The position numbers and the translations under genes are program-made. Below are positions 1 through 64,000 of a DNA stretch of 64,000 bases, piece by piece. Numbering within the stretch: position 1 is the stretch's first letter; each line of letters starts with the position of its first letter. The DNA comes from Candidatus Saccharimonadota bacterium (GTDB taxonomy: Bacteria; Patescibacteriota; Saccharimonadia; Saccharimonadales; AQU-01). The DNA lies in contig JBAXJI010000003.1 in assembly GCA_037137935.1 (NCBI GenBank), positions 3,383 through 67,382 on the forward strand, in the 5' to 3' direction. The notes beneath the pieces are model-generated. The model did not search any database. It was not told the DNA's origin and worked only from the letters and a program-made list of their open reading frames with translations.

Positions 1-219
1 GGCAATACAAGAAATTCTAGTATTAGTTGTAAAGCTCCAGCACGTAGAGTAAGGGACGTATGCATTAGCTACTATGTTTTTTGGAGAGTTGTGTATGACA
101 GTATAGGTAATTACTGAAAATAATAATGCAGCTGTCAGTATACCTATAATAAGTTTAGAAGGAGACGATATTTTGATTGAGGTGTTGGGGTTTTTACTAG
201 ACTTATTTTTTTGTGCCAT
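1..219 (-). CDS. hypothetical membrane-anchored protein, N-terminal part only (gene runs off the left edge)
   Basis: Reverse-strand ATG at 219-217 opens a frame that stays open to position 1 (MAQKNKSSKNPNTSIKISSPSKLIIGILTAALLFSVITYTV...). It has a basic N-terminus followed by one hydrophobic helix. It is absent from the ORF track because it has no stop inside the window. Confidence 0.4.
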   Translation of the reverse strand, partial: MAQKNKSSKNPNTSIKISSPSKLIIGILTAALLFSVITYTVIHNSPKNIVANAYVPYSTCWSFTTNTRISCIA

Positions 220-375
220 GTTCTTAATACCTAATAGCTCATATATTATGCTTATGTTAGCATATTTTGCTCTTGGGTAATATACCCTAATCAGCATAGT
301 ATTTTTTGGTATCAATTAATTCTTGGTTTGTACTCTGGTCAAATCATGCAAAAACGAGTAGAATAGGTAAAAGAT

Positions 376-1809
376 ATGAGCACTACAAGTCACACGCCAA
401 ACGTGCCGTTGACCAAATACAAACGGACCAAAATTATCGCAACTCTCGGGCCCTCTACCGATAGTTTTGAGGCTGTAACTAATTTGATTCATGCTGGCGT
501 AAATGGTATTCGGCTAAATTTTAGTCATGGTAACTATGAAGAACGAGTTAAGCAAATCAAATGGATAAGAAAAGCCAGTAAAGAATACGGCAAGCCAATT
601 GCTATAATTCAAGATTTACAGGGTCCTAAAATACGACTAGGTGATTTCGAAGGCATAATTAACGTCCTAACTGGCCAAAATCTTAGCTTTCAGTACAACT
701 CTGACTATGAGAGATCTGGTATTATCCCTGTCCAATACGACATAAGTAAAAAGGTTAAACGAGGCGAGAGCGTTTATCTATATGACGGCAAAGTAAGAGT
801 GACTGTTACTAGCGTCAAAGATGGAGTAGTACATACGGTTGCAGAAAACGATGGCATCCTGATAAAGCGCAAGGGCATGAACTTACCCGACACCGACTTT
901 GGTGGCGATATTATTACTGAGAAAGATAAAGCCGACTTGGCGTTTGGCTCTACTCAAGATATTGATTATGTGGCTCAAAGTTTCGTACAGACCGCAGAAG
1001 ATTTGCGAAATATGAGGAAGTTAATGAAGAATCTTGGCATGACAGCCAAGCTGATAGTAAAGTTCGAGACTCGTTTGGCTGTAGAGAATATTGAAGAAAT
1101 CGTACAAGAAACCGACTTGATAATGATTGCTCGTGGTGACTTGGCTGTAGAAACGCCAGCCGAAAGTGTGCCGATAATACAACGCAAACTTATAGCTTTA
1201 GGAATTAAATACGCTAAGCCAACCATCGTCGCTACACAAATGTTGTTTAGCATGACAGAGTCTCCTGAACCGACTCGAGCTGAAGTTTCTGATGTAGCTA
1301 CAGCAGTTATTTTAGGCGCCGATGCAGTAATGTTGAGCGACGAAACAGCCAATGGTCGTTATCCTATCGAGGCTGTTAAAGTCATGAAGAGAGTTATCTT
1401 ATACACTGAATCGAACGACCCTGAGGCTATGTTCTCTCCTATGGCCCAAAAAGAAATGTCCAACCAGTCGGCAATATCTTCAGCCATTATTAATCTTGCT
1501 TATGATATTTGTGCTCACGCCATTATAGCCGAGACAAAATCGGGTGCTACGGCTTTGCATATTGCATCTTTCCGCCCACGCACACCAATAATCGCCGTTA
1601 CATCTGTTGATCGTACCGCACAACAATTAGCTATAGTTTATGGAACTAAGAGTTATGTGCGCCCAGTAAATCGATTGGCCGCCAATAAATTAACAGATTG
1701 GCTTCACACCAAGAAAGTTCTAAATAAGGGCGACACTGTAATAATGGTGTCTGGTCAATATCCTGGAGTTATCGGTACAACTGACACAATAAAAGTCAGA
1801 GTACTTTAG
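376..1809 (+). CDS. pyk: pyruvate kinase
   Basis: 477 aa. Family signatures present: RTKIIATLGPS, NGIRLNFSHG, IMIARGDLAVE, MLSDETANGRYP. Confidence 0.93.
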   Translation: MSTTSHTPNVPLTKYKRTKIIATLGPSTDSFEAVTNLIHAGVNGIRLNFSHGNYEERVKQIKWIRKASKEYGKPIAIIQDLQGPKIRLGDFEGIINVLTGQNLSFQYNSDYERSGIIPVQYDISKKVKRGESVYLYDGKVRVTVTSVKDGVVHTVAENDGILIKRKGMNLPDTDFGGDIITEKDKADLAFGSTQDIDYVAQSFVQTAEDLRNMRKLMKNLGMTAKLIVKFETRLAVENIEEIVQETDLIMIARGDLAVETPAESVPIIQRKLIALGIKYAKPTIVATQMLFSMTESPEPTRAEVSDVATAVILGADAVMLSDETANGRYPIEAVKVMKRVILYTESNDPEAMFSPMAQKEMSNQSAISSAIINLAYDICAHAIIAETKSGATALHIASFRPRTPIIAVTSVDRTAQQLAIVYGTKSYVRPVNRLAANKLTDWLHTKKVLNKGDTVIMVSGQYPGVIGTTDTIKVRVL

Positions 1810-1863
1810 TCCGTAAAAAATTCTAGTATATAATCTTATATATTAGATAAATAAGGACTAAAT

Positions 1864-3030
1864 ATGTTTACCAAGAAAACTGTCCATGATATTGATGTAA
1901 AGAATAAAACTATTGTCCTTAGGGCTATGCTTAATGTGCCAATAAAAGACGGTAAAGTTGGCGATAAGATGCGCTTAAAGGCGGCGCTACCTACAATCAA
2001 TTATTTGATATCAAAAGGTGCGAAGATTATTCTGATTAGTCATCATAGTCACGAAGGTCAAAGTTTGGAGCCTGTGGCTGGAGCTTTGTCAGAGTTAGTC
2101 GGTCGTCCTGTTGCTTTTGCTAGCGACTGTATAGGAGAGGTTGCGCTTGCTGCTGTTAAGGCGTTGCCAAGTGGTGGATTGTTAATGCTCGAAAACTTAC
2201 GATTTCATCCTGAAGAAGAAGCTAATGATGAGGAGTTTGCGCGCACTTTGGCTAGTTACGGTGATATTTATGTTAATGATGACTTCACTACTTGCCACCG
2301 CAGTCATGCATCTCTAGTCGGCATCCCTAAGTTTATACCTGCTGTAGCTGGACTAGAAGTTGAAGAAGAAGTAAACACCATCACTAGTAGTATCGATAAT
2401 CCAAAGCGACCACTAGTGGCAATTGCCGGTGGTGCAAAGATTTCTACAAAAGTACCGATAATTTCGTTTTTGTTAGATAAAGTTGATGTTTTGTTTGTTG
2501 GTGGTGCTATGGCAAATACGTTTTTGTTAGCCAAAGGCCTAGAAGTCGGTAATAGCTTGGTTGAGCTGGATCAGGTAGAGACTGCCAAGCAGATAATAAA
2601 ATCTGCAGAAGAAAAGGGTAAAACGCTATTGCTACCGATAGATGTTGTTGTTACTACTGATGTTAAAGAAGCCTTAAATGTTAGAGTGATGCTTACCGGT
2701 GATGTTGGAATCGACGACATTATTGCAGATTTGGGGCCTATGTCTGTACTACAACTGAACGAAGCTATAAAGCCAGAAGGTAGTGTGATTTGGAATGGCC
2801 CAATAGGTATTGCAGAACAAAAAGAATTTGCCAATGGCACAGAAATGGTTGCGGAAGAGATAATTTCTAGTGGAGCGTTTAGTATAGTTGGCGGCGGAGA
2901 TACTGCTGATTATGTTGATGGTGCTGGTTTGGCAGATAAATTTGGTTTTGTATCTACTGGCGGCGGAGCTAGCCTTGAGCTAATGAGTGGCAATACATTG
3001 CCCGGAATAGCCGCTCTCTTAGATAAGTAA
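1864..3030 (+). CDS. pgk: phosphoglycerate kinase
   Basis: 388 aa. Motifs RAMLNVP, LENLRFHPEEE, and the C-terminal STGGGASLE. Sits between pyk and tpiA. Confidence 0.93.
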   Translation: MFTKKTVHDIDVKNKTIVLRAMLNVPIKDGKVGDKMRLKAALPTINYLISKGAKIILISHHSHEGQSLEPVAGALSELVGRPVAFASDCIGEVALAAVKALPSGGLLMLENLRFHPEEEANDEEFARTLASYGDIYVNDDFTTCHRSHASLVGIPKFIPAVAGLEVEEEVNTITSSIDNPKRPLVAIAGGAKISTKVPIISFLLDKVDVLFVGGAMANTFLLAKGLEVGNSLVELDQVETAKQIIKSAEEKGKTLLLPIDVVVTTDVKEALNVRVMLTGDVGIDDIIADLGPMSVLQLNEAIKPEGSVIWNGPIGIAEQKEFANGTEMVAEEIISSGAFSIVGGGDTADYVDGAGLADKFGFVSTGGGASLELMSGNTLPGIAALLDK

Positions 3031-3105
3031 TGCCAGTATTGATTAGTAGTTTGCGACTTTATGGCTAAGTCGAGTACAATAAGCATAGTAACGGTAATGC
3101 TTAAA

Positions 3106-3903
3106 ATGAAAAGAACACTAATAATCGGCAACTGGAAAATGAACCTGAATACTTCTCAGGCCAGTATTTTGGTACACAGACTCGAAGAAAGAATCAAAAA
3201 TCACACAAATATTGAGGTAGTGTTGGCGCCAAGTATGCTTGTTCTTCAGCCATTATCCACCCAGATAGACCGCAGGAAGTTTCGTTTGGCGGCGCAGAAT
3301 GCTCATCAAAAAGACGAGGGTGCATACACAGGCGAAGTGTCTTTTGCTATGCTTCGTGACATAGTGCATTACGCAATCATTGGGCATTCCGAGCGCAGAA
3401 TATATTTTCATGAAAATTTAGACACGATTCGCGACAAAGTTGCCGCAGCTGTTCGTAATGGGATTACTCCAATTTTATGTGTTGGAGAGTCGCAAACAGA
3501 ACGCAATGCTGGCGAAACTAAACGGGTAATACACGACCAATTAGTTACTGCAGTTAGCAATCTAACAAGTGCAGAAATCGAAAATATGGTAATAGCATAT
3601 GAGCCAGTATGGGCGATTAGTACATTTGGCGGTATTCTAGCAAAACCTGACGACATAAAAAAAGTCATGGATTATATTCGTCACCAAGTTAGTGAACTAT
3701 ACGGCAAGAAAACTTCAGAACTAGTTCGAGTTATCTATGGTGGAAGCGTTGACGACCATATCGCTGGAGGTTATCTCGAAATTGAAGGCTGTGACGGAGT
3801 GTTGGTTGGTGGAGCTAGCCTGAACTACCATAAATTTAGCGGAATTGTTGATGCTGCTATCAGAATTCATAATAAAAATGGAGACGAACAAAATGGCCGA
3901 TAA
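3106..3903 (+). CDS. tpiA: triosephosphate isomerase
   Basis: Motifs IIGNWKMN, AIIGHSERR, ILCVGE, VIAYEPVWAI, YGGSV. The track ORF starts at 3061, but the conserved N-terminus begins at MKRTLIIGNWKMN (ATG 3106; ATG 3097 is also possible). Confidence 0.9.
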   Translation: MKRTLIIGNWKMNLNTSQASILVHRLEERIKNHTNIEVVLAPSMLVLQPLSTQIDRRKFRLAAQNAHQKDEGAYTGEVSFAMLRDIVHYAIIGHSERRIYFHENLDTIRDKVAAAVRNGITPILCVGESQTERNAGETKRVIHDQLVTAVSNLTSAEIENMVIAYEPVWAISTFGGILAKPDDIKKVMDYIRHQVSELYGKKTSELVRVIYGGSVDDHIAGGYLEIEGCDGVLVGGASLNYHKFSGIVDAAIRIHNKNGDEQNGR

Positions 3904-4561
3904 ACCTGAGAGACCAGCGCAGAAATTTTTTGACGTATCGCACCCAGGCAAATCAACTCCAAGTTCTACTTCTAGGCCTACGATTGTCGGACATCATACT
4001 ATTTTGCAGGATCCAATGGTTAATGCGGATCACGAAAACGAGGAAGCTATTACAAACACAAGTTCAATTGTTAGCCGAGTATCGACTACTAATATTGTTC
4101 CTTCCGACGAAGCTATAGCCGGATATAATTCTACAGAAAAAATTGAAGATACCAGCAAACCTAGCGTTGAAGACGTAAAAGAAAAAGTTGAAGATGAGCC
4201 ACAGGTAGATGAGCAGAAAGCTGAAGAGCCGGAACTGATTGAACCAGAAAGCAAAGATCCTGCTGAAGAGACTAGTGATATCCAGATGCAATCGACCGAT
4301 GGCACAAATACTGAGGAACAGAAGAAGGTCGAAAAAGAGACAAAAGAAGATATCGAAAAACAAGAAGCTATAGATAAATTGATAGCCGATAAAACTTATT
4401 TTGCGCCAATAGCTGGAAATAAGGGCAATTCAGCAAAACGCAGCTTTGTTATGCCGATTGTTGTAGCTTTGGTGGTAGTTTTTGTAGCCGGTTACTTACT
4501 GATTGATAGCGGAATTATCAAAACATCAGTCAAACTACCAGTTAGTTTTTTTAATAAATAA
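3893..4561 (+). CDS. hypothetical acidic protein with C-terminal transmembrane anchor
   Basis: GGAG at 3881-3884 lies 8 nt before ATG 3893 (MADKPERPAQKFFDVSHPGKS). A long E/D/K-rich low-complexity middle is followed by the C-terminal hydrophobic helix MPIVVALVVVFVAGYLLI. Overlaps the tpiA stop by 11 nt. Confidence 0.6.
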   Translation: MADKPERPAQKFFDVSHPGKSTPSSTSRPTIVGHHTILQDPMVNADHENEEAITNTSSIVSRVSTTNIVPSDEAIAGYNSTEKIEDTSKPSVEDVKEKVEDEPQVDEQKAEEPELIEPESKDPAEETSDIQMQSTDGTNTEEQKKVEKETKEDIEKQEAIDKLIADKTYFAPIAGNKGNSAKRSFVMPIVVALVVVFVAGYLLIDSGIIKTSVKLPVSFFNK

Positions 4562-4645
4562 CCAATCAACTTGAAGTAACATCTGGTTGGTAAATAGTTC
4601 ATTCAACAACAGATTATAGTGCTTATATTTGGTAAACTAAAAGCT

Positions 4646-6829
4646 ATGCTTAATTCACTTACTGAAGGTCTAAACCCTGAACAACAAAGAGCCGTGCTAA
4701 CGACAGAAGGTCCGTTACTTATTCAGGCCGGAGCTGGGTCTGGCAAGACCAAGACTTTGACTCATCGTATCGCTCACATTATTGCTAGTAATAAGGCGAC
4801 TCCGTATAACATTCTGTCGGTTACTTTTACTAATAAGGCTGCCAAAGAAATGCGCGAAAGAATTTACGGACTAATGCAGGGGCTGGAGCATAAAAGAACT
4901 TACGAACAGGTTGATGAAGTTCAGGTTCCGCGTAATTTCATGCCATATATGGGAACATTCCACAGTATTTGTGTAAAAATATTGCGCCAAGACGGCGAAC
5001 ATATAGGTATTCCGCGCACCTTTGTTATTTTTGACGAATCTGATCGCCAGACTGCTGTTAAACAAGCTAGTCGACGGTTAATGTTAGATGAAAAAACCTT
5101 TCCGGCTAGGCTATTGTCTGGTTTAATTAGTGGCGCCAAAAATGAACTTATTCCACCAGAAAGATATTCTGGTAATAGTCCGGCAGAGACCTCGGCGGCC
5201 CAAGTTTATCCAATATACGAAAAGATTTTGCGAGATGCTGGTGCATTAGACTTTGACGACCTAATCGGTAAGACTGTTAAATTATTGCAAGACAAAGAAG
5301 AGATAAGACAAAAGTGGCGAAACCAATTTAGCTACGTAATGATAGACGAGTATCAGGACACTAATACTGCTCAATATAAATTAGTAAAATTACTTGTTAG
5401 TGACAAGCACAATATTGCTGTAGTGGGTGACGACTGGCAGAGTATTTATAGTTGGCGAGGTGCTGATTTTCGAAATATTTTAAATTTTGAGAAAGACTAC
5501 CCTGGCACTGCGATTATTAAATTAGAGCAAAATTATCGTAGCACCAAGAATATTCTTGATGCTGCTCACTCGGTAATAACCAAAAACCATCAGCGCTCTG
5601 ACAAAAAGCTTTGGACATCTGAAGAGGCGGGCTTGCCTATACAAATAGTTCCGGTTAGTAGCGAGAGGGCCGAGGGCGAAGCTATTATTCGACGGATACG
5701 AAACGGAGTAGATTCTGGGCAAAGACGCTATAACCATTATGCAGTTTTGTATCGAACAAATGCTCAAAGTCGTTCTATAGAAGAGGCCTTTATTCATTAC
5801 GGTATTCCATATCGAATTGTTGGTGGCGTGAGATTCTATGATCGTAAAGAAATTAAAGATCTAATGGCTTATTTGCGTTTAATATTCCAGCCTGAAGATC
5901 GCATAAGTTTTGAGCGAATAGTAAATATTCCTACCCGTGGTATTGGCGGTAAGTCTGTCCAAAACTTTTTATCTTGGCAGCTGTCACAGGGGCTAACATT
6001 GCTGAGCGCACTTGGCAGCGTTAGTGACTGTGAAACTCTTACGCCAAGGGCCAAAAAAGCATTATTCGAACTAGGTGAAATGATTGAAAGTTTGAGAGAA
6101 GTTATGGTTGACGCTAGTGTTACCGGACTTATCGATACTTTAATCAGGAGAATAGATTATTTTCGCTTTCTGGACGATGGTAGTTTGCAGGGTGAATCTA
6201 GACAAGAAAACGTGCGGGAATTAGTTAGTGTTGCTAAGGAATATCAGGATCTCGGATTGGACGGATTTTTGGAGGAAGTTGCGCTAGTTAGCGACCTTGA
6301 TAATGTGCAATTTGGCAATAATGTCGTAACGCTGATGACGCTACACGCTGCGAAAGGTTTGGAGTTTCCTGTTGTGTTTATGGCGGGAATGGAAGAGACG
6401 ATATTCCCACATTCTAGAGCGCTTTATGACCAGTCAGAAATGGAAGAGGAGAGACGGCTTTGTTATGTTGGTATGACCAGAGCTATGACAGAGCTCTATA
6501 TGCTACACGCTAGTAGTCGTATGCTTTATGGTGGCGTTCAACACAACCCGCCATCAAGGTTCCTGAGTGAAGTAGATGGTGATGTTCAAACCGGAAGTTC
6601 ACTAGAGCTTGGCTTATCTGGTGGAGCTCTAGGCTCTCAATTCTCGGCCTCTAGCGCGCCTGCAGAGCCACGATATGTTCCTGATTTGAATGAAGGTGAT
6701 AGTGTAAAACATCAGCTATTTGGAGTTGGTACTATAATGGAATTGAATGGCGAAGAAGCGGTTATATACTTCAAGGGTAAGGGGACGAAAAAGCTAAATA
6801 TTGGCTTTGCTCCTCTAGAGAAACTTTAG
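4646..6829 (+). CDS. pcrA: ATP-dependent DNA helicase PcrA/UvrD family
   Basis: SF1 helicase motifs: AGAGSGKT (Walker A), MIDEYQDTN, LEQNYRS, TLHAAKGLEF, VGMTRA. The track ORF begins at GTG 4619. The conserved start MLNSLTEGLNPEQQ is at ATG 4646. Confidence 0.9.
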   Translation: MLNSLTEGLNPEQQRAVLTTEGPLLIQAGAGSGKTKTLTHRIAHIIASNKATPYNILSVTFTNKAAKEMRERIYGLMQGLEHKRTYEQVDEVQVPRNFMPYMGTFHSICVKILRQDGEHIGIPRTFVIFDESDRQTAVKQASRRLMLDEKTFPARLLSGLISGAKNELIPPERYSGNSPAETSAAQVYPIYEKILRDAGALDFDDLIGKTVKLLQDKEEIRQKWRNQFSYVMIDEYQDTNTAQYKLVKLLVSDKHNIAVVGDDWQSIYSWRGADFRNILNFEKDYPGTAIIKLEQNYRSTKNILDAAHSVITKNHQRSDKKLWTSEEAGLPIQIVPVSSERAEGEAIIRRIRNGVDSGQRRYNHYAVLYRTNAQSRSIEEAFIHYGIPYRIVGGVRFYDRKEIKDLMAYLRLIFQPEDRISFERIVNIPTRGIGGKSVQNFLSWQLSQGLTLLSALGSVSDCETLTPRAKKALFELGEMIESLREVMVDASVTGLIDTLIRRIDYFRFLDDGSLQGESRQENVRELVSVAKEYQDLGLDGFLEEVALVSDLDNVQFGNNVVTLMTLHAAKGLEFPVVFMAGMEETIFPHSRALYDQSEMEEERRLCYVGMTRAMTELYMLHASSRMLYGGVQHNPPSRFLSEVDGDVQTGSSLELGLSGGALGSQFSASSAPAEPRYVPDLNEGDSVKHQLFGVGTIMELNGEEAVIYFKGKGTKKLNIGFAPLEKL

Positions 6830-6947
6830 ATATAAGTTGTGCGCTTTTGTTTAGCGGTGTGTACTTTGATACAATGTAGTAACTAAAGAGCAGACCTATG
6901 GCAGATACTGAATTCCGTAATTCTTAAGCCCTCAGCTGCTAAATATT

Positions 6948-8222
6948 ATGAAGATATTCAAGAAAAAATACATCAAAGGCAATAAAAAAGGATTTATTTT
7001 GTTGCGTCATCATCCTTTTATAGTTCCTGTGCTAACTTTCTTGGTTTTGTTTGGTCTTACTGCAGCAGTATTCGTGCTGACTGGTGGTGAATCTCTTAAG
7101 CTTGCTAACTCACACTCAGTAATAGTCACGCATGATAGGGTTAAGCAAACAGTGCCGACTCAAGCAAATAATGTTGGGGAGCTCCTAAAGAAGCTGAATA
7201 TAGTACTGAACGAAGGTGATATCGTCGAGCCAGCCGTTGATTTTCCTATCCTAGAAGACAATTTTAGGATAAATGTTTACCGGGCTCATCCAGTTACTAT
7301 CGTAGATGGAGACCATAAAGTGCTGGCTTTTAATGCTGCTGCTACACCAAGATCTATCGCAGCTAAAGCCGGTATTACAGTTTATGCAGAAGACGGTATT
7401 ACTTCACAACCGTCTGACGATATTATTAACGAAGCAATTATCGAGAAAATAGTAATAGACAGGGCAGTGGCAGTTAATTTGAACCTTTATGGTACGCCTG
7501 TAACTATCAGGAGTCACGCTAATACGGTTGGTGACATTTTGACGGAAAAGAATGTAAAGCTCGCTAAAGATGATGTTGTGTCTCCTGATGTCACGACGCC
7601 TATTACTTCAGACATACAAGTTTTTGTAACTAGAAACGGTACACAAATATCTACTATTGAAGAAATTGTCGGTTTCGAGACTCAAACTGTGGATGACTCA
7701 AGTCTCTCATTCGGAACTACTGCTGTGCGTCAAAATGGTGTTGAAGGCAAGAAGCTAGTAACTTATCAAATAAATCTAGTAAATGGAGTTGAGGCGTCAC
7801 GAGTAAAAATACAGGAAGTTACAGCGCTTACTCCAATAAACAGAATTATTGCTAGAGGCCGGGCTATCTCTATACCTGCCGACAAGACCGAGATAATGGC
7901 TGCGGCTGGGATAGCCCCGTCCGACTATCCATATGTCTATTATATTATTAATCACGAAAACGCATTATGGTGTCCTACAAGGTGGCAGGGTCAGTTTACT
8001 TGCCCGTCATACTATGCAGAAAAGTACCCAGGCGCAGAAACAGTCACGACTTTAGGTTATGGACTGTGTCAGTCTACGCCAGCGATTAAAATGTCTTCGG
8101 CAGGAGCTGACTGGCGCACAAATGTGGTTACTCAAATGAAGTGGTGCACAGATTATGCAATGCGTCGCTACGGTACTTGGGAGGCAGCCTATAACTACTG
8201 GGTTGCACATCGAAATTGGTAA
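6948..8222 (+). CDS. membrane-anchored DUF348/G5-domain cell-wall protein with lysozyme-like C-terminus (RpfB/YabE-like architecture)
   Basis: N-terminal TM helix, then repeated about 50-aa units of DUF348 type. A G5-like block (VRQNGVEGKKLVTYQINLVNGVEASRVKIQEVTALTPINRIIARG) follows. The C-terminus IINHENALW...GYGLCQSTP resembles transglycosylase-like domains. Confidence 0.65.
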   Translation: MKIFKKKYIKGNKKGFILLRHHPFIVPVLTFLVLFGLTAAVFVLTGGESLKLANSHSVIVTHDRVKQTVPTQANNVGELLKKLNIVLNEGDIVEPAVDFPILEDNFRINVYRAHPVTIVDGDHKVLAFNAAATPRSIAAKAGITVYAEDGITSQPSDDIINEAIIEKIVIDRAVAVNLNLYGTPVTIRSHANTVGDILTEKNVKLAKDDVVSPDVTTPITSDIQVFVTRNGTQISTIEEIVGFETQTVDDSSLSFGTTAVRQNGVEGKKLVTYQINLVNGVEASRVKIQEVTALTPINRIIARGRAISIPADKTEIMAAAGIAPSDYPYVYYIINHENALWCPTRWQGQFTCPSYYAEKYPGAETVTTLGYGLCQSTPAIKMSSAGADWRTNVVTQMKWCTDYAMRRYGTWEAAYNYWVAHRNW

Positions 8223-8260
8223 GATGCTTTCGTTATAAACTTCTAAACTGCTACAATTAA

Positions 8261-9088
8261 GTGTATATGAGGAAAGACATCGACACAGCTTATGCGAAAG
8301 TTTCAATCGGCCAGCACTGGTTAGATGACGAGCGGTCGCTGGAAGCCATGTGTGCAGGGGCAGACATCAAGGCTGGCGATCATGTGCTAGAAATTGGTCC
8401 TGGTCACGGCACACTTACCAAGAAGTTGATAGATCGAGGCGCCTTTGTGACTGCCGTAGAAATCGACCTTGACCTGACTTATGAATTAAAGGGTAAGTTT
8501 AGTGGCGATAACTTTAGACTTTATGTCGGCAGTATTCTTCAGTTTGACTTTAATACGCTACCTAAGGGATACAAAGTAGTCGCTAATATCCCATACTACC
8601 TAACTAGTAATTTACTTAGACTGTTATGCGAAAGCACTAATCCATTTTCTTTTGCGTCATTGCTAGTGCAGAAGGAAGTAGCCGAAAGAGTTGCGGCAAA
8701 GCCTGGAGATATGAGCTTGCTTAGTGTTAGCGTGCAGTTTTATTGCAATACTGGAGTAGGTCCTGTGGTGCCTGCCAAGTTGTTTTCTCCACCACCAAAA
8801 GTCGACTCTCAAATACTATTGCTTGAGTACACCGGTCCAAAATTTGTAGATGTTGATCGTAAACAGTTCTTCCAGCTAGTTAGAGCAGGCTTTAGTGAAC
8901 GACGCAAAAAGTTGATAAATTCTCTCAGCGGGGGCTTTAATATATCGAAAAAAGACGCCAAATTATTACTAGAGACTGCAGGAATTGATCCTCATAGGCG
9001 AGCACAAGAGTTGTCCTTGATCGACTGGCACAATCTGTATAAGGTAGTGCAGAATTCAAAAGCTCCACCCGCACAAATATATACTTGA
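8261..9088 (+). CDS. rsmA: 16S rRNA (adenine1518/1519-N6)-dimethyltransferase
   Basis: SAM-binding VLEIGPGHGTLT, plus ANIPYY, FSPPPKVDS and FSERRKKL. ATG 8267 is an alternative start. Confidence 0.9.
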   Translation: MYMRKDIDTAYAKVSIGQHWLDDERSLEAMCAGADIKAGDHVLEIGPGHGTLTKKLIDRGAFVTAVEIDLDLTYELKGKFSGDNFRLYVGSILQFDFNTLPKGYKVVANIPYYLTSNLLRLLCESTNPFSFASLLVQKEVAERVAAKPGDMSLLSVSVQFYCNTGVGPVVPAKLFSPPPKVDSQILLLEYTGPKFVDVDRKQFFQLVRAGFSERRKKLINSLSGGFNISKKDAKLLLETAGIDPHRRAQELSLIDWHNLYKVVQNSKAPPAQIYT

Positions 9089-9121
9089 CGTGTTAAGTAT
9101 TAATATATAGAATTATTCGGT

Positions 9122-9580
9122 ATGAGGCCCATTAATAATACTGGCTATCTAATGCAGAGATTATCTTTTCTGCTAGCTCGTCAGTCGGATCAAATACTGC
9201 AAGAACAATTAGGGATTGGTCATTCACAGTTTAAAATTTTGATGGTGTTAGGCTGGGATCCAAATATTGGACAAAAGTGTATCGCTGACAAATTGGGTCA
9301 GACAGAGGCAGCCATAAGTCGCCAGATTAAGTTGCTTAAAGAGCTTGGCATGTTAACGAGCGAAATTAATCAAACTAATCGCCGAGAGCATATAACAGTG
9401 CTGACAGCAAAGGGGCAGCGGCTAACCGAAAAGGCGCTAGAAGTGCTGAACAGTTATCATGCACCAATGTTTGAGCTATTAAGCGACAAACAGAATGAAC
9501 GATTGCACGAAAGTTTATCGATAATGCACGAGTACGTCTGTAGAAACGAAAAACCGGGCATCAAACACGGACTTGAATAA
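9122..9580 (+). CDS. MarR family transcriptional regulator
   Basis: 152 aa. Winged-HTH segment IADKLGQTEAAISRQIKLLKELGMLTSEINQTNRREHITVLTAKG. Directly precedes an MFS efflux-type gene, the classic MarR-pump pairing. Confidence 0.8.
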   Translation: MRPINNTGYLMQRLSFLLARQSDQILQEQLGIGHSQFKILMVLGWDPNIGQKCIADKLGQTEAAISRQIKLLKELGMLTSEINQTNRREHITVLTAKGQRLTEKALEVLNSYHAPMFELLSDKQNERLHESLSIMHEYVCRNEKPGIKHGLE

Positions 9581-9604
9581 AAATAATAGAGAATAGGGAT
9601 AAAA

Positions 9605-10894
9605 GTGGAAAAATTGAAGAGTAACCTTAATAGTCGTCTAGAAAAAAAGGCGCTACCAATAGTAATATTGACCATCTTTTTAGATGTGCTCGGTGTTGGT
9701 ATATTGATGCCGGTATTGCCACAATTAATATTTAGAATATTTGAACCAGCTGGCTACAGCTACCACACATCTCTAATAATTTTGGGTTGGCTGACAGCTA
9801 TTTATCCATTGATGCAGTTTTTGTCTACGCCAATTCTTGGCCAGCTAAGCGACAGGTACGGCCGTAAGTCTATACTTGGATTCAGTCTTTTTGGTACAGC
9901 AGTAGGTTACGCCTTGTTTGCCATAGGTATTATCACCAAGAATATCCCGCTGTTATTTTTCGCTCGAGCTATGGACGGTATAACTGGTGGAAACTTGAGT
10001 GTTGCAAGGGCTGTAATTGCCGATGTGAGTCCTCCCGAAAAGCGAACTAAGAACTTTGGTTTGATTGGGGCAGCATTTGGTTTTGGATTTGTTATGGGGC
10101 CATACATTGGAGCCCGATTAGCAGCTCCAAACGTTTCATTCTTTGGTCTAATTAATACGCCACACTGGTTTGGTCCAGCAGTTCCATTTTGGTTTACTGC
10201 AATTCTGAGCGTTGTTAACACGCTATTAGTCCTATTTATTTTGCCAGAAACTCACAAGCACATTAACACTAAGCTCAAAATGGCATGGACTAAGTCCATA
10301 GACAACATTCGACACGCCGCTGCTCACCCATCTCTTAGAATAATCTTTGCATCTGAATTCTTGTTCTGGGGAGGCTTTACCTTCTTTACTACATTCTTCC
10401 AGATTCTGTTGATTCAAAAACTCGGCTTTAAAGTTAATAATGTCGGAGATTTCTTTGCTTATATCGGTGTATGTATTGCGTTAACGCAGGGATTATTGAC
10501 ACCAAGACTCGCCAAGCGCTTTACCAACCAACAGATTCTTAGGGTTAGTATTCCAGGTTTAGGTTTTGCATTATTTCTACAGACATTGCCGCACAATACT
10601 ACTCAGCTGTTGATGGTCGCTCCATTCATTGCCCTGTTTAATGGTCTGACTATGGCTAACATTTCGGCGCTAGTTAGTCTTTCTGCTGACAAAAAAATTC
10701 AGGGTGAAGTTCTTGGAATCGAAGCTAGCGTACAAGCTTTGGCTCAAGCCATTCCGGCAATTATTGCTGGCTACATTGCAGTACTTGGTGTTAGTGTGCC
10801 TGTAATAGTCGGCGGGTCAGTAGTTCTTGCTGGCGGGTTAGTATTTAACTTGTTCTACCGTTCGGCCAAAGCTCCGGTTAGTGACGCTTCGTAA
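9605..10894 (+). CDS. MFS transporter (drug/H+ antiporter-like)
   Basis: 429 aa with about 12 hydrophobic segments. MFS motif A present as GQLSDRYGRKS. GTG start preceded by AGGGA. Confidence 0.85.
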   Translation: MEKLKSNLNSRLEKKALPIVILTIFLDVLGVGILMPVLPQLIFRIFEPAGYSYHTSLIILGWLTAIYPLMQFLSTPILGQLSDRYGRKSILGFSLFGTAVGYALFAIGIITKNIPLLFFARAMDGITGGNLSVARAVIADVSPPEKRTKNFGLIGAAFGFGFVMGPYIGARLAAPNVSFFGLINTPHWFGPAVPFWFTAILSVVNTLLVLFILPETHKHINTKLKMAWTKSIDNIRHAAAHPSLRIIFASEFLFWGGFTFFTTFFQILLIQKLGFKVNNVGDFFAYIGVCIALTQGLLTPRLAKRFTNQQILRVSIPGLGFALFLQTLPHNTTQLLMVAPFIALFNGLTMANISALVSLSADKKIQGEVLGIEASVQALAQAIPAIIAGYIAVLGVSVPVIVGGSVVLAGGLVFNLFYRSAKAPVSDAS

Positions 10895-10900
10895 AAGCTA

Positions 10901-10930
10901 TAGACATAAGCAGTGTTATTCTGGTATAAT
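10901..10930 (+). promoter_or_regulatory. putative ssrA promoter (extended -10)
   Basis: tagaca at 10901-10906, an 18-nt spacer, then TGgTATAAT at 10922-10930. Lies about 30 nt upstream of the mature tmRNA 5' end. Confidence 0.4.
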
Positions 10931-10958
10931 ATACTTACTGTCGTAAGGCGGTATATGT

Positions 10959-11349
10959 GGGGCTGAATTTAAGCTCGACGTCGGTCCTTCTCGGTTAGAT
11001 CAGCAGGTCGCTTGCTTAGCGTTATAGGGCAAAATTGTAATTGCAAACGCTTTTACTCGCGTACGAGATTTTGTAGCTAGTGCTTTTGCACCAAGCGCAA
11101 TGTTCGCCGGCGCAACAGCTTAAGTTACGACTTAATGCCGTGCCACGCAAGACGCCAAATATTGTAATGGTACGCCAAATCATTTGGCCGCTCATTATCG
11201 ATAATCCGTAGATAGTGCTAAGACTTTCGGATTAAACGCTCTGACTTTTTGATTGTTTCTATGTCAGACGTATTCAAACAATCTACACCTGTAGGATAGA
11301 CTAACTGTTAGGCTAACGGACGCGGGGGCGGTACCCGCCAGCTCCTCCA
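10959..11349 (+). ncRNA. ssrA: tmRNA (SsrA), one-piece
   Basis: 5' GGGGCTGAATTTAAGCTCGACG resembles the E. coli 5' end. The 5' GGGGCTG pairs with 3' CAGCTCC, giving the G3:U70 alanine identity pair, followed by T-CCA. A T-arm is present (gcggg/cccgc). The internal tag frame opens with GCAAAC as in E. coli and runs 11043-11120 to TAA at 11121-11123. Confidence 0.85.
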
Positions 11350-11358
11350 TAGTAAGTG

Positions 11359-11382
11359 CCCGACTGCAAAGTCGGGTATTTT
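11359..11382 (+). terminator. rho-independent terminator after ssrA
   Basis: Stem cccgact / agtcggg with loop gcaa, then tattttc. Confidence 0.6.
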
Positions 11383-11420
11383 CTTTGGAGAATTAAACAA
11401 AAAATGACACCTAGAAATAA

Positions 11421-11448
11421 TTGACATAATAAATAATTGTAGTATAAT
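11421..11448 (+). promoter_or_regulatory. near-consensus sigma70-type promoter
   Basis: TTGACA at 11421-11426, a 16-nt spacer, TATAAT at 11443-11448. It sits 3-9 nt before the ATG codons at 11451 and 11457. Confidence 0.45.
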
Positions 11449-11450
11449 AT

Positions 11451-11702
11451 ATGATTATGAGCAATCACCCTAATGGATCTTTTGAGTTCTTTGGAGAAGT
11501 CATAAACCCCGAGTTATATCGTGAGAAAGTCAAAGCACGTGAAGCTGGGATTGCTGAAGATGATGCTAGAGTATTTTCTGGAGACCTAGAGCCTATCGCA
11601 GATATGGATATACTTCATGGAATGATTGATATTGCGCGCTGGTGGTTGGCCAACACGGACTTTGACTCCTTAGAAGAAGTTGAAGAAGACGAAGAAGACT
11701 AA
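11451..11702 (+). CDS. hypothetical small acidic protein
   Basis: 83-aa ORF ending in SLEEVEEDEED. It is the only ORF between the two copies of the ssrA 3' end. I recognise no family. Confidence 0.5.
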   Translation: MIMSNHPNGSFEFFGEVINPELYREKVKAREAGIAEDDARVFSGDLEPIADMDILHGMIDIARWWLANTDFDSLEEVEEDEED

Positions 11703-11745
11703 AACTAAGATTAGAGAACGCCTGGTGGGTAGTCAATAAGAGTTC

Positions 11746-11770
11746 GTACCCGCCAGCTCCTCCATAGTAA
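11746..11770 (+). repeat. exact 25-nt direct repeat of the ssrA 3' end (att-like)
   Basis: gtacccgccagctcctccatagtaa at 11746-11770 is identical to 11331-11355 (T-loop 3' half, acceptor 3' strand, CCA, plus 6 nt). Confidence 0.8.
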
Positions 11771-11773
11771 ACA

Positions 11774-11799
11774 CCTCACTTTAAAAGAGTGGGGTTTTT
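11774..11799 (+). terminator. rho-independent terminator after the duplicated ssrA 3' end
   Basis: Stem cctcact / agtgggg (one G:U pair), loop ttaaaag, then ttttt. Confidence 0.55.
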
Positions 11800-11989
11800 G
11801 CTTTTTATGAGTAGATAAAATCACTACATTTTGATTGATTATGACAGGCGCTGGGGGTGTATTATTTATGAAGTGCTATTGCTATAAAACTAAAACCAAT
11901 TTGCAGGAGGATTTACGAGTAATTTTAATTCTGAAAACCAAATAGGTAATGAAAGAGACGATTCAGTAATAAGTCATAAAGCGGGTTTA

Positions 11990-12295
11990 TTGCGGGATCA
12001 ACTAGAGTCTGAATTAACCAGAGAATATATCGAAATAGATCACGATGGGCGAGCGCGACATTTTGCTCATACCGTGCTGTCAGAACAAATCAACCGCGGC
12101 AAGACTCCAGAAGCAGAAATTAGTAGTATAAAAAGCCTAGCAGGACTAGCGATTGGGCAGGTGGCAGAACATTATAAGCAGCAAGGTTTTATGGTTGGTA
12201 TCCACGCTCGGGAAATGCTTGACTATAGCGATCCTAGCGCAACAAGACGCCCAACAACTGCCGAATATATCCTACGAATTGACCGTTACTTTTAA
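11990..12295 (+). CDS. hypothetical protein
   Basis: 101-aa ORF with a TTG start. The in-frame upstream sequence is open back to 11894 but has no canonical start. I recognise no family. Confidence 0.45.
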   Translation: MRDQLESELTREYIEIDHDGRARHFAHTVLSEQINRGKTPEAEISSIKSLAGLAIGQVAEHYKQQGFMVGIHAREMLDYSDPSATRRPTTAEYILRIDRYF

Positions 12296-12390
12296 ATCCA
12301 AAGACCGACAACTAATTGCAAGAAATAGGCCGTTATAATATGTATAGAGTCTTATGATAAACCTTAAGGTATAATTTATTCATAAAACTT

Positions 12391-14067
12391 ATGACTGCAG
12401 ACAATAACGATCAAGCGCCAAAAAAACCACAGACTTACAAAGAGGTATTAGAATTACAGCCCGACATTCACCCGGATTTAAAAGTACATTTAGATAGACA
12501 AATAAGGAAAGAAACAGCATCACAGGCTGGACAATTAGCGCTAGCTGTTACCAATGGTGTCGTTATAGACAATAACCCTTCGATTGAACCGAAAGGACTA
12601 AGTCATAACACTAGACTAAGAACAATCCTATCTACAGCCTTGACCGTAGACACAATAGATACATATGCCGAAACAGCAATTAGTGATTTAATTAATCTAA
12701 CAGGCAATGTAGTTAATGAATTTGCGGACACATTAAGCCCAGAAGCCGTGTATTCTGACAATAAAAAATTAGAAGACGCAGCCTTTAGCTATTTTGACTT
12801 ACCTAGTATTACAGGAAATCTAGATAATATAGCTAAAATAGATCAAGACATAAAGAACATAGATAGAGTTATAGAAAAAGCAAGCATCAAAGACCAGGTT
12901 ATAGTCCCGCCCGACGCCCCCGTAAGACCTATTGTTCCAGGAAACGGAGAAGGCCTATTAGAAAATAAGCTACGCCCTCGACTAAAAACATTGCTGTTTA
13001 TTCTTGAAAAAGATAATAACATTGATTTAGACGATCTAAAAATAGCTGAAGGTATTACGACTAATGAAATGATGAGAAAAGAGCCGTACTACTCGGTAGA
13101 AGTTCCTAGTCTTAACAGGACAGTACTGGTATGCAACGAAGAAGGTAATGCCACTTTTGTTATAGATACCAAGAAACTAGAAGAGCTAAAAATATCTACA
13201 GAGCAACTATTAGATATGACCAAGGATAAGTTAAATGCATTAATGGCAGAACACGCTGGCTTTGGAAGAAGAATAATACAATCAGATAGCTGGGTAGACA
13301 ATATCGCAGTCAATCTAAACGAAATACAGTTGAGTGCTAATGAACAAGCAAATACTCAGGAAACACCAAGAAGTTACCTTAACGGAACAGAGCGTGACCG
13401 TCAAGGAAATGCCCTGCTGTATTCCGCAGGCGATCTTGGTAATAAAAGCGGCAAAAAAGGAATGTTTGATGTATCCGGTCCGACAATCCAAAAAGCAGCC
13501 AAAGACTTACGAATTGAAGGTCAAGAAGCTAAGTTTGGTACTAGTAAAGGCATTGGCTATGACCCATGGCAGGTGAACGATATTAGAGATGAGCTCTATA
13601 GACAAAATCTTATCGAGAGAAGTCCACCAGACAGGATTTATTCCGCAGGCGATCTTAGTAGTGATAAGGGCAAAAAAGGAATGTTTGATGTAAGCCAAAG
13701 TACAATCCGAAGAATAGTTAAAGACTTAGTAATTGAAGGTCAAGAAGCTTCTTTTGGTAGTAATAAAGGCATTGGCTATGACCCATGGCAGGTGAACGAT
13801 ATTAGAGATGAGCTCTATAGACAAAATCTTATCGAGAGAAGTCCACCAGACAGGATTTATTCCGCAGGCGATCTTAGTAGTGATAACGGCAAAAAAGGAA
13901 TGTTTGATATATCGTATTATACAATCCGAGATATAGCCAAAGACTTAGGAATTGAAGGTCAAGAAGCTATTTTTGGTAGAATAAAAGGCACTGGTTATAA
14001 CCGCGAACAGGTGGACAAGATAAAAGCCGAAGCAATAAGGCGAGGTTTTATTAAAGCAAATGAATAG
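12391..14067 (+). CDS. hypothetical protein with three C-terminal 73-aa HTH-like repeats
   Basis: 558 aa. The N-terminal about 340 aa are unrecognised. The C-terminus holds 3 tandem units: YSAGDL..GKKGMFDVS..TI...KDL.IEGQEA.FG..KGIGYDPWQVNDIRDELYRQNLIERSPPDRI. Confidence 0.7.
   Translation: MTADNNDQAPKKPQTYKEVLELQPDIHPDLKVHLDRQIRKETASQAGQLALAVTNGVVIDNNPSIEPKGLSHNTRLRTILSTALTVDTIDTYAETAISDLINLTGNVVNEFADTLSPEAVYSDNKKLEDAAFSYFDLPSITGNLDNIAKIDQDIKNIDRVIEKASIKDQVIVPPDAPVRPIVPGNGEGLLENKLRPRLKTLLFILEKDNNIDLDDLKIAEGITTNEMMRKEPYYSVEVPSLNRTVLVCNEEGNATFVIDTKKLEELKISTEQLLDMTKDKLNALMAEHAGFGRRIIQSDSWVDNIAVNLNEIQLSANEQANTQETPRSYLNGTERDRQGNALLYSAGDLGNKSGKKGMFDVSGPTIQKAAKDLRIEGQEAKFGTSKGIGYDPWQVNDIRDELYRQNLIERSPPDRIYSAGDLSSDKGKKGMFDVSQSTIRRIVKDLVIEGQEASFGSNKGIGYDPWQVNDIRDELYRQNLIERSPPDRIYSAGDLSSDNGKKGMFDISYYTIRDIAKDLGIEGQEAIFGRIKGTGYNREQVDKIKAEAIRRGFIKANE
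13420..14064 (+). repeat. 219-bp tandem repeat x3 (intragenic)
   Basis: Units start at 13420, 13639 and 13858. About 125 nt are perfectly identical between units 1/2 and 2/3 (13547-13675 vs 13766-13894). Unit 3 diverges at its 3' end. Confidence 0.9.
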
Positions 14068-14237
14068 CTATTAATTCACTGCTTTTTTTACTACTACTTA
14101 TAATAAGTTTATCTCCTCGCTCTTTAATCCTAAAAACTAAATAAGTAGTGCAAGCGATGACGCCATAATAAAACAAAAAGCAGGATTATTGCAGGATCAA
14201 CCCGAATTTAAGTTAAATTATCATATAATTTGATAAG

Positions 14238-14882
14238 ATGGTTGTAATGGATAAGTCTTCACAAAGAGAACATAATATTCGCTCACTAGCTTGGGGTCTG
14301 ACAGTGCTTGTAGCATTTGTGGCGATAATTGGTTGGGGTCAAAGCTTGCAATGGCAACTCAGTAGCTTGTCGTCATATCAAATCTTTCCATTACTCGGTC
14401 TTGTTGCCTTTAGTCTGCTGTGGTCACATTATATGGTCGGAGCTTTGCAGCGCTATTTAAAGCTCGACCACGCGGTTTTCAAAAATTATTACGAACTGAC
14501 TGGTTATGCTGTGCTATTGGCGATTTTGCTTCACCCTGGATTACTGATCTGGCAGCTCTGGCAAGATGGTGTTGGGTTACCGCCAAACAGCTATTTAACA
14601 TACGTTGGCAAAAGCATGCATGCTACGGTGATTTTAGGTACGATAAGCCTTGTGCTGTTTTTAGCTTACGAATTACGACGGATTTTTGGTAACAAAAGCT
14701 GGTGGAAATATATAAGTTCAGCTTCTGACATTGGTATGTTGCTGATTGTGATTCACTCATTACGCCTGGGATCTCAACTACAATATGGCTGGCTACAGAC
14801 AGTATGGTATTTTTATGGAATTAGTCTAATAATGGCACTAATTTATAAATACCTACATCGTCAACCACAAAAATCTCTGTAA
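14238..14882 (+). CDS. polytopic membrane protein, possibly ferric-reductase/MsrQ-like haem-binding family
   Basis: 214 aa with 5-6 hydrophobic helices. Histidines lie inside helices (LLWSHYMVG, LLHPGLL, IVIHSL). The family assignment is tentative. Confidence 0.5.
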   Translation: MVVMDKSSQREHNIRSLAWGLTVLVAFVAIIGWGQSLQWQLSSLSSYQIFPLLGLVAFSLLWSHYMVGALQRYLKLDHAVFKNYYELTGYAVLLAILLHPGLLIWQLWQDGVGLPPNSYLTYVGKSMHATVILGTISLVLFLAYELRRIFGNKSWWKYISSASDIGMLLIVIHSLRLGSQLQYGWLQTVWYFYGISLIMALIYKYLHRQPQKSL

Positions 14883-14956
14883 GTTTCTAGACTTTATTCT
14901 ATATGATATTGGCTTTAAAACTTCTATCAGAACAACAAACAAGGTAAACTAATAAT

Positions 14957-16402
14957 ATGAACTATTTTGTCACCACCTCTATTCCGTATGTTAATGGCGA
15001 GCCACACATTGGTTTTGCAATGGAGCTTGTACTTGCAGACGTTTTGGCGAGAACTGCACGGCAACAAGGCAAGCCAGTGATATTTTCTACTGGAACAGAC
15101 GAGCACGGTAGTAAAGTGGCCGAAAAAGCTGAATCGCTAAAACTCAAACCAAAAGAATTCGCCGATAAGATTAGCCAGCAATTTCGTGACCTACAGAAGC
15201 TACTCGACATTAGTAATGACCGTTTTATACGAACTACTGACGCAGGTCACGAACAGCGCGCACAAATTATTTGGAAAGCCATCGAAAAAGACGTCTACAA
15301 AAGTAAGTATATCGGCTTGTACTGTGTTGGTTGTGAGGCTTACGTTACAGAAGCGGTCGCTAAAGAAAACGCCGGAGTGTGCCCACATCACAAAACCCCT
15401 TACCAAAAATTAGAAGAAGAAAACTACTTTTTTAAACTTTCTAAATATGGTCCAGAAATCCAGAAAGCGATTGACTCTGGAGCTTTTCAAATTCTGCCAG
15501 CAACCAAAAAGCACGAAATTCTACACCTCATTAAAGAAGGGCTAGAAGATATTAGTATTTCACGGCCAAAAGAAAAAATATCTTGGGGAATAGCCGTTCC
15601 TGGTGATCCTAACCAAGTTATGTATGTTTGGTTCGAGGCGCTAATGAACTATATTACAGTTCTTGGTTATCCTGAGCACGAAGATTTTAAGACTTTTTGG
15701 CCAGCAAATGTTCAAGTAATCGGTAAGGATATATTGCGTTTCCACGCGGCAATTTGGCCTGGAATGTTGTTGGCCCTCGGTCTTCCGTTACCTAAGGCCC
15801 TATATGTCCACGGTTTTGTTAATATAAATGGCGAGAAAATCAGTAAAAGTCTAGGTAATGCAGTCCACCCCAAGGAAATAGTCGATAAATACGGCGTAGA
15901 TACCTTTAGATATTACTTCCTGCGACATATTCCTAGCTATGGCGACGGCGTTTTTACATGGGAGCTAATAGATAAAGCCTATAACAACGAGTTGGCTAAT
16001 GAGTTGGGTAATGCCGTTCAAAGAACAGTCGTTATGATTCAGAAGTATCAAAATGGTTTGATAGGTGATATTCCGGCCTTTGAACACGATGTTGCTCAGT
16101 ACAATGAAGCTTTGGATCTATGCAAGTTTGATAGGGCATTGGATGAAGTCTGGGAGAAGGTTCGTGGTCTTAACCAATACATCGACGAAGAAAAGCCATG
16201 GATGCTAGCCAAAAATAAGGAAGAAGATCATTTAAAGGAAGTGCTAGCATACCAAGTTAGTTGTTTGTTGCAAATTGCCGACATGTTGACACCGTTCTTG
16301 CCTTCTACTGCTGAAAAAATTAAAAATATTTTAGGCACTGGCATTGTTCAGGTCACAGAGACTACCTTATTCCCTAGACTTTTAGATGCCACTAAGGCGT
16401 AA
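14957..16402 (+). CDS. metG: methionine--tRNA ligase (short form, no C-terminal tRNA-binding domain)
   Basis: Class I signatures PYVNGEPHIGF and KISKSLGN. Zinc knuckle CVGCEAY...CPHH. Confidence 0.9.
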   Translation: MNYFVTTSIPYVNGEPHIGFAMELVLADVLARTARQQGKPVIFSTGTDEHGSKVAEKAESLKLKPKEFADKISQQFRDLQKLLDISNDRFIRTTDAGHEQRAQIIWKAIEKDVYKSKYIGLYCVGCEAYVTEAVAKENAGVCPHHKTPYQKLEEENYFFKLSKYGPEIQKAIDSGAFQILPATKKHEILHLIKEGLEDISISRPKEKISWGIAVPGDPNQVMYVWFEALMNYITVLGYPEHEDFKTFWPANVQVIGKDILRFHAAIWPGMLLALGLPLPKALYVHGFVNINGEKISKSLGNAVHPKEIVDKYGVDTFRYYFLRHIPSYGDGVFTWELIDKAYNNELANELGNAVQRTVVMIQKYQNGLIGDIPAFEHDVAQYNEALDLCKFDRALDEVWEKVRGLNQYIDEEKPWMLAKNKEEDHLKEVLAYQVSCLLQIADMLTPFLPSTAEKIKNILGTGIVQVTETTLFPRLLDATKA

Positions 16403-16410
16403 TAAATAAC

Positions 16411-17223
16411 ATGAATCAAGACGAATCTGCCGCTCAGTCGATCGCCACGAAGTCTGAGATTTTTGACACGCATTGCCATATTCAGTTCGACGATTATGGG
16501 CTTGATCCAGCTGATGTGATTGATTCGGCGCGGCTGGCTGGTGTAACTAGAATGATGGCAGTCGGTTGTTCGTTGCACGATAGTCAACAGGCAATTGAGA
16601 TGGCCGCAAAATACGATAATGTTTGGGCTAGTATAGGCCTGCATCCTCATGAGGCTAGTCGATATGTAGATGACGAATCAGCCATTCAGTCGTTTCGTGG
16701 TATAGCTAATAGTCCAAAGGTTGTAGCGATAGGCGAAACTGGGCTAGATTACTTCTATAATCATTCATCCAAAGAAGATCAAAAAAAGATGCTAAGACTT
16801 CAGCTAGACATTGCCAGTCAGCACGACTTAGCGTTAATATTTCATATCCGCGAGGCATTTGATGATTTCTGGGAGATTTTTGATACCTACACAGGCTTAA
16901 GAGGTGTGGTTCATAGCTTTACGGCAGGCCCGAAGGAGTTGGCTCAGGTGTTAGAACGTGGACTTTATGTTGGCTTGAACGGAATTATAACTTTTACAAA
17001 AAATATTGAGCAGTTGGAAGCGATTAAATCCATGCCTTTGCAGTCAATATTACTGGAGACAGATGCGCCCTTCTTGACCCCTGTTCCGTTAAGAGGTACA
17101 ATCTGTTCGCCTGAACACGCAAGATTGACGGCAGAATTCTTGGTTAAACTAAGGAATGAATCTATCGAATTGATAGCGTCAGTAACTACGCAGAATGCCC
17201 TAAATTTATTTAGAATAAAATAA
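16411..17223 (+). CDS. TatD family metal-dependent hydrolase
   Basis: Motifs FDTHCHI, IGETGLDY, VHSF, LLETDAPFL. Confidence 0.88.
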   Translation: MNQDESAAQSIATKSEIFDTHCHIQFDDYGLDPADVIDSARLAGVTRMMAVGCSLHDSQQAIEMAAKYDNVWASIGLHPHEASRYVDDESAIQSFRGIANSPKVVAIGETGLDYFYNHSSKEDQKKMLRLQLDIASQHDLALIFHIREAFDDFWEIFDTYTGLRGVVHSFTAGPKELAQVLERGLYVGLNGIITFTKNIEQLEAIKSMPLQSILLETDAPFLTPVPLRGTICSPEHARLTAEFLVKLRNESIELIASVTTQNALNLFRIK

Positions 17224-17254
17224 TTCAGACTACAACTATAAGCAGTAAAATATT

Positions 17255-18400
17255 ATGAAAACTAAGACAATTTATTTAGATTATGCAGCCGCAACGCCCG
17301 TCGATAAGACGGTCTTGGCGGCTATGTTGCCATATTTTAGCGATAAGTTTTACAATCCGTCAGCTAATTATTTGGCTGCTCATGAAGTTAGCGAAGACTT
17401 AAAACTAGCTAGACAAAAAGTAGCAAATATATTGGGTGTACGTTCCAGTGAAATTATCTTTACTTCTGGTGGTACGGAAGCAAATAACTTGGCGATAAAT
17501 GGCATCATGAGTCAATATCCTGATGCGAATGTCGTTGTTAGCAGTACAGACCATCATTCTGTTTTAGAGCCGGCTAGTAAGTACGATCACAGGCTAGTTC
17601 CGGTCAATCAAAAGGGTGATATAGATATGATTGCGCTAGATGAGGCTATCGACGACAACACCGTACTTGTAAGTGTTATGTATGCTAATAACGAGATAGG
17701 CACGATTAGTCCAGTCAAGGACATCGCAAGGATGATAGAGGCGAAGTTAAAGCAACGACAAGCTGGCAAAACGAATAAATTGCCTTTACTACTGCATACA
17801 GATGCTTGCCAAGCCGGTGCTTATCTAGACTTGCATATTAGTCGCCTTGGAGTGGATTTGATGACACTTAATGGTGGCAAAATATACGGGCCAAAACAAT
17901 CCGGTGTTTTGATGGTAAAAACTGGGGTAAATCTTGCGGCTCAAATACTTGGCGGCGGCCAGGAAGCTAGTCGTCGAAGCGGTACCGAGAATGTTGCTAG
18001 TTGTATAGGTTTTGGAACGGCTCTTGAACTTGTCCAGAATCGTCGCAGTCTTGAAGTTCTCCGGTTGACTGAAATACGAGATTTATTCATCAAAAAACTT
18101 ACAAATACTTTTGATGGCTGTGTGATTAACGGTTCGTTGTCTCGTAGACTTCCAAATAATGTCCACGTTACTTTTCCTGGAGTAGATAATGAGCGTTTAA
18201 TGATGGAATTAGATGAAGTGGGGATATTGTGTGCAGTTGGATCGGCTTGTTCGGCATCCAGCGACGAGCCATCACACGTCTTAAAAGCTATAGGGCTATC
18301 TGATACAGAAGCTCAATCATCTCTACGCTTCACTATGGGTATAGATACAAATAACAAAGATATCGACAAATTAGTAGGTGAGTTAAAAAGACTCATCTAG
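17255..18400 (+). CDS. cysteine desulfurase (class V aminotransferase, NifS/IscS-like)
   Basis: SGGTEANNLAI and HTDACQ motifs. PLP-lysine region GGKIYGPKQSG. Catalytic-cysteine loop GSACSASSDEPSHVLKAIG. Confidence 0.85.
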   Translation: MKTKTIYLDYAAATPVDKTVLAAMLPYFSDKFYNPSANYLAAHEVSEDLKLARQKVANILGVRSSEIIFTSGGTEANNLAINGIMSQYPDANVVVSSTDHHSVLEPASKYDHRLVPVNQKGDIDMIALDEAIDDNTVLVSVMYANNEIGTISPVKDIARMIEAKLKQRQAGKTNKLPLLLHTDACQAGAYLDLHISRLGVDLMTLNGGKIYGPKQSGVLMVKTGVNLAAQILGGGQEASRRSGTENVASCIGFGTALELVQNRRSLEVLRLTEIRDLFIKKLTNTFDGCVINGSLSRRLPNNVHVTFPGVDNERLMMELDEVGILCAVGSACSASSDEPSHVLKAIGLSDTEAQSSLRFTMGIDTNNKDIDKLVGELKRLI

Positions 18401-18538
18401 GCTCGATAAATATTTAGCGTTTTACAGCGCCTTCTACAGATTAAAATATATAGTCGTAATTGTTTCTTTTATGACTATTTTGGAGTATATTTAATAGTAA
18501 AGCTTAAGTGCTAATGTTAATAAGTAGGTGGGAAACTT

Positions 18539-19198
18539 GTGAATCTGACGACCTTGATAGTGATATTGGCAGGAATCATCGTGTTATCTGCTGCTTTGAT
18601 TTGGCTGATTCTCAGAGATAAAGACGCTCCCTCCAAGGATAAAAAGAGTAAGGTAAAGCAATCAAAGGATGAAGCCAGTAAGCCTAAGGGTGAGGCTTAT
18701 AGTGACACGGCAGAAGCCGATGTTGAGCATATATTTAATGATGAGTTTCGTGAAGAGCTACGCAACAGGGGTAGGCTACATTTTGAGAAAATTATTAGCG
18801 AAAATGCTATGTTTTTGCAGCAAGACTTACGAATTACTACTTCTCAGCTAAATGACTACATGAAGGATGAGATTACTCGCACACTTCAAGAAGAGTTTAC
18901 TAAGTACGAAGAGTCCATTGCCGATGCTAAAAAGATTGCTATTGAATCTATCAATAAGACTCAGACTGTCATAGAACAACAAAGACAATTGCTTGGCGAT
19001 CAGCTTCAAAAACAAATTGCTGGAGAAAAGGACAGTTTGTTGTCGAGGTTTGACGAGAACATGGCCGAAATCGTGAATCATTATGTATTGGCGGCAATTG
19101 GAGACCAGATTGACCTCAGCGATCAGCTAGAATATATCCTTAACGATCTAGAGGCAAATAAAGAGCAAATTATTGAGGATATTCGTAATGGAGCATAG
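18539..19198 (+). CDS. atpF: F-type ATP synthase subunit b-like (single N-terminal TM plus long coiled coil)
   Basis: GTG start, TM helix LIVILAGIIVLSAALIWLIL, then a charged helical region. Position immediately upstream of delta-alpha-gamma-beta-epsilon. Sequence is divergent, so the call rests largely on architecture and context. Confidence 0.55.
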   Translation: MNLTTLIVILAGIIVLSAALIWLILRDKDAPSKDKKSKVKQSKDEASKPKGEAYSDTAEADVEHIFNDEFREELRNRGRLHFEKIISENAMFLQQDLRITTSQLNDYMKDEITRTLQEEFTKYEESIADAKKIAIESINKTQTVIEQQRQLLGDQLQKQIAGEKDSLLSRFDENMAEIVNHYVLAAIGDQIDLSDQLEYILNDLEANKEQIIEDIRNGA

Positions 19199-19763
19199 CT
19201 TTGTCGTAAAGCAGAAATCCCTAGAGTTGCCATTGCCAGTGGTTAGTCTAACTGATTTGAACAGATTGCAAAGAGAGCTCGAGGCTATTGATGTTTTTTT
19301 GATTCAAGCGGCTGTTCGCAAATCAGGGGAATCTATGACTCTACCTAGAACTACTCGTAACCTTGATAATATTGTTCAGTTAAATAAGCTTAATTTGTTG
19401 GTAAAAGAAGACAGAGTTAAGTTGGGGGAATTTATTAAATCGGTTCGTCTAAACGCACCAAAAGTACATATTAGTTTTGCGTCTGATCCTTCTGCTGCCT
19501 TTATTCAGAAAATTGCCGCATGGTTTAGAACAAACGCCCATCCATTAACAATATTGCAGATAGGCTTACAGCCGACTATTGCCGCAGGATGTATTGTACG
19601 CACGACGAATAGCTACTTCGACCTTAGTATTCGTAAGGATTTTCAGAAAAAACGTCAACTTCTAGTTGAAACGGTAAGAAAAGTTAGAATATCTGATCAG
19701 GCGAGAGTTGTACCAGTGTTAGAGGCCGAACCAATGCTTTCTGGAGTTCAGACCAATGGCTGA
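19188..19763 (+). CDS. atpH: F-type ATP synthase subunit delta (OSCP-like)
   Basis: The C-terminal block ILQIGLQPTIAAGCIVRTTNSYFDLSIRKDF matches the delta pattern (vDpsLiGG..v.vgd.viDgSvr). GAGGA lies 8 nt before ATG 19188. The track ORF starts at 19173. Confidence 0.6.
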   Translation: MEHSFVVKQKSLELPLPVVSLTDLNRLQRELEAIDVFLIQAAVRKSGESMTLPRTTRNLDNIVQLNKLNLLVKEDRVKLGEFIKSVRLNAPKVHISFASDPSAAFIQKIAAWFRTNAHPLTILQIGLQPTIAAGCIVRTTNSYFDLSIRKDFQKKRQLLVETVRKVRISDQARVVPVLEAEPMLSGVQTNG

Positions 19764-21179
19764 TAACCAGCACTTTAATCGATTAGTCGAAAACGGTAAT
19801 CCCGTCGGTGAAGTTATTGGTGTTGAAGGATTTCTTGTTAAGGTCAAGGGCTTGCACCCGGTTAATGCTCACGCGCTTATTTTGTTTGAAGATGGTAGCA
19901 AGGGATTTGTTCATCAGGTCCTAGAGACTCACGTCGTAGTGCTGCATCTTGGGGTGCTAAAGCTTACGGCCGGTCTATTGGCTGTCGTTCAGTATCAAGA
20001 ATTGGTTAGCAAAGTTGGCAAAGATTTTATTGGTCGCGTCGTGTCAGTTATGGGTGAGCCGCTTGATGGCAAAGGGCCTATTGCTGCCAATGCCGTCAGG
20101 CCAGTTTTTCACCCAGCTCCTCCACTCCATACTCGTAAATTACTAGATACGCAGCTAGAGAGTGGTATAACCGCAATTGACTCGCTATTTCCGATTGTTC
20201 GCGGACAGCGCATGGCGTTACTTGGCGATAGCAAGTCTGGCAAAAGTACCCTCGCTACTCAGCTAATCATTAATCAAAAAAATACAGACCAAATTGTGGT
20301 ATATTCGCTTATAGCAAAACGACGAAGCGATATAGACAATCTACTAAAACATCTTGAAGAAAACGGTGGAATGGAGAAGTCTATTGTCATCGTTTCTACT
20401 ATGTTTGAGTCTTTGATTGTTAGTTATCTCGCGCCTTATGTAGCCTGTGCTATGGCTGAATATTTGTGGCAAGAATGTGACCAAGATACTGTTATTATTT
20501 ATGATGATTTAACCACTCACGCCCATGTAACTAGAGAAATCGCTCTAATGTCTGGTGTTAGTCCTGGACGAGATTCTTATCCTGGTGATATGTTTTATGC
20601 GCATTCTAGTTTGTTGGAACGCGCCGGTAGACTTGAAAGCACAGGCAAACACTTAACGAGTATTCCTATAGTATTGGCCGCTGGCGGTGATATAACAGCT
20701 TATCTACCGACTAACATAATTTCTATAACTGACGGGCAGTGGATACTGGACATGTCAATCTTCCGAAAGGGTATTCGTCCAGCTATTAATATGGGGTTAT
20801 CAGTTACGCGCGTAGGCGGTGTTGGTCATAATAAACGCCAGAAAACAATTGCCGCACAGACCTTAAAGTTACTTGCAGATTATCGTCAGGCTGAGGAGTT
20901 TTCTCATTTCGGGTCTGAACTTGGACCGGAAGCAAGACGAGCGTTAGAAGTAGGAAGGCATATTTTTGAAGTGCTAACACAAGGTCCAGGCGACACATAC
21001 TCAGTAATGGCACAACAATTAATGTTGGATATAGTTCTTAATGCAGAGCTTGGGTCAGTTCTTGACATCAGTAAGCTAAAGTTAATGTCTCGTGAGGCTG
21101 GCGCGAAAGTTACGACTGAAATATTGTACGAACAGACGAAACTAGAATTGAAGAATCAAGTAATGCTTGGAATTACTTC

Positions 21180-21183
<4 letters not shown>
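19756..21183 (+). CDS. atpA: F-type ATP synthase subunit alpha (divergent)
   Basis: P-loop GDSKSGKST, plus IIYDDLTTHA, PGDMFYAHSSLLERA and ITDGQ. 475 aa. Its stop overlaps the atpG start (ATGA). Confidence 0.88.
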
Positions 21184-23344
<2,161 letters not shown>

Positions 23345-23368
23345 ACTAATGCAAGGAACTATTGGATA

Positions 23369-23716
23369 ATGCCAGAAGACGCACCAAAATCAGCTCCCCA
23401 TCCTTCAACGGTTCAAGAGACTTTAGCACTTGCTGCAAAGAGAAATAGTGAGCAGGCAAAATCTGATGCAAAGATTATGCATGTTAAGGTTTATGCTCCA
23501 TTTAAGACTTACTATGATGGTGATGCACTAAGTATTTCTGCCATAAACGACACAGGTCCATTTGATATTCTGCCGCGTCACCATAACTTCATGACGCTAG
23601 TAAATAAATGTGATGTCATTATTCGCACAGAAGACGGCGACGAATTAAGAGTGCCCATTAATCGTGGTGTCATGCACGTTAAGGCCGACCGAGTTGATGT
23701 GTTTTTGGACGTTTAG
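23369..23716 (+). CDS. atpC: F-type ATP synthase subunit epsilon (beta-sandwich only)
   Basis: MHVKVYAPFKTYYDGDALSISAINDTGPFDILPRHHNFMTLV...GVMHVKADRVDVFLDV matches the epsilon N-terminal domain pattern (GefGiLpgHaP). No C-terminal helical hairpin is present. Confidence 0.7.
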   Translation: MPEDAPKSAPHPSTVQETLALAAKRNSEQAKSDAKIMHVKVYAPFKTYYDGDALSISAINDTGPFDILPRHHNFMTLVNKCDVIIRTEDGDELRVPINRGVMHVKADRVDVFLDV

Positions 23717-23755
23717 TGACTTTAGCTTATGTTTGATTTAGCGTAATATAGTTTT

Positions 23756-24385
23756 ATGAAGATAGTTATATTTGGAGCAAATGGTAAGATTGGGCGACTA
23801 GTTGTGGCTGAGGCGTTAAGGCGCGGTCATAGCGTTCGCGCTTTTGTGCATAATCATAGCGATATTGCAGACGACAGTAACCTTAGTATCTTTAAGGGTG
23901 ATATATATGACGTGGATTCTTGTCGTAGCGCCATTAAAGGTTGCGAAGCGGTTGTTAGTACATTAGGCAGCTGGGGTACTCCCAAAAAAGATGTCGTATC
24001 AACAGCGGTGGAAAATATTATTCCAATAATGCAGAATTTGAAAATAAATAAAATTGTAACTTTGACTGGGGCAGATAGTGAGGCATCTAATGATAAAAGA
24101 GGCCTAGCGCATAAGCTTAGTCGTCCGTTGCTGGCTACTATTGCTGGTAAAATATTGGCTGACGGTGAAAAGCATATTAATTTATTAGAGAATAGCGGCT
24201 TGAACTGGTCCGTAGTAAGGTCGCCAATTATGACAAATTACGGGCAAGCGAGTAATTTTAAACTTACCGAAGAACGCCCAATGCCATGGCAAACTATTAA
24301 CCGTAAGTCGGTAGCTATTGCTATGGTTGATCTTTTAGAGACGACAGAAAGCGAGCTAAAAGCTCCGTATATTGTACGCAAATGA
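23756..24385 (+). CDS. NAD(P)H-binding protein (atypical SDR / NmrA-BVR-B-like)
   Basis: N-terminal Rossmann motif MKIVIFGANGKIGRLVV. 209 aa. Confidence 0.75.
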   Translation: MKIVIFGANGKIGRLVVAEALRRGHSVRAFVHNHSDIADDSNLSIFKGDIYDVDSCRSAIKGCEAVVSTLGSWGTPKKDVVSTAVENIIPIMQNLKINKIVTLTGADSEASNDKRGLAHKLSRPLLATIAGKILADGEKHINLLENSGLNWSVVRSPIMTNYGQASNFKLTEERPMPWQTINRKSVAIAMVDLLETTESELKAPYIVRK

Positions 24386-24882
24386 AACAAATAATTGTTG
24401 ATGAGTCTTACCAGTCAGGATATGAATATACTTTAGTTTGTCAAATGGGCAAAGATTTTGATGAAGATTTTAAGCCCGATTTAACTCCCGGGCAAATGTT
24501 AAAAATGGGAATTTTTGCCGGTAATTATTTTAAGCAAGTACCTAAAGAATTTCCGTCTGATTGGTTTGATGGTGTCGTATTGAGCGCCAAGGCTAATCCA
24601 GAACTAAATTATTTTAAAGTAAAAGCTAGTCAACCTTTGGCTGAGTGGCAACGCAAAGGTTGGATTTATTTTGAAGATCCGCTCGGTTGGTTCCTCTGGT
24701 ACTGTCGTTATTATTGCGGTCGTAGAATTCCAGCTGAAGATGCCAGACAAATAAAACGCTGGAAAGCGATGCACCGCCACATTAGTCAACTAAAGAATAA
24801 TTGCCAAGTTGGTGATTATAGCTGTCGCCCAAGACAGCGTCAGGCATTGCTGCACTGGGCATACGACTCCACTAAAATGTAG
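24382..24882 (+). CDS. hypothetical conserved protein (W/C/R-rich motif)
   Basis: 166 aa. ATGA overlap with the upstream gene. Distinctive DPLGWFLWYCRYYCGRR and RQIKRWKAM segments. I cannot name the family. Confidence 0.55.
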   Translation: MKQIIVDESYQSGYEYTLVCQMGKDFDEDFKPDLTPGQMLKMGIFAGNYFKQVPKEFPSDWFDGVVLSAKANPELNYFKVKASQPLAEWQRKGWIYFEDPLGWFLWYCRYYCGRRIPAEDARQIKRWKAMHRHISQLKNNCQVGDYSCRPRQRQALLHWAYDSTKM

Positions 24883-24927
24883 ATTGTGCAAGCTTTTGCG
24901 CGTTAATTTGTGTACAATAACAGGTAT

Positions 24928-26067
24928 ATGTCGAAAAAAGTATTCGTAGGTTTAAGCGGTGGCGTTGATTCGTCCGTAGCAGCGGCTTTGCTTGTTGAGC
25001 AAGGCTATGAAGTTGTCGGCGTTTATATGAAAAACTGGAGCAAAGATTTGCCTGGTTTTCCGTGTCCTTGGAAAGAAGATTATCAGGATGCCAAACGTGT
25101 AGCCGTGCAACTTGGTATTGAGTTTCGAATGTTTGATTTTGAGAAAGAGTATTTCGAAAAAGTTGTTGATTATATGCTTGATGGATTTCGGTCTGGTATT
25201 ACACCTAATCCAGATATTATGTGTAATCAAGAAATCAAATTTAAACTATTTCTAGACGTTGCGCTCGAACAAGGTGCAGATATGATCGCGACCGGACATT
25301 ACGCCAAGGTTAGAGCCAAGAGTCAAACCAAAACAGATACAAACTCCGAAATCACAAAATCCTCAGATCAGAGGGTTGAACCCTTAACAGATGGGGAAAA
25401 TGTGATTTCATATCTATTAGGGGTGGCTAAGGATGATAATAAGGACCAGACCTACTTTCTTTATAGAATAGCTGAAGCGGCTCTGAGTAAGACTTTATTT
25501 CCGCTTGGTGATTATACTAAGCCAGAAGTTAGAGAACTTGCTAAGAAGTTTGGTCTAGTTACTGCTGCTAAAAAAGAAAGTATGGGTATTTGTTTTGTCG
25601 GTAAAGTTGGTATTAAGGAATTCTTGCAGCAATATGTTGAGACTACACCTGGTCCAATTATCGACGATAAGGGTAAAATTATTGGTGAACATGACGGTGC
25701 GATATTTTACACGACTGGGCAGCGTCACGGTTTAAATGTCGGCGGCGGTCTACCATATTATGTGGTTGGAAAAGATATGGATAAGAACGAAGTTTATGTA
25801 ACGGCGGATATTGACGACAGCAGGCTGTGGAGTAAAGATTTTGTAATTAATAGCGCGCACTGGATAAATGACGCACCGCAAAATACAGACGATCTGAAAG
25901 TTCGAACGCGTCACCGCGCAACACCGCTTTCAGTAGTAGCAATTATGAAATTGGATAATGGTAATTGGCATATCAGTTTGGACGAAGAAGTACGAGCGTT
26001 AACAGCAGGACAGTCAGCTGTATTTTATCAAGAAGGTGTTTGTCTGGGTGGCGGAATTATCATATAG
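24928..26067 (+). CDS. mnmA: tRNA-specific 2-thiouridylase MnmA
   Basis: PP-loop VGLSGGVDSS, plus ATGHYA, KDQTYFLY and GICFVG. The track ORF begins at GTG 24910. The conserved N-terminus MSKKVFVGLSGG starts at ATG 24928. Confidence 0.9.
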   Translation: MSKKVFVGLSGGVDSSVAAALLVEQGYEVVGVYMKNWSKDLPGFPCPWKEDYQDAKRVAVQLGIEFRMFDFEKEYFEKVVDYMLDGFRSGITPNPDIMCNQEIKFKLFLDVALEQGADMIATGHYAKVRAKSQTKTDTNSEITKSSDQRVEPLTDGENVISYLLGVAKDDNKDQTYFLYRIAEAALSKTLFPLGDYTKPEVRELAKKFGLVTAAKKESMGICFVGKVGIKEFLQQYVETTPGPIIDDKGKIIGEHDGAIFYTTGQRHGLNVGGGLPYYVVGKDMDKNEVYVTADIDDSRLWSKDFVINSAHWINDAPQNTDDLKVRTRHRATPLSVVAIMKLDNGNWHISLDEEVRALTAGQSAVFYQEGVCLGGGIII

Positions 26068-26116
26068 CTATTGCTTATAATTGATATTTATTGTAGAATA
26101 GCCTATAGTAAATACC

Positions 26117-26614
26117 ATGATTAAATCGGAATCAATCCCAACTCTAGAAGACTGGCAAGCTATTCAAGGCGGTAAGCCGCGCATTTTTGAGAGTGCGTCT
26201 AAGAAAAGTTTTAAGATTCTTCACATATACGGAGCTGAGTTTAATCCGGAATTAGCCCAGGAACTTCCACATTATGGATATGAACTTCCAACTATAGGCG
26301 AAAATATGAAAGATTCTTTAAAGAAACCAGTTAAAATTGAGTTTCTGAACAATAAGCTCGAGGTCCCTGCTATTAGAAGGCCTACTGTCCCTGCTATTCT
26401 GCTGGTTCAGTTTCACGGTAGTCCTTGCATGCAAAGAACTGTAGATAATAAAGGAGTTAATGCTGGCTACGATAAGCTAACTACATCCGAGGATTTGGAT
26501 TTCTACTTACAGAAACTGGATCATGATGGTTATACAGAACAGCGTCTTGGAATTGACCCGAATAGTAATGGCTTCCGTTTGTTACCAATGGTGCGTGTCG
26601 AAAAAACAGCCTAG
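26117..26614 (+). CDS. hypothetical protein
   Basis: 165-aa ORF with a clean intergenic context. No recognisable motifs. Confidence 0.5.
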   Translation: MIKSESIPTLEDWQAIQGGKPRIFESASKKSFKILHIYGAEFNPELAQELPHYGYELPTIGENMKDSLKKPVKIEFLNNKLEVPAIRRPTVPAILLVQFHGSPCMQRTVDNKGVNAGYDKLTTSEDLDFYLQKLDHDGYTEQRLGIDPNSNGFRLLPMVRVEKTA

Positions 26615-26658
26615 CTTTAGGCTAATAAATACCCGTACAATCTGTTATTATTAATCTT

Positions 26659-28563
26659 ATGACAGCACAAGAAATCCGTAACGCATATCTCGATTTTATG
26701 GTCAAGAATGGCCATAGTGTGATTCCTCGCGCGCTTCTGGTGCCGCAGAACGACCCAACGACTTTATTTACTGGTAGTGGTATGCAGCCACTAATACCAT
26801 TTCTGCTTGGAGAAAAACATCAAGACGGTACAAGATTAGTTGATAGTCAGACTTGTTTGCGAGCTCAAGATATAGATGATGTTGGCGACAATCGTCATAC
26901 GACTTTTTTTGAAATGCTTGGAAACTGGAGTTTGGGTGATTATTTTAAGAACGAACAATTACGCTGGTTTTTTGAATTTTTGGTTGCCAAGGTTGGGTTA
27001 GACCCGAATCGAATATATGTAACATGTTGCAGTGGATTCCCAGAATTTGGGGTACCTAAGGATTTAGAGTCAGCTCAATTATGGAGCGATCTATTTGACG
27101 AACAAGGTGTTGATAATAAACAAGTTGAAATAGGCAGCGAAGAGAACGGTTATAAAGTCGGTGAACAATCTGGTCGAATATTCTTTTATGACGAGAAAAA
27201 CTGGTGGAGCCGTAACGGTGCGCCTAAAGATGTTAAAGTTGGCGAGCCGTGTGGTCCAGACAGCGAAGTATTCTATTTATTTGATCAGATTAAACACGAC
27301 ACCAGCTTTGGCGAACTTTGTCATCCGAACTGCGACTGTGGACGTTATATGGAAATCGGTAATTCAGTCTTTATGGAATATTTGCGAACAGACAAAGGCT
27401 TCGAGAAATTACCAGCTCGTAATGTCGATTTTGGTGGTGGACTAGAAAGAATTGCTGCTGCCCAACTAGATAGTCCGGACGTTTTTAAAATCAGTATTTT
27501 GTTACCAATAGTTGAATCGCTAGAACAAATGAGTGGCAAAAAATACGAAAGTCATACTGCAAGTATGCGAGTTATTGCCGACCATTTGCGGGCTGCAACA
27601 TTTTTGGCAGTGGATGGAATTGTTCCGAGTAATAAAGAGCAAGGTTATGTCATGCGTCGGTTGATGCGCCGAGCAATAAGATTTGCTTTCGAGCTTGGTG
27701 TCGAACAAGACCTTTGTAGCAAAATAGTACCAGTCATAACTGATTTATATAAAAATGATTATCCTGAAGTTTCTGCAAAATGTGACGAAGTTGTGGCGAT
27801 CCTAACTAAGGAAGAAAAAATATTCCGCCAAACACTACGAAAAGGTCTAAAAGAATTTGAAAACTTATTTGGTGAAGAAAATAAGAAAACCAAAGTAGAG
27901 AATCATGGCGCCGCATTATTCCAGCTTTATGACACTTACGGATTTCCTTTAGAGTTAAGTATCGAAGAGGCCTATAAGCAGAATGTCGACTTAGACAAAG
28001 ATTGGAAACAACAATTTGACGCTAAAATGACAGAGCAACGCGAACGTTCACAAACCGCAAGTAAAGGTACATTTAAGGGTGGACTTGGTGGTCAAACATT
28101 GCAGCACAAGAAATACCACACCGCCACTCATTTGATGTACCAAGCATTACGCCAGGTGTTGGGTGACCATGTTATTCAGAGAGGTAGTAATATTACCGAG
28201 GAACGTCTAAGATTTGACTTTAGTCATGACGGTAAAGTTACGCCAGAGCAGATAAAACAGGTCGAGGATATCGTTAATGAACAAATTTCCAAGGACCTAA
28301 AAATAAGTTTTCAAGAATATCCTACTAAAGTTGCCAGAGAAGAAATGCACGCACTTGGACAGTTCGGTGACAGATACGGCGAAACAGTCAAAGTCTATAA
28401 AATGATTGCAGACGACGCGGACAAACCGTTTAGTTTTGAGATCTGTGGCGGACCGCATGTTGACCATACTCACCAGTTAATTGAAGACGGCAAAAAGTTT
28501 AAAATATTAAAGGAAGAAGCTAGCTCAGCTGGTATTCGACGAATCAAAGCTGCTTTAGTCTAA
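26659..28563 (+). CDS. alaS: alanine--tRNA ligase, short form (catalytic, tRNA-recognition and editing domains, no C-Ala domain)
   Basis: Class II motifs FTGSGMQP, RHTTFFEMLGNWS, FGGGLERI. Editing-domain metal ligands HTATHLMYQALRQVLGDH and CGGPHV. 634 aa. Confidence 0.88.
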   Translation: MTAQEIRNAYLDFMVKNGHSVIPRALLVPQNDPTTLFTGSGMQPLIPFLLGEKHQDGTRLVDSQTCLRAQDIDDVGDNRHTTFFEMLGNWSLGDYFKNEQLRWFFEFLVAKVGLDPNRIYVTCCSGFPEFGVPKDLESAQLWSDLFDEQGVDNKQVEIGSEENGYKVGEQSGRIFFYDEKNWWSRNGAPKDVKVGEPCGPDSEVFYLFDQIKHDTSFGELCHPNCDCGRYMEIGNSVFMEYLRTDKGFEKLPARNVDFGGGLERIAAAQLDSPDVFKISILLPIVESLEQMSGKKYESHTASMRVIADHLRAATFLAVDGIVPSNKEQGYVMRRLMRRAIRFAFELGVEQDLCSKIVPVITDLYKNDYPEVSAKCDEVVAILTKEEKIFRQTLRKGLKEFENLFGEENKKTKVENHGAALFQLYDTYGFPLELSIEEAYKQNVDLDKDWKQQFDAKMTEQRERSQTASKGTFKGGLGGQTLQHKKYHTATHLMYQALRQVLGDHVIQRGSNITEERLRFDFSHDGKVTPEQIKQVEDIVNEQISKDLKISFQEYPTKVAREEMHALGQFGDRYGETVKVYKMIADDADKPFSFEICGGPHVDHTHQLIEDGKKFKILKEEASSAGIRRIKAALV

Positions 28564-28634
28564 ATAACCACTTGTAAAGCGTAACCGTTGTGATACGATA
28601 AAACTGTTATTATAAAAAACAAAAACAATAAAAT

Positions 28635-29642
28635 ATGAAGAAAAAACAGATTAAAGGCACCAAGCCCAAGCTTGTTAGTCACTATTCAAACACCGGTAAG
28701 CGTATGTCATCCCAACATACTTCCTATCCGTTGTTGGTGTTTATTTTGTTACTTCTCGGTGTGTTTATGACTGGCTTTACATTAAAGGTTAGTGCTAGCG
28801 ACGTAGTTGTTAGTGCTTTTGTTCAGGCGCCAATACCAACTGTCCCGGCTACTATAATTACTCCTGTTGCGAACGCTCGTTTTAACGATTCACAAACTAC
28901 AGTTTCTGGTACTTGTGCAGCTGCGGATATGGTGAAGCTTTATCGCAACAATAATTTTAGTGGTGCCGTACTCTGCGCCATAGACAACACATTCCAAATC
29001 CAAACAGCTCTTTTTGAAGGGTCTAACGATCTACAGGCTAGAGTCTTTAATATTACTAATGACGAGGGTCCGCAGTCACCAGTTGTAAGGGTGTATTATG
29101 ACGTTCCGGTACCCTTAATACCAGGAACAAACACACCCGAACCAGTTACTTCTACTCCAGCAATTGTGCCGCAGTTCATGATTTCTGCCGAGAATTTATA
29201 TAAAGGCTACAAAGTTGGCGACACAATTGAGTGGCAATTAGGTGCTGTTGGCGGAACAGCGCCCTACGCTTTTAGTATTAACTGGGGAGACGGAAACACC
29301 TCGATCGTAAGTAGGCGAGATGAGGGAGTGTTTACAACCAAGCATGTCTATAAAAAAGTTGGCAGCTATAAGGGAAGTTATGTGATTAGAGTGACTGCTT
29401 CTGACGCAAACGACAAGTCGTCGTTCATACAATTAATGATAATTATACAAGATAGTAAAAACGTATCTAATAGCATACCAGCAGTAGGCTCCACCAATAA
29501 CACTACTCCGACTCTACCCTTTAATATGCAGTTATTTTGGCCTGCTTATGTCGTGACATTTTTGATGGTTGTAAGTTTCTGGCTCGGACAACGCCGAACA
29601 TTGGTTAAGCCGAAGCACAGACTTCATGCGCATAAAGGCTAG
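28635..29642 (+). CDS. membrane-anchored surface protein with PKD-like domain
   Basis: N-terminal signal/TM segment. PKD-type signature FSINWGDGNTS...HVYKKVGSY...IRVTASD. C-terminal TM helix followed by basic residues. Confidence 0.6.
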   Translation: MKKKQIKGTKPKLVSHYSNTGKRMSSQHTSYPLLVFILLLLGVFMTGFTLKVSASDVVVSAFVQAPIPTVPATIITPVANARFNDSQTTVSGTCAAADMVKLYRNNNFSGAVLCAIDNTFQIQTALFEGSNDLQARVFNITNDEGPQSPVVRVYYDVPVPLIPGTNTPEPVTSTPAIVPQFMISAENLYKGYKVGDTIEWQLGAVGGTAPYAFSINWGDGNTSIVSRRDEGVFTTKHVYKKVGSYKGSYVIRVTASDANDKSSFIQLMIIIQDSKNVSNSIPAVGSTNNTTPTLPFNMQLFWPAYVVTFLMVVSFWLGQRRTLVKPKHRLHAHKG

Positions 29643-29734
29643 GATATTTAGTAAATAATATGAGTATAGATAAGGCCTATTATATTAAAACGAACAGTTT
29701 GGTAGCTATCTATGGTGCTATAATTTAAGGGATT

Positions 29735-31030
29735 ATGCTTAAAAAAATCAAATCCATTAGCCATAGGGCAATCAAGAAAGCGGTCAGTAAAAGCTCTTCC
29801 GAGCGATATATCGTTGGCCTTGATATTGGTACTGAATTTGTTAAAGCTTTAGTTGGCAGAATTAATGATGATAATATCGAGATAATTGGTTCTGGTCGCG
29901 CACATCAAGAGTTCAGTGCGATGCAAGCAGGAGCAATTGCCAATATATCTGCAGTTGTGGCTAATTGTGACAAGGCTTTAAATGATGCCGAGCAACAGGC
30001 TGGTGTAAGTGTTAGGCCTTCTGTTATTGGTATAGCCGGTGAGCTAGTAAAGGGCACTACATCGACAGTTCGTTGTCGCCGCCGTGACCCTAATAAAGAA
30101 CTTGACCTAGATGAGATTGAGCGAATTATTGGTCTTGTGCAAAAACGAGCAGAAGAAAAAGCGAAAAAACAATTAATGTGGGAATTGGGCGGCAAAGATG
30201 TCGAGATTAGACTAGTAAACAGCGCGCTAGTTGGAATAGAAATAGATGGCTATCCTGTCACTAGTCCGGTGGGCTTTAAGGGCAAAGAAGTTGTGGTTCA
30301 GTTGTATACGGCCTTTGCGCCGATGATACATATTGGAGCGCTAGAACGAACAGCGCAAGAATTAGACGTTGATTTGTTAGCACTTGCTGCTGAACCTTTT
30401 GCGGTAGCTCGATCGATGATTGGTAATAGTACAGATACTTCTATGAGTGCAATATTAATGGATATTGGTGGCGGTACGACAGATATTGCCGTTATTAATG
30501 ATGGTGGAGTTCAAGGCACAAAAATGTTTGGTATCGGTGGACGAGCATTCACACGCGCCATTGAGCGTGAACTGGGTGTTAGCTTCGATGAAGCCGAAGA
30601 GCTGAAGTTGGCATTAGGCAACAACAAGACCCCAAGTAGTAAAACGAGATCTGTAGAATTAGCACTAAAGAAAACATTAGATGTTTGGACAAGTGGAGTT
30701 GAGCTGGCTCTTGCTGAATTTACTAATCTAGATAATCTGCCTCATAAAATTTTGCTATGTGGAGGCGGATCGTCGCTTGATATGTTGGTAGATAAGTTAA
30801 CCGAGTCTAACTGGTATTTACAGCTACCTTTTACTCGTAAACCTGTCGTGCAACACATAAAGCCAAGTCAGGTTGTGGGTATCGCCGACAAGACGGGCGA
30901 TGTAATTGACCATACTTTTATTACTGCAATGGGTCTGCTTAGAGTTGGTCTAGACACTGTTCATCAACACGATAGTGATATTTCTGGTAGTGCTTTTCGT
31001 GAGCGAATTGATAGAATGTTAAGAGCATGA
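29735..31030 (+). CDS. actin-fold ATPase, FtsA-like (FtsA/PilM family)
   Basis: Phosphate-1 VGLDIGTEFVK, phosphate-2 DIGGGTTDIAV, adenosine motif LCGGGSSL. Confidence 0.65.
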   Translation: MLKKIKSISHRAIKKAVSKSSSERYIVGLDIGTEFVKALVGRINDDNIEIIGSGRAHQEFSAMQAGAIANISAVVANCDKALNDAEQQAGVSVRPSVIGIAGELVKGTTSTVRCRRRDPNKELDLDEIERIIGLVQKRAEEKAKKQLMWELGGKDVEIRLVNSALVGIEIDGYPVTSPVGFKGKEVVVQLYTAFAPMIHIGALERTAQELDVDLLALAAEPFAVARSMIGNSTDTSMSAILMDIGGGTTDIAVINDGGVQGTKMFGIGGRAFTRAIERELGVSFDEAEELKLALGNNKTPSSKTRSVELALKKTLDVWTSGVELALAEFTNLDNLPHKILLCGGGSSLDMLVDKLTESNWYLQLPFTRKPVVQHIKPSQVVGIADKTGDVIDHTFITAMGLLRVGLDTVHQHDSDISGSAFRERIDRMLRA

Positions 31031-31124
31031 ATATGAAGACAGATTTATTATTTACCGGTTGTCATTTATCACTAGACTTCAATGTTAAATGGTCAAAGTT
31101 AAATTCTACCGAAGGGAGAGTATA

Positions 31125-32819
31125 ATGGCAGACACTACCAAAGACACTATTTATATAGATATTGACGACGAGATCACTAGTATTATTGATAAAGTACGAG
31201 CTAGTAAACATAAAATTGTAGCTTTAGTGTTGCCTAAAAGAGCGGCAACTCTGCAGAGTATAGTTAACATGAAGTTGCTAAAACGAACTGGCGCCGAGAC
31301 AGACAAAAGAATAGTTCTAATCACATCTGAGGCTAGTCTTTTGCCACTAGCTGGAATAGTTGGTATGTATACTGCTAAAACCCTACAAAGCAAACCAGTA
31401 ATTCCTAGGTCACCCGATACTTCTAATGATGCTGATAGCCTGGATGATGACGAAGAAGTTGATGAACCAGAAATTGACAATAAAAAGAGTATTGGCGAGC
31501 TTTCAGGTTATGAAGAAGAACCAGTTGATGACGAAGAAATTACTGGTTCTAAAGACGCTGAAGAGACTATAGAAGTAGATAACACTAGCTCTACCGATAA
31601 AGAAGTAGAAGAAGTATCTAAAAAGGCTAAAAAGAATAAAATAAAGGTCCCTGATTTTGAAGGTTTTCGTTTAAAGCTATTTCTTGGTATGTTTTTGATA
31701 ATTGCTTTGATAGTTGGTTGGTACTTTGCATTTAAGGTTATGCCAAAGGTTAGTGTCGTGGTCAAGACAGATACTAGAACTGTGACGAGTAGCCTAAACT
31801 TTTCTGCTCAAGTTGACATAAAGACGCTAGATGTTGATAAATCACTTGTGCCTGCTGTTGTTAAAGAGCTCAAAAAAACTGACACCGCAAAAATTGCAGC
31901 CACAGGAAAAAAGAATGTTGGCGAAAAAGCCGTCGGCACTATTACACTTAAAAACTGCACAAAGGTTGATGGTGCATTAGTCATACCTTCTGGCACTAGT
32001 GTGACTAGTTCTCCGTATGTTTTCTTGACTCAAGCAGATGTTTCTCTTCCACCTAGTAGTTTCTCTGGCGGCAACGCATGTTTGACGGCAACCAAGACCG
32101 TGAGTGTTGTTGCGCAAAACTCTGGCGGTCAATACAACCTCAAGGGCGCCCGATCATTTGTAGTATCAGGATATTCTAGCGTGCTTGGAACTGAAAGCGA
32201 TATAGCGCTTGGCACAGACAAAAACATCACCGTTATTAGTCAGCAAGATATTGATGGCGCAAAGACCTCTCTATTAGATAAAAGTAAGGACACCGCTTCA
32301 GCTGAGCTTTCAAAGACGCTCACTAGTGCTGGACTTTCATCGCTACCGGAAACTATCCTAGGTGCAGACCAAGTGATAACTACCGTACCTAATGTTGGCG
32401 ATGAAGCTGCTGACGTTACGGTCACATCAGTAACTTCATACACAATGCTTGGAGTTAAGACGGATGATCTCAAAAAATTAGTTGACGTAGATGCCAGTAA
32501 GCAAATTGACATAACCAAGCAACCAATAGTTGACTATGGTCTAGATAAGGCTGTTTACCGTATGACTAGCAAGCGTTCGGCAAACGACCAGAGCTTATCG
32601 TTCCAGACAGTATCTACTGCAGGCGCCAAGATTGACCCTGAAGCTCTTAAAAAAGAAATTATCGGTAAGAAAAAAGGTGATGTTCAGCAGATTGTCGGCA
32701 ATCACCCAGGTGTTAAGGATGTTGCAGTTACTTTTAGCCCGCCATGGGTATCGACTGTTCCTAATAAAACAGCTAGAATAACTATCATATTTGAGCAAAC
32801 TAATTCCAATGGTAAATAA
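31125..32819 (+). CDS. hypothetical bitopic membrane protein (cytoplasmic N-domain, acidic linker, TM, large external domain)
   Basis: GGGAG lies 7 nt before ATG 31125 (MADTTKDTIYIDIDDEITSIIDK). A D/E-rich linker precedes the TM helix LFLGMFLIIALIVGWYFAF. The external part is S/T/V-rich. The track ORF starts at 31089. Confidence 0.55.
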   Translation: MADTTKDTIYIDIDDEITSIIDKVRASKHKIVALVLPKRAATLQSIVNMKLLKRTGAETDKRIVLITSEASLLPLAGIVGMYTAKTLQSKPVIPRSPDTSNDADSLDDDEEVDEPEIDNKKSIGELSGYEEEPVDDEEITGSKDAEETIEVDNTSSTDKEVEEVSKKAKKNKIKVPDFEGFRLKLFLGMFLIIALIVGWYFAFKVMPKVSVVVKTDTRTVTSSLNFSAQVDIKTLDVDKSLVPAVVKELKKTDTAKIAATGKKNVGEKAVGTITLKNCTKVDGALVIPSGTSVTSSPYVFLTQADVSLPPSSFSGGNACLTATKTVSVVAQNSGGQYNLKGARSFVVSGYSSVLGTESDIALGTDKNITVISQQDIDGAKTSLLDKSKDTASAELSKTLTSAGLSSLPETILGADQVITTVPNVGDEAADVTVTSVTSYTMLGVKTDDLKKLVDVDASKQIDITKQPIVDYGLDKAVYRMTSKRSANDQSLSFQTVSTAGAKIDPEALKKEIIGKKKGDVQQIVGNHPGVKDVAVTFSPPWVSTVPNKTARITIIFEQTNSNGK

Positions 32820-33234
32820 ATCAATCATCGCGCTGGATGTGGGAAGTAGGCGGGTTGGCGTAGCTCTTGCTAATACGGTAGCAAGGTTAGCCAGTCCTTT
32901 GACTACTATTGATCGCAAAACTAGCGATGTCTGGACGTTATTGGGTAAAATTATCGACGAGAATAAGGTTGATATCATTGTGATTGGCTTGCCAAGAGGA
33001 ATGTCTGGCCAAGAAACCGAGCAGACTACTTTAGTTCGTCAATTTGCAGAGGACTTCAAGTCTAAATTTAATTTAGATTATAATTTCCAAGACGAAGCCG
33101 TGACTTCAGTAATGGCCGAAGAAGAGCTGCAAGCAAGAGGGGGTTCCTATACTAAGGGAGACATTGACGCACTCTCAGCTACCTATATTTTAAATGATTA
33201 TATTACCGAAAATTACCAGCAGGAAACAAGATGA
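32809..33234 (+). CDS. ruvX: Holliday-junction resolvase-like nuclease RuvX (YqgF)
   Basis: Motifs IIALDVGSRRVGVALAN and IVIGLPRGMSG. Followed by mltG, the usual pairing. The track ORF starts at 32791. Confidence 0.85.
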   Translation: MVNKSIIALDVGSRRVGVALANTVARLASPLTTIDRKTSDVWTLLGKIIDENKVDIIVIGLPRGMSGQETEQTTLVRQFAEDFKSKFNLDYNFQDEAVTSVMAEEELQARGGSYTKGDIDALSATYILNDYITENYQQETR

Positions 33235-34289
33235 AGAATTTTATAGCCGGCAAGTCTAATAAGACAAAGTTACCTAAAACTGTTTTAGTCTCTGGATTGA
33301 TACTCGGCCTTATTGTTATAGGGGTTGTTGTTGTGGCGAGGCGAGTTTATATGGACAATCTAGTTGCAGTAAACATAGCTAGTGACGAGAATGTCGTTGT
33401 CGCTATACCATCGGGTTCGTCGCTAGAAGAAATAACAACTATTTTAAAAAATAAGAAAATTATTCGTGCCGACTGGGCCTTTAAGAGATACGTCATTAGT
33501 CATGATTATAGTAATTCATTAAAGGCTGGTACATATCGGTTTAAGCTTAGCCAAGACACAGGGTCTATAGTCAAGGATTTGGTAAACGGAAAGGTAGACG
33601 TTACTTTGTTTACTATATTTCCGGCACGCCGGCTTGATCAAATTAGACAGGATTTTATAGACAAAGGATTTGCGACTGCAGAGGTTGATCTGGCACTCAA
33701 GCCATCTAATTATGCTAGTCATCCCGCCTTGGTGGACAAGCCAGCATCGGCAAATCTAGAGGGTTATTTATATCCTGATTCTTATCAACGTACTGCTGAC
33801 ACTACAGTTAAAGTTTTAATCAAGTCTGCGCTTGACGAGATGGCTAAAGTTTTGACGCCAGACGTCCGTACAAGTATTGCAAAACAGGGCATTAGTACAT
33901 ACCAGGCAATTACAATCGCATCAATTGTCGAGCAAGAGATACCTTCATCAGCTTTAGAAGATAGGAGAATGGCTGCTCAAGTTTTCTTAAAACGCATTAA
34001 ATTAGGCATGCAACTTGGGTCTGATGTGACTGCGTTCTATGGCACCGCCATCAACAATCAGCCGAACTCAGTATCATACGACTCACCCTATAATACTCGT
34101 ATACATTCTGGCTACCCGCCAAGCCCGATTGGCAATGTTTCTAGTAGTGGTTTGCTGGCTGTTGCAAATCCTGCCGACACAGATTATTTGTACTTCGTTG
34201 CTGGTGACGATAATATTACTTACTTCTCACGAACTCTTGCTGAGCATGATGCAAATGTCGCTCAGCACTGCAAAATACTTTGCAATTAA
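33231..34289 (+). CDS. mltG: endolytic murein transglycosylase MltG (YceG-like)
   Basis: N-terminal TM helix, LysM-like fold region, and the YceG motifs ASIVEQE, SPYNTR, GYPPSPIGN. Confidence 0.88.
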   Translation: MKNFIAGKSNKTKLPKTVLVSGLILGLIVIGVVVVARRVYMDNLVAVNIASDENVVVAIPSGSSLEEITTILKNKKIIRADWAFKRYVISHDYSNSLKAGTYRFKLSQDTGSIVKDLVNGKVDVTLFTIFPARRLDQIRQDFIDKGFATAEVDLALKPSNYASHPALVDKPASANLEGYLYPDSYQRTADTTVKVLIKSALDEMAKVLTPDVRTSIAKQGISTYQAITIASIVEQEIPSSALEDRRMAAQVFLKRIKLGMQLGSDVTAFYGTAINNQPNSVSYDSPYNTRIHSGYPPSPIGNVSSSGLLAVANPADTDYLYFVAGDDNITYFSRTLAEHDANVAQHCKILCN

Positions 34290-34642
34290 GCCGTAGTTGT
34301 CTAAATTATACGATTTTTGATGAATATTGATCAAAGCGCTTAAGGTTGATTAAAAACCTGGCTATGATACCATATATGTACGGTGTTGTATCTGTTGATA
34401 GAGCAGAAACACCATAACCTGAGCCAGTTTTCAAAACGATTGCCATAAGGGCATTCAAGATTTAATAAAGGCTCATAACGTCGGTAATAATCGACGGGAG
34501 AACCCTCATTCGTATACAAGACCTAAGCTTAACCAATAATATTGGGCAAGTATGGAACAAATTTAATCGTAAAGTTACTCGTCTGACCTCAAAAAAGTTA
34601 CGTCGGCGAGCTGTTCGCTATGGAGTAATCGGCGCCAACGTA

Positions 34643-35650
34643 TTGATTTTATTGTCGGTCGGATTATTGGTTTTAAATAGTTCATCATCAAGCTCTTCGA
34701 CCAGAAGCAGTGTAGTAGACCCAAACTCTAATACTCAAGCTGTTGTAAATCCGTTAGATCAACTTTCTTCTGCTGATATTGCAGTACAGGTTGCTAGATT
34801 AACTAATTTGTATGAAGTAACATCAGTTACTAACAACGCGGACTCTCTCAACTCTTTGCTAGCAATTAGTGCGTCTGACTTATCTATAGTAACCAAGCCT
34901 CAAGTTGTTATGACGGCCACTAAATCATACAAAGATATTCAGTCTTATGTGACTCAAGATGGGGATACTATTAGCGGATTAGCAGTTAAATTCGGCGTAA
35001 CCTCTGATACTATTCGCTGGTCAAATGGATTGCCATCTGGAGATGTCTTAGTTGTTGGGAAGACTCTGTCTATCTCTCCGATTAATGGAATTGTTTATGA
35101 AGTTAAGGCGGGAGACACAGCAGACAAATTAGCATCTAAGTTTAGAGCTAATAAAGATCAGATTGTAGCATTTAATGACGCAGAAATTGGCGGTCTAGTA
35201 GTCGGTCGTAATATAGTTATACCAGAAGGCGTACAGGTGCCGGTTTATCAGAATTCATACGCCAGTGGTTTTGCATTTGGCGGCTATGCGGCGATATATG
35301 GATTTAACGGATATGACTATGGCTGGTGTACTTGGTATGTGGCCAATCGAAGAACAGAAATAGGTCGTCCAGTTCCGAGCAATCTAGGAAATGCCTATAG
35401 TTGGTATGTTTTAGCTCAGAGAGCTGGAATGCCAACTGGTAATGTTCCGGCTGTTGGTGCGGTTGCGGTCAATCAGGCTGGTAACCACGTCTCGGTAGTA
35501 GAGGCAGTAAATGACGATGGTAGCTTTTGGATTTCAGAAATGAATGCAGGTGGCCAGGTATCTATAACCGATCCAACTAGAACAGGTGGTTGGGGTAGAC
35601 GCGATTATAGGTTGGTGCCAAGTGCTGGTTCGTTAAAGTTCATCTATTAA
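34643..35650 (+). CDS. peptidoglycan hydrolase with 2 LysM domains and a C-terminal CHAP domain
   Basis: LysM units YVTQDGDTISGLAVKFGVTSDTIRWSNGL and YEVKAGDTADKLASKFRANKDQIVAFND. CHAP cysteine box GWCTWYVANRR and histidine box GNHVSVVE. The TTG 34643 start is probably too short; see findings. Confidence 0.8.
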   Translation: MILLSVGLLVLNSSSSSSSTRSSVVDPNSNTQAVVNPLDQLSSADIAVQVARLTNLYEVTSVTNNADSLNSLLAISASDLSIVTKPQVVMTATKSYKDIQSYVTQDGDTISGLAVKFGVTSDTIRWSNGLPSGDVLVVGKTLSISPINGIVYEVKAGDTADKLASKFRANKDQIVAFNDAEIGGLVVGRNIVIPEGVQVPVYQNSYASGFAFGGYAAIYGFNGYDYGWCTWYVANRRTEIGRPVPSNLGNAYSWYVLAQRAGMPTGNVPAVGAVAVNQAGNHVSVVEAVNDDGSFWISEMNAGGQVSITDPTRTGGWGRRDYRLVPSAGSLKFIY

Positions 35651-35755
35651 ATAGTTGTACGGGTTCGGTCGATTAGACTAACGATATATTAACTATTTAG
35701 CGCTATTTACAACATCCGACTTCCGACTTTTAACTTTTACCCCTATAATAAGAGT

Positions 35756-37021
35756 ATGTTTGTAGATAAAGTTGATGTTTCGGTAACAGCTGGCGATGGC
35801 GGAAATGGCTATCTCGGCTTCAGGCAGGAAAAATTTGTTGATAGAGGCGGTCCTGATGGTGGCGATGGTGGAAACGGTGGAGATGTAGTTTTCGTCGCAA
35901 GTCGTAACCAAAACACACTCGCTACTTTTAGATTTCAGAAACAACTTTTAGCCGAACCAGGCAAGGGTGGCTTTAAACAGAAAATGCACGGCCGTAGCGG
36001 TCAAGATCTTATTGTTATGATTCCTGTCGGCACAATGGTATTTAATGAAGCGAGTGAACTCGTAGCTGACTTAGCACAAGACGAGCAACGCGCAGTTATA
36101 GCAAAGGGCGGTAAAGGTGGCTTTGGTAATGCTCATTTCGTGTCTTCTGTTAGACAAGCGCCAAAAATAGCTGAAAAAGGCGAAAAAGGTGAAACTTTTA
36201 ACCTTACTCTAGAAATGAAGATGATTGCAGACGTAGGTGTAGTTGGCCTCCCTAATGCTGGCAAGTCAACATTACTTGGTCACGTCAGTAACGCGCGTCC
36301 AGAAATCGCCGACTATCCATTTACGACTATTAGACCGAATCTTGGTGTTGTCGATATAGATGAATCCACAAGTTTATTATTTGCAGATATTCCCGGCTTA
36401 ATTGAAGGCGCTAGTTTAGGCAAAGGCCTGGGTGATGAGTTCCTTCGTCATATCGAAAGAACCCGCGTACTTATACATATGATCGACGCCTACGGCGATA
36501 TAGAATCAGCCTACAATACTATTCAAAAAGAACTTAAAGACTACAAAGTAGACTTAACTACGCGACCTCAAATTGTTGCCCTAAACAAAATTGACGGTTT
36601 AACTGACGAGGATGTTACTGCTAAATTAACTATTTTACAGTCTCTAGTGCCAGCTGAGACTCCATTATTGGCTATATCTGCCAGCAGTGGTAAGGGTGTT
36701 AAAGAGTTGCTTTATGAGGTGAAGAGTATCTGTGCCAGAAGAGCCGAAGAAGTAGCTACCGAATTAGCCGAAGAAGTTCCAGTTTTGCGACTACCAGAAA
36801 CAGAAGACAGCTGGAAGGTTACCCGCGAAGACGATCGCTATGTTGTAACAGGGCGCAAGATAGAGCGATTTGCTCAACGAACTGATTTCGAAAGTGCTGC
36901 TGGCGAACAGCGTCTCCGTGACATTATGCGTAAGATGGGTATTATGCACGAATTATCACGCCAAGGCATCGAACCAGGTCAGAAAATTGTTATCGGTAAT
37001 TCCGGCAAGCTCGAGTACTAA
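35756..37021 (+). CDS. obg: GTPase Obg/CgtA
   Basis: Glycine-rich Obg fold (GGNG, GGPDGGDGGNGGDV). G1 GLPNAGKST, G3 DIPGLIEGA, G4 NKID. C-terminal OCT-like domain. Confidence 0.92.
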   Translation: MFVDKVDVSVTAGDGGNGYLGFRQEKFVDRGGPDGGDGGNGGDVVFVASRNQNTLATFRFQKQLLAEPGKGGFKQKMHGRSGQDLIVMIPVGTMVFNEASELVADLAQDEQRAVIAKGGKGGFGNAHFVSSVRQAPKIAEKGEKGETFNLTLEMKMIADVGVVGLPNAGKSTLLGHVSNARPEIADYPFTTIRPNLGVVDIDESTSLLFADIPGLIEGASLGKGLGDEFLRHIERTRVLIHMIDAYGDIESAYNTIQKELKDYKVDLTTRPQIVALNKIDGLTDEDVTAKLTILQSLVPAETPLLAISASSGKGVKELLYEVKSICARRAEEVATELAEEVPVLRLPETEDSWKVTREDDRYVVTGRKIERFAQRTDFESAAGEQRLRDIMRKMGIMHELSRQGIEPGQKIVIGNSGKLEY

Positions 37022-37081
37022 AAGTAACTAGCCAAATAACTAACTGAGTAAATAGCGGCTTATTTGTTATTATAAGAGCTA

Positions 37082-38596
37082 ATGCTAAGAAAACATTTTC
37101 ACAACAATATTCTTGTAGCTGTTAGTTCATTTTTGCTTCTAACCGTATTTTTTATACTTAACATTAGTCACGTACATGCTTCTGAAATTGATAATACCTG
37201 TGGCGAGGGACAGTTAAAGAATTTTGCTACTGGTCAATTGCCAAAAAATGAATACGATATTTATGTGAAATTTGGCAGGCCAACAGACATAGCTCAGGCT
37301 ACTATCTATGCTCATCCTCAAGAACTAAATGAATATCTACACCCTGATGCTTGCAAAGTAATTGGTAGAGGAATAGTTAGCGGTACGTCTTGGACGAAGT
37401 TGGGTAGCATTAAACTAGACCAACCAGTGAATTCAGGAGTTATAGTATTGGCCTCTAATGTATTACAGGGAGGGTTTGATGCCGGCGCTCCAACGGTAGT
37501 TTTTGTGGCTCACGATAATAATATATGTGAATTTGTTACAGGTTGCGTCGTAGACTACCAGGGTCAAAAAATGCGCCTTAGCCCTCAAAAGATTTCAATT
37601 TCGTCCGATATTTTAAAGCTCGGACTTCTGAGATCGATTAAAGATGAAGCGGTAAAGCAGGTGGTGTATAGCGTAGACGATAGGCCTGCCTACACTAGCG
37701 ATAAGTTATCTGCTTTTAATTTAAATTATGTATCTGGCGGAGAGCATATTATTCAACGGACAGTAATATTTGAATCCGGCCAAACCTTAGTTGACACAAG
37801 GACGGTACAAAGAGGCGCATCCTATGACTTGAAGTATGCCGTAATAGCTTTTATATATCATAGATTGTATACGATAAGTTTGCTCGGTGCGATATTCGTA
37901 GCAGTCCTGGCTATATTTATCGCATTAATGGTGGCTAGACATATTCATCAAAACCACGCCTGGAGAATGACGCACATTTTGTCCAGAGATTTTAAGCAAG
38001 CACTTGGTGCGGGGCCACAAACAGATATAAAGAAAGAAACAAGCCTGCAGTTTTTGTGGCGAATTCGTAACTACATCATATCTTTAATGGTATTTATGTT
38101 CGCGGTATTTATGGTTAATGCCTATGTGATAACTTTATTTACTGTTGATGGCGTTAGTATGTTTCCTACTCTCAAAGACAGGGATCAAAAATATCTGTAT
38201 AAGGCGCCTAAACTTTTAGCTAAAATCAACAAAGGTATATATTTGCCGCAAAGAGGTGACATTGTTGTTATTCAAAACGTAGAGAATAGTCTATTTACTG
38301 ATAATACGACCAAATCAGAAAGTTATGTAGTCAAAAGAGTCATTGGTTTGCCAGGTGAGAGGGTAACTGTTAAGGACGGTATTATAAAGGTATACAATGA
38401 CCAATATCAGGATGGTTTTGAGCCAGACACTACATTTAACTGGATAAAGGATTTGCCAGACTCAAAAGATTATTTATTGGATATAACCTTAAAAGCGGGT
38501 GAGCTATTCGTTTCTGGAGACAATCGGCAGATGTCATTTGATTCAAGAAGTTATGGGCCAGTAAACGCTGAGCAGGTAGTCGGCAAAGTCTTTTAA
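37082..38596 (+). CDS. lepB: signal peptidase I (S26) fused to a about 300-aa N-terminal extracytoplasmic domain
   Basis: The C-terminal about 170 aa carry the S26 boxes VDGVSMFPTL (Ser), VKRVIGLPGERV (Lys) and GDNRQMSFDSRSYGPV. The N-terminal part has a signal-like helix, an unrecognised domain and 2 further TM helices. Confidence 0.75.
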   Translation: MLRKHFHNNILVAVSSFLLLTVFFILNISHVHASEIDNTCGEGQLKNFATGQLPKNEYDIYVKFGRPTDIAQATIYAHPQELNEYLHPDACKVIGRGIVSGTSWTKLGSIKLDQPVNSGVIVLASNVLQGGFDAGAPTVVFVAHDNNICEFVTGCVVDYQGQKMRLSPQKISISSDILKLGLLRSIKDEAVKQVVYSVDDRPAYTSDKLSAFNLNYVSGGEHIIQRTVIFESGQTLVDTRTVQRGASYDLKYAVIAFIYHRLYTISLLGAIFVAVLAIFIALMVARHIHQNHAWRMTHILSRDFKQALGAGPQTDIKKETSLQFLWRIRNYIISLMVFMFAVFMVNAYVITLFTVDGVSMFPTLKDRDQKYLYKAPKLLAKINKGIYLPQRGDIVVIQNVENSLFTDNTTKSESYVVKRVIGLPGERVTVKDGIIKVYNDQYQDGFEPDTTFNWIKDLPDSKDYLLDITLKAGELFVSGDNRQMSFDSRSYGPVNAEQVVGKVF

Positions 38597-38694
38597 ACTC
38601 CCGCACTAGCTAGGACTTAAAATTTTAAGTGCTTGTGGTTATATGATGTTAAGGGTATTGTTAAGCTTATAGTACGCATATTAAAAGGAAAAAT

Positions 38695-39687
38695 ATGAAA
38701 AAAATATCTAAAGATCAATCCGGAGTAGTCAGTCACGTCATGGTTGCCTTAATAGCGGTAGTCGTAATCGGCGTAGTTACTATTGCTGGCGCTAGAGTAT
38801 ATCAAAAAATGTACGGTATCAATGCTCACGCTCTCGGCCCGATAGCCGCGCCGGCCCGTTTACCCAAGTCCGCACCCTTACCAAAACAATTAACTTGGGC
38901 TTTTTGTGGCGTTAGCCCCGATGATCCTAGCGCACAAACCGCCGCCAACAATATGCACTCAGTCGCTGGCATTGATGCAACCATGGGGCCGTGCCTACCA
39001 TATGATAACTACAATCCCGCTGATACCGGAACAAGATACGACACACCTCAGAACTATATGCGATTATTATATATAAATGCCAAGGCTGGCATGAAAACTA
39101 TTATCTACGATCAAAGGTTATGGGACGATAATCCATTCGTTCGTGCCGTCGCCTATAGTTATTGGAAACCAGTCTATGCCAGTATTGCGGCATGGGATAT
39201 GGGTGATGAGTTTGATCCGGCTACTGATCAATGGAAAACATTAGTCAGTCGTTGGAAAATTATGATAGACAATACCTTGCCTCAAACTGGAATAAAACCA
39301 TTCACAAACCATACGTGGATACATGATGGAATAGGTAAGGGATTGATTGACTTACCGTATAACAACTGGATGCTTTCATTTGACCAATATGACTACGATC
39401 AAGGCGTTACATTGGCTACCAAATACAATAATGAGCCAAACACAACTTTGATGTGTGCGGTAAACGCTCTTCAACAGCTAGGATTACCGACTGTAGCACC
39501 AACATATATTGTAAATACTATGATCAGACTAAGAACAGCAGGATGTGATGCTTTCTTAATTTTTGGTGGTCATATTCCATATGAAAAACCAGGCGTGACT
39601 GGTCCATTTGGCACATCATCGCTTGTAAATCCTAATGGAAGCGCAACTTCATGGGCAACGGCTGTTAAACAGGGTTCTCAGCCATAG
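38695..39687 (+). CDS. hypothetical membrane-anchored/secreted protein
   Basis: 330 aa. N-terminal TM helix VMVALIAVVVIGVVTIAG. W/Y/D-rich body (WDMGDEFDP) hints at a carbohydrate-active fold. No family assigned. Confidence 0.5.
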   Translation: MKKISKDQSGVVSHVMVALIAVVVIGVVTIAGARVYQKMYGINAHALGPIAAPARLPKSAPLPKQLTWAFCGVSPDDPSAQTAANNMHSVAGIDATMGPCLPYDNYNPADTGTRYDTPQNYMRLLYINAKAGMKTIIYDQRLWDDNPFVRAVAYSYWKPVYASIAAWDMGDEFDPATDQWKTLVSRWKIMIDNTLPQTGIKPFTNHTWIHDGIGKGLIDLPYNNWMLSFDQYDYDQGVTLATKYNNEPNTTLMCAVNALQQLGLPTVAPTYIVNTMIRLRTAGCDAFLIFGGHIPYEKPGVTGPFGTSSLVNPNGSATSWATAVKQGSQP

Positions 39688-39767
39688 CTAAAAAGTAAAT
39701 AGAACATTACGTGACTTAATTAGGTGTAAAGAGAGAATTAATGTCACATAAATGTTAAACTGACTGT

Positions 39768-41204
39768 ATGGCTGAGACATTATATTTCTACGATCTTGAG
39801 ACTAGTGGGTTTAATCCGCGCGAACAACGGATTATGCAGTTTGCAGGCCAGCGTACCGACCTTGATCTTAAACCTATAGGCGAGCCTCACAATATACTTA
39901 TTGCGCTAAGCGAAGACATTCTGCCAGATCCTGATGCTATATTAATTACCGGTATTACTCCCCAACAGACAATTGCCGAAGGAATCTCCGAAGCTGAGTT
40001 CTTGAAAATTTTTAATAGTGAAGTAGCACTGCCTGGTACGATATTTACTGGCTATAATACGATTAGATTTGATGATGAGTTTATGCGCTATAGTCATTAC
40101 CGTAACTTGTACGATCCTTACGAGTGGCAGTGGCGTGACGACAGAAGTAAATGGGATCTGCTCGATCTAGTTCGTATCACTAGAGCTCTGAGGCCTGAAG
40201 GTATTAAGTGGCCATTTGATGATGACGGTAAGCCGTCTAACCGTCTTGGCATGCTAACAAGTATTAATGAACTTGAGCACGAAAACGCACACGATGCACT
40301 GAGTGACGTAAGGGCATCCATCGATTTAGCAAGATTGATTCACGCTAAGCAACCTAAACTTTTTAAATATTCATTGGCTAATCGTAGTAAGCAAAAAGTA
40401 GCCGAATTGGTGCTGGCGGGCAAACCTTTTGTCTATACATCTGGCAAGTTTGATACTGAATACGAAAAAACCGCTGTAGTTAGCGTTGTCGCAAAAGGCG
40501 ATGACAGGCAAGGTGTAGTAGTCTTTGATTTGCGTTTTGACCCCAACGACTATAAGGATATGTCGGTCGAAGAATTAGCCGAGGCGATGCGTTGGCATAA
40601 ACCGGGCGAAAAGATCGCTTCGATACCAGTTAAGACGATTAAGTTCAATCGCTGTCCAGCCGTTGCACCAATTAGTGTGCTCAATACAGAGGTAACTAGC
40701 AGGCTTAAAATAGACATGAGCCAAGTTGCAGCCCATCAAGAAGCGCTAGCAAAGTTGCCGGATTTTGCTAACAATATACTTAAGGCAGTGGCGTTATTAG
40801 ATAAACAGCAACAGACAAGTCAATCAACCGAAGAGAGAACAGTCGATGCACAGATGTATGATGGATTTATGGGAGATAGCGACAAGCGGCTGATGGCTAA
40901 ACTTAGGACTGTTAATCCGAGTGAGTTTAATGATTATCTTGATGATATTCAGGACAAACGACTAAAAAATCTCTTGCCATTATATAAAGCTCGTAATTAT
41001 CTTAAGAATTTGACTAGTGACGAGCGCCAAGTATGGGATGAGTTTAAGAATGCAAGATTATTTTCTGGTGACAATGATAGTCGTATGGCCAAATTCATGA
41101 AACGTATAGAAGTGCTCAGAGCTTTGCCCGCCACAAACGACCAACAACAATATCTTTTAACTGAGTTGGAACTTTACGGTCAAAGTTTGCTTCCTAGCTC
41201 CTAG
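39768..41204 (+). CDS. sbcB: exodeoxyribonuclease I
   Basis: DEDDh motifs FYDLETSGFNP (ExoI), GYNTIRFDDEF (ExoII), HDALSDV (ExoIII). 478 aa, matching ExoI length and its C-terminal domains. Confidence 0.85.
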   Translation: MAETLYFYDLETSGFNPREQRIMQFAGQRTDLDLKPIGEPHNILIALSEDILPDPDAILITGITPQQTIAEGISEAEFLKIFNSEVALPGTIFTGYNTIRFDDEFMRYSHYRNLYDPYEWQWRDDRSKWDLLDLVRITRALRPEGIKWPFDDDGKPSNRLGMLTSINELEHENAHDALSDVRASIDLARLIHAKQPKLFKYSLANRSKQKVAELVLAGKPFVYTSGKFDTEYEKTAVVSVVAKGDDRQGVVVFDLRFDPNDYKDMSVEELAEAMRWHKPGEKIASIPVKTIKFNRCPAVAPISVLNTEVTSRLKIDMSQVAAHQEALAKLPDFANNILKAVALLDKQQQTSQSTEERTVDAQMYDGFMGDSDKRLMAKLRTVNPSEFNDYLDDIQDKRLKNLLPLYKARNYLKNLTSDERQVWDEFKNARLFSGDNDSRMAKFMKRIEVLRALPATNDQQQYLLTELELYGQSLLPSS

Positions 41205-41359
41205 ATTTTTAGCGACTAAAGTCCGCAACAATATGTTATTTGCATAAGCAGCAACAAATTGTATAATCACAAAAATACAACGCTCAATATATTGCAGGAT
41301 GTGATAACCTAAATAAATTACAAAGCCTAAAAACACATAATGTGAATTAGTAAAAATCT

Positions 41360-42013
41360 ATGGGTAGACCAGAATATAACCAAAGGGCAGATTTGCCAGC
41401 AAATAGAGAATTGCGAAGAGCTTTGTCTGCGCATCGACCAAAGTCATTCGGTATTAGAAGATTATTGGAGGACCAGGACAATATCGGCCTTACGGCTGTT
41501 TGGGACGGCCTGCAATCTGCTAAAGATATTCCGGACACTCTTGAGCCAAGGTTAGAAAAAGGCGTAACATTACTGCCAAAAAGAGTTCTGGGCGCACAAC
41601 TAACAAGGGGTCTAGTTATAGGCCATCGTCTTGGACAGGCTCATACCGAATTTGAGCGTGACCAGAAGCTAAATACAATTAGAGAGCCATTAGTTGTTGA
41701 ATTAGGTAGAACTGCAATATTACGTCGTAAAACTGTCTATGTGCCAGTTATCAGTGAGGAGTTAGAGATTGAACGCGAACGGCTGTTTCATATTCTAGAA
41801 AAAGCCGGATTTAAGGGTGCACACAAAAGTTTGAGCAAGCCACTGCATATAACTTTGGGTGAGGCTAGTAAGCCAATATCTCTAACAGAAGAACGCCACG
41901 TTAGACATTCTATCGATGACACTCTTGGTGACAATCAGTTCGTTCAGTTGCAGGAATGGGAAACTTATCCTTCTGTTGACCAGCTAGACGGCATAAATCC
42001 TGACGATTTTTAG
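41360..42013 (+). CDS. hypothetical protein
   Basis: 217-aa ORF. A single HITL motif (PLHITLGEA) is reminiscent of 2H phosphoesterases, but I could not find a convincing second H-x-T/S motif. Confidence 0.45.
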   Translation: MGRPEYNQRADLPANRELRRALSAHRPKSFGIRRLLEDQDNIGLTAVWDGLQSAKDIPDTLEPRLEKGVTLLPKRVLGAQLTRGLVIGHRLGQAHTEFERDQKLNTIREPLVVELGRTAILRRKTVYVPVISEELEIERERLFHILEKAGFKGAHKSLSKPLHITLGEASKPISLTEERHVRHSIDDTLGDNQFVQLQEWETYPSVDQLDGINPDDF

Positions 42014-42073
42014 TATTCTTTTCGCCCTAGGTACTAGAAAAATTGTTCATTTTCTGCTAAACTAGTTCGACTT

Positions 42074-44887
42074 ATGAGCGATTTTATTACAGTTAAAGGA
42101 GCCCGAGAACACAACCTCAAGAATATTGACGTCTCTATTCCGCGGGGTAAGTTAGTCGTAATTACTGGATTATCTGGTTCTGGCAAATCGTCGCTAGCAT
42201 TTGACACTATTTATGCCGAAGGTCAGCGTCGCTATGTAGAATCACTTAGTTCTTATGCGCGTCAATTTTTGGGGCTGATGGAAAAGCCTGATGTTGATCA
42301 AATTGACGGATTGAGTCCTGCTATCAGCATCGACCAAAAATCAACAAGTCGAAACCCTAGATCAACAGTAGCTACAGTTACAGAAATTTATGATTACCTG
42401 AGGTTGCTTTTTGCACGTGTTGGCATACCTCATTGTCCTACTTGTGGCAAGCCAGTTGAAAGGCAAACATCTACAGCAATTGTTGATCAAATTGCTGGAC
42501 TTAATGTTGACGCAAGATTAATGATATTGGCGCCAGTAGTAGCCGACAAAAAAGGTGCCTTTGAACATATTCCAGAGCAATACATGCGTGCAGGATTCGC
42601 TCGAGCCAGAGTTGATGGCGTTGTATATTCGCTAGATGAATTCCCAGAACTTGATAAAAGTTATAAGCACACTATTGAGATAGTTATTGATCGATTAGTT
42701 AATAACGCAGATAGCAAGAATCGTTTAGTTCAGAGCGTAGAGCAGGCTTTGGAAATAGCTGACGGTAAGGTTAAAGTTATGGATGCCGATTCTAGCGACG
42801 AGCATATCTATAGTTTGATGTACGCCTGCATAGACCACCCTGCAATTGCAATTCCTGAATTAGAACCACGAACATTTAGTTTTAATAGCCCACACGGTGC
42901 CTGTGCAGTTTGTACCGGTCTTGGATCACGAATGGAAGTTGACCCAGAGCTAGTCATGCCAAACGGTCGACTTACAATTGCCGAAGGCGCTATTCGTCCA
43001 TTTAATCGTATAAATACTGATGCTTGGTATACCAAAAAACTACAAGCGCTAGCCGACAGTTATGGTTTTAGTTTACATGTTCCAACTAGCGAGATTTCTG
43101 CAGCCAATATCGAGAAGATCATGTATGGTACGGGTGATCAAAAATATAAAATTGCGCTAGCACCGGGTCGTAATTTTGAGACTACTTATGAAGGCGTCGT
43201 GCCAAACTTAGAGCGACGTCATAAAGACACAGAGAGCGACTTTATGCGCCGTGATATTGAGCGATTTATGCAAGAGCGTCCATGTCATGCTTGTGATGGA
43301 TTACGACTTAAGCCAGAAATTTTGGCAGTAACTGTGGCTTCCATGTCTATTATGGATATTTGTAATTTGTCTATTGATGATGCAGTTAAGTTCTTTAAAG
43401 ATATTAAATTAAATGCAAAAGACACACAGATATCGGTTCAGATTCTAAAAGAAATATTGGCGCGTCTAACGTTTTTGCAAGACGTTGGGCTAAATTATCT
43501 TAACTTGCTGCGCAGTGCAGTTACGCTATCGGGTGGCGAAGCTCAGCGTATCCGGTTAGCTACTCAGATTGGGTCTGGCTTGATGGGTGTGCTTTATGTA
43601 CTTGATGAGCCGTCCATTGGACTGCATCAGCGAGATAACTCACGCTTGATAAATACATTGAAGCACCTGCGTGATATTGGTAACAGTGTAATTGTAGTCG
43701 AGCACGACGAGGATACTATTCGCACTGCAGACTATCTGCTAGATATTGGTCCAGGTGCAGGTATTCATGGCGGACATGTTGTCGCCAGCGGCTCACCCGA
43801 AGAAGTTGCAAATAATCCCAAAAGTATCACTGGTCAATATTTGAGAGGCGTTAAAAAAATAGCAGTTCCAAAACGCCGTCGAAAAGGTAACGGTAAGAGC
43901 CTTGATATTAAAGGTGCACGCGAAAATAATCTAAAAAATATTGATGTTACGATTCCACTCGGTCAGTTAGTTGTAGTTAGTGGTGTTTCTGGTTCTGGAA
44001 AGTCTAGTCTAATTAACGATATTTTAGCAAAAGAATTATCAGCTCGATTGATGCGTACTAGCAGTGTGCCAGGACGACACGACAACATCGAAGGCATAGA
44101 ACATTTAGATAAAGTTATAATAATCGACCAATCACCTATTGGTAGAACACCTCGTTCAAACCCAGCAACCTACACAGGATTATTCACGCCTATTCGTGAG
44201 CTTTTTGCCTCAACTCCAGAAGCTAAATTACGTGGATATAGCGCCGGTCGTTTTAGTTTTAATGTTCGTGGTGGTCGTTGCGAGAATTGTTCTGGCGATG
44301 GAATTATCAAAATTGAAATGCACTTTTTGCCAGATGTTTACGTGCCGTGTGAAGTATGTAAAGGGAAGCGGTACAACCGCGAAGCTTTGGAAATACACTT
44401 CAAAGGCAAATCGATAAGCGATATTCTTGAAATGAACTGCGAAGAAGCTTTAGAATTTTTTGCAAATATTCCTTCAATTGCGCGTAAACTTCAGACTATG
44501 GTAGAGGTTGGCCTGGGCTATATTGCTCTCGGGCAGCCGGCTACAACACTGTCGGGCGGTGAAGCGCAGAGAATCAAATTAGCAACGGAACTTTCACGAA
44601 GACCAACAGGTAGAACTCTTTATATCCTAGACGAGCCAACCACTGGATTGCACATGGCAGACGTAGATAAGTTGCTAGGTGTGTTGCACGCGCTAGTAGA
44701 TACTGGCAATAGCATGATTGTTATCGAGCACAACCTAGATGTCATAAAGTCAGCGGATCATATTATCGACATGGGGCCTGAGGGTGGAGCCGGTGGTGGT
44801 ATTATTATTGCTCAAGGCACGCCTGAACACATAGCTAAGGTTAAAGCCTCATACACTGGCCATTATCTAAAAGAGCATTTAGCTTAG
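42074..44887 (+). CDS. uvrA: excinuclease ABC subunit A
   Basis: 937 aa. Two ABC modules ([18 protein letters not shown]; LSGGEAQR twice). Zinc modules CPTCGK and CENCSGDG...CEVCKG. Confidence 0.95.
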
Positions 44888-45498
44888 TCTTGTTTTTTGC
44901 TAAGTAGTTTACGGGTTATTAGTTCTTTGCCAACGTGATAAATTGTTGGTCCCATTGTAAATACTGTAGCAAAGATGACCGCAGGTATTATGTATTTATC
45001 GATATTAGGAACTCTATTACCAAGCCAGACGCCGAGTAGGATTATTGTAAGACACCACATAAATGCACCAATTATATTGTAGGTCAAAAATTTTATACGA
45101 GACATTTTGCCAACACCTGCAACTACCGACGAAAAAGTTCTGACTATCGGTACAAAACGAGCCAGGACTATAGTTTTACCGCCGTGTTTTTCGTAAAAAT
45201 CAGAAGCTCTCGTGATGTATTCCTCACGGAATAGTAAGCCGTCTTTTTTGCGAAAGATCTTTTTGCCAGTTCGTGATCCTATTTCGTAACCAACTTCATT
45301 GCCGAGAATTGCAGAGAGTATAACTACGATTAAAAGCAATGGAAGTGGTAGTTTTCCTTGAGCAACAAAGAACCCAGCGGCGAATAGTAAAGTGTCGCCT
45401 GGCAAGAAGAAGCCGAGTAATAGACCAGTTTCAGCAAAGATTATTAAGCCTATTAATAATATGCCGCCGCTTTCAATTATGTGTTGTACTTCAAACAT
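44884..45498 (-). CDS. DedA family membrane protein
   Basis: 204 aa. Motifs [15 protein letters not shown] and [11 protein letters not shown], with multiple TM helices. Confidence 0.85.
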
Positions 45499-45577
45499 TT
45501 ATACTAATTCTATCACATACCCCTTATCAGAGCAGACATTTTAGTGTATACTGTTACGAAAGTGTTAAGGAGTTAAT

Positions 45578-46231
45578 GTGAGCGGACAAGATATTTCGTT
45601 ATTAGTTGCAGAGCGAACCGTAGAAGGTAAAGCCGTAAAAGGCCTAAGAAAGACAGGTATTATTCCTGCAGTTATTCATGACCACGGTCAAGAATCTAAA
45701 ATTATTCAGGCACCTTATTCTGATATTTGGAAGGCCTACCAGCAAGCTGGCAAGCACCACCCAGTAACATTGAGCTTGGGTTCTAAAAAAATCATGACAA
45801 TTATTAAAGATATTGATATTGACCCAAAAAAGCATGAACTACGACACGTCGTTTTCAACGCAATCAAAATGGACGAAAAAGTTGAGACAGAAGTACCTGT
45901 GCATTTAGTTGGAGAAATTCCAGCCGAAAGAGCCAGCCTATTAGTTATTCGTCAGCTTGACCACGTTGTTATTGAAGCGTTACCTAAAGATTTGATCGAC
46001 TCACTTGAAGTAGATGCTAGCAAGCTAGTAGAAATCGGCGACAAGATCTTTGTAAGCGACATAGTTGTCCCAGCCGGCGTAACTATCTTAACCGAAGCTG
46101 AACACCCTATTGCTACTGTAGAAGAAAGCAAGGCTCAGATGTCAGAAGAAGCAGCTGAAGAAGCTAGCGAAGAATCTGCTGAAGTTCCTTCTGACCACGG
46201 TTCTGCTGAACCAGCAACTCCAACAGAATAA
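45578..46231 (+). CDS. rplY: 50S ribosomal protein L25/Ctc form
   Basis: GTG start. N-terminal L25 fold (ERTVEGKAVKGLRKTGIIPAVIH), a Ctc-type central domain and an acidic tail. Confidence 0.85.
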   Translation: MSGQDISLLVAERTVEGKAVKGLRKTGIIPAVIHDHGQESKIIQAPYSDIWKAYQQAGKHHPVTLSLGSKKIMTIIKDIDIDPKKHELRHVVFNAIKMDEKVETEVPVHLVGEIPAERASLLVIRQLDHVVIEALPKDLIDSLEVDASKLVEIGDKIFVSDIVVPAGVTILTEAEHPIATVEESKAQMSEEAAEEASEESAEVPSDHGSAEPATPTE

Positions 46232-46238
46232 TTAACTC

Positions 46239-48017
46239 TTATTCTTGTATGAATCCACCACTTTGGTGAGACCAAAGTTTGGCGTATAGACCATTCTTTG
46301 CGATAAGATTTTTGTGGGACCCTTCCTCAACTATCTTGCCGTCATCCAGCACAATGATGCGATCCATTTTTTGTATCGTACTTAATCGGTGGGCAATAAC
46401 TACAGTAGTTTTACCCTCCATTAATTTCCACAAAGCATCTTGAATCAATACTTCACTTTCGCTGTCTAGGGCGCTAGTAGCTTCATCCAATATAAGAATA
46501 GGTGCGTCCTTAATGAATGCTCGAGCAATAGCGATGCGCTGTTTCTGGCCGCCACTGAGTTTGATCCCTCGCTCACCAACCAAGGTCATATATCCGTTAG
46601 ACAATTTAGCTATGAATTCGTCAGCATGTGCCTTGCGTGCGGCGATGTCTATCATTTCCTGGCTTACATTGTCAGTTCCGTAACTAATGTTTTCTGTTAG
46701 AGTTCTATGAAATAATAGCGGCTCCTGAGGCACGTAACTAATAGAGCGCCGCAAATCAGCTTGAGGCATGTCGGTTATATTGCGACCATCTATTTCTATG
46801 CTTCCAGACTGGATGTCCATAAAGCGTAGCAATAATTTTGTAATACTTGTCTTGCCGCCACCACTTGGACCGACTAGGCCGATTTTTTCTCCAGCTTTAA
46901 TATTTAGTGTGAAATCTTTGAACAGGCTATGATCGATATTAGTTTCCGGGTACCAGAAAGTCATTTTGTTAATAGACAGTTCACCGTTTGTGGCTTTGAA
47001 TGGCTTGACGCCTGGCTTGTCAGATATTTCTGGTTTTAGTTGGAGTATTTCGGACATATCGGAAGAGTCACCAAAAACGCGTGTGAAATTTCGAAAGTTT
47101 CCACCAAGATCCCATAATCTTTTTAATATGGAAGTAGTGTAGTTTAGCGAAAGATAAATTATACCTATTTGTATTTTGCCTTGCACGGCTAGACTAGCAG
47201 ACAATACTAGCACTATCACATTAATGCTGCGCTGAATTGAGCCTGTGACTAATTCGTGGTTCATATTTATAGTCATAGTTTCAGTAGATCGCTGGTGAAC
47301 TTCGTTAGATCTTTGACTCATTCTTTGTCGTTCAAAGTTTTCGCTAGCAAATGATTTGATGGCTAAGATATTCGTAAAACTATCGGCTAATTGACCGGTA
47401 CGTTTGGTCTCTGCTTCAGCCCAGCGACGATTGTACGGAACTTGTCGACGACGGTACAGCCATACAATTGGTGTATATATAGCACTGATGACTAGGATTG
47501 CTATTGCGACTTGAGGTACGCGGGGCAGAAGTATTACAGTCGTAAATGTCAAAGACACAAGAAGCTTGAACACGTTCCAAGTTAATGGGTCAGTCAGTCT
47601 CTCAAAAGAACCAATGAACTTATTGCTCTGGCTAACAAGAGAACCAGCAAATCTGTCAGAATAGAAACGGTAGCTCATGTTGGTGAGGTGATTAAATACT
47701 GTAGTGTTGAGGTCGCGCATAATAGCATCTTGGGTGCGCCAAAATCGTCTAACTACTTGGTTCCACATAAGTAATGCAAATAACTCCAAGCCAATAATTA
47801 TTAATAAAGTAGGCATGAGCTTGGCTATGGTTAATTCGGCGGTATGGCCTTGGGCTAATTTTGTTAGGATGCCACTAATAAGCAATGGCGACAGCATGTC
47901 TTCTGCTAGCTGAGCAAGAACCATGCTTGGATATATAATCGCCATGTCGCGTTTATATTTACGGGCGTGTTGCCAGTAGATATGCAGAGTGTTACGATTT
48001 GTTGACATTTTTTTCAT
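46239..48017 (-). CDS. ABC transporter, fused permease/ATP-binding (MsbA/multidrug exporter type)
   Basis: 592 aa. An N-terminal 6-TM domain, then Walker A GPSGGGKTS, signature LSGGQKQR and Walker B ILILDEATSALD. Confidence 0.9.
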   Translation of the reverse strand: MKKMSTNRNTLHIYWQHARKYKRDMAIIYPSMVLAQLAEDMLSPLLISGILTKLAQGHTAELTIAKLMPTLLIIIGLELFALLMWNQVVRRFWRTQDAIMRDLNTTVFNHLTNMSYRFYSDRFAGSLVSQSNKFIGSFERLTDPLTWNVFKLLVSLTFTTVILLPRVPQVAIAILVISAIYTPIVWLYRRRQVPYNRRWAEAETKRTGQLADSFTNILAIKSFASENFERQRMSQRSNEVHQRSTETMTINMNHELVTGSIQRSINVIVLVLSASLAVQGKIQIGIIYLSLNYTTSILKRLWDLGGNFRNFTRVFGDSSDMSEILQLKPEISDKPGVKPFKATNGELSINKMTFWYPETNIDHSLFKDFTLNIKAGEKIGLVGPSGGGKTSITKLLLRFMDIQSGSIEIDGRNITDMPQADLRRSISYVPQEPLLFHRTLTENISYGTDNVSQEMIDIAARKAHADEFIAKLSNGYMTLVGERGIKLSGGQKQRIAIARAFIKDAPILILDEATSALDSESEVLIQDALWKLMEGKTTVVIAHRLSTIQKMDRIIVLDDGKIVEEGSHKNLIAKNGLYAKLWSHQSGGFIQE

Positions 48018-48224
48018 AGCTTACCGCTCCCTTTGGGCGGCTGCTTAATATATAGGTATTTGCGTAAGTTTTTAGTTTTTTGGCTTAGAGCCCGCAAGAA
48101 TGAGGACGCATAGGTGATTGTGATCTGTACATTTTTTTGCGTCCTTTCCTTTACGTAATAGTAGTGCTTATTATACACCACCTGTCAACAGATAGCCATA
48201 ATCTGTTATAATAGAGCTATAATT

Positions 48225-49076
48225 ATGGAAAAAATCATACTATATTATATCTTTGTGCCGATTGCCGATCCGACGACTGTTATGTTCTGGCAAAAAGCTT
48301 TATGTGAAAAGTTGGGCCTTAAAGGTCGGATTCTAATTAGTGGCAAGGGAATTAACGGTACATTGGGCGGTAATCTTAAGTCACTAAAGGCCTATAGAAA
48401 AATCATGAACGAACATCCATTGTTTTCTAAAATTGTCTATAAATGGAGCGACGGCAAGGCAGATGACTTTCCGAAACTAAGTATTAAAGTAAAATCCGAA
48501 ACTGTGACGCTAGGTTGGGAACCAAATGTAACAACCGATGGCGTGATTGGTGGCGGTAAACACTTAAAGCCTGAGCAAGTACATGAACTTGTAAAAGATT
48601 TTGGTGACGATGTAGTATTTTTTGATGGTCGTAATAAATATGAAGCACAGATAGGTAAGTTTAAGAACGCTGTCGTCCCTGATGTCAATTCATTCAAAGA
48701 ATATATTGCTGAACTCGATAAGCCAGAATACGACGAAATTAAGAAAAAGAAGGTTGTGACTTATTGTACTGGCGGTATACGCTGCGAAACACTATCTGCA
48801 CTAATGATCGAAAAAGGCTTTGAGGACGTTTATCAAATTGATGGCGGTATTGTTAAGTACGGCGAAAAATTTGCCGATGAAGGCTATTGGGAAGGCAAAT
48901 TATTTGTTTTTGATAAACGCATGAAACTTGCATTTAGTGATAAGTCTAAGGACATTGCAGTCTGCGAAGTTTGCGGGATTAATACCAGTCATCAAGTTAA
49001 TAGTACGAATATTCGTCGACGCCTTCATATCGTTTGCGAAAATTGTACATCCGAAAACTTAGTTTTTGCGGAGTAA
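48225..49076 (+). CDS. trhO: rhodanese-domain protein, UPF0176/TrhO (tRNA U34 hydroxylase) family
   Basis: N-terminal UPF0176-type domain. Rhodanese active-site loop YCTGGIRCE. C-terminal Cys cluster CEVCG...CENC. Confidence 0.8.
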   Translation: MEKIILYYIFVPIADPTTVMFWQKALCEKLGLKGRILISGKGINGTLGGNLKSLKAYRKIMNEHPLFSKIVYKWSDGKADDFPKLSIKVKSETVTLGWEPNVTTDGVIGGGKHLKPEQVHELVKDFGDDVVFFDGRNKYEAQIGKFKNAVVPDVNSFKEYIAELDKPEYDEIKKKKVVTYCTGGIRCETLSALMIEKGFEDVYQIDGGIVKYGEKFADEGYWEGKLFVFDKRMKLAFSDKSKDIAVCEVCGINTSHQVNSTNIRRRLHIVCENCTSENLVFAE

Positions 49077-50691
49077 CGTGAACGCTGATTTAAAAGAAAA
49101 ATTAAAGTTATTACCCAAAACTCCAGGCGTATATTTTCATAAAAATGTTGCCGGAGAGATTATTTATGTTGGCAAAGCTGCGGTTTTAAATAATCGTGTT
49201 CGTCAATATTTTCAGAAAAGTCGAACGCGTGACGCCAAGACAGAAGCGCTTGTAGCAGAAATTGCTGATACAGATTGGATGGAAGTTGAGAGCGAGCTTG
49301 AAGCGTTATTTCTTGAAGCAGAGATGGTGCGTCGCTATATGCCTCGCTACAATATTCTACTGCGCGACGACAAATCACTTAGCTATATACGTATAGATTA
49401 CGACAGTGATTATCCTACGGTAACTATCACCCGGCGCCCATTAGACGATGGCGCAAAATACTTTGGGCCTTATTTTAATTCGTTGTCTGTTCGCCAGGCA
49501 TTAAAATATTTGCGCAGAGTTTTCCCATTTGCAACCAGTAAATCTGTAGGGCAAAAACGAGCAAATTTGCACTATCATTTAGGATTAGATCCAGGACTCG
49601 AGGAGGGCCGAACTAGTATTAATGAGTACAGATCTAACTTGCGTGGATTGATTAGTTATATTGAAGGTCATAAAGACAAGCTAATCAAATCTTTAGAGCG
49701 CGACATGACAAAGCAAGCAAAGAATGCGCAATTTGAGGAAGCTGCTAAAACACGTAACCGATTATATGCACTCAAAAATTTAAACAAACAAGTAGTGTTT
49801 AGCGACAAAGAGTTCATGGATATTAGTAAGGATCATGCACTTAACGAGCTCGTTGATTTACTGCAACTAGACAAATTTCCTCGTAGAATCGAAGGTTACG
49901 ATATCAGTCATATGAGTGGTACGGATGTCGTAGCGAGTATGGTCGTGTTTACTAATGGCGTTAGCGACAAAGACGAATACCGAAAATTCAAAACTCGAAT
50001 TGACCACAATAATGACTTTTATAATATGAACGAAACCATTAGCCGTCGCCTGTCTTTGCAAGGTCAGACCTTGCAACCTGCTCAGTCTTTGCAAGGTCAG
50101 ACCTTGCAATCTGCGCTAGGAAAGTCCTCTCACAAATCCAAGAATGCCTGGAAGCTAAAATTACCAGATTTAGTGCTGATTGATGGAGGCAAAGGTCAAT
50201 TGGAGGCTGCAATTAAAGCGCGAGACGTCGCCGGACAAAGTGACTTAAAGTTTATTGGGCTAGCTAAGCGCGAAGAACAAATCGTCATACAAAAACCTAA
50301 AATAAAAGGTCTAGTAGAGCATCCTGGCAGTAACGTTACGGTCAATCAGACTACGTTAAAGAAGTTGAACGGTTATGTCACTGAAACAGAAGATTTTATA
50401 TTAATTAATTTATCCCACAGAACAAACTTAATTAAGTTACTGCAAAGAATACGCGACGAGAGCCATAGATTTGCCGTTAGTTACCACTCGACACTCAAAA
50501 GAGGGCGCCAAACTGCGAGTGTTCTTGATGATATTCCAGGATTTGGTCCAGCAACTCGCAAGAAATTATTAAAAACTTTTGGCTCTATTAAGATGCTTGG
50601 ACTTGCCAATAGAGCGGAAATCGAGAAAATAATTGGAATTAAAAAAACCGAACTGTTATTGGCTAATCTACCAGAGCCTAAATCCAAATAA
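49066..50691 (+). CDS. uvrC: excinuclease ABC subunit C
   Basis: GIY-YIG (PGVYFH...IYVGKA), UVR domain (FEEAAKTRNRLYAL), endonuclease domain (IEGYDISH, DGGKGQL) and C-terminal HhH2 (LDDIPGFGPATRKKL). Carries an internal duplicated insert; see findings. Confidence 0.88.
   Translation: MRSNVNADLKEKLKLLPKTPGVYFHKNVAGEIIYVGKAAVLNNRVRQYFQKSRTRDAKTEALVAEIADTDWMEVESELEALFLEAEMVRRYMPRYNILLRDDKSLSYIRIDYDSDYPTVTITRRPLDDGAKYFGPYFNSLSVRQALKYLRRVFPFATSKSVGQKRANLHYHLGLDPGLEEGRTSINEYRSNLRGLISYIEGHKDKLIKSLERDMTKQAKNAQFEEAAKTRNRLYALKNLNKQVVFSDKEFMDISKDHALNELVDLLQLDKFPRRIEGYDISHMSGTDVVASMVVFTNGVSDKDEYRKFKTRIDHNNDFYNMNETISRRLSLQGQTLQPAQSLQGQTLQSALGKSSHKSKNAWKLKLPDLVLIDGGKGQLEAAIKARDVAGQSDLKFIGLAKREEQIVIQKPKIKGLVEHPGSNVTVNQTTLKKLNGYVTETEDFILINLSHRTNLIKLLQRIRDESHRFAVSYHSTLKRGRQTASVLDDIPGFGPATRKKLLKTFGSIKMLGLANRAEIEKIIGIKKTELLLANLPEPKSK
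50052..50109 (+). repeat. 33-bp period tandem duplication of a perfect 21-nt palindrome inside uvrC
   Basis: gtctttgcaaggtcagaccttgcaa occurs at 50052-50076 and 50085-50109. The core ttgcaaggtc-a-gaccttgcaa is a perfect palindrome. Encodes SLQGQTLQPAQ / SLQGQTLQSAL. Confidence 0.9.
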
Positions 50692-50697
50692 ATTAAG

Positions 50698-50769
50698 TAC
50701 TGCAGGGAGTCTCCCTGCTAGATCAGCTAAACAAGGTTACTGCAGGGAGTCTCCCTGCTAGATTTTTTG
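50698..50769 (+). terminator. duplicated hairpin; the second copy is a rho-independent terminator for uvrC
   Basis: tactgcagggagtctccctgctagat occurs at 50698-50723 and 50738-50763 (stem gcagggag / ctccctgc). Only the second copy is followed by tttttt. Confidence 0.6.
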
Positions 50770-50828
50770 CGGGTGAGTCGGGGTGGGTGTTGCATCATCA
50801 GGTAAATCGAGTATACTAATTTACTGCC

Positions 50829-52052
50829 ATGAATTCATTTTTCTCGGCGGAGTTTTTCAAGGAAAACCGAGCTAATTTACGTAAACTTTTTACTGGTACG
50901 GCGCCAATCGTCTTAACGGCTAATGGGTCGTTGCAGCGTGGTGGCGACTCTTCTTATAAGTTTCATCAGGATAGTAATTTTTGGTATTTAACCGGCATCG
51001 ATGAACCCGATGCTCTGCTCGTAATAGACAAAGATAGAGAGTATTTGATTGTTCCAAAACGCGAAGGCGTGCAAGAAGCTTTTGACGGCTCAACCGATTT
51101 TGATGAGATAGCTAGAATATCTGGAATTGAAGCGGTTTATGGCAATAAGGAGGGTTGGGATCGCTTAACTAAGAGGTTGAAGAAGGCTAAACATATAGCC
51201 ACATTGTCTGCCGCCCCAATCTATATTGAGCATTATAGGATGTTTGCAAATCCTGCACGTCAGAAATTAATGGACAGAGTTAAGGAAATAAACTCAGAAA
51301 TCACCATGTTAGATTTGCGACAACATCTCGCAAAGTTACGAGTCATCAAACAGCCAGCAGAGATTTTGGCGATGAAAAAGGCCGTCAATATAACTATGGC
51401 CACTTTCAAAGATGTGGCACGAAGCCTAAAAAATCTAGACAATGAGTTTGAGGTTGAAGCTAAGTTGTCATATGGGTTTCGAAATCGAGGGGCAAGTGGA
51501 CATGCATATGATCCAATAGTGGCCAGCGGACTTAACGCTACGACTCTACATTACTTAAAGAATTCCGATACTCTAAACAGTAAAGAGCTTTTACTAATCG
51601 ATGCAGGTAGCGAAGTCGAGCATTATGCCGCCGATATAACTAGGGTTTTTGCTGTAAATGAGCCAACAAAGAGACAGCAAGCTGTGGTAGACGCCGTAAT
51701 AAGCGTACACGAAAAAGCACTAAGCATATTGAAGCCAGGTGTGATGATGAAGGACTACGAGACCCAAATTGAGGCATTTATGGGTGAAAAGTTGCGAGAG
51801 CTAGGCTTGATTAAGTTAATAGACCATGACTCGGTGCGAAAGTTTTATCCTCATTCGACATCTCACTTCTTGGGCTTAGATGTGCATGATGTAGGGGACT
51901 ATGACCAGCCTTTAGAGGCAGGCATGATATTGACGGTTGAGCCGGGTATTTATATACCAAACGAGAATATTGGCGTCAGACTAGAAGATGATGTACTGAT
52001 TACTACAAAGGGCCCACTTATATTTAGTAAGAATTTACCATTCGTTTTGTGA
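50829..52052 (+). CDS. Xaa-Pro aminopeptidase (M24B family)
   Basis: Metal-ligand regions LIDAGSEVEHYAADITR, HSTSHFLGLDVHD, LTVEPGIY and RLEDDVLIT. An N-terminal creatinase/AMP_N-like domain is present. Confidence 0.85.
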   Translation: MNSFFSAEFFKENRANLRKLFTGTAPIVLTANGSLQRGGDSSYKFHQDSNFWYLTGIDEPDALLVIDKDREYLIVPKREGVQEAFDGSTDFDEIARISGIEAVYGNKEGWDRLTKRLKKAKHIATLSAAPIYIEHYRMFANPARQKLMDRVKEINSEITMLDLRQHLAKLRVIKQPAEILAMKKAVNITMATFKDVARSLKNLDNEFEVEAKLSYGFRNRGASGHAYDPIVASGLNATTLHYLKNSDTLNSKELLLIDAGSEVEHYAADITRVFAVNEPTKRQQAVVDAVISVHEKALSILKPGVMMKDYETQIEAFMGEKLRELGLIKLIDHDSVRKFYPHSTSHFLGLDVHDVGDYDQPLEAGMILTVEPGIYIPNENIGVRLEDDVLITTKGPLIFSKNLPFVL

Positions 52053-52065
52053 TAAAATATATCTA

Positions 52066-52428
52066 ATGAAAAGTCCGTTTTCGCGTTTTATAGTTAGATG
52101 GTTTATTTGTGCCTTAGGCCTCTGGGTAGCGGCCGGCTTATTAGGTGACCGTGTATCTTATGATAGTCGCATCGCAGTTATAGTAATTTCGGGCCTCATA
52201 CTCGCCGCTGTAAACACTTTCATAAAGCCTCTTATCGTAATCATGTCGCTGCCAGCAATACTATTTAGTCTGGGATTATTCATGATAGTCATAAATGGTC
52301 TAATGGTAATGCTGGTAAGTAAATTTTACGCACCCTTGCATATTACGAATTTCGGAGCGGCTATGCTTGCAGGTATGGTCATTGGCTTGGTAAACTACTT
52401 AGTAACTACAATATTGGAGAAATCATGA
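52066..52428 (+). CDS. 4-TM membrane protein of the phage-holin-4_2 / DUF360 family
   Basis: 120 aa with four hydrophobic helices. RFIVRWFICALGLWVAAGLL and INGLMVMLVS are typical of this family. Confidence 0.65.
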   Translation: MKSPFSRFIVRWFICALGLWVAAGLLGDRVSYDSRIAVIVISGLILAAVNTFIKPLIVIMSLPAILFSLGLFMIVINGLMVMLVSKFYAPLHITNFGAAMLAGMVIGLVNYLVTTILEKS

Positions 52429-52637
52429 GCATATTCAACTACATCACTATCGGTTCAACAATATTACTGAGCATTCTTATCCTCATACAAACTCGTGGTG
52501 CATCACTCGGAGCAGGCCTAGGTGGTGGTGGCGAAGTAAACACGGTTCGCCGTGGGTCAGACAAGACTCTTCACCAAATCACGATTACAATGGTTGTCAT
52601 CTTTGCAATGTCCCTCATCATCAGTCTTGTATCTTAA
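52425..52637 (+). CDS. secG: preprotein translocase subunit SecG
   Basis: 70 aa with two TM helices flanking the Gly-rich loop LIQTRGASLGAGLGGGG. Confidence 0.75.
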   Translation: MSIFNYITIGSTILLSILILIQTRGASLGAGLGGGGEVNTVRRGSDKTLHQITITMVVIFAMSLIISLVS

Positions 52638-52666
52638 ACCACTAACCTCAGTTAGGATTCGGTAAT

Positions 52667-54469
52667 ATGTTAAACAGAACCACACGACTTCGTTGGCGCA
52701 GACGCTTCAGGATAAAGCGTAGGCAAGTTGAAGGTATTAGCACGGTAGCAGAAGAACATCTTGACCGACATTTATTCAAAAGAATCGGTCGACTGTATTT
52801 TGTGCGTCGATTTATTTTCACCTGGATATTGTTGTTAGCATTATTGGCTATTGTTTTGTTGTCGCAGATTAGAAGGCTCGGTAATCATTATCAAACACTT
52901 CAGCCTGTTCCAGGGGGTACTTTTGTTGAGGGTATGGTCGGTTCTTTTACGAATGCTAACCCAATATATGCATCTAGTAATGTTGATAGTAGTGTTTCTA
53001 AGCTGGTTTTTTCTGGATTATTTAAGTACGACCAAAAACATAATCTAGTTGGTGATTTAGCTGAAAGCTGGACTGTAGATGAGCGAGGTGTGCATTACGT
53101 GGTAAAGCTTAGGCCGCGTTTATTATGGCAGGATGGCTACCCATTAACGGCGGCTGACATCGTATTCACTTATAAGAGTATTCAAAATCCCGATGCCAAG
53201 TCACCATTAGCTAGTAGTTGGCAGGGGATTACTATTACTGCAAAAGATGCTCAGACAATATATTTTGATCTTCCTAGCGCTCTGAGCTCCTTCCCTCTGT
53301 CAATGACAAACGGTATTGTGCCAAAGCATCTACTTTCGGGTATTGCCGCCTCACAACTGAGGTCTGTTAGCTTTAATACGATTAAGCCAGTAGGTTCTGG
53401 TCCATATAGGTGGGATGCTGTGGAGGTAAGTGGTGAAACTCCAGAAACTCGTATGCAACAGATCGCATTACTGCCAAATGATAATTATTACGGGGGTAAA
53501 CCTTTATTAAATAAATTTGTCATCCGATCTTTTAATAGTGATAAACAACTTCAGACGAGTTTTAATAATCAAGAGCTTAACGCAATGGTCGGGTTATCTT
53601 CAACGCCTAAAGAACTAGTCAGCAAGGCTAATATTTATGAATATAATATTCCTCTACTCAGTGAAGTTATGGTATTTTTGAAAAACTCTAACGAAATACT
53701 TAGGGACACAAAAGTTAGACAAGCGTTAACACTGGCTACAGACACTACTAGTGTATACAAGAGTTTGGGTTATCCGGTTCTGGCAGCTAAGGGGCCTATG
53801 TTGTCGTCACAATTCGCCTACGACAAAGCACTAGATCAGCTAGCCTATGATCCGTTATTGGCCGGCCGATATCTTGACGAAGCAGGCTGGAAAATCGGCG
53901 CAAAGGGCATTAGACAAAAGGATGGCAAGCCGTTAACATTCAACCTATATTCACAGAATAATCCAGAATACACTAAAGTGACCAATATGTTAGCAAGTCA
54001 ATGGAAGTCGGTTGGTGTAGATGCTCAGGTTGTTCTACAGCCAGACAATGAGTTGCAAGCGACAATTTCTTATCATAGCTATGACAGCTTAGTCTTTGGC
54101 ATAAGTCTTGGTATCGATCCAGATGTCTTCCCGTATTGGCATAGCTCTCAGGCTGATCCGAGACTTCAGAACCGTTTGAATTTCTCAGAGTATAAATCTG
54201 GTGTGGCTGACAAATCTCTCGAGGCGGGCCGTACTCGTTCTGATCCTAGCATACGAAAAGTAAAATATCGTCCGTTCCTAGAGGCGTGGAGAAACGATGC
54301 TCCGGCTATAGCGCTGTATCAGCCTAGGTTGTTGTATATATCTAGAGGGCGAATATTTGGATTTGATCCTACTAGTTATAATAGTGGCACTGATCGTTAT
54401 TCTAATGTCGATAAATGGATGATACACGAAGCCAGACTTCAAAAACCTAGAACCACAAAAAATTTATAG
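52667..54469 (+). CDS. ABC transporter substrate-binding protein, family 5 (peptide/nickel type), membrane-anchored
   Basis: 600 aa. Arg-rich N-terminus plus a TM anchor, then an SBP_bac_5-type body (LVGDLAESWTVDERGVHYVVKLRPRLLWQDGYPLTAADIVFTY). No permease or ATPase genes are adjacent. Confidence 0.85.
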   Translation: MLNRTTRLRWRRRFRIKRRQVEGISTVAEEHLDRHLFKRIGRLYFVRRFIFTWILLLALLAIVLLSQIRRLGNHYQTLQPVPGGTFVEGMVGSFTNANPIYASSNVDSSVSKLVFSGLFKYDQKHNLVGDLAESWTVDERGVHYVVKLRPRLLWQDGYPLTAADIVFTYKSIQNPDAKSPLASSWQGITITAKDAQTIYFDLPSALSSFPLSMTNGIVPKHLLSGIAASQLRSVSFNTIKPVGSGPYRWDAVEVSGETPETRMQQIALLPNDNYYGGKPLLNKFVIRSFNSDKQLQTSFNNQELNAMVGLSSTPKELVSKANIYEYNIPLLSEVMVFLKNSNEILRDTKVRQALTLATDTTSVYKSLGYPVLAAKGPMLSSQFAYDKALDQLAYDPLLAGRYLDEAGWKIGAKGIRQKDGKPLTFNLYSQNNPEYTKVTNMLASQWKSVGVDAQVVLQPDNELQATISYHSYDSLVFGISLGIDPDVFPYWHSSQADPRLQNRLNFSEYKSGVADKSLEAGRTRSDPSIRKVKYRPFLEAWRNDAPAIALYQPRLLYISRGRIFGFDPTSYNSGTDRYSNVDKWMIHEARLQKPRTTKNL

Positions 54470-54527
54470 TTTGTTGGTGTTGGCTGACTAATACTCATAT
54501 ACAATTAAGTGGTAATTAACATTTTAG

Positions 54528-54614
54528 GCGCGAGTGGCGGAATTGGTAGACGCGCTAGCTTCAGGAGTTAGTGGGGGTAACCCCGTGGAGGTTCAAGTCC
54601 TCTCCCGCGCACCA
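54528..54614 (+). tRNA. tRNA-Leu (anticodon CAG), class II with long variable arm, CCA encoded
   Basis: GCGCGAG-TG-GCGG-AATTGGTAGA-CGCG-CTAGC-TTCAGGA-GTTAG-variable arm-GGAGG-TTCAAGT-CCTCT-CCCGCGC-A-CCA. Nearly colinear with E. coli tRNA-Leu(CAG). One A:C mismatch in the acceptor stem. Confidence 0.9.
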
Positions 54615-54649
54615 ATATTAGGACCGGTCGCAAGGCCGGTTTTAATATT
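54615..54649 (+). terminator. hairpin after tRNA-Leu(CAG)
   Basis: The outer stem aatatta / taatatt encloses the inner stem accgg / ccggt, followed by a short T-run. Confidence 0.45.
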
Positions 54650-54656
54650 GGTAAAT

Positions 54657-54716
54657 GTGCAGACTTGAACTTCCAGAATTAAGTCAGCCTGCTGATGTGG
54701 AGGTTAGCCCGCGCCC
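54657..54716. repeat. scraps of the tRNA-Leu T-arm/acceptor: one inverted, one direct
   Basis: The reverse complement of 54657-54676 (ctggaagttcaagtctgcac) matches tRNA positions tggaggttcaagtcc at 13 of 15. 54697-54716 (gtggaggtt-ag-cccgcgcc) repeats the T-stem 5' strand and the acceptor 3' strand in direct orientation. Confidence 0.6.
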
Positions 54717-54733
54717 AAACCGAACTTGCTTTG

Positions 54734-55930
54734 CTATGCTAATTTTTCTTGCTCTGCACGTTCAGCTGCTTCACGTTCAGCTGCTTCAAGTTTAGCTGCT
54801 TCAAGTTCAGCTTTAGCCTTATCCTTAAACTTTGCATCAAGATATGGAATTGCTCTGCCTGTTTCTGCAGCCGCTCCCCTCAGTAGGGCATTGTAAATTA
54901 CTTCGGCTTGATGTTCGCGCATCGTGACGTTATCACCAATCACACCGTCGAAATCAACCATTACATGGGCGCCGTCAAAAATAGTTCCAAACCTATCTTC
55001 ATCAAGTAATTCATCAAATGTTTCGATTGAATTAAAATCCTTCTTTTTTTTCTTTAGTTCTTCAACTGCATCTTCGGCTTCTTCACTGCCGTCTTCCACC
55101 AATTTATCGACTTTTTTCTGGGCTTCTCTGCCTTCTCGACTTCCCGTGAACCAGATCGTCTCTATAACGACTTTACCGGCCGCAATTTTTTCTTTTAATA
55201 GCTTGTCTACTTTTTCAAAATTACCAGACGAATCTTCAATTATAACAAGTTTTAATGGCGGTTCAGTTTCGTCGTCGTTTTCATGGGCCTCTACAATCGC
55301 AGCAAGTTTTAATGGCGGTTCAGTTTCGTCGTCGTTTTCATGGGCCTCTACAAACGCAGCAAGTTTTTCGAACTTATCACCGGCTACGATGTAGTTAGTT
55401 TTGTCTCTAATAAAATCATGTCGTTCGACTCTGTTGGGAACAGCCTCTTGCAAATTAGAAATTAATTTTCTGACTATTCCTGACTTAGAAATTTTAGCAT
55501 CTTGGTAGCCTGTGGCTGCAACATCACCGGTAGACCAAATGTTTAGCGATTTTATCCTTCCCTGGTATTTTGCAACTAATTCTGGCATCGTATCAGATAT
55601 GTCTGGAGCTAACATTTTACTCATGTCTATGCCATGAAGACCAGTTATTATTTGGCCTCTAAAATTATCAAAACCTACAGAATCAGTTTGTTCATTTTCC
55701 ATAAATTTTTCCCATAATCTAGTGGCGTATTTGTTATAGTCCATATCGCCTTCTTCCTCGACTTTTGATTGAAGTTCAAAAAAGTACTTACTTAAATCAG
55801 GTGATGGCTCGACAGGTTCTATTGATGGATCGTATTCGGTCAAACCTTTTCTATTTCTAGCAGCATCAGCTGCAGCACTTATGAAGTCTCTTGTTATGAA
55901 GTCTCTTGGTTGTGGCGGTTGTTGTTCCAT
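54734..55930 (-). CDS. hypothetical protein with internal 19-aa duplication and Ala/Glu-rich C-terminal tail
   Basis: 398 aa. Contains HAD-like fragments (MVDFDGVIGDN, IWSTGD, VIIEDS) in a non-canonical order. Tail reads AELEAAKLEAAEREAAERAEQEKLA. Confidence 0.6.
   Translation of the reverse strand: MEQQPPQPRDFITRDFISAAADAARNRKGLTEYDPSIEPVEPSPDLSKYFFELQSKVEEEGDMDYNKYATRLWEKFMENEQTDSVGFDNFRGQIITGLHGIDMSKMLAPDISDTMPELVAKYQGRIKSLNIWSTGDVAATGYQDAKISKSGIVRKLISNLQEAVPNRVERHDFIRDKTNYIVAGDKFEKLAAFVEAHENDDETEPPLKLAAIVEAHENDDETEPPLKLVIIEDSSGNFEKVDKLLKEKIAAGKVVIETIWFTGSREGREAQKKVDKLVEDGSEEAEDAVEELKKKKKDFNSIETFDELLDEDRFGTIFDGAHVMVDFDGVIGDNVTMREHQAEVIYNALLRGAAAETGRAIPYLDAKFKDKAKAELEAAKLEAAEREAAERAEQEKLA
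55247..55360 (-). repeat. 57-bp tandem duplication (2 copies) inside the CDS
   Basis: 55247-55303 and 55304-55360 are near-identical (aagttttaatggcggttcagtttcgtcgtcgttttcatgggcctctacaa...). This gives AAFVEAHENDDETEPPLKL / AAIVEAHENDDETEPPLKL. Confidence 0.9.
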
Positions 55931-55944
55931 GACACAATAATATC

Positions 55945-56442
55945 ATGATTTATTGGTTTATTGGCTACCCTGGCGTAGGCAAAGATTATTGTGCAAAAAA
56001 GTTGAGCCAATTATTGGTTTGTCCGCATATTGATGCTGATGATTTCCTTACTAATGAGAATAAACAGAGCTTGATAGCCGGCAAGTTTGGTAGTCACGAC
56101 AGACTACAAAAGCTAAATAGAATATGCAAGAAAGTTAAAATCCTGCTAGAAACTAATGACTGTATTACTGTAGCTGATTCGTTGCCCGACCAAGCTTCTA
56201 GAAATTTTGTAGTCAATTATTTTGGTAAAAATGTCAGGTTCATACTAGTTAAGTCGTCTGATTCTATACACCATGGTCGGCTTACGGCTAGGTCAGACCA
56301 TTTTTTTACCCATGAATTAATAGAAGATTATATCAAGAATAATTGGCAGGAAATTGATGAAGACAACATGCCATGTACAATTCTTATAAATGAGCATAAA
56401 AGTGAGGCAGAGTTAATTAAGGCTTTACAAGAACTTATATAA
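55945..56442 (+). CDS. P-loop kinase, gluconokinase-like
   Basis: Walker A GYPGVGKD. HIDADDFLTNENKQSLIAGKFGSHDRLQKL resembles the GntK pattern (DgDd.Hp..N..KM..G.pL.D.DR..WL). gnd lies two genes downstream. Confidence 0.5.
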   Translation: MIYWFIGYPGVGKDYCAKKLSQLLVCPHIDADDFLTNENKQSLIAGKFGSHDRLQKLNRICKKVKILLETNDCITVADSLPDQASRNFVVNYFGKNVRFILVKSSDSIHHGRLTARSDHFFTHELIEDYIKNNWQEIDEDNMPCTILINEHKSEAELIKALQELI

Positions 56443-56464
56443 TTTTTAATAAATAGGGGACACA

Positions 56465-57232
56465 TTGGATTTTAAAAAAGAACTAGAATTTGCCAAAACA
56501 ATCGCAATAAAGGCAGGCGACATAATGTTGCAATATTTTGATGGGGATCAAAACACGGAGATTAAAACTGACGGTACACCAGTGACAATTGCCGATAAAA
56601 CAATTAACCGTATGGTAATTGATGAATTACGACAAGACTTTACTGGTGATGGTGTGGTTGGCGAGGAAGAGAGCAGTGCTGAATATGGCATGGGTCGGCG
56701 CTGGATATGTGATCCAATTGACGGCACCATGGCCTACACGTACGGCTTACCTATCTCTATGTTTTCTTTAGCACTAGTTATAGATGGCCTACCGACACTT
56801 GGAGTCGCCTATAATCCTTTCATGAAGCAGATGTTTTGGGGGATCAAAGGCCGTGGAAGTTTTTGCAACGGAAAGGCTCTAAGCGTTTCTAGCCTAGATA
56901 TTAATTCTGGGATAGTCGCGATTCCTCCTAATATGACGAGAGTTTATGGCCAGGCTCCAGATATAACCAAATTACTGGCATATAAGCCTCAGTTAGCAGT
57001 ATTTGATGGAGCGGTTCATAGGAGTTGTTTGGTAGCTAGTGGACGATTAATCGGCTTTCCTCATCCAGAAGTTAAGCCTCACGATGTTGCCGCTGTCCAT
57101 GTGATTATTGAAGAAGCTGGCGGTAAGGTTACAGATGTACACGGCGGTAAGCTAGATTATAGTAAGCCTTTCGTCGGAGCAATATTGTCAAATGGTGTGG
57201 CCCACGAGCAATTACTGTCACTTTTTGTGTAG
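56465..57232 (+). CDS. inositol monophosphatase family protein
   Basis: TTG start preceded by AGGGGA. Motifs VVGEEES and WICDPIDGT, plus the C-terminal EEAGG region. Confidence 0.85.
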   Translation: MDFKKELEFAKTIAIKAGDIMLQYFDGDQNTEIKTDGTPVTIADKTINRMVIDELRQDFTGDGVVGEEESSAEYGMGRRWICDPIDGTMAYTYGLPISMFSLALVIDGLPTLGVAYNPFMKQMFWGIKGRGSFCNGKALSVSSLDINSGIVAIPPNMTRVYGQAPDITKLLAYKPQLAVFDGAVHRSCLVASGRLIGFPHPEVKPHDVAAVHVIIEEAGGKVTDVHGGKLDYSKPFVGAILSNGVAHEQLLSLFV

Positions 57233-57285
57233 ATCTTCAGTCTTATCAATAGTAAATATAGATTGTTTCGTACTATAATATTGAT

Positions 57286-58743
57286 ATGAATATAGAACCA
57301 ATAGCAGATATCGGGGTAATGGGGTTGGCCGTTATGGGCCAGAACTTAATATTAAACATGAACGACCACGGGTTTGTTGTGGCTGCCTATAACCGCACGA
57401 CAAGTAAGGTTGACGATTTTATTAACAATGAGGCAAAAGGAACGCAAGTAGTGGGCGCTCATTCTATTGAAGAGCTGGCTAGTATGCTCAAACGACCACG
57501 CCGAGTAATGTTGATGATAAAGGCCGGAGACGCAATAGACGATGCTATTGAGGAACTGCTGCCTCACTTAGAAAAAGGCGATATTATTATTGATGGCGGT
57601 AACACCTTATTTACCGACACTATCCGCCGAGAAAAGTATGTTACTTCTAAGGGCCTACTATATATCGGAACAGGTGTTTCGGGTGGCGAAGAAGGTGCGA
57701 GACGCGGTCCGTCAATTATGCCAGGAGGCTCACCAGAAGCTTGGCCTTACGTTAAAGACATATTTCAGAGTATTGCCGCTAAAGTCGACGATGGTTCGCC
57801 ATGTTGCGAATGGGTTGGCGAGGGTGGAGCCGGGCATTACGTCAAAATGGTCCACAACGGTATCGAATACGGCGATATGCAGTTAATCGGCGAAGCTTAT
57901 CAGCTGATGCGTGATTATTTGGGCATGTCAGCAGGTGAAATGTCAGATATTTTTGCAGAGTGGAACAAGGGCGAACTTGACAGTTATTTGATAGAGATTA
58001 CAAAAGATATTTTGGCTTTTAAAGACGAAGACGGTCAGCCGCTTGTTGATAAGATTTTAGATGTTGCCGGTCAAAAAGGAACAGGTAAGTGGACGGTGGT
58101 TAACTCGGCCGAGCTCGGTCAGCCGGTGACCTTAATTTCTGAGGCAGTTTATGCAAGATGCGTTTCTTCCTTCAAAGATCAGCGCGTAAATGCTAGCAAG
58201 AAATTATTCGGACCATCGACCAAATTTAGTGGCGACAAGGCAGAGTTTATCGAACAGATTCGCCAGGCTTTGTATGCTTCAAAAATGATTAGCTACACGC
58301 AAGGCTATATGTTGATGCGCGCAGCCGCTGAGGAGTACGGCTGGAACTTGAACTACGGCGGAATCGCCTTGATGTGGCGAGGTGGTTGTATTATTCGAAG
58401 CAGATTCCTGAGTAAGATAAAAGATGCCTTTGACCAAGATAAAGATTTGGCTAACCTGCTACTCGACCCATTCTTTATGTCTGCAATCGAACAAAATCAA
58501 CAAAGTTGGCGTAGCGTAATTGCTAGTGCAGTCCAAAGCGGTATCCCTGTGCCAGCTATGAGTTCCGCATTGTCGTTCTTTGATGGCTATCGCACATTAT
58601 CTTTGCCAGCTAATTTGTTGCAGGCTCAACGCGACTATTTTGGTGCTCACACCTATGAACGTATCGACAAACCAGGCGAAGTATTCCACACGAACTGGAC
58701 AGGCCGCGGTGGTACCACGAGTTCTTCTAGTTATAATGTGTAG
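57286..58743 (+). CDS. gnd: 6-phosphogluconate dehydrogenase, decarboxylating
   Basis: Rossmann motif [13 protein letters not shown]. 6PGD signature [20 protein letters not shown]-terminal [12 protein letters not shown]. Confidence 0.93.
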
Positions 58744-58838
58744 GAATATTCTATAAACAGACAAATTATTGGGGATTTTTCGGTAGACTATTGTGCTATT
58801 ATGTAAGTTATAGTACTAATGTTTTACAGTCGATATTT

Positions 58839-60473
58839 ATGAGTAAAGTTGCACACTATTTACAACAACATGTTATTGGCGAGGTTCTAACTACGCCAGA
58901 TATACGACGCTATTTTTCTACAGATGGCAGTGTTCTTGCGTCTTTGCCCAGCGTAGTAATGTATCCGCATAACGAAAACGATGTACGTAAGACCGCCAGA
59001 TTTACATGGCAGCTCGCAGAACGAGGTAGAGTTATCCCTATAACGGCTCGCGGCATGGGCACCGACCAATCTGGAGCAGCCATAGGCACCGGCATCATCA
59101 TGGTCTTCCCGGCTCATATGAACAAAATCCTCGAGCTAGACGGCAAGACTGGTCTTGTCACTGTCGAGCCTGGGCTGAATTACGGCAAACTACAACAGAC
59201 GCTTCATACTCACGGTAGATTCTTGCCTCCTTTTCCTTCGTCTCTTGAGTACAGCACAATTGGCGGGGCTGTTTCAAATAACTCTGGCGGTGAAAAGACG
59301 ATTAAGTATGGCAAGACTAGGGATTTTGTAAAAAAACTTAGGGTAGTGCTAGCAAATGGCGAAGTCATAGAGACGAGACGATTGAGTAAACGAGAGCTCG
59401 ATAAAAAGCTTGGCTTAACAACTCTAGAGGGTGAAATTTACCGTTCATTAGATGCTCTTATTGAAGAAAACAGTCAACTTATAAAGAACTTTCGACTTGA
59501 TGTAAGCAAGAATTCGGCTGGCTACGACATTTTTGATGTGAAGCACAAGGACGGCTCCTTTGACCTTTCCCCGCTTATAATTGGTTCGCAGGGAACTCTA
59601 GGAATCGTTACCGAGACTGTATTGTCGACTGCACCACATAATCCAGACACAACAGTTATTGCAGCCTTATTTGACGATATTCAGGTGGCCGAGCAGGTTA
59701 TACTTGAGCTTCGTAAATTGTCGGAATCACCTAGTGCTATCGAAATGGTGGACGAGGCATTGTTGAATTTTGTCGACCAGCAAAACCCTCATCAGCTTAA
59801 GGGTGTGTTTACTAAGCCTTTTCCTAGAATTGTTTTGTTGATAGAGTTTGATAACTTGAACTCAAGACTACAGAGTAAAATGGTTAAAAAAGCGACAAAG
59901 ATACTTAAGAATAATCAGGTTGTCTACAAAGTTGAAACTGAGGACCTAGCCAAAGAAAAATTATGGAAAATCCGCAACTCATCTGCAATTTTATATAGTC
60001 ATTCAGACGGTGGAGCAAAACCATTGCCAATAATAGAGGATGGTATCGTACCTGTTGAGAAATTTAGCGAATTTCTAGCTGGTATATATTTGCTATTTGA
60101 GAAATATAAACTAGTACCATCAGTTTGGGGTCACGCCGGAGATGCGAACTTGCATGTTCAGCCAATATTAGACCTAGCATTAGTTGGTGACAGGCAGAAG
60201 ATTTTTAAATTGATGGAAGAATATAGCGAGTTAGTCATAGGTTTAGGCGGAAGCACATCAGGTGAGCACGGTGACGGTAGGCTAAGAGCCCCTTATCTCA
60301 AGAAGCTCTATGGCGATGAAATTTATGCTATCTTCCAGAAAATAAAACTGATATTTGATCCTTATAATACAATGAACCCAGGCGTTAAGGTGAATGTGTC
60401 GATTGACGAGATTAAGCCTTTGCTTAGGCAAGAGTTTACAATTAATCATGCTCAGCATCTACCTCACAATTAG
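58839..60473 (+). CDS. FAD-binding oxidoreductase (GlcD / D-lactate dehydrogenase-like)
   Basis: FAD_binding_4 region (PSVVMYPHNENDV, ARGMGTDQSGAAIG, EPGLNYGKLQ). C-terminal FAD-oxidase_C region (SGEHGDGRLR, DPYNTMNPG). The track ORF starts at TTG 58791; ATG 58839 (MSKVAHYLQ) is more plausible. Confidence 0.85.
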   Translation: MSKVAHYLQQHVIGEVLTTPDIRRYFSTDGSVLASLPSVVMYPHNENDVRKTARFTWQLAERGRVIPITARGMGTDQSGAAIGTGIIMVFPAHMNKILELDGKTGLVTVEPGLNYGKLQQTLHTHGRFLPPFPSSLEYSTIGGAVSNNSGGEKTIKYGKTRDFVKKLRVVLANGEVIETRRLSKRELDKKLGLTTLEGEIYRSLDALIEENSQLIKNFRLDVSKNSAGYDIFDVKHKDGSFDLSPLIIGSQGTLGIVTETVLSTAPHNPDTTVIAALFDDIQVAEQVILELRKLSESPSAIEMVDEALLNFVDQQNPHQLKGVFTKPFPRIVLLIEFDNLNSRLQSKMVKKATKILKNNQVVYKVETEDLAKEKLWKIRNSSAILYSHSDGGAKPLPIIEDGIVPVEKFSEFLAGIYLLFEKYKLVPSVWGHAGDANLHVQPILDLALVGDRQKIFKLMEEYSELVIGLGGSTSGEHGDGRLRAPYLKKLYGDEIYAIFQKIKLIFDPYNTMNPGVKVNVSIDEIKPLLRQEFTINHAQHLPHN

Positions 60474-60476
60474 TAT

Positions 60477-60740
60477 ATGAAGGCATATGACTTAATAGGA
60501 TTAATCGGCGCGATATTTCTGCTTTTTGGATTCTATAGAGTTACTATTGGCAAATGGACCAACAAATCACTTTGGTACGAGTTAGATAATGTGATTGGAC
60601 CGGTGCTACTCATAATCTACCAGCTACACCTACGCGCGTATATTAGCGTGGTTCTTAATGCAGTTTGGGCAATTGTCGCATTTAAGGGCATTACTTCCTA
60701 CGCTGAAAGATTTGTTACTGCTCGTAGGTCAAAGCAATAG
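60477..60740 (+). CDS. hypothetical small membrane protein
   Basis: 87 aa with three hydrophobic segments. Starts 4 nt after the upstream stop. Confidence 0.5.
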   Translation: MKAYDLIGLIGAIFLLFGFYRVTIGKWTNKSLWYELDNVIGPVLLIIYQLHLRAYISVVLNAVWAIVAFKGITSYAERFVTARRSKQ

Positions 60741-60809
60741 AGCTTGAGTTTTTGTCTAAAAAATAGTAATATAACAGAGTTATTATGACTGTGGGCGGTT
60801 GCCGACTTA

Positions 60810-60893
60810 GCGCGAGTGGTGGAATGGTAGACACGCTTGTCTGAGGGGCAAGTGCCGCAAGGTGTGGAGGTTCAAGTCCTCTCTCGCGCACCA
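60810..60893 (+). tRNA. tRNA-Leu (anticodon GAG), class II, CCA encoded
   Basis: GCGCGAG-TG-GTGG-AATGGTAGA-CACG-CTTGT-CTGAGGG-GCAAG-variable arm-GGAGG-TTCAAGT-CCTCT-CTCGCGC-A-CCA. The acceptor stem is perfect. Confidence 0.9.
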
Positions 60894-60906
60894 TAGTAAT
60901 AGATTA

Positions 60907-60983
60907 GGGCGCTTAGCTCAGTTGGCTAGAGCATCTCGTTTACACCGAGAGGGTCGGGGGTTCGAGTCCCTCAGCGCCCACCA
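60907..60983 (+). tRNA. tRNA-Val (anticodon TAC), CCA encoded
   Basis: GGGCGCT-TA-GCTC-AGTTGGCTA-GAGC-A-TCTCG-TTTACAC-CGAGA-GGGTC-GGGGG-TTCGAGT-CCCTC-AGCGCCC-A-CCA. Confidence 0.92.
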
Positions 60984-60988
60984 AGAAT

Positions 60989-61015
60989 AAAACCGACCCT
61001 AAAGGTCGGTTTTTT
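60989..61015 (+). terminator. rho-independent terminator after tRNA-Val
   Basis: Stem aaaaccgacc / ggtcggtttt, loop ctaaa, with a T-run. Confidence 0.6.
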
Positions 61016-61154
61016 CATGGCTTGGCGATGAAGCAAATGAACTGCTTCATTTGCGTGGGGCGAAGAACAGTCGGAGCCTTGTGCGCCGGTACTCGGCGCA
61101 CGGCGAGACGGGGTCGACCGCAAAATGCAAGGCATTTTGATGGGTGACTCGAAT

Positions 61155-61173
61155 GTCCCTCAGCGCCCACCAA
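61155..61173 (+). repeat. exact 19-nt copy of the tRNA-Val 3' end (copy 2)
   Basis: gtccctcagcgcccaccaa is identical to 60966-60984. Weaker similarity extends about 12 nt upstream (ctcgaat vs ttcga). Confidence 0.85.
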
Positions 61174-61214
61174 AGAAAAATGCCAGGCTTTATGTCTGGC
61201 ATTTTTCTTTGGTG
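61168..61214. other. perfect 19-bp-stem hairpin
   Basis: caccaaagaaaaatgccag (61168-61186) and ctggcatttttctttggtg (61196-61214) are exact reverse complements, with a 9-nt loop. The left arm starts inside tRNA-Val 3'-end copy 2. Confidence 0.85.
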
Positions 61215-61357
61215 ATTCTGTAGGGTTACGGTCCACCGAATTGACGGCCTTGGCCGGCAATAGTCGGGAGTTCGTGTAGCGAGGCGCAAAAGAAGAAAGC
61301 GGGCCGAAGGCACATATTCTTCTCGGCCGAGCGGATGTAGGGAGCAAAGCGACTGAT

Positions 61358-61376
61358 GTCCCACAGCGCAACCAAA
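61358..61376 (+). repeat. degenerate copy of the tRNA-Val 3' end (copy 3)
   Basis: gtcccacagcgcaaccaaa vs gtccctcagcgcccaccaa, about 16 of 19 with one indel. Followed by the hairpin aaataccagac / gtcaggtattt (61380-61406), which overlaps the stop codon of the minus-strand gene. Confidence 0.6.
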
Positions 61377-61396
61377 TAAAAATACCAGACAATTTG

Positions 61397-63121
61397 TCAG
61401 GTATTTAACTTTTTATACAATACTAGACTGACGGAAGTATTGACTTTAAATTTCTGAATTTCTTGAAGATGGTAGTCTGATGCAGCGGTTTCTCTCATTC
61501 TGAAAAAGGACAGTATATAGTTTATTTTTTCAGGTTCTAACGATAATACACATTTAGTATTATGCAGACCGGCGTTATGCAGCTCTGTGTTGACTACATC
61601 AATAACATAATCATTTATTACAGTATTATTAGTAATCACGCAAAAGATATCTTTATTCTCGTAAGTACTTTGGTTATTTTTGAAGAATTTCACTAAATCA
61701 GGAATAAATTCGAAAGTTATAAATCCTGGCTTGTTCGATCCGACATACTTAGGCCCAAATTGAGCTCCGTCTGTCTCCCCGTAAGGAAAAATTTTAATAT
61801 ATCTATATTGTTCGAATATTGGAATGAATATCAGAGCGGCTATTAGCAAGTTGCTTGAAAATCTTTTAGATAAAATCTTTTTCTCTGGCCATATATATGC
61901 AAAAGGAATGTATAGAAATGGGAAGATCATCAAGGCATACCAAGTCAATAACCACTCAGAAAATGTAAAAATAATTAACTGAATAATCGCAACTATAATT
62001 AGGAGCAAGTAGTCATTAATTAGGGCTTTTAACCTACCAGTCTTGTAAAGTTTTAGGAGTGCAATAGCAAGCAGTGCTCCTGCAAATAAGCCAAATTTTA
62101 CTGCAATTATTATGTATATATCCTTATATGAGTGTATTAAGCCTGTAGATTGGCTGCTCCAAGATTGTAGCCAGTCCCGTATTTCGAATATGTTATTAAT
62201 ATTGAAATATATTGGCGAGAATATGATTGTAGTCACAAGAGCGGTTGTAGTTAATAGAATCCATTTTTCTATAAAATTCTTAGCAGTTTCTTTGCTGTTT
62301 TCATGCAAGTACATATATATACCGGCAATCAAGTATAGAATAGACGCTCCTACCATAAGATAAAATTTAAGCACTGATGGCAGAGGAGCTATGTTAACTT
62401 CTATCCATATTAATAAGAACGAAAAGTTTAGAGTACCTAGCTTTAGACTGCTTCTACTTGAGGATAGCTTCGTGTTGATTATTTCTGCGCGAGTAGCTTT
62501 ATTTTTGTAGTGCATCCAGAGGTCATATATAAATACAGAAACAAGAATTGTGAGTCCAAATAGCTTGGCAGCTATTGAAAGCCCTATAACTATTCCTAAG
62601 ACTGCAGTATTTTTTATACTTAATTTATTGGATATTTTTGCATGGTTTTTGAGGTATAGATATAAAGCTAATGTAGAAAAGAGGATGTACGTATTGTCTG
62701 AACTAGACATATTGAGAATGGAGAAGCTAAAAAGATAGCAGCTAAGACTGGCTAACACCGTGCCATACATTGAACGACTAAATGATAACTTTAATCTTAA
62801 AAGCCTGAAGAATACAAATAAATATATCGAGTTTATTACAATAGACAGTATTCTTGTTGCGAATAGAGCGTTCGTTTTAAAAAGTAAAATAATTGGAATA
62901 CAAATAAGTTGTGAAAAGTGTGATTGGGCAGGACTGTCTGCATGGCTGAAGAAATTCCTGTAGCTAGAAAGATCTAGTTTAATTGTATTGATATCACCTA
63001 GCTCATCTCCTAAATAAGGCAGTTTGTGGGCTGCGTAAATCTTCAGTATTAGAATGTAGGCAGATAGTAGGAGTATTCCATATTTTGCCAGTTTATGTTT
63101 GTTTTGTTTTAGGAAGTGCAT
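61397..63121 (-). CDS. polytopic membrane protein, GT-C glycosyltransferase-like (family 39 / ArnT-PMT type)
   Basis: More than 10 hydrophobic helices. An acidic first-loop motif (AAHKLPYLGDELGD) is typical of ArnT/PMT-type enzymes. Markedly AT-rich codon usage. The track ORF extends to 63229, but ATG 63121 (MHFLKQNKHK) avoids overlap with the divergent gene. Confidence 0.55.
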   Translation of the reverse strand: MHFLKQNKHKLAKYGILLLSAYILILKIYAAHKLPYLGDELGDINTIKLDLSSYRNFFSHADSPAQSHFSQLICIPIILLFKTNALFATRILSIVINSIYLFVFFRLLRLKLSFSRSMYGTVLASLSCYLFSFSILNMSSSDNTYILFSTLALYLYLKNHAKISNKLSIKNTAVLGIVIGLSIAAKLFGLTILVSVFIYDLWMHYKNKATRAEIINTKLSSSRSSLKLGTLNFSFLLIWIEVNIAPLPSVLKFYLMVGASILYLIAGIYMYLHENSKETAKNFIEKWILLTTTALVTTIIFSPIYFNINNIFEIRDWLQSWSSQSTGLIHSYKDIYIIIAVKFGLFAGALLAIALLKLYKTGRLKALINDYLLLIIVAIIQLIIFTFSEWLLTWYALMIFPFLYIPFAYIWPEKKILSKRFSSNLLIAALIFIPIFEQYRYIKIFPYGETDGAQFGPKYVGSNKPGFITFEFIPDLVKFFKNNQSTYENKDIFCVITNNTVINDYVIDVVNTELHNAGLHNTKCVLSLEPEKINYILSFFRMRETAASDYHLQEIQKFKVNTSVSLVLYKKLNT

Positions 63122-63210
63122 AATATGAATATAACATAAGTAGCGAATCATTATTCTGCATATACTTAATTGTTGTAACGAGTATAATGAGCTTATAAAT
63201 AAGGAGCAAT

Positions 63211-63975
63211 ATGGGTACATTAATAACAATTTTGGTGGTTGGATTATTTATTATTCTAGTAAATGGTGTGAGGATTATTAACCAATACGAGCGTGGTGTT
63301 GTTTTTCGCCTTGGTAAGGTACTTCCTAATATCAAACAGCCCGGCCTAAGATTAATTATTCCTATTATCGACCAGATGCGTAAAGTTCCGCTACGTACAA
63401 TTACGCTACCTATCGAGACACAAAAAATTATCACCAAAGACAATGTTTCGATAGATGTTTCGGCTGTTGCTTACTATCAAGTGGCAGATCCTATTAAATC
63501 AATTGTTGAGATCGAGAATGTTGTTTCGGCGACTTATCAGATTGCCCAGACTACCGTGCGTAATGTTGTTGGCCAGTCAACTATGGACAATGTATTGAGC
63601 GAAACTACAGAATTGAACGAAAAAGTTAAGTCTATTTTGGATATAGCTACCGAAAAATGGGGTATATATGTCAGTAATGTTGAGCTAAAGGACATTCAGT
63701 TGCCTGAAAGCATGCAACGAGCTATGGCCAAACAAGCTGAAGCCGAGCGCGAAAAGCGTGCCAAAATTATTGCTGCTGAAGGTGAAGCTCTTAGTGCCGC
63801 TAAGTTAGGTGAAGCCGCCGACATCATTAACGCTCATCCGATTGCGCTACAGCTACGAAACTTACAGGTGTTAAGCGAAATAGCAGTCGAAAAGAACTCG
63901 ACCATCATTTTCCCAAGTCAATTCATGGACACAGTCTCAAGCGTCAAAGACTTCATGGCCAAAGAGACTAAGTAA
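63211..63975 (+). CDS. SPFH/Band 7 (stomatin-like) protein
   Basis: N-terminal TM helix. Motifs [32 protein letters not shown], and the coiled-coil [23 protein letters not shown]. Confidence 0.9.
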
Positions 63976-64000
63976 TAGTCAGTCAAAACTAGAGACAAGA

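Follow-up and report, generated by a model that had tools for sequence, protein, structure and literature searches.

A 415-bp Single-Gene Unit at the 3' End of the tmRNA Gene, Present or Precisely Absent among Near-Isogenic Strains of a Lake Saccharibacterium

The tmRNA gene (ssrA) of a lake Saccharibacterium carries at its 3' end a 415-bp unit (one copy of a 25-bp core plus the 390 bp between two such cores), which we interpret, with a probability of roughly 0.6, as a discrete, minimal, non-autonomous, single-gene cassette moved in trans. The diagnostic site forms, attL plus attR (filled) and attB (empty), were found within one species. That elements integrate into tRNA and tmRNA genes is textbook knowledge, and genomic islands and prophages integrated in such genes were reportedly described by Williams in 2002. 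Elements catalogued so far at these genes are kilobases long and carry their own integrase; the ssrA cassette represents a variant of that integration. Coordinates refer to the window (the whole 64-kb stretch of DNA that was analyzed), in which the locus comprises the following features.

10901..10930, + strand: ssrA promoter, TAGACA-18-TATAAT with TG extension (consensus scan, 11/12)
10959..11349, + strand: tmRNA gene (ssrA), the integration target; full-length match to Rfam RF00023, 57.1 bits (gathering score, 47; model positions 1-374 covered)
11331..11355, + strand: core copy 1 (attL core); exact 25-mer, junction B-O-P' in all filled strains
11345..11390, + strand: putative cassette-supplied tmRNA terminator; hairpin core 11359-11376, extended stem CUCCA/UGGAG, then a T-run
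11356..11745, + strand: cassette-specific DNA, 390 bp, absent from empty-site strains
11421..11448, + strand: cassette promoter, TTGACA-16-TATAAT (12/12 consensus match)
11451..11702, + strand: orf83, encoding an acidic 83-aa protein; alternative start at 11457
11703..11745, + strand: cassette right arm, left of copy 2; contains CTGGTGGGTA (11722-11731), which is the inverted complement of TACCCGCCAG in the core
11746..11770, + strand: core copy 2 (attR core), displaced native 3' end fragment; exact 25-mer, typed P-O-B'
11773..11805, + strand: native ssrA terminator, which in its present position would end the orf83 transcript (terminator consensus scan and fold)

ARAGORN did not call a tmRNA at 10959-11349, probably because of the noncanonical T-loop, GGCGGTA. 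The Rfam alignment gives the T-arm as GCGGG-GGCGGTA-CCCGC, so the repeat starts at T-loop base 5; it holds T-loop bases 5 to 7, the T-stem 3' strand, the acceptor 3' strand (CAGCTCC), the discriminator U, CCA, and then TAGTAA, which takes it 6 nt past the mature 3' end. A first-pass annotation of this DNA had proposed an exact 25-nt duplication of the ssrA 3' end with identity beginning inside the T-loop and running over the acceptor 3' strand, CCA, and 6 further nt; both copies and this register were confirmed. The 64-kb window contains just two exact matches to the 25-mer GTACCCGCCAGCTCCTCCATAGTAA, at 11331-11355 and 11746-11770, where no recurrence is expected by chance even with three mismatches allowed. 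Beyond the cores, the sequences following copy 1 and copy 2 agree at only 8 of the next 15 nt, i.e., they are unrelated. The annotation had also singled out the bases gagttcgta just left of copy 2 as closer to a canonical T-loop than that of the functional gene. They are present but are not a trace of the native T-loop: GGCRGTA is the clade standard, carried by 58 of 69 tmRNA-type loci of Saccharibacteria, on which count a GTTCG-like native T-loop was rejected. The GTTCG-like bases are cassette DNA, missing from empty sites.

Empty sites were located by protein-anchored look-ups in ENA, NCBI, and Logan assemblies. Ten same-species contigs carried attB, with ssrA running directly into the copy-2 terminator (GTDB genome CALRGT01 [L056] and 9 further), and 10 contigs carried attL plus attR. 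The empty junction, B-O-B', was seen in L056/L098, L099, L100, L102, and L105-L111 and consists of the left flank of copy 1, a single core, and the right flank of copy 2. Filled and empty alleles differ by exactly 415 bp in backgrounds that are 99.86 to 99.96% identical: filled L101 and empty L100 are 99.86 to 99.89% identical along 10.2 kb, the unit being the sole gap, L002 and L100 share 99.90 to 99.96%, and two empty strains differ from each other to a similar degree (99.82% identity). The ssrA sequence is 100% identical across all filled and empty strains, and its promoter is 100% conserved in all strains compared. Copy 2 bears a C-to-T change in L001 and L005, with copy 1 invariant, a pattern that would fit the behavior of a nonfunctional displaced fragment.

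The first-pass annotation had taken copy 2 and its terminator for the displaced native end, and both the empty-site junctions and the copy-2 mutations support this; the empty site it envisaged, with ssrA directly before the terminator at 11774-11799, exists as an exact attB. It had set against an insertion the case of relatives all alike at this locus; near-isogenic strains instead differ by exactly 415 bp. In JGI contigs, a search for the window's tmRNA followed by sequence other than orf83 gave 0 matches. The simplest reading of the empty L100/L102 lineage, which nests among filled strains, is a recent precise loss. Every polymorphism seen could come from deletion between the direct repeats, and the polymorphism therefore does not demonstrate current insertion activity.

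The same junctions bear on whether anything was inserted at all. A chance match, or a local tandem duplication that took in the ssrA 3' end with the DNA beyond it and later diverged, would be in keeping with terminators of similar design after both copies and with the homologous terminators of successive units at the tRNA-Val gene (below). We find either barely credible, however, given 25-mer identity far beyond chance, clean empty sites in near-isogenic strains, unrelated post-core sequences, and, between the copies, a gene under selection that has a homolog elsewhere. The unrelated flanks of the two copies and the selected foreign gene inside led us to reject simple tandem duplication.

Read from the left, the cassette consists of core, strong terminator, consensus promoter, ORF, short arm, and core; the spacer, earlier put at about 390 bp, measured 390 bp. 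Folding bore out a hairpin and T-run after each core, at −28.8 kcal/mol (z, −8.6) for copy 1 and −17.0 kcal/mol (z, −4.3) for copy 2, the latter also flagged by the consensus scan. Across strains, the copy-1 terminator shows 0 to 1 differences in 95 nt, and the noncoding segment from terminator to promoter is almost invariant and more conserved than synonymous sites. The promoter, first described as near-consensus, is perfect. The first ATGs lie only 3 and 9 nt past its −10 hexamer, from which we infer a leaderless or near-leaderless orf83 mRNA; the arrangement in L095 (see below) is alike. The right arm closes with 11 nt (AATAAGAGTTC), 9 of which are identical in the corresponding arm of L028 (AATATTAGTTC). 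The hairpin CTGGTGGGTA-N15-TACCCGCCAG, formed with copy 2, folds at −16.5 kcal/mol (z, −2.7), with P = 0.24 in an unbiased inverted-repeat test against shuffles. Most other units lack an inverted repeat of the CTGGTGGGTA/TACCCGCCAG type, and an attC-like palindrome formed by every unit with its own core was retained only as a weak lead, not generally significant against shuffles.

The 83-aa product is acidic, as first described (pI 4.05; 23 D+E versus 6 K+R). Judged from its substitutions, orf83 is evidently under purifying selection (5 synonymous changes and 1 nonsynonymous change in L101; dN/dS, about 0.05). Searches of Pfam, PHROGs, PADLOC, NCBIfam, and PDB sequences gave no match for the family, and AlphaFold models (pLDDT, 60 and 66) were too weak for a fold search; an anti-defense or DNA-mimic role is speculation. 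The sole homolog found, P0002 (50% identity; E value, 1.6e-11), sits in L095 in a 382-bp cassette at the tRNA-Tyr gene, with the layout of the ssrA cassette and a TATAAT box 7 nt before its ATG. There, AATCCTACTCCCAGCACCAAA occurs three times after tRNA-Tyr, with intervals of 185 and 382 nt, and P0002 lies between copies 2 and 3. This cassette has the 3' end of tRNA-Tyr itself as its boundary, in a register almost that seen at ssrA, beginning no more than one base from the T-loop fifth position and extending through CCA. The protein family comprises two lineages only, so the argument from the same cassette at two targets is a single comparison. The exchange of a tRNA-Tyr core for a tmRNA core by a cassette is an unexplained point against the trans-mobilized reading.

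In Saccharibacteria, comparable miniature units are found at three tRNA/tmRNA genes. At ssrA, 7 of 66 species carry ORF-less core-bounded units (176 to 291 nt, mostly 176 to 203, with one of 291), and core-bounded GIY-YIG cassettes of 358 bp were found in L012, L028, and L064. The window's tRNA-Val gene has an array of ORF-less units, in which strains vary by whole units and the homology of successive units runs on into their terminators. ORF-less units are patchily distributed, resemble each other more than host tmRNAs do, and have hairpins maintained by compensatory changes; Rfam at a permissive threshold gave them no identity. A single ancient inherited insertion as the source of the ORF-less ssrA units was disfavored by the patchy distribution. 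At ssrA, tRNA-Val, and tRNA-Tyr, the repeats start at T-loop position 58 or 59 and end at or near CCA; in five other species, the ssrA repeat terminates exactly at the mature CCA end, and repeat length varies at the same target (19 versus 25 nt between elements).

A register set by structure at three genes, with a stop exactly at the mature CCA in five species, would also suit a repeat made from the target, not borne by the element, through a 19- to 25-nt staggered cut at the T-loop and past CCA (casposase/Cas1-like or other transposase) or an RNA-templated copy of the 3'-terminal 18 to 19 nt of the mature tRNA/tmRNA. Homologous cargo at two unrelated targets, with repeats each identical to the local gene, is likewise in its favor. 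Such an origin is nonetheless quite improbable: the window repeat overruns the mature 3' end by 6 nt, repeats of 19 and 25 nt occur among elements at the same target, and the homology of tRNA-Val units into their terminators points to DNA-level att-type homology. Moreover, the window yielded no transposase, Cas1, or reverse transcriptase, and in our reading of the sequence data the units lack terminal inverted repeats. With a target-made repeat, any tRNA-shaped gene could serve as target without matching by the element.

Family searches, probes, and motif regexes found no recombinase in the insert or in the rest of the 64-kb window. None of the 38 window ORFs has a Resolvase domain; a XerD probe and the motif regexes returned nothing in the window, and a 398-aa ORF beside its tRNA-Leu gene had no family match. 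The earlier description of the insert as integrase-less thus holds, its only ORF being orf83, which has no family match. Another Saccharibacterium, L010, encodes a 508-aa serine recombinase directly against the 3' end of ssrA, and the phylum may therefore contain full-size ssrA elements; tblastn with this protein gave no match in the window. ORFs adjoining ssrA in 15 other species encode transporters, regulators, or core genes, except for the L010 recombinase. No cognate autonomous element with the same att site was found in the window, the 66 Saccharibacteria ssrA loci, IMG/VR, or JGI contigs, and IMG/VR yielded no donor phage or plasmid. The attP-type junction (right arm AATAAGAGTTC, core GTACCCGCCAGCTCCTCCATAGTAA, left arm GTGCCCGACTGC) had 0 matches in JGI metagenome contigs, and viral contigs had no match to the tRNA-Tyr core or the GTT-variant ssrA core. 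Among candidates rejected, viral contig L090 matched the ssrA core by chance inside a coding region, and L112 and L113, which matched the tRNA-Val core, are GC-rich partial-tRNA att sites of unrelated phages.

These searches bear on the other reading of the unit, as the immobile, decayed stump of a larger ssrA island or prophage whose integrase and most of whose cargo were deleted, the empty alleles being ancestral or products of repeat deletion. It would accommodate an insert and window without a recombinase and an excised-form junction not found in JGI contigs; repeat-mediated deletion can account for all variation observed, decaying islands that leave partial tRNAs behind are well documented (bioRxiv 10.1101/2020.12.28.424599; PMC3146451), and full-size ssrA elements, as the L010 recombinase suggests, may exist. 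We consider it rather unlikely, however. It would require decay to have arrived twice, independently, at one minimal layout and size, giving 415 bp at ssrA and 382 bp at tRNA-Tyr with cargo genes that are homologous, and the other core-bounded units are equally small and stereotyped (mostly 176 to 203 nt, one of 291 nt, and a 358-bp cassette). The noncoding parts of the cassette are conserved above synonymous sites, and the compensatory hairpins and patchy distribution of the ORF-less units are unlike debris. Between stump and minimal cassette, the evidence leans toward the latter because a homologous gene sits in a tRNA-Tyr cassette of the same size and layout and because similar miniature units occur at other tRNA/tmRNA genes.

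For a minimal cassette moved in trans, the events would run as follows. A circular or otherwise free form with the 25-bp core would have recombined with ssrA somewhere within the core, with the catalyzing recombinase supplied from another place, either a different part of the genome or a helper element. The tmRNA would stay intact and acquire the cassette terminator, and the native terminator would then end the cassette transcript, which would probably be leaderless. Loss would proceed via the same enzyme or by plain recombination between the 25-bp repeats.

Among known systems, CIMEs of streptococcal ICEs are flanked by attL and attR, lack recombination and transfer genes, and are expected to move only through the recombinase of another element. 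The ssrA cassette likewise lies between two intact 25-bp cores and encodes neither a recombinase nor any other recombination or transfer function, the function of its attL and attR being deduced from the precise presence/absence polymorphism; CIMEs, however, are kilobase-scale derivatives of identified ICEs with accretion shown, whereas the units here measure 0.2 to 0.4 kb and have no known cognate autonomous element. Integron gene cassettes are alike in working, as single-gene, recombinase-less units in arrays by a fixed attachment point with unit-wise strain variation. Here, in contrast, no IntI or attI was found, an attC-like palindrome lacks statistical support, and the boundary repeat is a 19- to 25-nt tRNA/tmRNA segment instead of a 7-nt core; no intI with attI adjoins the unit (the window holds no tyrosine recombinase), and whereas integron cassettes are mostly promoterless, the ssrA cassette has its own terminator and 12/12 promoter.

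As in tDNA islands (Islander/TIGER), an intact gene and a same-orientation displaced 3' fragment form the ends (copy 2 follows copy 1 at a distance of 415 nt, in the same strand), the element supplies the replacement end and terminator, the identity block runs from the T-loop/T-stem region, a recognized sublocation, and relatives have an uninterrupted site (the B-O-B' junctions). There is no integrase inside, and at 415 bp the unit falls short of the 2-kb minimum. Islander drops candidates without an integrase ORF or below 2 kb (PMC4383910), so this size class is excluded by design. The ssrA islands of Dehalococcoides share the target and a repeat beginning mid-T-loop (20 bp long there; starting at base 5 here), form tandem arrays with newer units nearest the gene, and include integrase-less tandem members read as cis-mobilizable (McMurdie et al. 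2011, PMC3146451). They are multigene islands, however, many with a six-gene integration module and a serine recombinase, DsiB, by attL; the window has none such, and no large serine recombinase (DsiB/CcrB-like) lies on the reverse strand by attL. Tycheposons of Prochlorococcus integrate in tRNA/tmRNA genes, where successive integrations push older elements outward and partial tRNAs remain (bioRxiv 10.1101/2020.12.28.424599). They resemble the present case in streamlined host genomes, tRNA/tmRNA targets, and polymorphic populations but span many kilobases with tyrosine recombinases and replication or packaging modules, and the partial-tRNA leftovers there are remnants, not units.

It is possible, if doubtful, that Saccharibacteria carry an undescribed class of miniature non-autonomous elements whose attachment site is the T-loop-to-CCA segment of tRNA/tmRNA genes. 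The class would comprise single-gene cassettes of about 0.4 kb (the orf83 family and GIY-YIG) and structured ORF-less units of about 180 to 200 nt, in small arrays varying unit by unit within populations, with target recognition possibly by structure or base-pairing and without a dedicated element-encoded integrase. If so, it would add a MITE-like or integron-like layer of gene flux to ultra-small genomes.

The ssrA locus offers a clean population-level case of a 415-bp, one-gene unit acting like an att-bounded element, with attL, attR, and attB in near-isogenic strains, in a group in which several miniature units are stacked at tRNA/tmRNA gene ends. If mobilized in trans, such units would be a cheap route of gene gain and loss for episymbionts whose genomes measure about 1 Mb and contain very few mobile elements of the classical kind, and the recombinase could be a compact, programmable-looking tool for tRNA-shaped sites. 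Even if the units are only remnants, tRNA/tmRNA 3' ends here gain and shed small modules at the strain level.

The 25-mer GTACCCGCCAGCTCCTCCATAGTAA occurs exactly twice in the window (copy 1, 11331-11355; copy 2, 11746-11770), with no further copy at up to 3 mismatches (0 expected by chance). It starts at the fifth T-loop base of ssrA, the tmRNA gene, and ends 6 nt beyond CCA. The 390 bp between the copies, which with one core make up a 415-bp cassette, include a perfect TTGACA-16-TATAAT promoter and orf83. Downstream of copy 1 lie a hairpin and T-run (−28.8 kcal/mol, z −8.6), the stem extended by pairing of CUCCA of the tmRNA end with downstream UGGAG; the hairpin and T-run after copy 2 reach −17.0 kcal/mol (z −4.3). 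Repeat, terminators, insert, promoter, and ORF were all present as described in the first-pass annotation.

10959-11349, + strand, tmRNA gene (ssrA), full-length RF00023 match (57.1 bits)
11451-11702, orf83, 83-aa ORF (pI 4.05)

An A-tract, hairpin, and T-tract are the common terminator form after tRNA/tmRNA genes and core copies (window 11345-11390 and 61168-61214; 294-340 of contig L095). Their stems extend where the gene's NCCA end pairs with downstream TGG(N), e.g., CACCAAAGAAAAATGCCAG with CTGGCATTTTTCTTTGGTG, which may be relevant to 3'-end processing. CCA-TAGTAA follows both tRNA-Leu(gag) (60890-60899) and the tmRNA (11347-11355), TAGTAA being the 6 bases by which the repeat exceeds the mature 3' end.

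ARAGORN made no call for the window tmRNA gene, which has the T-arm GCGGG-GGCGGTA-CCCGC and, after it, CAGCTCC as acceptor strand, a discriminator U, and CCA. Species-representative genomes were scanned with a probe in which T-stem, acceptor strand, and U discriminator were fixed and the T-loop left free. The probe matched at least 80 loci; among the matches listed, 69 were tmRNA type (nearly all labelled Saccharibacteria or Saccharimonadales), and because 58 of these 69 carried GGCAGTA or GGCGGTA, the window's T-loop is normal for the clade, though non-canonical. The proposal that gagttcgta, just before copy 2, is a more native T-loop was wrong; those bases are insert DNA. Saccharibacteria tmRNAs (window and loci L010-L089) carry a GGCRGUA T-loop in place of UUCRANY, plus a U discriminator, and the window's tag reading frame is seemingly unusually long (~26 codons; ANAFTRVRDFVASAFAPSAMFAGATA, read by eye from sequence).

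The claim that a duplicated ssrA 3' end brackets an insert gained support from other strains, among which attB, attL, and attR alleles were found. In L056 (CALRGT010000006.1, a GTDB genome), ssrA, CCA, and TAGTAA run directly into the copy-2 terminator; in a three-way alignment its core is preceded by the sequence found left of copy 1 and followed by that found right of copy 2, and the site is an exact attB. Further strains were retrieved by protein-anchored look-ups with variants of orf214, a core gene downstream, and junctions were typed by exact flank match (B/B', native flanks; O, core; P/P', cassette arms). Filled alleles (B-O-P' plus P-O-B') were carried by L001-L009 and L101 (10 distinct contigs; L091 is the L003 contig again), and empty alleles (B-O-B') by L056/L098, L099, L100, L102, and L105-L111; no empty site for the window's tmRNA was found in the JGI contig collection. 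Filled L101 and empty L100 are 99.86-99.89% identical over 10.2 kb with the 415 bp as sole gap, filled L002 and empty L100 are 99.90-99.96% identical over ~8.5 kb, and the empty pair L100 and L102 are 99.82% identical over 10.6 kb. Filled strains are diverse (flanks 91-100% identical); L001 and L005 have a C->T change in copy 2, and copy 1 and the entire tmRNA are invariant. The exact orf83 protein was found in 58 blocks of indexed public assemblies, each time in ssrA context. Since L100 and L102 are nested within one filled sub-lineage, their empty state is most economically read as a recent precise loss; allele exchange by homologous recombination is a possible alternative.

Shortly downstream of the cassette is a further, independent indel, a 2.4-kb module (11833-14227) with orf101 (11990-12295) and, at 12391-14067, a variable 558-aa protein bearing three C-terminal repeats of ~75 aa. 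The L056, L099, and L105-L111 lineages lack this module, and its junctions have only the short motif TTTGAT in common, with no tRNA-type repeat. Cassette and module form three haplotypes; orf83 without the module was not seen among the strains compared.

Strains differ at 0-1 positions of the 95-nt terminator-promoter segment. In L101, the one locus not chosen by protein identity, orf83 has 5 synonymous changes and 1 non-synonymous change (dN/dS ~0.05). With the first ATGs 3 and 9 nt past the -10 hexamer and no apparent Shine-Dalgarno sequence, the mRNA is probably leaderless or nearly so. Once the cassette is in place, the tmRNA would be ended by the cassette's terminator and orf83 by the displaced native one. 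orf83 matched no protein families, defence systems, or solved structures; weak AlphaFold models (pLDDT 60 and 66) predict a beta-hairpin and two helices. Residues ~15-70 weakly match very large proteins P0003 (4006 aa, E 2.8e-8) and P0005 (973 aa, E 8e-4), in which the matched unit is repeated 5-8 times; either a small domain in common or an artefact of composition could account for this.

Related miniature units were found at other ssrA genes. Among the matches listed, 66 ssrA loci had enough downstream sequence, and in 7 of them an ORF-less unit precedes a second core copy of 19 nt that spans T-loop base 5 to CCA; in L052 and L055 this second copy has decayed. Unit length is 176-186 nt, except in L052 (291 nt).

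L012:4231-4413, ORF-less ssrA unit
L037:6639-6815, ORF-less ssrA unit
L034:1155-1340, ORF-less ssrA unit
L021:2968-3143, ORF-less ssrA unit
L028:1517-1696, ORF-less ssrA unit
L055:1634-1814, ORF-less ssrA unit
L052:7269-7559, ORF-less ssrA unit

Common to them are a terminator, a CCC-GNRA-GGG hairpin, an inverted T-arm copy that follows each host's own T-loop variant, and an 8-bp hairpin with 4 pairs maintained by compensatory changes on both sides; no Rfam family matched. Carriers are scattered (5 of 7 have a nearest tmRNA relative without a unit), and between L012 and L037 the units share 81% identity, the tmRNAs 66%. Patchy carriage and units more alike than their tmRNAs favour horizontal movement. 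Cassettes with a small GIY-YIG nuclease gene (PF01541) also adjoin ssrA cores: directly after ssrA in L064, after copy 2 in L028, and between copies 2 and 3 in L012, where the cassette is 358 bp long. The arm of the window cassette beside copy 2, AATAAGAGTTC, matches the L028 arm, AATATTAGTTC, at 9 of 11 positions. GIY-YIG cassettes have a common left junction, CCA|TTCT(T/A)C, and in L028 the cassette has a 15-nt repeat, GGGAAAATATTAGTT, on either side and no second core as its boundary.

The window holds a similar array at a tRNA gene.

60907-60983, tRNA-Val(tac), followed by two ORF-less units (u1 and u2) of 189 and 203 nt

Each unit ends in a tRNA 3'-end copy with its own terminator (copies at 60966-60991, 61155-61180, and, degraded and outermost, 61358-61383). 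Strains differ by whole units: the window and L114 have both, L116-L118 and L123 u1 only, and L119, L120, L122, and L124 u2 only; the outer core is intact in u2-only strains and decayed in the window. Because successive cores are followed by homologous terminators and L123 resembles a hybrid of two of these, units may be lost by ordinary homologous recombination. Beside the array lies an ORF of 574-610 aa (61397-63229, − strand) with no family match, absent from the L116-L118 lineage, where a Band_7 gene directly follows the array.

Pfam searches of 38 window ORFs returned housekeeping families or no match and no recombinase, and a XerD-type tblastn probe and catalytic-motif regexes were negative in the window. 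The only ssrA-adjacent recombinase among the Saccharibacteria loci examined was in L010 (2104-3656), where a 508-aa protein bearing a Resolvase domain at its N terminus is convergent with ssrA; its reading frame stops at the CCA of the tmRNA, abutting the ssrA 3' end, and it had no homolog in the 64-kb window. Insertion would presumably have used an enzyme encoded elsewhere, with the core either brought in by the element or duplicated from the target.

The anatomy is that of integration into tRNA and tmRNA genes: attL and attR are present, the 3' fragment is displaced, and the repeat starts in the T-loop/T-stem sublocation. The nearest specific precedent is the ssrA-specific islands of Dehalococcoides, which have a 20-bp repeat starting mid-T-loop, encode the serine recombinase DsiB on the reverse strand next to attL, form tandem arrays, and, when integrase-less, were read as cis-mobilizable elements (PMC3146451); the L010 arrangement, with a recombinase beside ssrA, resembles them. 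Tycheposons show similar stacking in streamlined genomes (bioRxiv 10.1101/2020.12.28.424599). Unlike known tRNA/tmRNA-integrated elements, the units here are 0.2-0.4 kb, with one gene or none and no integrase, a class excluded by Islander's integrase and 2-kb filters (PMC4383910). The window cassette works similarly to a CIME or integron cassette but by defining features seems to belong to neither.

One real relative of orf83, P0002 (78 aa, 50% identity, E 1.6e-11), with the same acidic tail, emerged from an exhaustive HMMER search, and a profile search found nothing beyond it. Its gene lies on L095, a 1.6-kb contig with tRNA-Thr and then tRNA-Tyr (214-299), whose 3' end, AATCCTACTCCCAGCACCAAA, occurs at 281, 466, and 848 (the last degraded), starting at the last three T-loop bases, as at ssrA. 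An ORF-less unit (185 nt) separates copies 1 and 2, and a 382-bp cassette copies 2 and 3, comprising a hairpin, TATAAT, and the P0002 gene, which starts 7 nt later. The same small cargo gene thus appears in the same miniature layout at two tRNA-type genes, bounded by the local 3' end. That the 415-bp unit is the decayed stump of a larger ssrA-integrated island is the less likely reading; like cassettes at two targets, in a single comparison of the window cassette with L095, are the main reason to favour a minimal cassette over a random stump. The balance leans towards a minimal, non-autonomous cassette, to which we assign a probability of about 0.6.

Follow-up and report, generated by a model that had tools for sequence, protein, structure and literature searches.

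Tandem modules of predicted MerR-type winged helix-turn-helix fold in a widespread CPR protein family: rapid variation and possible DNA binding

The window analysed here, meaning the whole 64-kb stretch of DNA, comes from a Candidatus Saccharibacteria MAG and contains a single copy of a gene for a 558-aa protein. The protein is 100% identical to a database entry (P0001; NCBI MEI7522036.1), which is listed as hypothetical protein WCJ86_01010. Flanking genes are housekeeping and syntenic (MFS transporter, MetRS, and TatD). The 101-aa ORF that lies immediately upstream returned no family match in profile databases and is probably a real small gene, conserved only in a close clade. It is called at loci L039, L040, and L041, and 8 of its 10 substitutions relative to locus L001 fall at third codon positions (hand count). 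Both this ORF and a 214-aa membrane protein encoded downstream are common to the close clade only. Distant relatives carry the gene in unrelated housekeeping chromosomal contexts, and all-against-all ORF clustering of 37 loci revealed no conserved operon partner. The features of the locus are collected in Table 1.

Table 1. Features of the 558-aa protein gene and its upstream neighbourhood (positions in the window)
Feature	Position	Strand	Basis or remark
tmRNA gene	10959..11349	+	Rfam RF00023, 57.1 bits, E = 9.5e-20; context only
415-bp presence/absence insert at tmRNA 3' end	11356..11770	+	alignment: empty in L001, filled in L002 and in the window
101-aa ORF, TTG start	11990..12295	+	95 nt upstream of the 558-aa gene, same strand
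558-aa protein gene	12391..14067	+	ORF; 100%-identical database protein P0001
Clade-specific N-terminal extension, ~residues 1-69	12391..12597	+	alignment; AlphaFold pLDDT
N-terminal domain, conserved core, ~residues 70-320	12598..13350	+	family alignments; AlphaFold pLDDT ~90
Repeat unit 1, 73 aa, predicted MerR-type winged HTH module	13420..13638	+	
Repeat unit 2, 73 aa	13639..13857	+	unit modelled with AlphaFold
Repeat unit 3, 69 aa, terminal	13858..14064	+	last helix diverged
Exact 123-nt tract, copy 1	13545..13667	+	longest exact identity at offset 219
Exact 123-nt tract, copy 2	13764..13886	+	longest exact identity at offset 219

The protein ends in a tandem array of three 219-nt units. 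This layout had been described in a first-pass annotation made from the letters alone, and it is borne out by the ORF, by Tandem Repeats Finder (13420-14002, period 219, 2.7 copies, 87% matches, score 880), and by a repeat search that placed copies at 13420, 13639, and 13858 (spacing 219 + 219 nt). The roughly 125 nt of perfect identity reported between consecutive units correspond to one exact tract of 123 nt at offset 219. This tract runs from the second strand of the wing through helix 3 and the linker and into the first part of the following unit. Nucleotide identity is 87.7% between units 1 and 2, 70.5% between units 1 and 3, and 72.4% between units 2 and 3. Calling the units near-identical is thus apt for the 3' part of units 1 and 2, but not elsewhere, as the unit cores share 58-78% amino-acid identity with each other. 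Unit 2 is a mosaic that shares its head with unit 3 and its tail with unit 1, in each case without a mismatch, around a middle of its own. This arrangement is not a product of chance, because one given identical run of 123 bases has a probability of ~9e-8 at the average divergence of units 1 and 2 (12.3%).

The units are approximately neutral (median pI 6.8), while the whole protein is acidic (pI 5.0, net charge -17). The N-terminal region has a pI of 4.72, close to the family median of ~4.5. Near-neutral units on an acidic protein are unusual for a strong DNA binder, and count against DNA binding.

Comparison with related strains indicates that the number of units is itself variable. A 99%-identical strain (L039) carries an allele with two units rather than three, the result of an exact one-unit deletion of 219 nt that can be placed anywhere within the 123-nt tract. 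Exact tracts of 97 and 50 nt are present in relatives from the same clade, and three distant members have none of 25 nt or longer. Units within the protein are more alike than they are to the units of the P0005 orthologue, a pattern not seen in the comparison with P0006. The recent duplication or ongoing gene conversion proposed in the earlier annotation fits the exact tract, the within-protein likeness relative to P0005, and the one-unit deletion allele. The units were also considered as a target of a diversity-generating retroelement. This candidate was rejected on the mismatch spectrum: unit mismatches involve all bases, with A in 7-8 of 27 in either copy, and are not specific to adenine.

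Far from being an orphan, as had been supposed, the protein belongs to a family defined by its N-terminal domain and comprising at least 1,105 clusters at 50% identity. The window protein matches the family profile over residues 69-339 (E = 8e-112) and carries all of the motifs that define the N-terminal core: IVPPD, PRLKT(L)LF(I)L, and (V/I)L(V/I)C(D/N)E.GN. Family members are mostly found in Saccharibacteria, but also occur in other CPR phyla, where the same N-terminal core is joined to different repeat types that matched nothing in Pfam. The number of units per protein ranges from 0 to 10, with a mode of 4. CPR bacteria (Patescibacteria) are ultra-small, and their small genomes encode many proteins of unknown function. 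A literature search for repeat DNA-binding proteins of Saccharibacteria or Patescibacteria found nothing relevant, and to our knowledge a polypeptide with as many as ten MerR-type winged helix-turn-helix (HTH) modules has not been described. A known defence protein was considered and rejected: the window protein has no match in PADLOC-DB v2 (defence proteins), and one homologue produced only HTH-level noise (E >= 0.0046).

The N-terminal ~340 aa, unrecognised at first reading, resisted both sequence-profile and fold searches. The core is composed of four helices (two of 23 residues), the IVPPD motif, and an alpha/beta subdomain that bears the motifs PRLKTLLFIL and LVC(D/N)EEGNATFV. AlphaFold pLDDT is ~90 over residues 70-320, and falls below 50 at residues 1-8 and 47-65. 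In the family alignment, the extension formed by residues 1-69 is missing from distant members. No family match for the domain was found in Pfam (21 members searched), NCBIfam, PHROGs, or PADLOC. A sequence profile search of the PDB gave nothing above noise (best E = 0.23), and Foldseek found no fold match in the PDB or BFVD (all TM <= 0.17 by query length). TOPRIM-like (E-x-G-N) and PD-(D/E)xK readings of the motifs were dropped because LVC.EEGNATFV is a predicted beta-hairpin and IVPPD lies in a loop. A phage or plasmid origin of the domain was likewise set aside, as tblastn recovered no phage or plasmid homologue.

Each repeat unit is predicted to fold as a small MerR-type winged HTH. The AlphaFold model of unit 2 (pLDDT 93.8, pTM 0.82) consists of E5-6, H7-10, H24-33, a hairpin (E39-43/E46-51), and H53-65. 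This strand-helix-turn-helix-hairpin-helix order is the MerR-type topology of a short strand, two HTH helices, a wing, and a further helix. The phase of the unit is fixed by the array, which starts without a preceding helix and ends with one. Each unit closes with a single 13-residue helix, and a linker of ~12 residues leads into the next. MerR-type domains start with Y-T-I-G-E-L, which we take the unit start YSAGDL to resemble.

The nearest solved structures are DNA-binding domains. The top Foldseek match in the PDB is the DNA-binding domain of pSK1 Par bound to centromere DNA (8csh_A; TM 0.66 by target length, probability 0.82, with an rmsd of 1.5 A over 46 columns). Other leading matches are RacA bound to DNA (5i44), three entries titled 'Partition Protein' (3ez9, 3ezf, 3ez2), and MerR-type regulators (CvkR, GlnR, BrlR, and 3hh0); 7xn2, 7tea, and 5xbt are among the PDB entries at the top. 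Similarly, a profile of the unit aligns to the HTHs of AdcR (E = 2e-4), Lmo0741 (5e-4), and AraR (2.5e-3), more weakly to that of RacA (0.015), and marginally to that of BldC (6ama, 0.62). The repeats of distant homologues match many HTH models in Pfam, with HTH_11 matched by 12 of 85 single units. The MerR- or excisionase-type HTH and wing suggested from the letters alone thus gained a confident model whose nearest folds are MerR-type; the statistical side of the assignment is weak, and no Pfam cut-off is reached.

Every Foldseek E value is at least 0.64, with TM of 0.40-0.51 by query length for this small domain. No Pfam HTH model reaches its gathering score on the window protein, and single units match generic HTH models below cut-offs. 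Pfam MerR, MerR_1, and HTH_17 and NCBIfam excise show no match in the window protein above curated cut-offs. Even the best homologue scores stay below these levels (HTH_17, 23.5 bits vs 27, in P0022; TIGR01764, 13.9 bits vs 28.8). No MerR C-terminal domain was detected after the HTH in the window protein. The unit profile had no match at E <= 0.001 in a set of 5.8 billion proteins, for which the query is too short. These E values and cut-offs weigh against a DNA-binding reading, for which the fold evidence is a model of a single unit. Residues 380-397, which run from the wing into helix 3, also match a DivIVA domain model below threshold (TIGR03544, 17.7 bits vs cut-off 22). Hence the unit fold may be used for something other than binding DNA.

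The array is the only divergence hotspot of the locus. Aligned with L001 over 11771-16346, the window is 88-99% identical (mostly 94-99%), except in 13362-14046, where identity is 72-88%. Between 92%-identical orthologues, non-synonymous divergence is 0.229 in the array and 0.031 in the N-terminal domain, a difference of ~7-fold (Fisher p = 4e-29). Synonymous divergence is likewise higher in the array (p = 0.004), so that part of the hotspot stems from imported cassettes or paralogous misalignment. Ratios of dN/dS are 2.2-2.5 between units and 1.39 between orthologues, none significantly above 1 (p = 0.19-0.27). Consequently, positive selection was rejected as a conclusion from pairwise dN/dS. 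The lack of significance and the raised synonymous divergence both tell against a diversifying DNA binder.

Variation within the unit is concentrated in a few places. Entropy peaks at unit positions 24, 25, 28, 29, 42, and 45-47, and the framework is nearly invariant. These maxima correspond to positions 1, 2, 5, and 6 of the recognition helix, and to the wing tip. Basic residues are retained across distant units at recognition-helix position 6 and in the wing strands (unit positions 29, 39, 42, and 46). The variability and the retained basic residues thus both fall on helix 2 and the wing, the elements through which the unit would contact DNA. Together, these comparisons indicate that module number and the predicted DNA-reading residues change unusually fast in this family.

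Several known systems share parts of this architecture. The best mechanistic analogue for such a string of modules is Streptomyces BldC (PDB 6AMA/6AMK). Like the unit, BldC is a small MerR-like winged HTH without a coiled-coil dimerisation helix or effector domain, and its monomers assemble head-to-tail along direct repeats whose number varies. This mode of binding, and the resemblance of BldC to Xis and RacA, have been described (PMC5859096). BldC is, however, a free, stand-alone protein of 68 residues that multimerises on DNA. Here, the units sit on a 558-aa protein with an N-terminal region of ~340 aa, and in the family 2-10 modules are covalently linked to a domain of ~270 residues.

Lambda Xis and other excisionases belong to the same HTH-plus-wing fold class, and their monomers bind adjacent sites cooperatively and head-to-tail, as cited in PMC5859096. 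Excisionases are single domains of 55-80 residues that accompany a recombinase on an integrative element, whereas the 558-aa gene encodes a multi-domain protein with neither a partner recombinase nor a mobile-element context. Classical MerR regulators (MerR, BmrR, CueR, GlnR, CvkR) have the same strand-helix-turn-helix-hairpin-helix topology, and several are among the top structural matches. The units differ from them in lacking the C-terminal dimerisation coiled coil, the effector-binding domain, and the dimer that binds palindromes.

Plasmid pSK1 Par (8CSH) and Bacillus subtilis RacA (5I44) provide the nearest solved folds, in the case of RacA also by sequence profile. Both combine this type of HTH with a helix-rich, oligomerising coiled coil, bind repeated DNA sites, and anchor or segregate DNA. 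In contrast to the present family, they have one N-terminal HTH per chain, rather than multiple C-terminal ones. Nor is the N-terminal domain here a simple coiled coil, and no centromere-like repeats were found near the gene.

The reading we prefer, which has about an even chance of being correct, is that the gene encodes a cytoplasmic, multivalent DNA-binding protein of an uncharacterised CPR-wide family. The hydrophilic N-terminus suggests the cytoplasmic location. Most likely, the protein binds DNA multivalently and is diversified by recombination as well as substitution. We infer that the units would bind DNA head-to-tail, each taking one segment of the site. The acidic N-terminal domain is probably an oligomerisation, partner-binding, or effector module. 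It is followed by a string of predicted monomeric winged HTH modules of MerR/BldC/Xis type, three here and 0-10 across the family. Most plausibly, these modules would lie side by side and head-to-tail along one DNA, as a covalently linked version of BldC or lambda Xis monomers.

Under this multivalent-binder model, the exact 123-nt tract could serve as a substrate for unequal recombination or gene conversion. Exchange through the conserved wing, helix 3, and linker could then add, delete, and homogenise units. What the array reads would also change through amino-acid replacement focused on the wing tip and on positions 1, 2, 5, and 6 of the recognition helix. The first-pass annotation had envisaged an iterated site for three tandem modules. 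No triply iterated motif was found in the DNA that flanks the gene, an observation that weighs against the preferred reading.

Two other interpretations are credible, if unlikely. In one, the protein binds DNA but has a conserved housekeeping role in chromosome organisation or segregation: as in RacA or pSK1 Par, a non-HTH domain that oligomerises would let it anchor sites repeated on the chromosome. Rapid change in the array would then mostly reflect relaxed constraint and concerted evolution, not a change in specificity. The closest folds, the single copy in the window, the housekeeping contexts, and the two 23-residue helices of the N-terminal domain are consistent with such a role. Of seven distinct contexts read, two point the same way, as the gene adjoins FtsK at L005 and lies two genes upstream of ParA-ParB at L042. 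This adjacency may be due to chance, because no neighbour is conserved across the 37 loci. In addition, a fixed code of chromosomal sites would not be expected to accompany strain-polymorphic unit numbers and an array that diverges ~7 times as fast as the N-terminal domain at non-synonymous sites.

In the other, which we likewise hold to be improbable, the winged-helix-like units bind a ligand other than DNA, which could be a partner protein, the membrane, or the envelope. The protein would act as a multivalent scaffold or adaptor, its variable surface keeping pace with a rapidly evolving protein partner, perhaps one from a host or phage. The neutral units and acidic protein, the sub-threshold DivIVA match, and the statistical weakness of the structural matches to DNA binders are compatible with this idea. 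So are the absence of a DNA target motif near the gene and the pairing of the same N-terminal core with different, unrecognised repeat types in other CPR phyla. However, every one of the best matches, by structure or by profile, is the DNA-binding HTH of a DNA-binding protein. Variability also falls on the residues of the second HTH helix that canonically read bases and on the wing tip, and the basic residues of the wing are conserved.

A bolder extension of the DNA-binding reading, decidedly speculative and improbable at present, is that the family forms a modular DNA-reading system. Each unit would read a short segment through a few hypervariable residues, and recombination would retarget the array. 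The force behind such a TALE-like 'cassette code' on a MerR-type scaffold would be conflict with rapidly changing DNA targets of these epibionts (phage, plasmid, or host DNA), and the conserved N-terminal domain, of novel fold, would deliver the output. TAL effectors likewise have a variable number of near-identical modules, few variable positions, and a copy number changed by recombination. Their fold is unrelated (34-residue helical repeats as opposed to winged HTH modules of ~70 residues), and one module per DNA segment is here an analogy only.

It is very unlikely that a mobile element integrated at the tmRNA gene carries the 558-aa gene as its cargo, with units that act like excisionases (recombination directionality factors). 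A tmRNA gene does lie beside the locus, as had been noted; it was recovered by the Rfam model, and was missed by ARAGORN. The 558-aa gene begins 1 kb downstream of this tmRNA, whose 3' end is duplicated. Excisionases have the same MerR-type winged HTH (PMC5859096), and one homologue weakly matches the 'excise' model TIGR01764 (E = 0.053). The implied link to a tmRNA integration site nevertheless fails. The only polymorphic insert is the 415-bp segment bounded by exact 25-nt direct repeats of the tmRNA end (11331-11355 and 11746-11770). Its sole ORF encodes an acidic protein of 83 aa (11451-11702). The 558-aa gene lies outside this att-bounded insert, in conserved chromosome, and the alignment finds it in filled- and empty-site genomes alike. 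The syntenic housekeeping flanks, the unrelated chromosomal contexts of distant relatives, the lack of a recombinase at the loci of close relatives, and the tblastn result for the N-terminal domain also contradict a mobile origin.

It is extremely unlikely that the repeats are an assembly artefact, collapsed or expanded, even though the exact tract approximates the length of a short read and the two-unit allele of L039 is the product expected from collapse through it: the three-unit gene recurs in an independent JGI assembly (L040) whose copy departs from that of the window by point differences at 10 of 1,677 nt, nine of them outside the array, a separate ENA contig encodes a 558-aa protein that is 99% identical at the protein level (P0003), unit numbers of 0-10 occur in family members from many sources, and the L039 contig name (k141_...) presumably denotes a final k-mer of 141, longer than the tract, which counts against collapse.

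The family is widespread and has no name in Pfam, NCBIfam, PHROGs, or PADLOC, and its N-terminal domain has no detectable fold relative. In an otherwise highly conserved locus, the array alone diverges, its variability sits where such domains read DNA, and strains that are almost identical differ in the number of units. Should the units prove not to bind DNA, they still belong to a large uncharacterised family of repeat proteins that is worth naming. If they bind one DNA segment each, the family would be a tractable example of how specificity evolves when cassettes are shuffled, and might provide a new scaffold for the design of DNA binders.

The array that encodes the C-terminal part of the 558-aa protein is detected as a single tandem repeat (13420-14002; period 219, 2.7 copies, 87% matches, score 880; Tandem Repeats Finder), within the only copy of the gene in the window. 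The first-pass annotation described three near-identical repeats. Three repeats are confirmed, and near-identity is restricted to a portion of the unit. Nucleotide identity is 87.7% between units 1 and 2, 70.5% between units 1 and 3, and 72.4% between units 2 and 3. This similarity is a mosaic. At an offset of 219, the longest exact match is 123 nt (13545-13667 = 13764-13886), and all 27 differences between units 1 and 2 fall within the first 125 nt, with none in the following 123 nt. Assuming the average divergence of these two units, one given identical run of this length has p ~9e-8. Unit 2 has a head like that of unit 3 (29 nt identical at the start), a tail like that of unit 1, and a middle unlike both. 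Exact tracts between units reach 123, 97, and 50 nt in this clade, while none of at least 25 nt occurs in three distant members.

Unit number varies among strains. The locus L039 (ENA contig; 485-aa protein P0004) is ~99% identical across the gene and its upstream region and lacks exactly 219 nt relative to the window gene. The deletion can be placed anywhere inside the 123-nt identical tract, and is the product expected from recombination between its two copies. Slightly more distant strains (proteins P0006 and P0007; 85-87% overall identity) have two units, which differ in sequence. An assembly artefact is ruled out by the three-unit gene in a JGI assembly (L040; 10 differences in 1,677 nt, just one within the array) and by P0003, encoded on a separate ENA contig and likewise 558 aa long, with 99% identity.

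The array is a local divergence hotspot. When the window was aligned with the related locus L001 in 100-nt windows (11771-16346), identity was 88-99%, and mostly 94-99%, except at 13362-14046, where it fell to 72-88%. Relative to the orthologue, the N-domain has dS 0.075 and dN 0.032 (dN/dS 0.43), and the array dS 0.196 and dN 0.273 (dN/dS 1.39). Non-synonymous change shows a highly significant excess in the array (p = 4e-29), where synonymous change is raised too (p = 0.004), but the ratios above 1 are not significantly so (p = 0.19-0.27). Entropy over 33 distinct clade units is maximal at positions 24, 25, 28, and 29, which correspond to residues 1, 2, 5, and 6 within the second helix of the HTH, with additional maxima at the wing tip (42 and 45-47) and in an inserted loop (13-14). 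Framework positions, helix 3, and the linker are nearly invariant in the clade, and distant units retain basic residues at positions 29, 39, 42, and 46.

Very recent duplication or ongoing gene conversion had been proposed for the array. The 123-nt tract and the 219-nt deletion in L039 favour this, as does the comparison with P0005, in which units are 67-70% identical within a protein and 59-62% between proteins while the N-domains are 92% identical, a pattern read as concerted evolution. The comparison with P0006 lacks this contrast (62-67% within, 66-70% between). A diversity-generating retroelement target is ruled out, as the inter-unit mismatches are not adenine-specific.

In all, 85 distinct units were aligned, and the structure of unit 2 was predicted (pLDDT 93.8, pTM 0.82). 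The model comprises a short strand, H7-10, H24-33, a hairpin (E39-43/E46-51), and H53-65. No helix precedes unit 1 (residues 334-343 are low-confidence in the N-terminal model) and the last unit closes with a helix, so the repeat phase is strand-helix-turn-helix-wing-helix. This predicted arrangement is of the MerR/Xis/BldC type, unlike the three-helix arrangement of MarR- and GntR-type winged helices. Among PDB structures, Foldseek places first 8csh_A, in which the DNA-binding domain of pSK1 Par is bound to centromere DNA (probability 0.82; TM 0.66 by target length; rmsd 1.5 A across 46 columns). Other leading matches include RacA in complex with DNA (5i44), three entries titled 'Partition Protein' (3ez9, 3ezf, and 3ez2), and the MerR-type regulators CvkR, GlnR, BrlR, and 3hh0. 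All E-values are at least 0.64; high values are common for domains this small. Against PDB sequences, positions 3-38 of the unit profile match the HTH of AdcR (2e-4), Lmo0741 (5e-4), and AraR (2.5e-3), and the profile also matches RacA (0.015) and BldC 6ama (0.62). Pfam gives nothing above cut-offs for the query, while the repeats of distant homologues match many HTH models, with HTH_11 matched by 12 of the 85 single units. Together, these results support the earlier assignment of a MerR/excisionase-type HTH with a wing. By sequence, the unit is a new HTH family inside a known fold class.

The protein had also been called an orphan, which is contradicted by its relatives. Its sequence is identical to that of MEI7522036.1, annotated as hypothetical in a Candidatus Saccharibacteria MAG, and an initial search recovered 30 homologues, in which a common N-terminal domain is followed by 2-7 units (two lack a unit-profile match). 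An N-domain profile finds 1,105 proteins at E <=0.001, and 438 at E <=1e-30, among 1.84 billion cluster representatives. Unit number ranges from 0 to 10 (mode 4) in 173 collected proteins, all matching this profile. A pattern scan of species-representative genomes yielded 31 loci, the majority in Saccharibacteria and the remainder in Nomura-, Shapiro-, Magasanik-, Moran-, Peregrini-, and Peribacteria, plus a few MAGs under other labels. Outside Saccharibacteria, conservation is limited to an alpha/beta core (query residues ~168-330) fused to other, unrecognised repeat types; Moranbacteria and Magasanikbacteria, for instance, have 'APEGW..T...NPEWFK' units. Genomes of the Moran-, Magasanik-, and Peribacteria type join the N-terminal core (IVPPD ... 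LVCNEEGNATFV) to tandem repeats such as units of ~65-70 aa ('APEGW.T ... NPEWFK ... HYSPEL') or repeats of ~80 aa; those in L032, L033, L034, and L036 have no Pfam match. Two members (L009 and L019) lie ~15 kb apart on one Saccharibacteria MAG contig (JBAXKN010000008.1), so the gene is not always single-copy.

The N-terminal region is acidic (pI 4.72; family median ~4.5). Its model, built on an alignment of 27 sequences (mean pLDDT 79.8; ~90 across residues 70-320), contains four helices, two of which span 23 residues, together with a loop that carries the conserved motif IVPPD and an alpha/beta subdomain bearing PRLKTLLFIL and LVC(D/N)EEGNATFV motifs. It was unrecognised in the first-pass annotation and remains so in the libraries searched, with no relative in Pfam, NCBIfam, PHROGs, PADLOC, PDB sequences (best E = 0.23), PDB or BFVD folds (TM <=0.17 by query length), or phage and plasmid records.

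Features of the window and of related loci
Feature	Position	Strand	Remarks
tmRNA	10959-11349		Rfam, 57.1 bits; ARAGORN negative
ORF inside 415-bp insert	11451-11702		83 aa, acidic; sole ORF of insert
101-aa ORF	11990-12295	+	TTG start; 95 nt upstream of 558-aa gene
Gene of 558-aa protein	12391-14067	+	ORF
Repeat copy starts	13420, 13639, 13858		repeat search of window
33-nt repeat	50052-50114		x 1.9, 96% identity; contains palindrome-like TTGCAAGGTCAGACCTTGCAA
tRNA-Leu	54528-54614
398-aa ORF	54734-55930	-	repeat-bearing; just after tRNA-Leu
15-nt repeat in 398-aa ORF	54760-54812		x 3.5
57-nt repeat in 398-aa ORF	55246-55367		x 2.1, 98% identity
15-nt repeat in 398-aa ORF	55879-55908		x 2, exact
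Core + other repeat type, L032	3422-5428
Core + other repeat type, L033	3677-5788
Core + other repeat type, L034	3707-5272
Core + other repeat type, L036	3719-5341
Serine recombinase + Replic_Relax gene, L006	1300-4231		2-5 kb upstream of family member

The gene had been described as lying next to a tmRNA integration hotspot. The tmRNA scores just 10 bits over the Rfam gathering score and is a divergent CPR-type. Its final 19 nt and 6 more are repeated exactly at 11746-11770, giving 25-nt direct repeats (GTACCCGCCAGCTCCTCCATAGTAA) that bound 11331-11770. The 415 bp between them are a clean presence/absence insert when the window is aligned with two relatives, filled in L002 and the window and empty in L001. 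The insert carries a perfect TTGACA-16-TATAAT promoter match and a hairpin after the tmRNA end, contains no integrase, and represents a minimal integrative element or what is left of one. The 558-aa gene lies outside it, in sequence common to all three genomes, flanked by an MFS transporter on one side and MetRS/TatD on the other. Distant members occupy unrelated chromosomal places, including after FtsK (L005) and two genes upstream of ParA-ParB (L042), and ORF clustering across 37 loci gave no conserved neighbour. The adjacency to the tmRNA is therefore incidental. The only mobile-element-like neighbourhood seen around family members is that of L006, a distant relative on a 1.9-Mb contig. The 101-aa ORF matches no family and is not found conserved beside distant members; it is called in L039, L040, and L041, is absent from the calls in L001 and L002, and 8 of its 10 substitutions relative to L001 are at third codon positions (hand count).

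The 558-aa protein is most likely a multivalent DNA-binding protein, and the chance that the array itself binds DNA is put at even or slightly above. Against binding, the units are neutral and the whole protein acidic, the structural matches are statistically weak, there is a sub-threshold DivIVA-domain match, and a search near the gene gave no candidate for the iterated target site suggested earlier. If the array does bind, its modules would line up next to one another on the DNA, the placement that free BldC and Xis monomers adopt on direct repeats (PMC5859096); here the modules are covalently linked. Specificity would then be remodelled via unit gain and loss, gene conversion, and replacement at the putative DNA-reading positions. 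The architecture is unusual in the number of MerR-type modules that it links covalently, in its novel N-terminal domain, and in its localised hypervariability with copy-number alleles, and no description of it was found in the literature searched. Its role may be a conserved architectural or segregation function, or a fast-retargeting one in regulation or conflict.

Follow-up and report, generated by a model that had tools for sequence, protein, structure and literature searches.

Small repeat-bounded units behind the tRNA-Val gene of a Saccharibacterium: a probable case of serial integration of recombinase-less mini-cassettes

Repeat array downstream of tRNA-Val

The window analysed here, a stretch of 64,000 nucleotides, comes from a freshwater Saccharibacterium. 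It contains a tRNA-Leu/tRNA-Val gene pair followed by an array of direct repeats of the tRNA-Val 3' end, terminator-like hairpins and GC-rich fillers (coordinates refer to the window):

60810-60893, plus strand: tRNA-Leu(gag), first gene of the tRNA pair (ARAGORN; Rfam tRNA, 53 bits)
60907-60983, plus strand: tRNA-Val(tac), intact, putative target gene on the attL side (ARAGORN; Rfam tRNA, 69 bits)
60966-60984, plus strand: direct-repeat copy 1, exact GTCCCTCAGCGCCCACCAA, 19 nt
60985-61173, plus strand: unit A, insertion of 189 bp comprising terminator T1, a filler and copy 2 (strain comparison)
60989-61015, plus strand: terminator T1, 10-bp stem and T-run (hairpin/terminator prediction)
61058-61149, plus strand: alpha module, a three-hairpin structured element of about 105 nt forming the filler of unit A (covariance model, 62.9 bits, E 1e-11)
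61155-61173, plus strand: direct-repeat copy 2, exact GTCCCTCAGCGCCCACCAA
61168-61214, plus strand: terminator T2, a 19-bp perfect hairpin (61168-61186/61196-61214, 100% complementary)
61174-61376, plus strand: unit B, 203 bp, composed of T2, beta filler and copy 3 (strain comparison)
61218-61239, plus strand: weak antisense likeness to the tRNA-Val T-arm (18/23, not significant here)
61263-61277, plus strand: sense copy of the tRNA-Val T-stem 5' strand and T-loop start (GTCGGGAGTTCGTGT)
61272-61344, plus strand: beta-module motifs TCGTG(T/A)AGCGA and GAGCGGATGTAGGGAG on either side of a variable hairpin in unit B
61358-61376, plus strand: direct-repeat copy 3, decayed in this genome, GTCCCACAGCGCAACCAAA
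61380-61406, no strand assigned: terminator T3 (61380-61392/61394-61406), hairpin

Copy 1 consists of the final two bases of the T-loop, the T-stem 3' strand, the acceptor 3' strand, ACCA and one additional base; the tRNA-Val itself is 100% identical across all relatives compared. According to 100 shuffles of the window, 0 exact recurrences of GTCCCTCAGCGCCCACCAA were expected. The layout given in the initial annotation was reproduced: the tRNA-Val 3' end is repeated exactly at 61155-61173 and in degenerate form at 61358-61376, resulting in units of 189 and 203 bp, and each copy is followed by a terminator-like hairpin of its own (60989-61015, 61168-61214 and 61380-61406). Copy 3 has two substitutions and lacks one base relative to GTCCCTCAGCGCCCACCAA, and an ungapped search allowing 3 mismatches therefore misses it; it was recovered by the repeat search with the spacing of 189 and 203, and it is perfect in the related loci L001, L003, L004, L005, L007 and L008. 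Terminator T1 arrived with unit A and is related neither to T2 nor to T3. The T2 stem takes in the CACCA of copy 2, and in strains without unit A T2 is located directly 3' of tRNA-Val. T3 is homologous to T2 (76%, with compensatory stem changes) and doubles as the end of a convergent 610-aa membrane-protein ORF.

The fillers have a G+C content of 56-57% (79/139 in unit A, 80/143 in unit B) versus 40.9% for the window, and the highest value of any 140-nt segment across the 64 kb is at most 57.9%; the annotated counts of 42/60 (61061-61120) and 34/60 (61241-61300) are exact. The stems gtgcgccg/cggcgcac and caaaatgc/gcattttg, the palindromes ctcggccgag (61322) and cggccttggccg (61245) and the ggggcg at 61057, which as 5' GGGGCG is able to pair with the 3' CGCCC, were likewise all found. 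Unit A folds better than its shuffles (z -4.1 on the plus, -5.5 on the minus strand) and unit B no better (z +0.3 and -1.2, respectively). Overlapping minus-strand ORFs rich in R, P and S are present as annotated; they are not the only ones, as a 41-aa plus-strand ORF also occurs. The ORF list and the strain comparison revealed no conserved ORF inside the units, and no sigma-70-like promoter was found inside A or B. In a search with Rfam 15 at gathering and permissive thresholds, covering the window and four related loci, nothing in the fillers reached the gathering score: the passes in the window were the true tRNAs and the tmRNA only, the best filler matches were sub-threshold (E of at least 0.16), and the fillers match none of the known RNA families in this collection (tRNA, tmRNA, YrlA, ribozymes, sRNAs).

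The alpha module ends in GTGAC directly before the remainder of the T-loop and has a conserved closing stem (GAGGCGGGGTCG...CGTGAC). It is conserved across species and tRNA types: in the alignment, 95% of the cells are paired and 10 pairs are changed on both sides, a value reached by 0 of 500 shuffles. About 18 G.U cells versus 1 C.A cell favour the tRNA strand, with two invariant columns supplying most of the G.U cells. In the 297 kb searched, alpha occurs only inside or next to tRNA-fragment copies, and a single genome can contain several copies of it. A displaced tRNA-Phe 5' half is continuous in L019 but split by alpha in L068 and L075. A hammerhead or other small ribozyme was considered for alpha and ruled out, the core motifs not being conserved. 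The beta motifs of unit B recur in units linked to tRNA-Phe in other species; no more than this sharing of motifs is claimed here because the automatic cross-species beta alignment was too poor for covariation counts. Hairpins with compensatory changes and conserved G.U pairs are less in keeping with double-stranded protein-binding arms than with RNA or single-stranded DNA.

Discrete insertions at the T-loops of many RNA genes

Comparison of the tRNA-Val locus among relatives revealed that each unit is individually present or absent. Five independent assemblies (L001, L003, L005, L008 and L012) precisely lack unit A, with T2 directly after tRNA-Val; the unit is present in the window, L004/L048, L007 and L002; unit B is absent in L002 and present in all other relatives compared. 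The array occurs as A plus B in three assemblies, as A only in one and without A in five. Empty and occupied sites have exact boundaries, and the units, which behave as discrete insertions, were gained or lost between strains with identical neighbouring proteins; unit A is common to distant strains, yet missing from a close one. A precise absence can alternatively originate by deletion between the 19-nt repeats.

Between distant strains, the divergence of units A and B is about one fifth of that of the flanking genes: 1.2% for unit A versus 5.6% for genes, and 1.0% for unit B between strains with flanking genes at 5.3% (for third positions, a value of about 14% comes from the equally distant pair window-L001). 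Between the window and L004, unit B and copy 3 diverged at about the neutral rate (3.9% versus 3.1% at third codon positions). The low divergence of the units could stem from recent recombination tracts that include the tRNAs instead of from selection; the neighbouring membrane gene has a mosaic history.

The search for further copies was successful and extended the phenomenon beyond tRNA-Val to a genome-wide one in this lineage. A downstream copy of the gene's own 3' end was present in 22 of the 50 distinct tRNA contexts; such copies are lineage-variable, with none in L088, L096 and L102 and several in L098, L100 and L092. The repeat starts inside the T-loop (positions 56-60) at Val, Phe, Gly and three Leu tRNAs and at the tmRNA; crossover within the T-loop is a classical choice of integrases. 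Independent units share a small size range of 113-255 bp, and their filler families are conserved across species and tRNA specificities. Besides the Val array, two such structures lie in the window:

11331-11770, plus strand: tmRNA cassette, 415 bp, flanked by a 25-nt repeat of the tmRNA 3' end (11331-11355, 11746-11770)
11356-11378: terminator of the tmRNA cassette
11421-11448: sigma-70-like promoter of the tmRNA cassette (12/12)
11451-11702: 83-aa ORF of the tmRNA cassette
54615-54725, plus strand: left part of a unit behind tRNA-Leu(cag), with terminator, antisense T-arm copy (54662-54675) and sense T-stem copy

The tmRNA cassette is precisely absent in L087, and its repeat runs 6 nt beyond the CCA. 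At tRNA-Leu(cag), about 2.5 kb of genes are found in the window in place of the right end of the unit, which is complete (113 nt) in L002 and L005. At tRNA-Gly, L001 has an empty unit, and in L004 a 429-aa gene lies between the same arms; the units at tRNA-Leu, tRNA-Phe and tRNA-Gly are in part empty and in part gene-bearing. An antisense T-arm copy follows the terminator directly in 9-10 of 13 units, and the likeness at the corresponding position is significant in most units other than the one in the Val array. The terminator stems of the units always take in the tRNA's ACCA; several pseudo-ends at other loci have lost the CCA.

Origin of the array and weighing of alternatives

Consistent with the initial annotation, neither an integrase nor cargo lies between the repeat copies, the units being devoid of a conserved ORF or recombinase. 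Of the 50 ORFs in the window with 150 aa or more, about 47 were covered by Pfam/PHROGs scans (four of them by PHROGs only) or by annotation through the relatives' loci, and no recombinase domain was detected in these; a tblastn search of the window with a relative's serine recombinase found no recombinase. In relatives, a 525-aa PF00239 recombinase gene overlaps with its 3' end the 3' end of tRNA-Leu(gag); the serine-recombinase element of L096 contains no alpha and no second tRNA-Leu(gag) repeat at its far end. BLAST of 60985-61410 against phage and plasmid collections gave no match, and exact-pattern scans of viral contigs for the pseudo-end and two alpha motifs gave nothing; the beta motif had chance matches in coding DNA only. 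A larger element with alpha or beta was found neither in the viral contigs, phages and plasmids nor in the loci compared, the metagenome and genome scans being exact-pattern only. The bare 18-nt tRNA end matched two high-GC prophage-type att sites unrelated to the fillers; a derivation of the fillers from high-GC (host actinobacterial) elements using the identical tRNA-Val end was rejected, as there is no similarity to the high-GC loci. Reverse transcription, with the 18-nt end as a stop at a modified T-loop base, was also rejected because the tmRNA repeat extends 6 nt past the CCA and the boundaries vary from position 56 to 60.

Based on these data, the array probably represents two successive site-specific integrations of miniature, recombinase-less elements into the T-loop of tRNA-Val. 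Each cassette would have brought a replacement 19-nt tRNA end, its own terminator and a GC-rich structured module, and each insertion would have moved the displaced older tRNA 3' end outward. Unit B would have entered first and unit A later, between tRNA-Val and B, with the outer repeat of the older unit B (copy 3) now decaying here; that the outermost copy is the decayed one is expected for the oldest site. Despite the insertion, tRNA-Val is intact (69 bits) and followed by the element-borne T1, i.e. the target gene was restored. The acting recombinase may be encoded elsewhere, as a tyrosine integrase or a large serine recombinase like that abutting the relative's tRNA-Leu(gag), and the alpha and beta fillers may be conserved recombination arms, i.e. 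a near-bare attP of lambda-like size, or non-coding RNA cargo. The cassettes would probably also pass from strain to strain by homologous recombination after DNA uptake. The mini-units may be unable to move by themselves, because a double-stranded circle as small as 113-203 bp makes a physically awkward intermediate. The serial integration put forward as one alternative in the initial annotation is thus supported by the precise presence and absence, the T-loop boundary, the element-borne terminator and the strongest decay in the outermost copy; its objection that elements cannot be this small fails, since the units act as discrete insertions and have equally small, empty or loaded counterparts at other tRNAs and the tmRNA.

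The structured-RNA alternative of the same annotation retains some support for unit A, with its conserved module and compensatory changes, while the origin of the repeats is better sought in integration. In its full form, this alternative treats the units as genes for tRNA-like RNAs that combine an acceptor-like stem with a T-arm enlarged by a long insertion and that terminate in ACCA. These RNAs would be made by read-through or from an unrecognised promoter and processed like tRNAs, with the repeats as the required tRNA-Val-like 3' end; this appears unlikely. Such genes would agree with GC-rich fillers in a genome of 41% G+C, with the complementarity of the 5' GGGGCG to the 3' CGCCC and with a divergence far below that of the flanking genes; however, the units come and go between strains, and whole lineages contain none. 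The folding of unit A (z -4.1) would be accounted for, but not that of unit B, which is no better than in shuffles, and no filler attains an Rfam gathering score. The alpha pairs are kept by compensatory changes with a G.U versus C.A bias to the tRNA strand, yet this bias stems mostly from the two invariant columns. Co-transcription with the tRNA cluster, an option in the initial annotation, is not supported: a strong terminator lies in front of each unit, and no sigma-70-like promoter was found in A or B. Decay of copy 3 and the CCA-less pseudo-ends elsewhere also speak against a required 3' end, and the tmRNA repeat running 6 nt past the CCA points to identity at the DNA level. The minus-strand ORFs (125 aa, 61015-61392, or 105 aa, 61047-61364) do exist, but as the cause of the conservation a protein gene can practically be dismissed: the ORFs overlap each other and are rich in R, P and S, and the strain comparison contradicts this explanation, the 125-aa ORF being broken in every one-unit strain, where it is impossible because it spans units A and B.

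It is quite unlikely that the units are inert remnants of once-large, almost wholly deleted tRNA-Val islands or prophages whose fillers have no present role. Deletion would be expected in the streamlined genomes of Saccharibacteria, but it would hardly leave independent units in one narrow size range of 113-255 bp, nor filler families that were kept across species and tRNA specificities. The near-neutral rate of unit B and copy 3 relative to L004 (3.9% versus 3.1%) fits such remnants, in contrast to the about five times lower divergence of A and B between distant strains and to the occurrence of unit A in distant strains together with its absence from a close one. In favour of remnants, tRNA fragments left by integration are commonplace (PMC9897764); the label of inert scars is nevertheless at odds with the low divergence and the shared filler families. 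An origin without any site-specific recombinase, by hairpin-driven template switching (inverted, then direct copies of the tRNA 3' half) or by short-homology recombination of taken-up DNA at the conserved tRNA, is very improbable. The antisense T-arm copy right after the terminator in 9-10 of 13 units and the constant inclusion of the ACCA in the terminator stems would follow from template switching, but in unit A terminator and filler are both unrelated, and a significant antisense copy is missing. Saccharibacteria are naturally competent, which suits the recombination variant; the foreign genes with promoters of their own in some cassettes and the T-loop boundary fixed across seven different RNA genes argue against either. 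More speculatively, alpha and beta might form the constant scaffold of self-addressed cassettes, in which this core is joined to segments with sense and antisense matches to the T-arm and 3' end of the tRNA gene occupied. Such a cassette, as RNA or as folded single-stranded DNA acquired by competent cells, would itself specify the target, and a host enzyme would insert it; we regard this as very improbable.

Saccharibacteria have tiny, streamlined genomes in which, to our knowledge, few mobile elements have been described. As this locus shows, much of the variation between their strains resides in very small cassettes at the T-loops of tRNA and tmRNA genes, with accessory genes in some and a conserved structured module alone in others. 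If active, the mini-cassettes would be among the smallest integrating units described and would offer ready-made docking sites for engineering Saccharibacteria; if the modules are RNAs, they would constitute a new RNA family associated with tRNA genes. Whichever applies, fragments of tRNA 3' ends and GC-rich islands downstream of tRNAs are to be expected when genomes of this phylum are annotated. Should the cassettes indeed address themselves, tRNA T-loops would form a distributed, programmable cassette-capture system in ultra-small bacteria.

Comparison with known systems

Rickettsia palindromic elements and other MITE-like repeats are small palindromic insertions that land in RNA genes. The alpha module resembles them in its size of about 105 nt, its richness in hairpins and its multi-copy occurrence in one genome, but it has no terminal inverted repeats or clear target duplication and accompanies tRNA-fragment copies only. 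With tRNA-like RNAs (tmRNA, YrlA, viral tRNA-like 3' ends) the units share an acceptor-like stem ending in ACCA and a large structured insertion; in contrast to those, they match none of the respective Rfam families, lack a promoter and are dispensable between strains. Integron cassettes are likewise tandem, very small, often promoter-less and in some cases ORF-less, with the recombinase encoded outside the cassette, and as with attC, an imperfect palindrome marks each junction; here the tRNA 3' half and the terminator contribute to it, joined in many units by the antisense T-arm copy. However, the Val units of the window show this palindrome weakly, and neither IntI nor attI was seen, nor was an integrase found in the window. 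A tRNA 3' end takes the place of an R/L-box attC, and the Val T-loop GTTCGAG misfits the GTTRRRY core. Self-addressed cassettes would be comparable to the integron attC or CTX-phage hairpin sites and to the guide logic of the IS110 bridge RNA.

The closest known systems are CIMEs and the Dehalococcoides ssrA islands. CIMEs have kept attL and attR and lost the integration and transfer genes, and new elements join old ones by tandem accretion, which results in arrays with repeated att sites (PMC5704250). Here, both ends are kept without integration or transfer genes: the repeats of unit A are perfect, and those of unit B are perfect in relatives with the outer one decayed in this genome. The CIMEs described so far derive from identifiable ICEs or IMEs, whereas no parent element was found here, the units are roughly of bare-attP size, and a single filler module accompanies the ends of various tRNAs. 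The Dehalococcoides islands target ssrA rather than many tRNA genes and are kilobases long and gene-carrying in contrast to the units of 113-415 bp, most of which are gene-less; conserved structured modules are a feature of the units only, and unlike in Dehalococcoides no recombinase lies in or near the tRNA-Val array. In those islands, the serine recombinase DsiB uses a T-loop site, and direct repeats that copy about 20 bp from the tRNA-like gene's 3' end bound tandem, strain-variable elements, some of them without integration genes (PMC3146451), as observed for the units described here. The parallel extends to the relative's 525-aa serine recombinase gene, which overlaps the tRNA 3' end as dsiB does in Dehalococcoides.

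Units A and B behind tRNA-Val

The 3' end of tRNA-Val is repeated downstream of the gene as claimed in the initial annotation, in two exact copies and one degenerate copy with spacings of 189 and 203 bp. Exact copies of the last 18 nt plus one flanking base start at 60966 and 61155 (chance expectation: none), and copy 3 at 61358 is decayed by two substitutions and a one-base deletion; the hairpin described after each copy is present, and all listed stems, palindromes and G+C counts were correct on recheck.

60810-60893, tRNA-Leu(gag)
60907-60983, tRNA-Val(tac)
60985-61173, unit A (terminator T1, filler, copy 2)
60989-61015, T1, hairpin after copy 1
61168-61214, T2, hairpin after copy 2 (19 bp, perfect)
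61174-61376, unit B (T2, filler, copy 3)
61380-61406, T3, hairpin after copy 3

The G+C content of the fillers is 57% (unit A) and 56% (unit B) compared with 40.9% for the window, in which the highest value of any 140-nt stretch is at most 57.9%. On either strand, unit A folds better than its shuffled versions (z −4.1 and −5.5); unit B is no better than shuffled sequence.

Many freshwater metagenome contigs encode, in identical form, the 87-aa protein that precedes the tRNAs, and comparison of the tRNA-Val locus in close relatives, a check suggested in the initial annotation, revealed units A and B to be precisely present or absent by strain (L handles denote related or matching loci or assemblies). 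The arrangement tRNA-Val, unit A, unit B was found in the window, L004/L048 and L007; in L001, L003, L005, L008 and L012 the second terminator directly follows tRNA-Val, succeeded by unit B, and unit A is absent to the base; L002 possesses unit A and lacks both unit B and the gene of a 610-aa membrane protein (L006 has a scaffold gap at the array). These presence and absence forms among close relatives show both units behaving as discrete insertions between direct repeats, and the earlier view that the units are too small to be elements is not supported; different samples and assemblers yielded the forms independently, which makes repeat collapse in assembly unlikely. Every relative with unit B has a perfect tRNA end as copy 3, which is decayed in the window only; the decaying repeat is thus the outermost and, by that position, the oldest one. 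T1, carried in by unit A, is unrelated to T2 and T3. As unit A is common to distant strains yet missing in the close strain L005, it has either been transferred recently between strains or been lost repeatedly.

Unit B of L001 and L004 differs by 1.0% compared with 5.3% for the flanking genes (third-position divergence of approximately 14%, measured on the equally distant pair window-L001), and unit A of the window and L002 by 1.2% compared with 5.6% for the genes; the units are thus not neutral junk. Recombination tracts could be an alternative cause of the low divergence, since the membrane-protein gene beside the array has a mosaic history (divergence 1.7% to 23%). Unit B of the window differs from that of L004 by 3.9% (third positions: 3.1%), i.e. 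at about the neutral rate, which agrees with the decayed outer repeat. The 610-aa membrane protein itself (61397-63229, minus strand) is hypervariable, its 3' 600 nt differing by 23% between strains otherwise 1-5% apart; in L002, Band_7 directly follows the array.

Modules and anatomy of the units

The filler of unit A belongs to a conserved module, alpha. This module spans approximately 105 nt, comprises three hairpins, is closed by a conserved stem (GAGGCGGGGTCG...CGTGAC) and stops immediately before the T-loop remainder. Alpha was found at tRNA-Val (window; truncated copy in L100), tRNA-Gly (L068, L077, L092, L100) and tRNA-Leu(gag) (L019). In the RNAalifold consensus of nine sequences, 95% of cells were paired and 10 pairs changed on both sides, although such "compensation" is seen whenever any two hairpins are aligned on each other; the pairing values were matched by none of 500 shuffles, and slid controls were far lower. 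The imbalance of approximately 18 G.U cells versus one C.A cell points to the tRNA strand, in a small sample with most G.U cells deriving from two invariant columns. A covariance model of alpha, searched against 297 kb, matched only tRNA-linked places, one of them in the window.

Unit B (module beta) and the tRNA-Phe units of other species have two motifs in common, TCGTGAAGCGA and GAGCGGAT(G/A)TAGGGAG, and the tRNA-matching parts of beta units differ to suit their tRNA; covariation counting was dropped for beta, the automatic cross-species alignment being too poor. Neither module matched Rfam, phages, plasmids or viral contigs; the Rfam covariance search advised earlier for the array thus assigned the fillers to no known RNA family.

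The ACCA of the tRNA is always part of the terminator stems. Of 13 units, 9-10 had the T-arm repeated in antisense at +42 to +68, immediately behind the terminator (shuffle fraction at most 0.01), where this copy forms a long imperfect palindrome with the tRNA 3' half; in units A and B of the window the antisense copy was not significant. The 5' strand of the T-stem often recurs in sense orientation further in (unit B: 61263-61277), after which the module occupies the place of the T-loop, followed by the 3' end. Within the genome of L019, terminators of different tRNAs are near-copies (5917-5960, 7640-7719, 7490-7541; ATTTCAnAGCCCACCCTTGnGGTGGGTTTTGAAATTGG); T2 and T3 of the window are likewise related, with compensatory stem changes.

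Units at other tRNA genes and at the tmRNA gene

The same design was present at two further RNA genes of the window:

10959-11349, tmRNA gene
54528-54614, tRNA-Leu(cag), left part of a unit downstream

The tmRNA 3' end is repeated over 25 nt (11331-11355 and 11746-11770), and the 415-bp cassette enclosed by the repeats contains its own terminator, a perfect sigma-70-like promoter (TTGACA-16-TATAAT) and an acidic ORF of 83 aa without family match; exactly this cassette is missing in L087, where the tmRNA directly abuts the second terminator. A second neighbouring indel (11833-14228), also absent in L087 and lacking flanking tmRNA repeats, contains an ORF of 101 aa and the gene of a 558-aa protein in which a segment of approximately 70 aa is repeated three times in tandem. 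L002 and L005 contain the complete tRNA-Leu(cag) unit (113 nt); in the window, approximately 2.5 kb with three genes replace its right end, and the right-hand repeat is lost (54615-57269). None of the three is present in L002 or L005: one is a minus-strand ORF of 398 aa without family match, and the others encode a kinase-like protein (165 aa) and an inositol monophosphatase (255 aa).

At further loci, obtained via homologues of the neighbouring Band_7 protein, copies of the own 3' end were located downstream of tRNA-Val, -Phe, -Gly, -Leu(cag), -Leu(gag) and -Leu(taa), mostly at 100-300 nt, with a maximum of 374 nt for two units in tandem; 22 of 50 distinct tRNA contexts had such a copy, with lineage variation from none (L088, L096, L102) to several (L098, L100, L092). 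In L001 an empty tRNA-Gly unit is present (approximately 135 nt); in L004 the same arms enclose a promoter and a gene whose 429-aa product is pilin-like at the N-terminus. The repeat always starts within the T-loop, at positions 56-60. Three tRNA-Phe genes have a displaced 5'-end copy approximately 170-190 nt upstream (L068 3474-3661, L075 3464-3658, L019 12843-13010), which breaks in the anticodon loop (junction read in L068 and L019), the promoter of the working gene lying between; alpha interrupts the displaced half in L068 and L075, that of L019 being uninterrupted.

Origin of the units

Serial site-specific integration at the T-loop is the best explanation of the repeats. Unit B would have integrated first and unit A later, each bringing a terminator along with a new 3' end for the tRNA gene. 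Of the alternatives offered initially, integration thus holds for the repeats, and inert scars are not supported, the units not being neutral junk. The structured-RNA alternative survives, as a possibility, only for the module of unit A; neither strand of unit A or unit B contained a sigma-70-like promoter, and a terminator precedes each unit. The modules may serve as recombination arms, as sites folded from a single strand, or as RNA cargo. The minus-strand ORFs, dismissed as noise in the initial annotation, were likewise rejected as genes: a 125-aa ORF covering both units is broken in every single-unit strain.

Of the 50 ORFs in the window with a length of 150 aa or more, approximately 47 were covered by scans or by locus annotation of relatives (four with PHROGs only), and no recombinase domain was found among them. 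Double-stranded circles of mini-unit size would be poor substrates; movement of the mini-units may therefore require joint transfer with neighbours, a single-stranded form, or DNA uptake followed by homologous recombination. A relative encodes a 525-aa PF00239 serine recombinase (L058 1094-2736; L096 7094-8736), the last codons of which overlap the tRNA-Leu(gag) 3' end on the opposite strand; its gene heads an insertion of approximately 6 kb between an FAD oxidase gene and the tRNAs, an element in which neither alpha nor a second repeat was present.

High-GC metagenome and viral contigs (L010, L011, L020, L025, L038, L043, others) carry the identical 18-nt tRNA-Val 3' end, adjoining partial tRNA 3' halves that resemble prophage att sites; the tRNA-Val att core is therefore common to this Saccharibacterium and high-GC bacteria.

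Four features are unusual: the units, at 113-415 bp, are roughly as small as a bare lambda-type attP; many tRNA genes are involved for a genome of approximately 1 Mb; conserved structured modules are the sole content; and one module is joined to the ends of different tRNAs. Crossovers in the T-loop and anticodon loop were reportedly classified by Williams in 2002 as classical integrase sublocations at tRNA genes. These sublocations are echoed in PMC3146451. The definition of cis-mobilizable elements (PMC5704250) fits the units, with att sites kept and recombination genes absent; the array also fits the tandem accretion of Dehalococcoides ssrA islands, and DsiB of these islands (PMC3146451) shows the same overlap of recombinase gene and RNA-gene 3' end as the L058/L096 recombinase.
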